From NCBI GenBank assembly GCA_002245135.1, contig NGBS01000922.1, positions 1 to 36,754 of the forward strand: 36,754 nucleotides of DNA. Reading direction: 5' to 3'. Of the stretch, positions 1 through 36,754 are shown piece after piece (positions within the stretch are counted from its first letter, which is position 1; each line of letters begins with the position of its first letter). Source of the DNA: Proteromonas lacertae. Taxonomy: Eukaryota. The notes under the pieces were generated by a model. The model was not told where the DNA came from. It saw nothing but the letters and a program-made list of their open reading frames with translations, and did not search any database. Made by a program: the position numbers and the translations under genes.

Positions 1-11
1 GTATCTTTGGT

Positions 12-2080
12 ATGTCTTTAGATGGATATCCAAAGACAGGTTCAGGTAGAAGAAAACATGTTCATTTCAAACATAAGAAACATCACAGAAGAAATAAACT
101 AAAATTAGAGAGTATCCCACGGAGGCATCTCTTGGCTACTAAGAAATTAGGTGGTAATAGTGGTATTATACCATTAAGAGTGGGTCAAAGTGTTGGTCCT
201 AATGAGCATGTCATTATTACTAATCCAAGACAACAAATGTATGATGCTGCTAGTGCTGCTTATAATGGAACATCACAATTACAGCCAAGTCAAATACCAG
301 AATATATTCAACCATATATACCAAAAGAAAACTGTAGGATATGATTATAATTGGAATTATGATAAATTATTTAGTCCAGGTTTGAATAGACAAGCTCGAA
401 AAGAAGTTCAATATGCTTTAACTAATAATTATGCTTCTTTGTTGCCTAACAATTATCATATTAATTTTTATGATATGCTAGATCGTGAACATAAAACAGG
501 AAATTTAAGAGGAACATTCCCATTAGCAACATTAGATACATCTAATCCAAGAAGCTATCTTTTGAATTGGCCTGAATATGTTACAGAAGCAGATGTTTCA
601 GATATGATAATGGAATGAATAGAGTTACAGATCCTTTGTTGATGGAGTAAGTAAGATCAATCAATATTCAGATCCATATAATTTTTGATCCGAATCGAGC
701 TGAAAAAGTAAAAGAATATATTGCATTGAATAATCAAAAGGCACAAAGATATATGGATGATCAAGAGATATTAGAAAGATCAAAATTTTATAGATGGGCA
801 TTAGATCCAAAAAATCAAGAACTGGTGAATAGTGCTATAGATATAGATAAAGAACCGCATACATGGATTAATGAAGATAAATATAGAGAACTGAATGAAA
901 TAGCATCACAAAATAGTAAAGACTTCATTAACTTGATTATAACAGAGAGAAGTTAGGTCACTCACTTCCTCAAGAGTGGGTGAATGCAGATAATAAACAA
1001 AAAATATGAAATAGCTATTGGTTTAGTGAAAACTGCTTGTAGTTCATGGGCACAATTTGAAAATTCACAATTTCAAAAAGCACTTGATTCATTACGTGAA
1101 TCTGATTTTATGGGTTTTACTGGTAATTTGTTCCTGTGTGTAGAGAATGTATTTAGGATATTTCCGCAAATATACTATACAATAAATTCATATTTGGTTG
1201 GTGGAGTTACTCCTCAAATGTTTGAAGTAGATCATGCAATGAAATATGTTCGTGCAATAGTAATGACATGTTTAGCTTATTGGTTATGGAAAAAAATCTA
1301 AACTACCAACATCAGGGTTCTTGTATGTAATGTGGTACTTCATTTCGACTACTATGAGATAATTCGTATGCTGTCAGGTGGTAGATTGCCTGCTATCACT
1401 GACTTGTATTATGGTAATTCAGAAAAAGTTAAGTCAATGTTACCTGAAGCAATTCAAAAATCATGGTTACCTGTAGACTTGTTGTATAATTTTGGTGTTT
1501 CATTTATGTTCAATACTCATCCATATGTTCGATACTTATTTCAATTAGTTCCATTCTTCTACAAATTTTCTAATATTGGAAATATAGATGCAAAAAATGT
1601 AGGTGATACATTAGAAACAGCAGCAACTGTAGCTGCAGCTGCAAATGGAGGTGATGCAACAACTGCTGCAGCAGCAGTTAAAGGTATTAGTGAATTATCA
1701 AAAGCTATGCCATCAATGGCCAAAAAACTGCTGTTGCAGCTGATCCAACAGGTACATTACAAACTGTTGCAGGTATAGGAACAGTATTCAGTGCATTGAC
1801 TGCTTGTTTTGGTTTGCTAGATGCAGGTGGTTTATTAAACTGGTTAAAACCAACACCATATCAACACAAGAATGCAATCAAAATGGATAACTACGTGAAA
1901 CGTTCACAACAAACAATTCCAAGTTCACTCACTAATTTTGGTAGAGCAGTGAGTAATTTAGATCAAGCAAAACAACTCAGTGAAGCTATGAGTTACTTTG
2001 GAATAGGTAATGGAAATAATAAAAAAGTAAAGAAATTAATTTCACGTAGGAAAGTTTTGTATAACAGTATCACTTCAGAT
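12..2080 (+). pseudogene. Long ORFan of roughly 700 codons broken by many 1-nt indels; basic N-terminus; runs in frame into the protease domain
   Basis: ORF pieces 12-344, 190-618, 726-956, 984-1301, 1332-1778 and 1796-2215 abut one another. Several joins can be repaired by single-base shifts (e.g. ...PKE/TVGYDY near 330, ...DP/FVDGVSK near 635). The N-terminus GSGRRKHVHFKHKKHHRR is highly basic. Confidence 0.55.
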
Positions 2081-2573
2081 GCCTTATCGAATTTTGATAT
2101 AGAGTTAATTGTGAAAAATGAGTTCAATAATTTCCATGGAAAGTTCATGGGAGTGTTCTGCTGGGACGAGCTTGTACTTCCTATACCCAAAAAGAAGAAT
2201 CAATGGGAATCATAATCAATACACTCACAACACAAGCTAGCCCTGATTCTATAGGTCATTGGGTGGCTTTAGTAGTTGACAATATCAAAAAGTAATTCCT
2301 GTACTATGATTCATTTGGTGAAGATCCTCAACACTTGGAAGAATTTAAAAAAATTTGAAAAAATTAAAAAAGTATCATAATGAAAAGTATGAACTTAAAA
2401 TCAATGGAGTACAGAATCAAAATTCAAATACTGCCAACTGTGGTTTTTTTGCTATTAATTTTTTGAAAAATATTTTAAGAGATCAGTGTAGTTTCAAAAA
2501 GGCTACTGACTATAATACAATAGTAGGTGAAGCAAAAATTAGGTTAATGAAAAAACAATTTGGATTAATATAA
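2081..2573 (+). pseudogene. Adenain/Ulp1-like (clan CE) viral maturation cysteine protease, disrupted
   Basis: Motifs ALSNFDI..F.GVF..D, IINT...GHWVAL (from 2254), YYDSFG (2302-2319) and QNQNSNTANCGFF give the His-Asp-Cys order. Disrupted by a frameshift near 2190, an in-frame TAA at 2293-2295 and a frameshift near 2350. Confidence 0.85.
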
Positions 2574-2609
2574 TATATATAATATAAAATTATTACTTAA
2601 TTATTTTTT

Positions 2610-3017
2610 TTATGTGTGGTGAAATATTGTATGAGTTTCAATATATTCTATCATCTCTGTATCCATATGACTACATTTGAAGAATATTGGCATCTTACCA
2701 TTAAAACATCTTTGTGGCATTCTAATGATTACTTTTTTCATTGTTGGTGTGTATGTAACTTTCGGATAATCTCTATTTCCTAAGTCACAAGGACCTACAA
2801 ACACTAATATCAAACGTTGACTCATGATCATGTTAATCATTTTGTGTGTTAACTCAAAATACCATTGATATATAGGTTTTCGATGATAAAAAAATATAAG
2901 GAATTGTAGGCTATACAAATCTAAGTATATGTCTGGGCCACTTAAATGATATTTCTTTGTTACCTTGGATTCAAGTTCTGGTAATTTATATTCAATCTGT
3001 GGTGGTAGTGTAAGCAT
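2610..3017 (-). CDS. Hypothetical protein (about 135 aa from the ATG at 3017)
   Basis: Open frame with protein-like composition from MLTLPPQ. The upstream extension to 3176 is low complexity and overlaps a candidate ncRNA. Confidence 0.5.
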   Translation of the reverse strand: MLTLPPQIEYKLPELESKVTKKYHLSGPDIYLDLYSLQFLIFFYHRKPIYQWYFELTHKMINMIMSQRLILVFVGPCDLGNRDYPKVTYTPTMKKVIIRMPQRCFNGKMPIFFKCSHMDTEMIEYIETHTIFHHT

Positions 3018-3081
3018 ATATAAAAAATAGAATATACTATATGTATATGTATAATAAAATATTTTTAAAAAAAAAGAAATT

Positions 3082-3175
3082 AAAAAAATGGGATTACTAA
3101 TAGTCTGTGCTAGGAATCGAACCACTAATGCCAGCTGCATGACTCTTTTTTCCTTGCACAGTCTATCAGATCCCA
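3082..3175 (-). ncRNA. Candidate Pol III small RNA B (about 86 nt plus oligo-U)
   Basis: On the minus strand: perfect B-box GGTTCGATTCC (3123-3113); terminal stem TGGGAT/ATCCCA, CTGATAG/CTATTAG, CTGTGC/GCACAG, AGGA/TCCT; T7 terminator immediately after the stem (3088-3082). Confidence 0.6.
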
Positions 3176-3182
3176 ATTAAAT

Positions 3183-3382
3183 AAAAAAAAGGGCATTTAG
3201 ATATACCGTGCCAGGATGATTCAAGCCGAATTTCAATGGCGCAATATTAAACAACACACATCCAAGTAGTAATTATTATTAAACTTCCATAAATTCCTTG
3301 TGAAATTAATTTAATAAATAAATAAATAAATAATTATAAATTAGAAACGCAGCCCTCATCGTAGCTAGTCTATCCAATGCCC
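3183..3382 (-). ncRNA. Candidate Pol III small RNA A (about 192 nt plus oligo-U), long rod-like terminal stem
   Basis: On the minus strand 5' GGGCATTGGATA pairs with 3' TATCTAAATGCCC. The stem continues GCTA/TGGC, GATGA/TCATC, GGGCTG/CGGCTT, TTTC/GAAA. T8 follows directly (3190-3183). No internal T4 in 192 nt. Shares the TTGGG...GATAGACT 5' motif with RNA B. Confidence 0.55.
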
Positions 3383-3431
3383 AATAATAAAAACAACATA
3401 TACAATATATAGCATAATAAAAATTTATTCG

Positions 3432-4547
3432 TTACAATATTGATTTGTCTCCCTTCTTTCTCTTGGGTCTCTCCAGTATTTTTCTAAACCATGTGGTTGG
3501 TGCATCATCTTTTCTCACTAACTGCAACTCATAGTGTTTGAATCGAATTAATGAAAAACCTTGAATGTCATTCCCATTGATATCACCTAAATTGTATGAA
3601 TATCGATTTTTCTTGATTATCTTATATACATTGTCTGACCAGTATACGTTCTTATCCATTTTACGTCTTCTCTCTTTGAATCTCACCAAATCACCTACTT
3701 CGAAATTTTGACCAGTATGATCCAATTTTTCATAATTCTTTAAGTTGTAGTTAATTGATTTTTGTAATATTTGTTTTTGTAATTCTGGACTATGGAATAC
3801 CTCATTTGGTGTATATCCTTTAATTCCTGGTAATGGCTTGTTGTTATAGTCATCTATCACTTCCTGTATTATACTATCGAGTTTCAATTTATAATTCATA
3901 TCTGGTATAATATGCTTATCATTGTGATCAATATCTGCCATATATGTAGGTGCATCATATCCCAGATCCACCAAGTGTTTGTACAACAGTCTTTTTATCA
4001 CACTCACTGATCTATCCAATAATGACTCTATTTTATGCTCTGAACCATCTTTTTGAAAATATGAAATTCCTTCAGCATCACATAACTTCTTGATATTTGA
4101 AAAACTAGCATCAGCATCTGATAGAATACTTACCACATTTTTATGTGTTTTGTTTCCATAGGCATCTGTTTCATAATACCACTTCTGAAATGCATCCAAT
4201 GTAATATCACCATATTTATTAGGCATAAATAGTGCCCATACTTTTCTTGAATTCATTTCGATAAAATACAAATGTTCCATATCAGGTAAGAAAAACACTA
4301 TATCCATTTGGAAGTACCCAGGCTTTTTGATAGTTGCGAATGGATTATTTTTTTTATATTTGAAATCAACAATTTGTTTTCCAGGTTGTCTCCTTAAGTA
4401 TTCACGTACTACATCTGGTGGTGGAGCTATATCATTCATACTAGACAAATGTTGTGTCATTTTGACAAATTCATTTTCATTAAGGTAATAATATTTTTTA
4501 TATAGTTCATCTAAGCGTGATCGATATTGGGCAATTTGGTTTGACAT
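3432..4547 (-). CDS. Retroviral-like (rve) integrase of Polinton/Ginger type, intact
   Basis: Motifs PGYFQMDIVFF, EMNSRKVWA, ILSD, LLDRSVSVIKR, YNNKP...TPNEV and FEVGDLVR. The ATG at 4547 aligns with the start of the second integrase (LYKKYYYLN vs LYKTYGYLN). The frame stays open to 4805. Confidence 0.88.
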   Translation of the reverse strand: MSNQIAQYRSRLDELYKKYYYLNENEFVKMTQHLSSMNDIAPPPDVVREYLRRQPGKQIVDFKYKKNNPFATIKKPGYFQMDIVFFLPDMEHLYFIEMNSRKVWALFMPNKYGDITLDAFQKWYYETDAYGNKTHKNVVSILSDADASFSNIKKLCDAEGISYFQKDGSEHKIESLLDRSVSVIKRLLYKHLVDLGYDAPTYMADIDHNDKHIIPDMNYKLKLDSIIQEVIDDYNNKPLPGIKGYTPNEVFHSPELQKQILQKSINYNLKNYEKLDHTGQNFEVGDLVRFKERRRKMDKNVYWSDNVYKIIKKNRYSYNLGDINGNDIQGFSLIRFKHYELQLVRKDDAPTTWFRKILERPKRKKGDKSIL

Positions 4548-4832
4548 TTGGTCTTCATACGAAGCCTCTCTTGTTGGATGTGTAATATTCGGTGCTCCAT
4601 GGTTAATATATGTTGCAAGTGATAAGTTACCATTTGTAGGTAACGGTTTGACAGGAGATGGGTTTGGGTTGCTATATGAGCTGTATAAATGTAATTCATT
4701 ATGATTATTATCTAAATTAATAGAGTTATATATCTTTATAACAACATTTAAAAAATATATATCCGTTTCATATATATATACATATAACATTTGTTCATTG
4801 TTCAACGTTATTTCCCTTTCAATTCACTTATT

Positions 4833-5619
4833 ATGAGCAACTGGAAGATACTATACAAAAACAGCTTCATTAATGATCCAAATCCGAGCATATATAAAGT
4901 TTTATGAGAGAATTTTAAGACGATTGTAGAACATGAGAAAGATTTGCAACGATATAGGTATAATATATTATTATATGTCTATAGCTGGAATGGTAACTTC
5001 AGTATAAGGCGTTTCACTACATGGTACAAAAGATTTATAGAAATTGAAAAGATTGTTGATCGTCATGAAAGGTTAAAGATGTCCAGAGTGTTGATGTCTG
5101 TCCTGCTATGTAATATCATGTATAAAGAGGATCTGGACAAAAGCATCGTATATCCATTTAATATATATTTCAATTTTGAATCAATAGTATGATCGTATGC
5201 TTGACCATGCAATGGAGGATATGATAGAATTAACTAATATGTATACAATATATTTCGGTGACAACGATTTAGCAAAATGCGAAAAAGAAGAAAACAAGAA
5301 TTCGAAAGGAGATATAGTTTACAGAAGTACTGCTGAAAGTATGGTAAGTAGTAAAGTCTCTGTAGCATCGTTGTTTGATAATCTGGATGATGATGATGAT
5401 GACAACAACAAGTTGTTAAAGGTGGTATCGACAAAAAGAAAGTGCAGTACATCTAAAACTCCAAGATTCAAAAGAAAGAAAATATATCAAAAAAACATTT
5501 CAACCAAAAACCAAAAACAAGAAGATAGTACTACAGAGGAAGATGATGATGATAACTTCTCACAATTTATAGTAGATGATGATGAGGAGGAGGAGCCAGA
5601 GTACCAAAATGATTATTAA
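4833..5619 (+). pseudogene. ORFan with acidic/basic C-terminus; candidate 40-nt intron (5148-5187) and an in-frame TGA (4905-4907)
   Basis: ATG 4833 is in frame with ORF 4944. Removing GTATATCC...CAATAG (5148-5187) joins DLDKSI to YDRMLDHAM in frame with ORF 5197-5619. Confidence 0.55.
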
Positions 5620-5795
5620 TCTCTGGTCCTAATTGGTTCAAATGATAGATTGTGTTTGTGTGGGAGTGTTGTTTTCATAATTTACATAATTAATTAGCAT
5701 TATAACAAGTCTTATAAGAAATTTCAATAATAGAAAAATAGATGCGTTTCGAGATTTGACTTGAACTCCATTTTTTTTGTTTTGTTTTTTATTAC

Positions 5796-5998
5796 ATAGG
5801 ATGGTCACCATATGTTGTCATATCACACAGTATGGTGGCCATCCTATCTATCATTGTTTTTTGAATTTTTTTAAGAAAATTAGATTTCGATTATGTTTTA
5901 TTGTCTAATTATGTTTCTAAGGGTGAAAAAACAATAGGGGGAAATGAATACAAAAATTACAAAAAAATAGGGGTTTCAAATTGTACTCATTTTCCCCT
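5796..5998. repeat. Two adjacent stem-loops (17-bp and 18-bp arms)
   Basis: ATAGGATGGTCACCATA (5796-5812) pairs with TATGGTGGCCATCCTAT (5831-5847), one G.T pair. AGGGGGAAATGAATACAA (5936-5953) pairs with TTGTACTCATTTTCCCCT (5981-5998), one mismatch and one G.T pair. Confidence 0.8.
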
Positions 5999-6491
5999 TT
6001 CTTTCATTATACACTTTTCATTTTTATACTATTTTAAAAGCTTATAGCAATAGTAGACATCGGGATAAAGGTTTTAAATAGAAAAGGAATACCTACTTAT
6101 TGCATTTACCTGCTTAAAATTTATTTTGAAAAAACAGGCTTGAATGAGGCTTGAATCATTCATAACTCATTAAGAATAACAGCATTATGTAATTAGTTTG
6201 TTTCTAAAGGGATTATAAGGTTGCATGATTATTATTGCTTACGCTTCGATCGATAAGAATTGCTAGAATGTTGAACTCAACGGAGATTGTTAAGAAGGTA
6301 TTTACAATTGTTAATGCTTGAGATTCCCTTTTGAGTTTCCATGATTCCCAGGAGTATTTTTATTCAGAATGGAGTGAATAATGCAATCATTTAATAGTGC
6401 AATATTTTTATAAGTTCAATTTTTCAATATTTTTAGTCTCTGTTATTAATTGTATATCAAATCCTGAAGTATGATGATTATGACTTTTAAC

Positions 6492-7539
6492 CAGGGATGT
6501 ATAAATATGTAACCTATAGGTTATAGGTAAAACCTATAATCTAGCCTTGACTGAGTAACTTTTGTTTTATACAAACTACCATATTATATAAAATATTATT
6601 CCTGCTTCTTGTTTTGCTTTAATTACTATAGTTATGACTAAGATTGGTTGAAATTGTATAATTATCTACTCTGATATATTAAAATTCATCTACAAACTAC
6701 TCAATAGTGATATTTAACATATTTATAAACAACTTGTTATTTTGATGATTAATTTATATTGATTACTATCTCTAAAGAACAAATATAAATGTAATTATAA
6801 CAATAAATATCTATTTCTGGATATTAATGATTTGTCTTCAATAAGTCTCCTACTTTCTCAGTTTCTGAAAATAAATAATCATTATAAACCTCTCTTCGAG
6901 TTATACTATATCCTAGTTTGAAGCAAAACCTTCTAAATTCTGGTGAGTCTAATATTGTGGTTCTGACTGCATTGAAGGTTATGAATTTAAACAGATCTTT
7001 GTTGACAGAATCTGAATTGACTTTGGCTTTTACCATATGTAATAATCTGAATATTTTGTTTTAATCACATTTTTCTACAACTTCTTTAGATATGAAAGGG
7101 GGTTATGTGATATCCCTATAGTGTCATATATTATAAAGTCTTATAAATATTGAGTAATTATACATTTAAATGATCTAAATCTTTAAAAATAAAGATAAAC
7201 TTAGTCAAACCATCAAGCTTGATGTTTTTTTCTTTTATTTTCTGTATTCTATAATTAATTTAATATTATGTTAATAATATGTTATTGTGAGTCATCATTG
7301 AGAAATAGATCAAAATAATAGTAATATAAAAAGTGCATCGACTGACGGTCAAATTTGATATTTGAAAGATGATGTATAAAACATTAATTTCGTATATATG
7401 GTTAGATTATATGCTTCTTAACTCATGTTCAAAAGGAGGTCAACTAATAGTTAGTATAAGGAAGGTAAAGGTCAAGCTAAAGATATAGGTTTTGACCTAT
7501 AGGTAAACCTATATTTTTTGACCGAAAAATACAACACTA
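6492..7539 (-). mobile_element. Internally deleted hAT-like transposon remnant
   Basis: Ac-like left end CAGGGATGTAT (6492); the right end reads TAGTGTTGTAT on the minus strand (7539). Clustered ACCTATA subterminal motifs at both ends (6511-6538, 7484-7513). Fragment 6824-7036 (TTILDSPEFRRFC..LGYSITRR) resembles part of a hAT transposase. No 8-bp TSD seen. Confidence 0.5.
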
Positions 7540-7554
7540 CAATAGTCTTATAAA

Positions 7555-8241
7555 ATGATATTGTATGATTCTTTAATTGTTATTTCTACTGTATTCACTA
7601 TATTATTTATTTATTTGAATATAAAAACAAATAAAAAAAATGATGAAATAGACTTCAATACAATTTATAATAAAAGTAGAGAATATATTGGATATATATT
7701 GGATAAGAGAAAGTATGAAATAGGTATGGAAATAGGTGTTCAAAGAGGTATCTATACTGAACAACTTTTGAAAATATGGAAGAATTGTAGAGAGTATACA
7801 TTGATTGATCCATGGATAGAACAAAAATATTATGATGATGGAGCTAATGTAAATTCAATAATTCAAAATAATAGATTTATAGAATCAATGAAAGTAGTAC
7901 TGAAATATTCTAATAGAGTATTATTCAAAATATTTAAATCTAAAAGTGAATTAGTTTATAAATCATTCTATCAACAATCATATGATTTTATATATATTGA
8001 TGGCAGGCATGACTATTACAGCGTTAAGAATGATATTGATCATTACTTTCCTATATTAAAAGACAGAGGAATTTTATGCGGAGATGATTATTCTTATTCT
8101 CCAGGTAGATGGAATTTATATCCTGATGGTACAGTTGATAAGCTAAATAGGGCTGTCAAAGGAGCAGTAGATGAATTCGTTAAATCAAAACATTTAAAAT
8201 TATATATAACAAAAGATAAATCATGGTGTATACAAAAATAA
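7555..8241 (+). CDS. Class I SAM-dependent methyltransferase (Methyltransf_24-like) with N-terminal membrane anchor
   Basis: Motifs GMEIGVQRG, LIDPW and DFIYIDGRHDY.SVKND...LK.RGILCGDDY; hydrophobic N-terminus. Confidence 0.88.
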   Translation: MILYDSLIVISTVFTILFIYLNIKTNKKNDEIDFNTIYNKSREYIGYILDKRKYEIGMEIGVQRGIYTEQLLKIWKNCREYTLIDPWIEQKYYDDGANVNSIIQNNRFIESMKVVLKYSNRVLFKIFKSKSELVYKSFYQQSYDFIYIDGRHDYYSVKNDIDHYFPILKDRGILCGDDYSYSPGRWNLYPDGTVDKLNRAVKGAVDEFVKSKHLKLYITKDKSWCIQK

Positions 8242-8250
8242 TATATTCAA

Positions 8251-9629
8251 TGCACAGTTTGTCAGAGTAGGCAGTTTGTTTAACAGACACTTTTAAAACA
8301 AACTAAATTTATATTCTTACTTATTTTGATAAATAATTGTTACTTTAATACTTACTTTGTAATATAACTTATGTCTGCAATATACTCCCCTTCACAAATT
8401 ATGACATACAATTATTTCATTTTTTCGTTTATTATTTGATTTTCTTGTTTTATTAAGTGTTATAGAAGGAAACATTATTCATCTATCTCATAAAAATAAA
8501 GTAGGTAATTTCAAGATTATGTTTGTCAATTTATAAAGTCCATATAATAGTAGAATCAAAAATGTGTTTGGCTTGGCCATCCCATTCCCTTTTTATACTA
8601 TACATATGTATTGTCTTTATTTTTTGTACTATTTACAAGCTTGACATGATAGAGTTTTTATAAAATAAAAGAAAACTATCAATAATTCAGCCAAAAAAAA
8701 TATATAACCAAAAATAATAAAAAGAACTAAACTATCTGTTTTATTCTTTTAATTTTTATTTCTCACTTTTTGAAATGTCTCTTTATCTATTGATTTTTAT
8801 ATCATAAATCTATTGCTACCTTATAGGTAATCAACAAAATTTTAATTTTAGACTGATCAAATAACTTTTTCATAATTAAAAATCGAAAAAACAAAAATCG
8901 AACGATTTCAATAAATTATGGGGTTGAAGACGTCCAAAGCCAAATCAAGTATATCATTAGTGGGCAAGCTGTTATAGATTATATCTTGAGAAGTCAAGTT
9001 AATGGCATTACAATTCAATCTGCCAAAACACTCAGAAATGTGTTGGTGAAGAACAGCTTAATCCCCTCAATAGTATCATTAAGTACAAATCATGGAAGAT
9101 CTATTTTGGAAATGGTGGAGTTTGTCCAAGCTTGACCCAAAAGAACGTTGAAGAAAGATTAATGACAGTATCTCAAAACATATTCTTGGATATAAATGTT
9201 AAAAGTGTTGGATGGAGTATTTCTGGAAAACTATTATTAGGAAACGCAGGTGTTATGGTCTGGGGTGCCTTTTCAGAGTATGGATTCACTGATCTGATGG
9301 TTATGCAGAGTAAGGGAATAAATTCAGTTAGATATTGTCGATTTCTAAAGAAAACTTTACCGCCTCTAATTCAACAGCATCCATTGGTTAACCATCAGAG
9401 ACAATGTTATTTCTTACAAGACAATGCCAGCATACATAAAAGTAGGTATACCACAGAATATCTTCAAAGGAACGGTTGGAAACCTATCAGACATCCACAG
9501 TTTTCTCCAGACTTAAATCCTATTGAAAAGGTCTGGGCGACTCTAAAACACAAGATTAATGATGTAAAAAAGTCGTTATTTAACCAAGTTGTTTCAAGCT
9601 TCATTTATATAGAATGTAATAATTATTAA
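8251..9629 (+). mobile_element. Tc1-family (DD34E) transposon copy A, internally deleted
   Basis: VMVWGAFS, LQDNASIH and FSPDLNPIEKVW with 34 residues between D and E. The first catalytic D (FSDES) and the N-terminus are deleted relative to copy B. Diverged TIR-like sequence at 8251-8385. Region 8543-9220 matches 25053-26060 apart from deletions. Confidence 0.85.
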
Positions 9630-9917
9630 ATCATTCTATATAAAAAAAGAAATGTAAAAAATGTCTTATGATCAACATTATGTTGTTCTAATCATTTCAG
9701 CTAATGTATTTTAGTCTATATTAGCTAAATATGTATTTAGTTTGCTTCAAAAATTTCTAGAAAACAAACGGCTCAAATATTCAAACTATTTATATTAACA
9801 AAAAAGTATATTGCAGAGGTAGGTCATATAACAAAGTAAGTATAAAAGTAACAATTTTTCATCAAGACAAGTAAGAATATACATTTAGTTTGTTTTAAAA
9901 GTGTCTGGTAGACAAAT
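9610..9917. repeat. Partial copy of the 637-bp MITE (spacer plus TIR lacking the terminal ~28 bp)
   Basis: Near-identical to the reverse complement of about 24006-24360, with one deletion of about 47 nt covering the CAAGCC motif. Confidence 0.9.
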
Positions 9918-10008
9918 TCTTTGTTCTGCATTATAGACAAATTTTTTTGATGAAGTGGGTATAGTGGGTATAGCGTTCTGATGATTTTATAAATTCAATT
10001 CTTCATAA

Positions 10009-10444
10009 AATAGATTTAAACAAATTAATTATTATTACCTTTACATTTATATTATTAATTATATGTGAAAAGTATATTTATTTAATAACTAATATACATC
10101 CATTTTGTATGTCCCTAATAATACCTTCAACTTATGAAGACTATGAAAGATGTTTTAATACTTTAAAAAGAAGTATATGTAATTCTATTCAATATTCAGA
10201 AGAAATAATTATTGTATTGTCAGGAGTTAATGCTAATTTATCAAAATACTATAAACAAAAATCAAAAGAATTAGAAAAATGCACTAAGAAATTAGTAATT
10301 CTACTTAGATATAAAAAACACAATGCTGCATCAAACAGAAACTTTGGATATTTCCATTCACAATGTCCAATACTTACATTTTTTGATATTGATGATATAA
10401 TGTCTATATACAGACTTTATATAATTCATAAAATATTCTCCTAG
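10009..10444 (+). pseudogene. Truncated GT2-family glycosyltransferase
   Basis: Motifs SLIIPS, EIIIV, AASNRNFG and LTFFDIDD. An in-frame hydrophobic leader lies upstream of 10109 without an ATG. The ORF stops just after the DxD motif. Confidence 0.7.
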
Positions 10445-10685
10445 GTAATATCTTCTCTATATCAACACATGTATATTTTCTTATATGTGAACTGTAATTC
10501 AAGCATTTAATATTTTTTATTGCATTCATTCGCATTATAGTATGTAGTATTATATCATTATTATATGCATATTTAGAAATTAATTCTTTAATAAATACTA
10601 TATATGAAAATATTATAGCAATAGACAAATAAGATACAAAACGACGATATTTAGATACTATTGGTAAATTCTGACAGAATATTAT
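10440..10685 (-). pseudogene. N-terminal fragment of a signal-anchored protein, convergent with the GT2 fragment
   Basis: Open frame KYRRFVSYLSIAIIFSYIVFIKE... (basic then hydrophobic anchor) that runs into the GT2 fragment at about 10440. Confidence 0.35.
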
Positions 10686-10695
10686 TTATTATGAA

Positions 10696-11766
10696 ATGAT
10701 AATAAAACAGTTATATTATTTCTTTATTCTATTTTATTTTATATATAGATATAGCATATATTTTCACAAAAAGAATTATGGTGTATTATATAGTATTGAG
10801 TCAGCTGGAGGATTAGGAAATAAACTATTGGGAATAACTGGAACATATTTATTATCAGTTTTGTCTGATAGGCAGTTTCATTGTATATGAAATGTCTATA
10901 TAGCAATAGTTATAGGAAGTGTAATAAAACAATATATAAATCTAAGTATTGTTGATCCTACTCCAATAAAATCTATTGATAAGATTAATAAGTCGCTAGT
11001 TTTTTCATTTTATCGATATTGTATTAATCCTGTTGATATGGTAATCACTATTAGTAGATCAAAACTTCTTTCTATATCGATTGAGAGTATACATGATTTA
11101 GTTCCAACCATAATATGTGCAAGAATTTTTTATAACAAGTTAAAGTATTTTAAATTCATTAATTGCTCAAAATTAGAAGATATTAAAGGTCAAATACTTG
11201 AAGTTAACTATATTTTGTTAAACTATTATTTTACATTTTATAAAAAGCATATTAGGAAAGGTCAAAAATTCTTCAAAAGAGATAACAATGTTATATATGT
11301 AGGTATACATACTCGTTTTAATGATGATTGCCTTAAAAGAAAATGTTTAATAGATGGGAAGGTAATATACAAAATTAGAAAAATGGCAACAAGATTATGT
11401 AGAAGTAAATATAATTTCATTTTGAGTTCATTTAATTCTAATTTTTCTAAAAAATTTCTTAGTGTAAATAATAGTACAATAATATACAACCCTAATGTTG
11501 ATATTAAGCATACATATCTCTCAGGAAGTATGAATCAAGTAGATATTGAGAAAACAGTTATTGATATATATATAGTGAGTGAATCAGATAAATTAATGTT
11601 AAGTAGTTATTCAACATACTCATTATTGATTCTGTATAAGGGAATATATAGTAGATACAAAAATTGTAAAAGAAAGAAGTATATATTTTGGAATGGAAAA
11701 GAATTATTAGATCATTTGAATAGGTACAAAAGAAAGAAAAGTATATGTCAGAGTATAAAATTATAA
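10696..11766 (+). CDS. Fucosyltransferase of the GT11/GT23/GT37 clan, with one tiny intron (10883-10903 or 10883-10909)
   Basis: GGLGNKL, VGIHTR and DIYIVSESD...SSYSTYS motifs. ORFs 10696 and 11038 share one frame, separated only by TGA 10888-10890, which lies inside GTATATGA...TATAG (21 nt; the 27-nt alternative is also in frame). Confidence 0.8.
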
Positions 11767-11769
11767 TAT

Positions 11770-12684
11770 CTAAGGTTGATTTAAAGAGTTGGTGATGTTA
11801 AAAGCTGACCCAGAATGATTAATAGATTTAGTATGATTAGTATAATAAATAAATGATATAGGTATGTTTTTAAACGATATATACCAATCTACATGATGGG
11901 CAATATAAGGAGCAAGAGATCTAAAAGATTTTTTAGAATGCCTTTTAAATTTAGTATTTCTTCTTCTCATTCCAAATATTGTATCTATATCTGCTTCAAT
12001 AACTGAATAATAACTATTTTTATAATAAACTTCATAATGATTACTTTTTATGTATCTAGATTCAAATGAGTATACTTTTTTGTAATCAGGAAAATTTGGT
12101 GATATATCATTGATCATTAATGATGGTCCAATTACATTGATATTGCAATTGCTAAGTATAGTCGCATAAAACTGAAATATATCACTAGGTACATTGTTTA
12201 ATATAATATCAATATCTGAAAGAATGTAATATCTTATGTATATATTTCTTTTTAAGTAGCTATATATTACATTAGTAACTTCTTTATCAATTGCATCTCT
12301 CCATTTAGTCTCTTTTAAGTAGTAAATATGTATATTATATTCTTTTATTAAATAATCATAGTACTTTAATAGCCCTTTAAATGTAGTATTATGATCAAAA
12401 ATAATGATTTTCAATTTTGTATTTTTATAAATTTTAAGCCAATATTTTAGAGAATAATATACAGCATATAATCTATCTCTAGATAGAAGAAACACTAAAA
12501 TACTACCTACATTTATTTCTTTTAAAGGATAATTACAGCTAATTTTATTTAGTATATTCATATGGAGTTGTTCAAAATCATTCAATCTTTCATTATTCTG
12601 TAACGAAAATGTGTCTGAACTATAGAAAAACAATATGAAATATAAATAACATATTATAATATAAAATAAAAATAATCTATACAT
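11770..12684 (-). CDS. GT-A fold (GT2-like) glycosyltransferase of a bacterial/viral type, signal-anchored
   Basis: Motifs SRDRL, IIFDHNTTF, YYILSDIDI, GPSLMINDI, ADIDTIF and PYIAHHVDWY. Confidence 0.75.
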   Translation of the reverse strand: MYRLFLFYIIICYLYFILFFYSSDTFSLQNNERLNDFEQLHMNILNKISCNYPLKEINVGSILVFLLSRDRLYAVYYSLKYWLKIYKNTKLKIIIFDHNTTFKGLLKYYDYLIKEYNIHIYYLKETKWRDAIDKEVTNVIYSYLKRNIYIRYYILSDIDIILNNVPSDIFQFYATILSNCNINVIGPSLMINDISPNFPDYKKVYSFESRYIKSNHYEVYYKNSYYSVIEADIDTIFGMRRRNTKFKRHSKKSFRSLAPYIAHHVDWYISFKNIPISFIYYTNHTKSINHSGSAFNITNSLNQP

Positions 12685-13718
12685 TAAGTTGATATAATAG
12701 TAGGAGTGTTTTTAGAAAAAATGTAATTACAAACTTTACAATAATTGAAATTATAAATGTAATTAAATCTATTATACCATTCTTTAGATATGTTATAATG
12801 CCACTGTTGGTGATGTTGTAATGAAGTGACATTATTTATAATATTCTTAATATAATTTACTAAATGATATATAGAGTCGAAATTGCTCAAATTAATTATC
12901 GCATCAGGATGAGGAAGAAATTTATTTATATCCTTTGGTCCAAAATATATAGGAATAGAACCAGCCAATAAACAATCTGTCAATTTCTCAGTTACATATT
13001 CATTATTTATTTCTGGTGCTTCATATTTTGTTCCATTTTTCCATGTAATAATAGAATTTTCAATAGCTATACAAAATTTATATTGCTTTAGTATATCCAC
13101 TTTATTCTTTATTGGTATATTTTTTGGCCATTCTTTATTATTTAAGTCTTTACCAAATGAATCTACTTTTATATACTTCATTATTTCCTTAACTATATAT
13201 CTTCTGTTTTTGTATGAGACTTTCTGGATATAAACAATATTTTTTCTCTCTTTGAATTGCATAATACTGCCATAGTTTTTATTAGAAGTTTCAATAAAGT
13301 TGTGAAGATTATAGTCAGAATAAATTGGATATGATATATGATGTTTATTGTTAAATAATCTGTAATCAATTCCTATCTGATAGTTTTTGTATCTGCCATC
13401 ACCTATATCTTTCATAAATTGTACTTGGCTTAATTTTTCCGTAGTCATAATAATATTAATTGTGTTGCTAATATTGATTGGAAACCTTCTATTTCCATTG
13501 TAAATAATACCATTGTATTTAGTATATCTATCTTTAATATAATTGCATTGATAAAATGAATGTCTATAGTTGCATGAAAGTGGATGAAATGGAAGAATAT
13601 AATAATTCTTAAATGAATTACCAACTAAAATATTAACATTTATCATATAAATACTACTATAAATTACATAATAAAATGAAATAAAAATTAATAAAATAAT
13701 AAATATAATTCTATTCAT
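12684..13718 (-). CDS. GT10 alpha-1,3/4-fucosyltransferase, signal-anchored
   Basis: Signature YKFCIAIENS...YVTEKLTDCLLAGSIPIYFG, plus VDSFGK. Confidence 0.92.
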   Translation of the reverse strand: MNRIIFIILLIFISFYYVIYSSIYMINVNILVGNSFKNYYILPFHPLSCNYRHSFYQCNYIKDRYTKYNGIIYNGNRRFPINISNTINIIMTTEKLSQVQFMKDIGDGRYKNYQIGIDYRLFNNKHHISYPIYSDYNLHNFIETSNKNYGSIMQFKERKNIVYIQKVSYKNRRYIVKEIMKYIKVDSFGKDLNNKEWPKNIPIKNKVDILKQYKFCIAIENSIITWKNGTKYEAPEINNEYVTEKLTDCLLAGSIPIYFGPKDINKFLPHPDAIINLSNFDSIYHLVNYIKNIINNVTSLQHHQQWHYNISKEWYNRFNYIYNFNYCKVCNYIFSKNTPTIIST

Positions 13719-13773
13719 TGATTGTTATTCTTGCAAATGAAATATCAAACATATGATTTGAATATAATATATA

Positions 13774-14529
13774 ATGTATTATTTTATAATATCTCTAATT
13801 CTATATGTAATTATATCAAATTCAATAAAGCGCCATTATTACAAAAATGTAATTCTAATTAGATTTCATTTTTTTACCTCCTTTCAGTTAGTTAGATTCA
13901 ATAGATGGAAAAACTTATCCAACAATAATAACATATATATTTATTTAACAGATGTGAATAATCAAAAATACAGAGAAATAGATAATTTGTATGTTATTAC
14001 AGCTAATGAAGTATTACGCTACTATCCATCTTTAAAAAGAACAGGTTATTGTGGTGGTAAAAATAAACAATTCTTTATGTGGACATTTCATATTGAACAT
14101 ATCATGTTATGTATAAAATATATTTTAAGAATTTATAAATTTAAATATGATTGTATAGACAGTGATTGTATTTCTGGAGAATATTTTATAAATAATAGAG
14201 GATGGTACTACTGTAGCACAAAAGAATATAAAACACTTCGTCTAAAAACATTGCATGGAATAGGATATAAAACTAATGAGCACATTCAAAGATGGGGTAT
14301 TAATTACATATATAAAGTAAAAAAGTTACTAAATAAATATATTCATTCACAATCTGAGCATTCAAGTATAGAATTTGTTTTTCTTAATAACCTTTCATAT
14401 CATCCATTAAATAAAAATGACATAGGTTATAAATATTCATTTAAATCAAAAATAACATTGAAAGAATGGATATACATAATGAAGAATAAGTCAAACCATA
14501 ATAAATTGTTTCATGCTTTAAAGTTTTAA
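13774..14529 (+). CDS. Signal-anchored protein, possibly GT-A/DUF3405-like; may carry an internal in-frame deletion
   Basis: Hydrophobic N-terminus, EHIQRW...HSQSE and a terminal KLFHALK motif. No clear central acidic motif. Located within the glycan cluster. Confidence 0.5.
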   Translation: MYYFIISLILYVIISNSIKRHYYKNVILIRFHFFTSFQLVRFNRWKNLSNNNNIYIYLTDVNNQKYREIDNLYVITANEVLRYYPSLKRTGYCGGKNKQFFMWTFHIEHIMLCIKYILRIYKFKYDCIDSDCISGEYFINNRGWYYCSTKEYKTLRLKTLHGIGYKTNEHIQRWGINYIYKVKKLLNKYIHSQSEHSSIEFVFLNNLSYHPLNKNDIGYKYSFKSKITLKEWIYIMKNKSNHNKLFHALKF

Positions 14530-14533
14530 GATT

Positions 14534-15912
14534 TTAATATCTTACTATGCACTTTCTATATGTATAGTTAAATAACTCAATAGTGCTTACTGAAAAATCA
14601 ATATCAATTATAATGTATTTTATAAGTATATTTAAATATGATTTTATTGTTTCATAATTTATTATACTCATATTATATTTAAATATAGAAATACTATTTT
14701 TTATTTGTTGAGGTATTAAAGTATTATTTATAAAAGACTAAACTAATAGATATAAATAATTATACATTTTCTCTATATTTACTGCTGAAACAATTATCAA
14801 GGTTTCTTATTTTCCAACAATCAATATATGAACAGAATACTGTATTATATATTCCGCAATATTTACATACTATTTTTGGAAAGATGAATACATATTTTGT
14901 AAGATTCGAAATATATAATCCAATCCACAATAGATTCTCAATATCATCAATTGTTGATATATTAGTATATATAAAAGTGAAATAATTTCTATTCAATTCA
15001 CTATAGTAATTGTCTAAATCGACATTGTAAAACAGCATTTCTTTTTCTCTATATATTTTTGCATCTGCTCCTTTAATATAATTGTTATGAACAGATATGC
15101 AATGATTATCTATATAAAGTATAAATAGAAATACCTTTTAAATCGTCATAGAAATGTCTTTTCCCTTTTATGTAGAATATATCGCCATTGCAATATATAT
15201 AAATATTTAAATAAATAATGGAAATTGTATTTTTTTTGCTATTTATTACAATATTCCATATTTTTTGTTCGCTATTCAATTTTAAAGACCTTGATTTGTT
15301 TAATACATTATCAATGAATAATTTTGTCCGATTATTACTTTTTAAATAGCTAATAGAATTAATAACTCATTGTTTATACTACAGGCCTGTATTGACTATT
15401 TTATTTCCATCTTGAGATATAATTAAATCTTCTGAATAATTAAGGATAGACTTTATTGGATTTTCAAAGAAATAAATATCGATATCTAACAGAATAATTT
15501 CTTTATTTAAAGAAAGTAAAATTTGGTTAATTTTTGTTTTGCTTAACACAATCTTGCCATAGTTTTCAGATCCATAGTCAACATCTTTTCCATTGCTTAT
15601 ATTTATCATATAAAGGAATAAGTTTAATGTATATTTTTTCATAAATATATATGAATCTGTATCTAGAGCAACATAATAATGATGTGGAACATTGTATTTA
15701 TTTACATAATTTATTTGAAAATTCAATGCATCATTTATCACTGCTTTAGAAATTATAGAGTATTCTACAACATATGATTTGATTCTTTTCTTGATACACG
15801 AACTATAAAGATTATAACAAATCCTTGAATTGCTTGTTAATATTATTTCATATATTATAAATTGAAGAAATATTAAAATAGTAACATTAAAATATAGAAT
15901 CATTATAATCAT
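14534..15912 (-). CDS. GT77 / nucleotide-diphospho-sugar transferase, four exons (introns 15350-15379, 15110-15134, 14738-14765)
   Basis: Splicing GT-AG introns of 30, 25 and 28 nt restores LLDIDIYFFENP, NTGLYYLKSNNRT, EQKIWN, HNNYIKG..AKIYREKE and RENSFINN.LIP. Stop TAA at 14536-14534. Confidence 0.88.
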
Positions 15913-15931
15913 CTATATATTTTTCTTTTGA

Positions 15932-17695
15932 CTAACCACAATTTATAGTATCATTAATAAAGTGTAGTTTAAAATTATTACTGTATAAATAATACTTAAT
16001 ATCCTTTATATTAAATATCATTCTTAATGAAAATAATAATGAGTATATTTTTAAATGAATAAATTCAAAAGATAAATGATTATTATCTACATACATAAGT
16101 ATATCATTTATCAATAGATTGCATGTGCCATTTTGACATAAAATATCTATGAATGATAAATACTTTTCTCTCATAAAATGTTTGATTATATTATATTCAA
16201 AAAATACACATTCTTTTGTATATAATCGAAAAGTAAGATTATTTACATTTTCTTTAATGTAATTATGAGGATTAAATTTAAGCAAGGGAATATCCTCTAT
16301 GAAATAAATGTCATTTGTTATATTATTTAATTGACTAATACATTCCAATATTTTTATTTGGATAATACTATTATTAGTTTTTAGTACATTTACAAAATAT
16401 GATATGAAAATAGATACTATTCTATATATTTTTATTTGTTTGATTTCTTGCACTATCATGCTATATCTACTTTTTGTCATTTTGTTGACTTTAACCCATA
16501 TAAATAATAAATGTAACTTATTTATCAATGCTAGTTTATACAGTAATTTAGACCAAACAAGTAAATGAGAATCTCCTATCAATAAATACCAATTTCTATT
16601 AACTATATATGAAAAATCTGTCTTTCTTACAGCATTTCTTTTACATTCTATTCTTAATGTATTATAATTTGATGAGAATAGAGGAGGTTTGGTAATAATA
16701 CCATAATTATATTTTCTGAAACTTATTCTATATAGTGTTGCACCTAATAAAACAGATATTACAATAATTAACCATCTGTATTTTTTGATATATTTAAATG
16801 GAAATTCTATACAATAATATGAGGATAAAGAATGAACTAAAATTGAGATAATATATACTATAAATACCTTACTTCTATGTAGTATTAATAGAATATAGTG
16901 TCATAAATATAATGAGTATGATATCTCTCCTATAAATGATAAAAGATATGATCTAAGTAATTCATTCACAGAGAATTTAGTATAATTTTCATTATAAAAC
17001 AATGGTATTAAAGATATGAATGGTATTAGAGGATAATAACTTGGATAGATGTATTAAACATAAATGAAAACATAAGTAGAATTATAACCCCTAGTAGTGA
17101 TGAAGTACTTGTATTGTGCTGATTATACTTTTGCAAAATATACATTATCATTCCGAATAAGAATTCCCACAATCTTACTTTCAACATAAAATAAGCTAAG
17201 CTATAATACCTATTTGATATAATAATAGAATAGATTAATGATATAAGGAATAACGTATATTTCATTACATTTGTGCTAAATAAAATAAAGGGAAACAACA
17301 AGTAGAATTGTTCTTCTATTGATAATGACCAAAAATGTAGAATTTTTATTATAGAATCGAATATTAGCTATGCCAAATACAGCATATCTTACATCAGTTT
17401 GAACATTATTTGGATTATAATCTTTCAGATTCTTTATATTTATTAATACATATAACAAAATTAAATAGCTAATTGGTATAATTCTTTTTATCCTATTCAA
17501 ATAGAATTCTATTAACAAAGAAGTTTTCGTTAATTTTCTATTTACATAAACCATGATCATAATATAACCTGATATTAAAAAGAAAACATCAACACCTATA
17601 TATCCTCCTCTTAATATTTTGCAATTATAGTGATAAATTATAACTAATAAAACAGCAATTCCTCTCAGACCATCAATGTCTTTCCTAAATTTCAT
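15932..17695 (-). pseudogene. AT3-SGNH (OafA/OatA-like) O-acyltransferase, inactivated
   Basis: Motifs FRKDIDGLRGIAV, GVDVFFLISG, LHFWSLSIEEQFY, GEISYSLYL*H (TGA 16903-16901 at the usual Trp), GDSH and DNNHL. Frameshifts near 17341 and 17050. Confidence 0.88.
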
Positions 17696-17944
17696 TTTAT
17701 ACAAGATGGTTTAATAATCGAAAAAATACAAATAAATTCAAGCCTCACTCAAGCCAACTTTTAAATCTAATCATCTCAGTTAATGTATTTCATACAATAG
17801 TATTTATCTCAAAATAGTATATTGTAGACATAGGTTATATGACAAATTAAGTATAAAAATAACAATATGTGTTGTGCATATTAGTATTCTCTTATGGCTT
17901 TAGCTGGATGTATATCAAAAATTACGAATTTAATATAATAAAAG

Positions 17945-17995
17945 AATGTATTTATTGTATATGTCAAGTTTATCCGATCATACAATAAATACATT
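17945..17995. repeat. Perfect 16-bp inverted repeat just 3' of the 18004-19737 gene
   Basis: AATGTATTTATTGTAT (17945-17960) and ATACAATAAATACATT (17980-17995) with a 19-nt loop. Confidence 0.75.
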
Positions 17996-18003
17996 ATATT
18001 GAT

Positions 18004-19737
18004 CTAGCAGTTTCTATAATAATACTTTCCATATACATAAAAGTTGCACATTCTTATTTTATTATTTAGTGTTTTATTTTCAATGGTAAGTATATTTGAT
18101 AATACATCATTGAAATTATTTCGATATGTTCTTGAATATAAAGGTGTTATATGTGTCATTGTATCATACACGCTTATACCTTGTATTATGCAATTACATT
18201 TTTTATTTGTACATATTTTATGATTTAAAGAAATGTATTTTGTGTTATTCAATTCTGTAATATGTATTGGATATATCGTAGCATTTATTCCAATAATAGT
18301 ATAGCATTCTTTTCTATGTTTCATATAACAATATAAACAAATGTTACTATTTTTTAACCTTGGAGTATCTTCAATATATAATGCATTAGGTATAAAAGAG
18401 GTAAAATATTTAATCATACTTGTAACATTATATTCTATTTCATTGTATTTATTATCAGCATATTCTGACATAACTGAACTAAATATTACTAAAATCCATT
18501 TTAATTTTGTATTACCAAAATATTTGTCATATAATTCAGTAAAATTGTCACATCTTAATCTAAAATAGAAATAATGCATCATTATGCCATGCTGTTTTGT
18601 AAAAGGAACTAGAGCTGGAATCCATTGTTCTAAATGTGAATCTCCAATCAACAAAAAATTCCTTTCTGTAATATAATCATTTCCTTTTAAATGACAATGA
18701 CTACACCATAATTGATAAGATGAAGCTATTCCTTCTTTTATAACACTTATATTTTTATCTATCCTTTTAATATTCAGAAATACAATCATTTTCTTTATTA
18801 TTACAATAGCAGAGCATAAAATGAATAAGTATATAACATTTCCATGAGTTTTGATATTTTTTTCTATCAAATAAAATTCAATAATAGCTAATAGAAGAGA
18901 CTTCGTAATACTCATTACAATTTTATTTTTTTTGTTACAACTAAATATATAATGGCATAAATATAATGTATAAGATATTTTTCCAATAAAGGCAACTATT
19001 TTATTTATTAAATGACATATAGTATAATTATTTTTACTTGTACATATCATCGTTGATAAAACTGATAATAGAATAACATTAATGAAAGGACTAACTATAA
19101 TACACATATTTAAAATTATAATAGTCAATATTCCAATATCAATATTCATATAAACATTAATTTTGGTGTATATTGGAAGTAAATAATACCATATTCTTAT
19201 TAATGTGTTATAGTAATATGAGTTATCCTTTAAATAACATTCACTTATAAAATCATATGATAAAGAAAAAACTATGATTGCATAATATAACATTTTACTT
19301 TTGAATAAACTTTGAAGAACTATTTGAATTAAGAATAATTGAAATATAACAGATACATACCATAAATGATTGAAGAAGGATTTATTTTCTTTATAAAAGT
19401 AATCATTTTCACTATATATTAGCCTTATGTTATAAACATATATAAAAGCATACATAGAATCTATACAATCATTTTCATTCAAAATTTTGTTGTTTATTAG
19501 AACTGCAATTGTATATATTATCAAAAGATAATAACTTGGAGATATTCTATAATATCTATGGTAAATACTTCGGCAATTATATTTTTCTCTCTGTCTTTGA
19601 GATAAAAATCCTGCTATATTTATAAATACTATAACTCCTAAATATCCATATTTGAACATATCAATATTATTATGATAAAATAAAATAAATAAAATTCCAT
19701 AACCCTTTAACAACACCAAATCATATCTATAATTCAT
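18004..19737 (-). CDS. AT3-SGNH (OafA/OatA-like) O-acyltransferase, divergent, intact ORF
   Basis: Motifs RYDLVLLKG, NHLWYVSV..Q, GKISYTLYLCH and LIGDSH; multiple TM segments followed by a Cys-rich SGNH domain. Confidence 0.88.
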   Translation of the reverse strand: MNYRYDLVLLKGYGILFILFYHNNIDMFKYGYLGVIVFINIAGFLSQRQREKYNCRSIYHRYYRISPSYYLLIIYTIAVLINNKILNENDCIDSMYAFIYVYNIRLIYSENDYFYKENKSFFNHLWYVSVIFQLFLIQIVLQSLFKSKMLYYAIIVFSLSYDFISECYLKDNSYYYNTLIRIWYYLLPIYTKINVYMNIDIGILTIIILNMCIIVSPFINVILLSVLSTMICTSKNNYTICHLINKIVAFIGKISYTLYLCHYIFSCNKKNKIVMSITKSLLLAIIEFYLIEKNIKTHGNVIYLFILCSAIVIIKKMIVFLNIKRIDKNISVIKEGIASSYQLWCSHCHLKGNDYITERNFLLIGDSHLEQWIPALVPFTKQHGIMMHYFYFRLRCDNFTELYDKYFGNTKLKWILVIFSSVMSEYADNKYNEIEYNVTSMIKYFTSFIPNALYIEDTPRLKNSNICLYCYMKHRKECYTIIGINATIYPIHITELNNTKYISLNHKICTNKKCNCIIQGISVYDTMTHITPLYSRTYRNNFNDVLSNILTIENKTLNNKIRMCNFYVYGKYYYRNC

Positions 19738-19755
19738 CTTATCTTATATGTAATT

Positions 19756-20736
19756 TTAACAGTTTTGATGACAATATTTTACTGAAGGAGGTAAAGGTAT
19801 AACTGCGCTTTTTTCAGTAAATAATGATAATCCTATATATCGTAAAGGAGCATCTCCCCATCTATATATAAATTGACCATAACTTAAATCAACTAAATTA
19901 ATGAATTGATACATCTCTTTTGATGTAAAAAATTTCACCCTACATATTTCAAAATTATTGTAATACATTTTTGCAGTAGAATTAAATATATTACTATATT
20001 TTTCATTATCTTTTGCTATAATATTCATGGATTTCACAAGAGATTCTGTAAATTCTTTTAACCCTTTGACAACTTTACCACTATCATTAGTTATTTTGTT
20101 ATGCATATATACAACATTCTTTTTCATGTATTTGAACAAATTGATCGTAGTATTAAGCACAGATTCTGAATCTAAACGCATGAATAAATCTATGTTACAT
20201 AGAGATTTATGTAAAAACACATCTCTAAAGAAAAATCTACACATATGCTGATAATTCCATTTACCTCTTTTCGTAAAATTTGGTTTAAAATATGATTCAT
20301 TAAATTTATAAGGAAATCTTGCAAATATATTTGAAACATCAACTACATAATAAGATATATTTTTATAATTCTCTTGGATATTTACTTTATCTGTTACATA
20401 GAAAATTAATCTATCATGATAATTTTGTTTCAAAAACAAATAATTTCTTTCGATGAATTGTCTGATTTGATTATAGAATAATAGTACTATTATTACTTTT
20501 TCTTTACCTTTACATATTTTGATTGCATTATATATTCCATTTATATATTCTAATCTACTATTATATAAGTATACTGATTTTATAAATAATTTAGATATGT
20601 TTTGTCTTTCATATATATTTATAAGTTTTATTTCTTTTATTTTATCAATTTTAAAATGTATAGATTTATATAATATCATAAAACATATAATTATAAAAAA
20701 TAATTTAAGATAAAATTTGAATTCACATTTTGTCAT
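19756..20736 (-). CDS. GT15 (KRE2/Mnt1-family) alpha-1,2-mannosyltransferase-like
   Basis: Motifs YQHMCRFF, FMRLD, YYNNFEI and YRWGDAPLR; N-terminal anchor. Confidence 0.9.
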   Translation of the reverse strand: MTKCEFKFYLKLFFIIICFMILYKSIHFKIDKIKEIKLINIYERQNISKLFIKSVYLYNSRLEYINGIYNAIKICKGKEKVIIVLLFYNQIRQFIERNYLFLKQNYHDRLIFYVTDKVNIQENYKNISYYVVDVSNIFARFPYKFNESYFKPNFTKRGKWNYQHMCRFFFRDVFLHKSLCNIDLFMRLDSESVLNTTINLFKYMKKNVVYMHNKITNDSGKVVKGLKEFTESLVKSMNIIAKDNEKYSNIFNSTAKMYYNNFEICRVKFFTSKEMYQFINLVDLSYGQFIYRWGDAPLRYIGLSLFTEKSAVIPLPPSVKYCHQNC

Positions 20737-20797
20737 TTGTTATAACATCAAAAATGAAAGTCTATATGAAAAATCTATTGTTTTTCAATAAATTAAA

Positions 20798-22522
20798 ATG
20801 AAATATTATATTGATATACAATTATTAAGGGGTTTTTCAATATTATTTATAATTTTATTTCATTTTAATATTATTAAAAGCGGATATAAAGGAGTAGATG
20901 TTTTTATACTAATATCAGGATTTTTAGTATACAATCAATACGAGAAAAACAAATCAATTTTATTATTTTTTGTGCATAGGATTCAAAGAATAATAATACT
21001 ATCATATTTTGTGCAGTTTTCGATATTAGTATTCTATTCAGTATATGATAAATATGATATATCAAATGTAATTGATGAATATAATAATGCTTTACTATTT
21101 GTTTCAAATATTTACTATTATTACATAGGTAATGATTACTTTTTGTCTAATACTAAGAAAGTGTTGTTACATTATTGGTATATATCAATGGATCTTCACT
21201 TATATTTCATATATCCATTAATTCATAAAGCAAAAATGATTTTCATATTCATATTTTATTTAATATCCATGATAATTGATATAAAAGATAATAATTTTTC
21301 ATATTATTTTGCAATAACTAGGTTGTATGAATATTTAATAGGAAAAGCATCATTTATTTATAGAAGAATAAATAATAAGTATATAAAATGTATTTCAATT
21401 ATATTAATACTCAATTCACTTTCCATTACAAATAGTAATTACTATTTAAGCAATATAGTAATTCTATTATTTACTTTTATATATTTAGTAAATGAATCAC
21501 AAAGTATTAGTATATATATTATTGAAAAAATAGGAAATATTTCATATATCTTATACCTTATTCATTATCCATTATCAATTAAAAATAATTCAATTATGTT
21601 GCTAATTTTTTTATTACCCATATATGTTATTCTTAAATATATAGAAAGCTCTATTACTATACATTTAAAAGAACTCAATATAGTATATTCATTAGCATTT
21701 GTTCTGTTCTATTATTTTATCTGCAGAATTGTGTCATTTAAAATATCAAAGAGTAAAACAGAATTAAAAGATATTGTTCCAAAGTACACATTTATTGTTA
21801 CTTGTTGTGATAATTTTGAATATAGTAGAAATGATATATTAATTATTGGTGATTCTCATTCATACAGATTCCTTGTAAATGTTTTGCTTAAAATATGTGG
21901 AAATAAAATTAAGATATACTATAAATTTGTTTATACAAACTGGATAATACATAATTCTATAAAATATATTAATGATGTTTATAACATATTTTATCTAATA
22001 ATATCCATGAATATGATATCTTGTAGATTAAATTATAAGCTACCTATTTTGATTGATGAATATACAAAGTATGTTCTATTCTTAAAATCAAAATGTAAAT
22101 ATCTAATAGTATATAAACCTACACCTACTTTCAATAAGTCAATAGATTGTTTAACGCAAATAAAAAAAAGAATTGCATTAATAAACCATAATATTACTTA
22201 TATACCTTTCAATCTTAATATCGCATATAATGATTATTTAGTTCTTAACGATCTATCGAAATATTATTGTAGCAAAAGAATATGCAACCTTACATATAAT
22301 AATAGATGTATTTATGATGATTATAATCATTTAAATCCATATTTCTATCGTAGTATATTTTATAATGTCAAGAATGATATACAAAAATACATTCCACAAG
22401 TTAAACAAAAAGACATAAAATGCAAAAATTTTATTGTATATAATAATATAATCCCTTACAATTGGTTATTTTTGAGGAGTTTCTGTATTAAATCATATTA
22501 TAGTAAATCAGATTTAAAATAG
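20798..22522 (+). CDS. AT3-SGNH (OafA/OatA-like) O-acyltransferase, intact ORF
   Basis: Motifs DIQLLRG, GVDVFILISG, LLHYWYIS, RLYEYLIG, GNISYILYLIHYP, IGDSH and DYNHL. Confidence 0.9.
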   Translation: MKYYIDIQLLRGFSILFIILFHFNIIKSGYKGVDVFILISGFLVYNQYEKNKSILLFFVHRIQRIIILSYFVQFSILVFYSVYDKYDISNVIDEYNNALLFVSNIYYYYIGNDYFLSNTKKVLLHYWYISMDLHLYFIYPLIHKAKMIFIFIFYLISMIIDIKDNNFSYYFAITRLYEYLIGKASFIYRRINNKYIKCISIILILNSLSITNSNYYLSNIVILLFTFIYLVNESQSISIYIIEKIGNISYILYLIHYPLSIKNNSIMLLIFLLPIYVILKYIESSITIHLKELNIVYSLAFVLFYYFICRIVSFKISKSKTELKDIVPKYTFIVTCCDNFEYSRNDILIIGDSHSYRFLVNVLLKICGNKIKIYYKFVYTNWIIHNSIKYINDVYNIFYLIISMNMISCRLNYKLPILIDEYTKYVLFLKSKCKYLIVYKPTPTFNKSIDCLTQIKKRIALINHNITYIPFNLNIAYNDYLVLNDLSKYYCSKRICNLTYNNRCIYDDYNHLNPYFYRSIFYNVKNDIQKYIPQVKQKDIKCKNFIVYNNIIPYNWLFLRSFCIKSYYSKSDLK

Positions 22523-22548
22523 TGATTAAATCATTAACATTAGAAAAT

Positions 22549-22848
22549 CATTTCTTATTTTATATAGAAAGATTTAATAATTATTATATTCTAATTATTT
22601 CAGCTAATGTATTTTAGTCTATATTAGCTAAATATGCATTTAGTTTGCTTCAAAAATTTCTAGAAAACAAACGGCGCAAATATTCAAACTATTTATATTA
22701 ACAAAAAAGTATATTGCAGAGGTAGGTCATATAACAAAGTAAGTATAAAAGTAACAATTTTTCATCAAGACAAGTAAGAATATACATTTAATTTGTTTTA
22801 AAAGTGTCTGGTAGACAAATGGCCAACTATGACAAATGGCACACAACA
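22549..22848. repeat. Right half of the MITE (part of the spacer plus a complete 260-bp TIR ending ...CACAACA)
   Basis: Near-identical direct copy of about 24316-24614. Confidence 0.92.
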
Positions 22849-22968
22849 ATCTTCTCATGATATTAATAAAACATGTGAAGATGTGCCATATAAATATTTA
22901 TCAAATTTATTAAAAACTAATTTTGAAAAAAGGAACTAAAAAGGGTACTATTCTTTAAATAAACTTGA

Positions 22969-23853
22969 TTAAGTATTGCACTTCATACCAAAATTTGATC
23001 TATATGTATTCTCTAATGAAATTAATTCTTTCACTTTCTTATTGTAATCTTTATCTTCCCAACACTCATTTCTGTTTATCATTTTAATATTGCATTGCTT
23101 ATATCCATTATCTGTTAGCATCTTTCTCACTAACATGTTTTTATTATTCCTATTTCCATTAAACTCTATTGTCCAGTAATGGACATAAACAGAAAAATCA
23201 AAAGTTTGCAATACATTATATTCAGCTCCTTCAACATCCAATGAAAAAAAGTCAATATGTGTTATATTGTGAATATGTAATATGTTGCTTATATTGCTAC
23301 ATTTTACAGTAACTGACTTTATTCGATCTAATCCGAACCAATTTTTAGGTAATTCTTCTGATATTCCCCCTACTGCTGATTTTTGTTTATATTCTGTTAT
23401 ATCTTCTTTACACACAGCTGAACAGATAATTTGTGATCGTGGTCTTTTGCTTTGATTTTTCAATAGCTTGATGCAATTATCAAATCCACCCTCAATTAAC
23501 AATCCTGACCAACCTAAATAATTTTCAAAAAAATATGTGTTGCTATAAGTTAATCCATCTAAAGCACCTAATTCAATATATATTCCATTTAATTTATTTT
23601 TAAAGAAATTGTTATAAAATAGTCTATCTTCTCCTGATTGACTATGAAATGATTTATTAAATTTCTCATTTACATCATTATATAGACAACTCCATAATCT
23701 TGGGTATAAATTACTTTCATAGTATGTTTGATATGTAAATATTTTTGAAATACTGCATTTGTTACTAAATACTTTATTGCTATTAATATTTATTAAACAA
23801 TATACTAATGTGATGATAGAAATAATGGATAGAAATACAAAATAAATATTCAT
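22969..23853 (-). CDS. FkbM-family (Methyltransf_21) methyltransferase, signal-anchored
   Basis: Motifs SQSGED, YIELGALDG..SNT..FE..LGWSGLLIE and HIDFFSLDVEGAE. Confidence 0.92.
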   Translation of the reverse strand: MNIYFVFLSIISIITLVYCLININSNKVFSNKCSISKIFTYQTYYESNLYPRLWSCLYNDVNEKFNKSFHSQSGEDRLFYNNFFKNKLNGIYIELGALDGLTYSNTYFFENYLGWSGLLIEGGFDNCIKLLKNQSKRPRSQIICSAVCKEDITEYKQKSAVGGISEELPKNWFGLDRIKSVTVKCSNISNILHIHNITHIDFFSLDVEGAEYNVLQTFDFSVYVHYWTIEFNGNRNNKNMLVRKMLTDNGYKQCNIKMINRNECWEDKDYNKKVKELISLENTYRSNFGMKCNT

Positions 23854-23977
23854 AACTTTATTTATTAATTTAAATATAAAAAAGAAAAGAAAAAATGATA
23901 AAATATATATTTTTTATATCTATAATATAAACAGAGAATATTATAATGATATATATTGGATGAGAAAAAGTGAGAGG

Positions 23978-24614
23978 TGTTGTGCGCCATTTGTCATAGT
24001 TGGCCATTTGTCTACCAGACACTTTTAAAACAAACTAAATGTATATTCTTACTTGTCTTGATGAAAAATTGTTACTTTTATACTTACTTTATTATATGAC
24101 CTACCTCTGCAATATACTTTTTTGTTAATATAAATAGTTTGAATATTTGAGCCGTTTGTTTTCTAGAAATTTTTGAAGCAAACTAAATGCATATTTAGCT
24201 AATATAGACTAAAATACATTAGCTGAAATGATTAGAACAACTTAATGTTGATCATAAGACATTTAAAATGAAAAAAGAAAATATAGAATCAAGCCTCACT
24301 CAAGCCTATTTTTTACATTTCTTTTTTATATAGAAAGATTTAATAATTATTATATTCTAATTATTTCAGCTAATGTAATTTGGTCTATATTAGCTAAATA
24401 TGCATTTAGTTTGCTTCAAAAATTTCTAGAAAACAAACGGCTCAAATATTCAAACTATTTATATTAACAAAAAAGTATATTGCAGAGGTAGGTCATATAA
24501 CAAAGTAAGTATAAAAGTAACAATTTTTCATCAAGACAAGTAAGAATATACATTTAATTTGTTTTAAAAGTGTCTGGTAGACAAATGGCCAACTATGACA
24601 AATGGCGCACAACA
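23978..24614. mobile_element. Complete 637-bp non-autonomous element (MITE) with 260-bp TIRs and TGT...ACA termini
   Basis: TIRs 23978-24237 and 24355-24614 are nearly perfect, with a 117-bp spacer. GACAAATGGC occurs twice at each terminus. No TSD detected. Confidence 0.92.
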
Positions 24615-25052
24615 ACAATGATTAATCTATAGATACAACAAAATTAATATGATGAGATGATGATTTTTCAGGATATATTACACCAGCTTCAGCAACAGCT
24701 TTAGCAAGATTATGTTACACCAGTTAACCAGAGAATAAGTTCATCTGTTGTGATTGAAGAACTACCACCTAAGATTCTATAAATAACAGTGACTAAATGA
24801 CAAATATAAACTTGTTACTTTTAAACTTACTTTGTTATATATCCTATATCTGCAATATACATTATTTTAGATATTGAAGGAGTTGATCCATTATTTTAGA
24901 GCTAGTAACTGTAAGTGTATTCAATACAGAGGAAGTGATTTGAAGTATAAACATATAGCTTTAGTTGAGATGATAATGATGAGAACATCATTAAATACTG
25001 GATCAGTTACAGACAATGTGAATATATTAATACCTGAAAGTTTAGTTGGAAG

Positions 25053-26220
25053 ATAATAGTAGAATCAAAAATGGGTTTGGCTTGGCCATCCCATCCTCTT
25101 TTAATACAATACATATGTATTGTCTTTATTATTTTGTAGATTTACAAGTTTGACTTGATAGAGTTTTTATAAAATAAAAGAAAACTATCAATAATTCAAC
25201 CAAAAAAATATAACCAAAAATAATAAAAAAATACTAAACTAGCTGTTGTATTTTTTTTATTTTTATTTCTCGCTTTTTGAAATGTCTCTTTATCTATTGA
25301 TTTTTATATCATAAATCTATTGCTACCTTATAGGTAATCAACAAAATTTTACTTTTAGACTGATCAAATAACTATTTCATAATTAAAAATCGAAAAAACA
25401 AAAATACAACGATTTCAATAAAAATAGTCGTTTTGTTTGAATTTTCATTCCCTTTATTTAGATCTTTCTCGCTAATTAGAGCAAATGAGATCCCCAAAAC
25501 AACTATGTAAAGTCACTGTCAAAAAAACTCCTGTTACAGAGTCTGAAAAAGAGAAAATTAGAGCTATGGTAAAACAATCTTGTAGTATTGGAGAAATTGC
25601 CTTAAAAATGGTAAGAACCAAGAGTACTATTTGGAAGTACTTACAAATTATGGGGTTGAAGACGTCCAAAGCCAAATCAAGTATTTCACCACCTAAGGTT
25701 AGAAGAGGGAGAAAGCCAATTATTTTGAACTCTATCATTAGTGGGCAAGCTGTTAGAGATTATATCTTGAGAAATCAAGTTAATGGCACTACAATTCAAT
25801 CTGCCAAAACACTCAGAAATGTGTTGGTGAAGAACAGCTTAATCCCCTCAACAGTATCATTAAGTACTATTCGTCGTTATTGTAAATCATGGAAGATCTT
25901 TTTTGGAAATAGTGGAGTTTGTCTAGGCTTGACCCAAAAGAACGTTGAAGAAAGATTAATGACAGTATCTCAAAACATATTCTTGGATTATAAGACGATT
26001 ATGTTCTCAGATGAATCGATGATTAGACTTAGAAATGTTAAAAGTGTTGGATGGAGTATCTAGAATTTGGAATTAAATTATGTCAAGCCAAGCCACCAGA
26101 CATAATTATGCTTTTAGATATCGTGAAGCATGTATGACATGTCTTTACAAACAGGGTGACTTCGTTCTAGACAATGACATTAAAAGAATTAGAAAGATAA
26201 CAAACATCCCAGAAGAGTAA
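25053..26220 (+). mobile_element. Tc1-family transposon copy B: intact N-terminal part (25485-26063), catalytic core deleted, C-terminal remnant to 26220
   Basis: HTH-like region, RRGRKP linker, SLSTIRR and IMFSDES, then a jump to RIWN*...RYREACMTCLYKQG. Short TIR-like match at 24812-24860. Confidence 0.82.
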
Positions 26221-27127
26221 TTAGCCTAAAAGAAGGTTCTATACAATTTTATACAATTGTCCGAATTAAAAAAATATTTTGTAGGGGTTTTTCATTTGAT
26301 TTTATGTTAACCAAAATTAATACATATAATATAGTAGTCATTTAAAATATTAACTCAAAAGTATTTCAACTAGTTTAGAGTAACTCAAAATATAAAATAC
26401 TCGAGCTTGACTTAATTTATTTTGTTAAATAGAAAGAGATATGGAATTTCATATTTTTAAAAATATATATTAGAAAAATCAAATAAAAAGCAAAAGAAAG
26501 TTAAAAAAAATGAATCGAACGTTCGAGCCAAATCGAACGATATTTTTGAAACTACTATTACAATCTTCAACTAATGTTTTATGATTACTATTTAAGTCTA
26601 ATTCACATTGTATACTTCCAGAATTATCGTGACAATGTGAATATACTATTACCTAAAAGTTTAGTAAGAAGAAATTGTTTAATTAATTAAGCCAATTATA
26701 GTAAAGAAGCTGAGAGTATGTGTTTCATATACAGTTTTCCTACAAAGAGTATGTTTATAGAATGAATTTAACATCTTTAAAGTATCCAGTAGATCCTGTC
26801 AATCATATAACTATCAATATATAACTATAGTGAATAAAGAACCAATATCTTTGTATGGAAAAACAGTATGGATTTTCATAACTATAAGTTTATGAAAATG
26901 ATTTCTGTTGTGTTAAAGGCACTTTTAGTAAACATATGTTAAGTAGTTGGTGTTAAAACTATGAAGAAAAACATGATGACAATTTAAATTCTAATAAAAT
27001 TTGACTGATTGTTTATATAAATCTTCATTATAGATTTTATTTAAATAACTAACTATCAAATAAGCCAGCAACAAGGAATAGAATGATTAAACATCGAATT
27101 AGTATTTTTAATAAGACAAAATAATTA

Positions 27128-27895
27128 TTAATTCTTATGAGTAATCCAAATTGTTACTACGCCGTATTCGTAATAATAATCATATCTGCTCCAATAATTA
27201 GGTATGATATTAATTGCCCATTTGTATCTTTTTCTTTCTGAATTGTCTAATAACAAAATACCATTTTCTTTTTTAATTATCTTAATAGCTCTAAGTATGC
27301 AGCCTGTTCTTGCTCTTCCATCAACGCTAATATAATCAAAGATATAGTTTTTTAAATAATTGTTCACTACATATGATTTATAGCATACATTGTAGTTTAA
27401 ATGTTTACTTATGTATTGGCTATCATTTTGACAAACTGACAATTTATCATTATTTATGTTATATATTTTTATTTTATTGCTTATATTTAATTTTTCAATT
27501 GTATATTTAACCTTTTTATACCACTGATAAGAGTTTTCTATAGAAATTAACATTTTCATTCTTAGACCTAACCAAATAGTGCTTGATCCTGAGCTCCATT
27601 CCAATCCAATTGCATTATTAGGAAGTATATGATCTAATACATATATACATTCTCTTGCTATCCATGGCTCACAATTATTCCCTGTATTGTAACTATTTCT
27701 TCTTACTTCGCCTAACATGGAAGATTTATCACATATTTCTATTTGAACCCTATTATACTTAATCATTTTTCGAAAATTATATCTTAATTTATTAATTTTT
27801 CCATCAATATAATTAACATATTTCTCATTTTTAATCATGCTTAAATATATATAAAAAGCTAGTATAAATATACATAAGATTAATAACCTAAACAT
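27128..27895 (-). CDS. Class I SAM-dependent methyltransferase, signal-anchored
   Basis: Motifs EPWI, LEWSSGSSTIW, SIENS..WY and FDYISVDGRAR..C...GILLLDNSER. Confidence 0.85.
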   Translation of the reverse strand: MFRLLILCIFILAFYIYLSMIKNEKYVNYIDGKINKLRYNFRKMIKYNRVQIEICDKSSMLGEVRRNSYNTGNNCEPWIARECIYVLDHILPNNAIGLEWSSGSSTIWLGLRMKMLISIENSYQWYKKVKYTIEKLNISNKIKIYNINNDKLSVCQNDSQYISKHLNYNVCYKSYVVNNYLKNYIFDYISVDGRARTGCILRAIKIIKKENGILLLDNSERKRYKWAINIIPNYWSRYDYYYEYGVVTIWITHKN

Positions 27896-28029
27896 TCAAC
27901 AAATTAAATAATTTAAAACACAATCAATTTAATTATCTCATTAGAATACTCACAATTTTAAGTTTATAATTGTAGTTTACTAATTCCTAGTGATCTTTCG
28001 ATCTAATGAAACGTAATCAATCCTCTTCA

Positions 28030-29156
28030 TCATCATCTGATAGATTAACCTTACAATTTGTAAATCCAGGAGGCTCCGACTAGTTCAGAATTTCCTCTCA
28101 CTTTAAGCACCTCGTGTTAATTTGTTGTTATTGCAGCAAAAGGCGGCTGATAGAAATTAAAAGAGACTGCAAGTACTTTTATAAGATCTGTAGTCAATTC
28201 TTTGGAGAACGTAATAAGTATCAACTACTATACAGGATGAGACGTGTGAAACTATGCAAGAATAAGTTGCCTTTGAATGGAGTATTATATTATAGGTGCT
28301 TCAAGATCCACCCAAGGGTCGTAGGTATCATCAAACGAAGAATCATCAACACCGTAAGAAATTTACATTCTCTTATAAGCTTATCGTCAACACTGAAGTA
28401 TGTACCTGAAGTGCCTTTGAAGTCAATGAAGGTAAAGGAGGAGATAACAACTACCCTTAGATGTCGTAGGCCAACATTGTACGTTCCCCTTGAAGATGGA
28501 AGTGGTTGTTGTGCGTTGTTGAGCTAAATGCGCCGTTGAGCGTTAAGAAGACTATTTTTAATTCTAAAATGATAGTGTAACTAATGCATTGTCCCATACC
28601 TCCATGGATTCTTTTGCTAGGTTAAAGTCAGGATCCAAATGAAGTCTTATGTGGTTCTAGTCTACATCCATCTCCATAATCATCTAGCCATCTAGACTAA
28701 CTAGTATCACCGTACCATTACAAGAAGCAAGATCCTTTACCTGGATAGCGTCCTGTTATTCTCAGCCTCGGACTTTAAATGAACTTTAACATCTCGTTTA
28801 TTCTCAGCCTTACAATTAGTTACCAATTTCCTCGGTACTTTAATTGGACTCAACTTCCTTGGTTGTTGTTGTTGTTTACTTCCTCGGGCTGTTCTCATCC
28901 TTGTAAGTCTCTTAGAAGTAGATGGTGGTGTACTTAAAGGTTCATCGTTAGTGTAGTCTGCATCAATGGTTGCTAAAAAGCTTAAGTAATCCACAATGGC
29001 TTTAATGAGTTCTTCCTTTAGTATTGCTTTACCTTGCTATGTAATCACCTGTGATGACTTCCTTATGGTTCTACTACTAGCTCCTTGTTTCTTTACTCGG
29101 AGCTTCTTACCCTCCTTGGATGACTTAAGCAATCGTGTATAAATGATTTTACTCAT
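28030..29156 (-). other. Relatively GC-rich degenerate coding-like segment of unknown origin
   Basis: ATG 29156 is in frame with ORF 28737-28994 across one TAG. Downstream frames are riddled with stops. Composition is visibly less AT-rich than the flanks. Confidence 0.3.
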
Positions 29157-29170
29157 GTAAAATTGATCCC

Positions 29171-31415
29171 AATAGGATAGAAGGTGATGATAAATATATA
29201 GATTCTGATAAGCATAGAGATTCTAGTAATTATATAGAATTATATTTTGATTATTTAAATGACATAGAAATATTAGAATGGTTTAAATACTGTATTGATT
29301 GTGATGATGTTGTTGATGGCAGTAATACTGCTGATGATATTTATATTGATGTTAAAAGTAATGATTTTAAAAATGTATGCAAAAAATATGGTAATATACC
29401 TCGACATATTTATTACCATTATTTATATAATAAAAACTATAAAGATAGAGATTATTGGGAATATTATAAAAAAAGATAAATATATGAAGAAAGATAATTT
29501 GGCAGATAATGATTTATCCAATATTATATTGAAATATGATTTAAAATTAGAATGGGATAATGAATTAAATGATTATTTATTAAAACCAAAAGACCATTTA
29601 AAGTTCATTTCTGATTATGTTGAATATTTCATTGTTTTTAAATTCTATCCACCTAAAGATGAGACAGAGTATGAGGATGTAAAAGATAAGTATATATCAA
29701 TTGGCGATGATAAATATATTAGAAAAATGGCATTAAAACAAATAATAGCATATGAATTAAGTACTGAAATTATGAAGTTGAAATATACAGATTCTGATGG
29801 TAAAGAAATAGTGATTGAAACTAATCCAAATTTCAAATTAAACAATGAAAAACAAGTCTATCTTCATTATCCTCCAAATGCATTTCATTTTGTTTATTAT
29901 ATATTGGACGAAAATAATTCTTTGATTTGATAATGAATGGAATATTTATAAAAATCTTATTAGATGATGAAGTGTTTGATAAGTAAGAAAGATAGAGAAA
30001 AAATGGAAGATTGTATAAAGGTATGAATATATAATATATTTATAATAAAATAGGAATACAGAAGAAGATTTTGATGTATATTACAATGGTAAAGAATTGA
30101 TGTTAATGAGAAAATGTTTCGATGATATGTTGAATTTAATTTATCCTGAAGATTTAGATATGAATTATATACATCAAAGAAATTACTTGGTATTTGGTCA
30201 AAAACAAATTGGTAAATCCGAATTAGCAAAAATTATTATAAACAAAATTCATAAAAAGAATAACAATATTCGAATAGAATTTAGATATATATCTGGACAA
30301 TCTGATAATAGTGAGTATTATTATTTTAAGGATGAAAAAGATTATCCTGATGCAAAAATGATAATAGTATTAGCTAATCCATGTGATAAAAAGTGTAAAA
30401 CATTTCAAAACAAAAGATGTCCTTTGATGATGTATATACCTCCATTTACAATAGAGGAAGTGAAAAAAGTAATGAAATTGAAAGATCTAGCATTAATCAA
30501 ACCTGATAAAAAAGGATTTATTAAATATACATTAATAGAAAAGAAATCAAATGTTTTTGTGGGTGATCATTTAAAAAGAAGAGTAAGTTTATATCTCAAG
30601 AACTATGAATATTACGGAGGATTATTGGAAAATATAATTATGATATGAAGAAGTGTGACAGAGAAATAAATGATATGGACAAAGAAGTGATTGACGATAT
30701 GATCCAAGGTATAAATATATCACCTTATCAAAAGCAAAATATCAAAATATACTTACATATGAGACAGATAAAAATGATGTTACTAAATCTAATAATCTTC
30801 GATTTATCTCTGACACAGTAAGAAGTATTGTATGTAATAAACTATTAACAATTAATTCATTTGATAAATGTCATGAAATGATAGATTTATTGTTTGAAAA
30901 TCAAGATGGAAGTTTTGCTGGAAATTTATATGAAAGAATAATATTATTTTTGATGAAAAATTCTGATGATTTTAGATAAGACAGTTGTTACAAAGCATGT
31001 AATTAGTGAGAAAAAATTGGGTAATGAAATTGATTCATTTAAAGAGAGTCATGATAATTGTGAAATCCCATTTATTGACTTCAGTTATGATATTACTTTT
31101 TCAGATATTGATGCATTACTTGGACCTTTTGGCGTTCAAATTACAGTTGGTAAAGAACATAAATATACATCTGAAATGACAATGACTCTGCAAAATTTGT
31201 ATAGGATTTATAAAAATGGATATAACTATACAGAAAATTATTATAAGAAAACCAATTTAAAATTGAAATTTGATTTTATTTTGATAAGTCCAAGAAAAAA
31301 TGTTGAATTAATAAAAGTATCTAGAAATACAGAAGCATATCCAGATATTTTTCAGAAACTAACAAATGACAATTTAAGGAGAATTTGTATTTTCAGCCTT
31401 AGGTTCAAATTTTGA
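29171..31415 (+). pseudogene. Crinkler/RHS-type (CR) P-loop NTPase plus PD-(D/E)xK nuclease pseudogene
   Basis: Across several frameshifts: YGNIPRHI, MRKCFDDML, LVFGQKQIGKS (Walker A), PPFTIEEV, YYGG, RFISDTV, AGNLYERII and DIDA....VQITVGKEH. Confidence 0.65.
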
Positions 31416-31527
31416 GCCTTACTTTTTTTAGCTAGTCCGATAGTTTCTAAACTTCGATATTAAACTTAATTAGGTCAAAAACATATAACTAATCTATTCT
31501 AAAAAAATTGAAGCTTTCTTAATATAT

Positions 31528-31644
31528 GTATAACCGTAAGAATATCACTGTAGGTGGGTAACCCGTACCAGACTATTCTTAGGTGCCTTCTACAGGTAAG
31601 AATAAGCGATTTGAGTGTGAATTAGTTTTTGGTACGGGTTATAC
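31528..31644. repeat. Nested inverted/direct repeat structure
   Basis: TAACCCGTACCA (31559-31570) pairs with TGGTACGGGTTA (31630-31641). Inner stem TATTCTTA/TAAGAATA. An upstream variant GTATAACCGTAAGAATA lies at 31528-31544. Confidence 0.75.
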
Positions 31645-31786
31645 TGGAGGAAGCGGTGAGTTTAAATTTCTTTATATATTTTAGTGTATGAGTAATTTTA
31701 TGGGTTAAAATTTTTTCTTTTGTTTTTTGTATATAATTCCATTTAACTTTTTCTTATTGTTTTTTATCAATCATAATTTCAAAAGA

Positions 31787-32140
31787 ATGTCAAGAATTTT
31801 GATCGAGAATGTTAATATAGAAGATAGAAATAAGCGTGAAGATGAAGACTTTGAAAGAATCTATGCAATCATTGAAAGTGAAGTAGCTAGAATAGTAGCT
31901 CAACCACCACCACCATCACCTCCAGTAGTAATGTGGTATACATCTGATACAGCTGATGAGGATGACAGAAAGTATGAAGAATGGCGTGCAATTCATAAAC
32001 CAACCAGAGTAGCACAAGCAACCATACGTCCTAGAAAATGGGTTGATCCTGAAGAAGAGCGCAGAAAAACAAAGATGTTAAAGCGTTATGGTATTGATGA
32101 AAAAAACATCATTGAAGAAAGACTAAGATTTCATAACTAA
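31787..32140 (+). CDS. Hypothetical charged, Pro-rich protein (117 aa)
   Basis: Open frame from ATG 31787 with protein-like composition. Confidence 0.6.
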   Translation: MSRILIENVNIEDRNKREDEDFERIYAIIESEVARIVAQPPPPSPPVVMWYTSDTADEDDRKYEEWRAIHKPTRVAQATIRPRKWVDPEEERRKTKMLKRYGIDEKNIIEERLRFHN

Positions 32141-32267
32141 TTCTTAAATCATTGGTTTTAATTGAATTTTGTTTTTTGATTGGTTGAATAGAAATAAACA
32201 TAATATTACATAATTCTTTTCATTCGTAAATTTCTTGCGATTTTTGAAATAATCTACATAAATTAAA

Positions 32268-32828
32268 ATGAGTGATTTACAAAATGAACTTGATGCTAGT
32301 ATTGAAAAACAAGATGAAATGCCTGATGTAAAATCATTAATTATTAAAGTATTTAAGGATATGCTGGATGGTATGTATTCTGTGATTGAAGAGTATGAAG
32401 ATGATCCAGAATGGAGTGAACAACCAGGTGATGATATTGATATAACAATGGAAGAAGAAGAAGTGAAGGAAGAAAAACAAAGCGAATCTAAACCTAAAAA
32501 AAGAAAGGATATAACAAAGTCAGATTCAGATTCACAAGTATGTAGTACTTGTGGTAAGAAGAAAGCTAATGATGAATTTGGTTATAAGAGTGAAGGTGTA
32601 TTCTATAAATCTTGTACAGAGTGTAGAAATAAGAAGAAGAGAAGATATGAAGAAGTAAAGAAAGGAAGTGATAATAGTGGAGAAGATAAGAAGCGTAAAG
32701 TAGAGAATAGTTCCACTGCCGAGGGTCGACCAAAGGTAGATATTGCTAAAGTAGAAACACCTATAAGTTCTATCCCGGGGGTAGCTACAGTAGATCTAAC
32801 TACATCACCTACTTGTATAATTAATTAA
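32268..32828 (+). CDS. Acidic protein with a C4 zinc ribbon (CxxC...CxxC)
   Basis: CSTCGKKK..EFG......YKSCTECRNK followed by a basic stretch. Confidence 0.7.
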   Translation: MSDLQNELDASIEKQDEMPDVKSLIIKVFKDMLDGMYSVIEEYEDDPEWSEQPGDDIDITMEEEEVKEEKQSESKPKKRKDITKSDSDSQVCSTCGKKKANDEFGYKSEGVFYKSCTECRNKKKRRYEEVKKGSDNSGEDKKRKVENSSTAEGRPKVDIAKVETPISSIPGVATVDLTTSPTCIIN

Positions 32829-32891
32829 CTATGGTTTAAAATTCATTTTTGTATTTCTATACGTTTTTATATATAAATAATTTCACATAAT

Positions 32892-33275
32892 ATGTCATAT
32901 AATACATCTTTAGTTATGTTAGGTGATATGAAAGATACTTTAAATGGTTTGAAACAAGAACTGTATATTTTATTAGGTTGTGTAGTTCTATGGGTTCTTT
33001 ATAAATGCAAGAGAATATGTGCATGGTGTTATCATAAAGCCTGTCCTCCAGAATTAAGTGAAATATTAGCTGAGCCAGAACCTGCTGTTCAATTAGCATT
33101 AAGAAAATCTACTATTGTTTCTGCTATTCCATTTACTTTAACACCTGAAAATAGTAGAATAAATTCTAGAAATGTTAGTGATAATGAAGATGAAGAACCA
33201 TTAGAAACAGAAATAGAAATTATTCCTATTAATAAACCTGAGATTGAAATTCAAAAACCAATCATAAATATTTAA
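32892..33275 (+). CDS. Small single-pass membrane protein
   Basis: TM segment LYILLGCVVLWVLY, Cys-rich juxtamembrane region and acidic tail. Confidence 0.6.
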   Translation: MSYNTSLVMLGDMKDTLNGLKQELYILLGCVVLWVLYKCKRICAWCYHKACPPELSEILAEPEPAVQLALRKSTIVSAIPFTLTPENSRINSRNVSDNEDEEPLETEIEIIPINKPEIEIQKPIINI

Positions 33276-33456
33276 TTTTATATATAGTCTTTTTTTCGTA
33301 TTTGATTTTGAAAGTTGTTTTTTTGTACCCCCTTAAAAAATTACATAAAGAAAAACCGTTTTTTTCATTCACACTTTTCTTACTCATTTTCAGTATTTTA
33401 TTTTTTTCATTTTTTTACTTTAATAGAAAATTAATTATTCAATCATTCAATCAAAA

Positions 33457-34632
33457 ATGCCAGCAGACAGAGTCAAACAACCAACCAATTCAGAATTATG
33501 CTCCCAGCTCCCATTAAAGGGATAGGCTTATGAGTTCTATCAGAAAGTGAGTCGTAACATCCAGCATTTAAAGACATTTTGCGACGAAATGTATATTCAA
33601 AGTTTGGCTTATGATGACAGCAAAAAATCAAAGAAAAAACAAAGTCCACCACAATTCAACTATATCGAATTAGAGAAGTCAGCTACAGCAGTTTATTATT
33701 GTTTTTCGTGTAAGTTTGATAATCAGAAGTTAATTCCCATTAAACATCTAGAGACATTAGATCAAAATGAGTATATGAATTTATACTTTAGTGACGAAGA
33801 GATGAAGAGTATTGCAAAACCAGATGTAAAACAGATTAAACCTTTTATTCAACCTCAGTTAAAACAACAACAACAACCACAACAAGAACCACCACCACCA
33901 ACTGTACCTCAAAAACCTAAAAGAGTTTATAAAAGAAGAACTGATACTGTAAAGAAACCTAAAACAAAAGCAGTTATTGATAGTGATGATGAATTAATTC
34001 ATTTAAAGAAAAGAAAGATTGTTAAGGATTCTGATTTTGTTGATGAAGAACCAATGGGTATAATTGTGAAAGATACTGAATCAAGAACATCTGCTGATGA
34101 TTTATTAAGTAGCCAAAGTCCTACCTTTACACCTCCAATGTCACCAAGGTCTGATACTACACTTCTTGATGTTACTGATATTGATATTCTGGATGCTGAA
34201 TTGAAGTATTTTAATGCTGAATTAACTAAAAAAGATGAAGAAAAACAAAAAGAGATAGAAGAGAAAATTAAACATCAAGATGCAGAGAGAAAGAAACAAG
34301 AAGATGAAGAAAAAAAGAAAAAACAACAAGAAGAAGAAAGAGTTAGAAAAGTACAAGAAGAAGCAGAGAGAAAAAGAAAACAAGAAGAAGCAGAAAAGAA
34401 AAGAAAAGAAGAATTAGTTGTTATTAGAATGCTTCAAGAAGAAGAGAATATGAGACAACAAGAAGAGTTAAGAAAGAAATGGGTATTAGAACAAAAGAGA
34501 CAAATGGAAGAAAAGATGAAAAAAGAAAACGATGAATTAGAAAAGAAAATGGAAGAAGAGTTTAAGAAGAGAATTGAAGAAGAGAAAAGAAAGAAAGCTG
34601 AAGAGTTTGAGAAGATAATGAAGAACTTATAA
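33457..34632 (+). CDS. ORFan with a C-terminal E/K-rich coiled coil; in-frame TAG at 33523-33525
   Basis: ATG 33457 is in frame with ORF 33547 across a single TAG; long charged helix at the C-terminus. Confidence 0.6.
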
Positions 34633-34771
34633 GTATTAATATATACTTTAAATTTGTCTGGTTTATGCTTTAATCCATATACTTGAAAAAGCACTTTGAA
34701 TTCATTACTTTTGATGAAAATTGGTGTTTGTTTAATATGTAAAAAATAACATAAATAAAAAACATAAAAAG

Positions 34772-35933
34772 TTATACGAAATCATTAAATAGTGAATTTT
34801 TCTTATATACTCTACCATATCTACTTTTTCTACCTTCTGGTACTGGTTGAATATCTGGTTCTATAGGTTGTGCTTCATTGTTTATACTATGAATTTGTCT
34901 TAATCTAAACTTGCCATTTGTTGTAATACTATTAACTGATACTCTTTTTATTTCATGTGATTTGAATCTATATGAACCTATATCTCTAGGATTGAATTCT
35001 TTAGGTATTGTTCCATCCAAGTTCTTAACAGAATATGAAAATGGTCCAACTTTGTGTATTTGGTATACTTTATCTGTATAATAAGTAGTTTTTTGAAGTT
35101 TGTTATCTCTACGTTCTTTTATTCTGACAAAATCATTTGGTTTAAAATGAGTATCACTTTTACGCTTCTTTAAGTTTCTAGCATGGGATTCTTTATACAA
35201 TCTATCTTGGACTTCAAAATCATTGAATACTTCATTTGGAGTTAGATTATTGAGTGCAGAATGTGGTTTTGCATTGTAATCATCTACAACAGTATATACT
35301 ATATTACACAATGATTCAATATTGTTAATTTTATCAAATTCTTCATCAGAAAATGTATTAATTTTTCTATAAAACATATCTTTAATAGTTCTCACACATC
35401 GATCCAATATTTTCATTATATTATGTTCATTACGTTCTTTAAGTATAAATCGTATATGATTTTTATTAAACAAATCTAAAAATTTCTTACCATAGATAAT
35501 ACCAGACTCTTCATCTGACAATATACTTCCTACAAAACGAGCGTTTTCATCCTTAGGTTGCATACCCTGATAAAACCATTTTTCAAAACACTGGATACAC
35601 ATCATTTTCTGATTTAGATTTAACATAATATATCCAACACTTACGACTAACAACTTCTATAATTAACAAAAATGGAACTTTTGTATTGTTGAAAAACACC
35701 AAATCTATCTGATATGATCCAGGTAACTTTTCAATTTCATATTTAATTCTATTCCTTTTAGTTGCAGTGATTTGATAATCTGGTTTAGACTCTACAAGTT
35801 CACTACTAGCTTTTTTAATGTCAGATTTTTTAAAGTTATTCTCAAGTTCATTTACAGAGAAATTAATAAAGTCTCGTTTGTTTAAATAACCATATGTTTT
35901 GTATAACTCAATTATTTTATCTTGTAGTGACAT
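34772..35933 (-). pseudogene. rve integrase homologous to 3432-4547, split by a single +1 frameshift at TTT-TGA (35588-35583)
   Basis: PGSYQIDLVFF and EVVSRKCW before the shift; ILSD, ILDRCVRTIKD, YNAKPHSAL.NLTP and FKPNDFVR after it. Skipping one T gives YPVFEKWFY, which aligns to LDAFQKWYY. Confidence 0.88.
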
Positions 35934-36000
35934 TCAAACAATATATATAAAAAGTATGAATGATATATATTTAAAGAATTAATGAATTAAAATAATTAAA

Positions 36001-36754
36001 TCATTCTTCTACCTCTCCCAAATCCTTATCACTTAAAGCGTTACCAAAGTTAATAGACTTAGCAGCACTAATAAAACCATTACTAATTACTTTCTTAGCA
36101 GGGAATGGTCTACGAGTACTAATTAAATCACTATCTTCTATCTTAGTTCTCTTAATTCTTAGAGGTGAAACAAATTTGTTTTGATTAGCTTGTTCTTTCT
36201 TAATTTTCTTCTCATTACTTCTTCTAATAGTTGTAGCTAAATCAGGATTTTCATCATAACCAACAATATCACTACCAAACTCTATGATTAACAAAGTTTT
36301 GAGTATCATTACTCTTAATAGAGATTTGATTATCAACAACACTTACAGCAATTTTACTACCAACATCAACATCAGATGGAACTCTATAGTTACTATTATC
36401 CCATATCATAATAGAATTGAAATTGTGGAAGTATTTAATACCATGTTGAGGTTCTCTACATCCTACACTAATCAAATATCCACGAATGATTTTTTCTATA
36501 AAGTCATTCTCGTTTCTATCATAAATTTGTTTCAATACATATTTCACTTCATCAGCTGAATATGTTTCAAAATCTCTTCCATTATTAATTACAACTTTAT
36601 GATCCAAATCATGAACAAAAGTAATCAATACATATTGACTAGTTTTAGTAGGCTTAACTGTAATACTCTCAACACTTCCTTTAATAATCCACTTGTTACA
36701 ATAACTTTGGATTCTTGTAATAATCAGTGAATTCTACATCAGTAGCTTCATAGG
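36001..36754 (-). pseudogene. Hypothetical protein, frameshifted near 36280, 5' end outside the window
   Basis: ORFs 36272-36628 and 36001-36342 overlap and appear joinable by one indel; no family recognised. Confidence 0.45.

Follow-up and report, generated by a model that had tools for sequence, protein, structure and literature searches.

Tandem hairpin units with a Pol III-type layout beside the integrase of a Polinton-like or virophage-like element

The stretch of DNA analysed here in its entirety (36,754 nt, the 36.7-kb window) carries at its left end the genes of a mobile element, and the gap between an intact integrase and the next ORF is occupied by two hairpin-forming units, U1 and U2. 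The features of this region are as follows.

3-2570, plus strand: run of element genes with several frameshifts, with a basic N-terminal ORF and a broken protease at its end
2100-2570, plus strand: that protease, a cysteine protease of clan CE (Ulp1/adenain-like) whose gene is interrupted by an in-frame stop and by frameshifts (three-frame view)
2610-3020, minus strand: 136-aa ORF downstream of U2, its frame open upstream through U2 to 3176
3082-3088, minus strand: T7 run, candidate Pol III terminator of U2
3089-3174, minus strand: U2, candidate Pol III RNA gene of 86 nt, predicted to fold as an unbranched rod hairpin of 33 pairs
3107-3114 and 3208-3215, minus strand: CCTRGCAC, common to the 3' arms of U2 and U1, respectively
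3113-3123, minus strand: perfect B-box of U2, GGTTCGATTCC, within the 3' arm and 24 nt ahead of the terminator
3160-3167 and 3367-3374, minus strand: GATAGACT, identical in the 5' arms of U2 and U1, respectively; the opposite strand differs at 4 of the 8 positions
3183-3190, minus strand: T8 run, candidate Pol III terminator of U1
3191-3382, minus strand: U1, candidate Pol III hairpin RNA gene of 192 nt, an 85-nt core, richer in GC, that is interrupted by an AT-rich insert
3217-3227, minus strand: degenerate B-box of U1, with 3 mismatches including the core C, at a position homologous to the B-box of U2
3244-3347, minus strand: apical insert of U1, 104 nt, 15% GC, flanked by the 4-nt direct repeat TGCG and holding an ATTT microsatellite, with no T4
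3357-3367, minus strand: A-box-like site of U1, TAGCTACGATG, at +16, with 1 mismatch to TRGYNNARNNG; weak alone
3432-4790, minus strand: intact integrase ORF of retroviral type (rve), its stop 49 nt upstream of U1

The integrase ORF had no match of its own in a Pfam scan; rve or rve_3 was matched at E <0.01 by 17 of the 21 integrase relatives scanned. Its predicted model (pLDDT 74.6) matched retroviral intasomes in structure comparison (E 1e-12), with the MELD virus and mavirus integrases among the lower-ranked matches, and comparison with the ESM Atlas placed it with rve clusters (0.96); a PDB sequence search returned no match. The six closest relatives share 42-57% identity with it, and these and the next 10 looked up are Logan proteins only. 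Within the alignment, D163 and D225 are invariant, catalytic-type aspartates, and the third acidic position is Asp in the window protein and most relatives, and Glu in a few. As for the protease, a piece spanning 2179-2355 (with X at the stop) matched Peptidase_C48 (E 3.8e-5), C57 (0.006) and C5 (0.0095), and found only weak SENP1 matches (E ~0.5) in a PDB sequence search. The genes at 3-2570 contain Leu-X-Gly-Gly words, which we take to be like adenain cleavage sites; because their several frameshifts lie seemingly near A-runs and are accompanied by one in-frame stop, decay and long-read error look the same here. The other element ORFs scanned gave no Pfam match, with no capsid, packaging ATPase or pPolB identified among them, and the element extends past the left end of the window. 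The combination of an integrase with a CE-clan protease is the mark of a Polinton-like or virophage-like element, and the Polinton-like setting initially proposed for this DNA is borne out. A second integrase (34772-35933, minus strand) is frameshifted, 30% identical to the first and, by eye, similar to the relative P0065; a plus-strand gene runs toward it, and no B-box hairpin unit follows it. On the other side of the units, a homologue search with the 136-aa ORF was empty, leaving its start fixed by no homologue. The open frame that runs from it through U2 was equalled in 250 of 20,000 shuffles, and this upstream extension resembles AT-rich non-coding DNA.

The original prediction held that the gap contains two back-to-back minus-strand units, and their sizes (192 and 86 nt), their T8 and T7 ends and their coordinates all proved correct, with 8 nt separating the T8 of U1 from the start of U2. 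The start motif that it described as shared, TGGG-N-GATAGACT, has two sites in the window, one in each unit, and none of 100 shuffles yielded two. Both units also fold in excess of shuffled controls, the comparison that the prediction had proposed: on the minus strand U2 reaches -35.7 kcal/mol (z -5.18) and U1 -48.3 kcal/mol (z -3.42), and 0 of 200 shuffles were as good in either case. The stem of U1 is long and interrupted, and its apex is AT-rich. The abundance of G.U pairs claimed for both holds for U1 (13 of 68 pairs), and fails for U2 (3 of 33). For U1, the fold is far stronger on the minus strand (-47.1) than on the plus strand (-33.7), and its z-score falls from -3.4 as minus-strand RNA to -2.3 for the plus strand and -1.2 at DNA energies; this reliance on 13 minus-strand G.U pairs argues for an RNA made from the minus strand. 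The fold of U2 is almost as strong on the plus strand (z -4.5) and as DNA (z -4.8), and by itself U2 does not discriminate between strands, or between RNA and DNA.

Hairpins elsewhere in the window were ranked by scanning 2,446 windows of 90 nt, z-scoring the 60 lowest in energy and ranking the best 40 of these; among those 40, only 5794-5850 and 32465-32554 equalled or exceeded the windows of U1 and U2. The hairpin at 5794-5850 is the window's strongest (z -6 to -8.8), near-perfect, with ~20 pairs, U.G pairs that favor the plus strand, T-run flanks and no B-box; situated 175 nt past a gene end at 5619, it is possibly an mRNA-end or element-end signal. Near it, an imperfect palindrome at 5936-5997 (z -4 to -5), with runs of G and C at its ends, is possibly part of the right end of the element. 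A nested hairpin at 31560-31642 (z -3.3 to -4.4 as RNA, -4.4 to -5.1 as DNA) lies upstream of the genes that cluster next to the second integrase.

Promoter boxes were sought with consensus sequences taken from the available text of PMC12498455. The B-box of U2 is, as predicted, perfect, and is the sole perfect match to GGTTCRANYCY on either strand of the 36.7-kb window; among the seven sites with at most one B-box mismatch, it is the only one embedded in a strong fold (-35, with the others at -6 to -16). The remaining boxes had been described as imperfect, and are so: a B-box with three mismatches, such as that of U1, is at chance level (609 window sites are as good), sites with a single A-box mismatch, such as that of U1, are common (493 in the window), and the first 40 nt of U2 contain no A-box with fewer than two mismatches. 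Given a chance-level B-box in U1, and a fair A-box in U1 only, both units may share the B-box of U2; that is, a single strong B-box lying downstream of the terminator of U1 may serve both genes. The A-box-like site of U1 and the B-box of U2 are 233 nt apart, and both this spacing and the downstream position fall within the description of bovine leukemia virus (BLV) in the available text of PMC12498455, where B-boxes beyond a terminator and A-B distances of up to ~365 bp are reported.

Both units end in T4 or longer with none inside, as in the Pol III type-2 terminator rule, which is informative for U1 only. U1 contains 10 T3 runs and none longer, where 222 of 388 intergenic T runs end at three, and about half of these T3 runs sit in one microsatellite and hence are not independent. 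Intergenic windows free of T4 number 73 of 866 at the scale of U1 (193 nt) and 299 of 973 at that of U2 (87 nt). The absence of an internal T4, which the original prediction offered for both units, is therefore mildly informative for U1, and uninformative for U2. TATA-like words lie upstream of both units, and were not counted since 12% of intergenic 12-mers carry one.

Alignment of their arms shows that U1 and U2 are paralogues. Identity is 69% in the 5' arms and 62% in the 3' arms, and the alignment scores were reached by 6 and 15 of 5000 shuffles, respectively (a direct MAFFT alignment of the two units was left out because it misplaced the insert). In U1, arms that together make up 85 nt (49% GC) enclose the 104 nt at 15% GC, and since this core matches U2 (86 nt) in length, and its arms are homologous to those of U2, we read the 104-nt stretch as an insertion; an ancestral unit of ~86 nt would thus have been duplicated in tandem, with subsequent insertion into the loop of U1. 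The divergence of the arms also permits a test of selection. When arms were swapped between units, the native duplexes totaled -58.2 kcal/mol and the chimeric ones -37.7, with the same direction at all three arm lengths tried. Neutral drift would damage native and swapped pairs equally, yet the native pairs are far better, a sign of selection on RNA structure. Simulations of neutral change, six in all and run at 65-75% identity to match the observed divergence, reached the gap between native and chimeric duplexes in 8 of 12,000 replicates and kept native pairing in 2 of 12,000, under a crude model with arm borders taken from the native folds. Part of this excess of native pairing could also stem from switching of DNA templates between arms. 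U1 and U2 are a non-random pair of RNA hairpins, probably under selection, arranged in a Pol III-type layout.

Comparison with known RNA families places the units in none of them. ARAGORN found no tRNA genes and no tRNA occurs among the Rfam matches, for which reason a tRNA was rejected. Across 2500-4000, Rfam returned seven matches at E up to 10, none of them VA, none below E 0.08 and the best (mir-1542, E 0.087) far below gathering; throughout the window there were none at gathering score. These searches, of the kind that the original prediction had suggested, match neither unit to a known tRNA or Rfam family. The likeness that it drew to VA RNA is less close than supposed. U1 and U2 resemble adenovirus VA RNAI and VA RNAII in belonging to a small DNA virus of the same broad lineage, in being paired genes, and in their internal boxes, terminal stem, oligo-T terminator and wobble-rich stems, as these are described in the available text of PMC7589676. 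The same text gives VA RNA a central domain with a GGGU/ACCC pair, neither tetranucleotide of which is present in U1 or U2, and a box A in the terminal stem with a box B in the apical stem, whereas the B-box of U2 is in the 3' arm of the main stem; U2 is, moreover, unbranched and without a central domain, and the sizes of the two units (192 and 86 nt) differ from those of VA RNA, as does the lack of an Rfam match. Membership of the VA RNA family was rejected on the absent Rfam match, the absent GGGU/ACCC and the B-box in the 3' arm, so that U1 and U2 may act like VA RNA, by analogy, yet are not members.

Their arrangement appears nearer to BLV pre-miRNA-like or vault-like Pol III RNAs. With the Pol III pre-miRNA cluster of BLV, as set out in the available text of PMC12498455, U1 and U2 share clustered rod hairpins, degenerate A-boxes, oligo-T ends, an integrating element and possibly B-boxes beyond a terminator; unlike that cluster, they belong to a protist host and a DNA-virus element and are known from sequence alone, and a sequence relation to it is not expected. 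Vault RNAs, according to the available text of PMC7058938, likewise have internal boxes A and B with little else conserved, a center of variable length and the size of U2; unlike them, U1 and U2 have no Rfam match and are sited in a viral element. Polinton-like viruses (PLVs) and virophages are described in the accessible part of PMC12220804 as carrying tRNAs and some Rfam-type ncRNAs, which also lie inside PLVs and, in the case of the tRNAs, share a promoter type with U1 and U2; ncRNA in PLVs is consequently not new in itself. The units differ from those ncRNAs in that they are not tRNAs and score in no Rfam family, and a survey by the method given there (Rfam gathering cut-offs and ARAGORN) would for this reason miss them. 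Within the literature searched, which included few subscription papers, we found no description of Pol III hairpin RNAs in Polinton-like elements.

We propose that U1 and U2 are two small RNA genes, related by duplication, from which host Pol III makes rod-shaped RNAs that would serve as substrates or decoys for double-stranded RNA-processing machinery, and assign this reading a probability of about 0.55. An ancestral unit of some 86 nt would have given rise to the tandem pair before the 104-nt AT-rich insert entered the loop of U1. Host TFIIIC would bind the B-box of U2, placing Pol III on U2 and, from beyond a terminator, on U1; the transcripts, of ~90 and ~195 nt with oligo-U ends, would close into a stem of ~25-33 pairs with bulges. 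These stems might then occupy, or be cut by, a Dicer-like enzyme or export factor, such that silencing of the element is blunted. This last step is drawn by analogy with the terminal stems of VA RNA and with BLV pre-miRNAs; it is the least supported of the mechanism, and we regard it as doubtful, if conceivable. Of the targets of VA RNA, the two best known, PKR and OAS, are proteins of animals. A word search of the main text of PMC5608401 returned no mention of Dicer, Argonaute or RNAi, and no convincing miRNA-type targets of the 22-nt arm ends were found within the window, where the best scored 5-6.5 mismatch units.

An alternative that we consider unlikely is that the hairpins are cis-elements of mRNA, acting in 3'-end processing of the integrase transcript or, for U2, as a 5' structure of the transcript of the downstream ORF. 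U1 shares its strand with the integrase and begins 49 nt past its stop, the downstream ORF has a frame that stays open across U2, and selection on RNA structure fits this explanation equally well. Transcripts of Mimiviridae end at hairpin polyadenylation signals (PMC4402537, available text), and hairpin signals end 16 genes of Sputnik (PMC6723459, available text); with these signals U1 and U2 have in common a coding-strand hairpin just past a stop in a virophage-like element, and depart from them in that the stems are long, bulged and arranged as a paralogous tandem pair, accompanied by a B-box and T-runs. The hairpin at 5794-5850 is located past the end (5619) of a plus-strand gene, has its stronger fold on that gene's strand and is succeeded by T-runs without a B-box; it indicates that the coupling of hairpin and T-run is not unique to U1 and U2, and keeps this explanation alive. 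It nevertheless leaves unexplained the perfect B-box, the paralogous tandem units with no intervening gene, the T7 and T8 exactly at the stem ends and the avoidance of T4 in the insert of U1, and the upstream extension of the ORF has the look of AT-rich non-coding sequence.

It is quite improbable that the units are instead host Pol III sequences, whether short and SINE-like, vault-like or some other small RNA gene, that inserted into the element or were captured by it and have no viral role. Their terminal stem, internal boxes and variable center do resemble vault RNAs, for which the available text of PMC7058938 describes weak conservation outside the boxes and a central domain that varies in length, and 12 nt around the degenerate B-box of U1 recur at ~6140-6160, in a doublet whose match to this region is probably chance. 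Against this, no additional copy turned up elsewhere in the 36.7-kb window, where the best local scores were 22-28 with gaps, no Rfam family was matched at gathering score or E <0.08, no tRNA was matched, and neither a poly-A tail nor a flanking target duplication is evident around U1 or U2. We also estimate it to be very improbable that the units act at the level of DNA or are relics, whether as inverted repeats that serve replication or integration or as a barrier that binds TFIIIC and holds off silencing chromatin, with any RNA incidental. TFIIIC sites are known to function as barriers, the fold of U2 persists at DNA energies (z -4.8), other palindromes lie in the element (5794-5850 and 5936-5997) and the adjoining structural genes are broken; against this, U1 has no excess fold at DNA energies (z -1.2) and needs its 13 G.U pairs on one strand, and native arms remain fully paired in both units despite divergence of 31-38%.

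Among animal viruses, small RNAs made by Pol III are known in adenoviruses, gammaherpesviruses, BLV and bocavirus. If transcribed, U1 and U2, with their Pol III-type layout, would be a new form of viral Pol III small RNA. A broader reading, in which an integrase-bearing Polinton-like virus lineage of an AT-rich protist encodes its own family of tandem Pol III hairpin RNAs with a shared B-box and an anti-silencing role, arisen far outside animals and possibly widespread among Polinton-like elements, is speculative and on balance rather unlikely. With a case of viral Pol III RNAs in a protist Polinton-like element, such as U1 and U2 would be, the strategy would extend to adenovirus relatives in single-celled hosts, the question of how Polinton-like elements escape silencing would gain a small, concrete and testable target, and PLV surveys based on Rfam and tRNAs would be overlooking a class of genes. 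The co-adapted arms of the two paralogues offer a ready seed for structural search.

Searches for sister loci by protein found none in viral contigs, JGI metagenome contigs or prokaryote genomes. A loose DNA pattern retrieved 19 viral loci, which we rejected as chance matches given their 41-62% GC, the lack of an end-to-end stem with a T-run and the lack of an integrase by tblastn. Stricter DNA patterns gave no matches in metagenome, viral or genome contigs, in exact-match scans of a kind that would miss diverged copies.

The remainder of the window offers some further observations. At least one intron of 27 nt (GT-AG; 10883-10909) joins two ORFs into a frame of 347 codons and, together with the AT-rich composition, marks the host as an AT-rich eukaryote. 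Both traits would suit low-GC Blastocystis, for which PMC12129017 gives 21-23% GC and retained stop codons, and would suit other protists as well. Decayed copies of Tc1/mariner-like elements occur at 8544-9629 and 25053-26063 (DDE_3 and HTH matches), and MITE-like repeats of ~290 nt lie in both orientations at 9655-9946, 22558-22849, 23978-24246 and 24324-24615. The GGCTTGA-type doublet at 6136-6160 is found also on the opposite strand at 17739-17757 and 24289-24307, near MITE-like repeats. A broken gene at 29147-31415 (plus strand) spreads over several frames, with a weak ATPase match (E 0.002) and a possible nuclease-like tail, and presumably resembles Crinkler-type modules. Between 7555 and 27895, at ~21-24% GC, extends a dense cluster of mostly intronless glycan-modifying genes, including GT10 and GT15, an acyltransferase-3 with SGNH, FkbM and other methyltransferases, and a nucleotide-sugar transferase.
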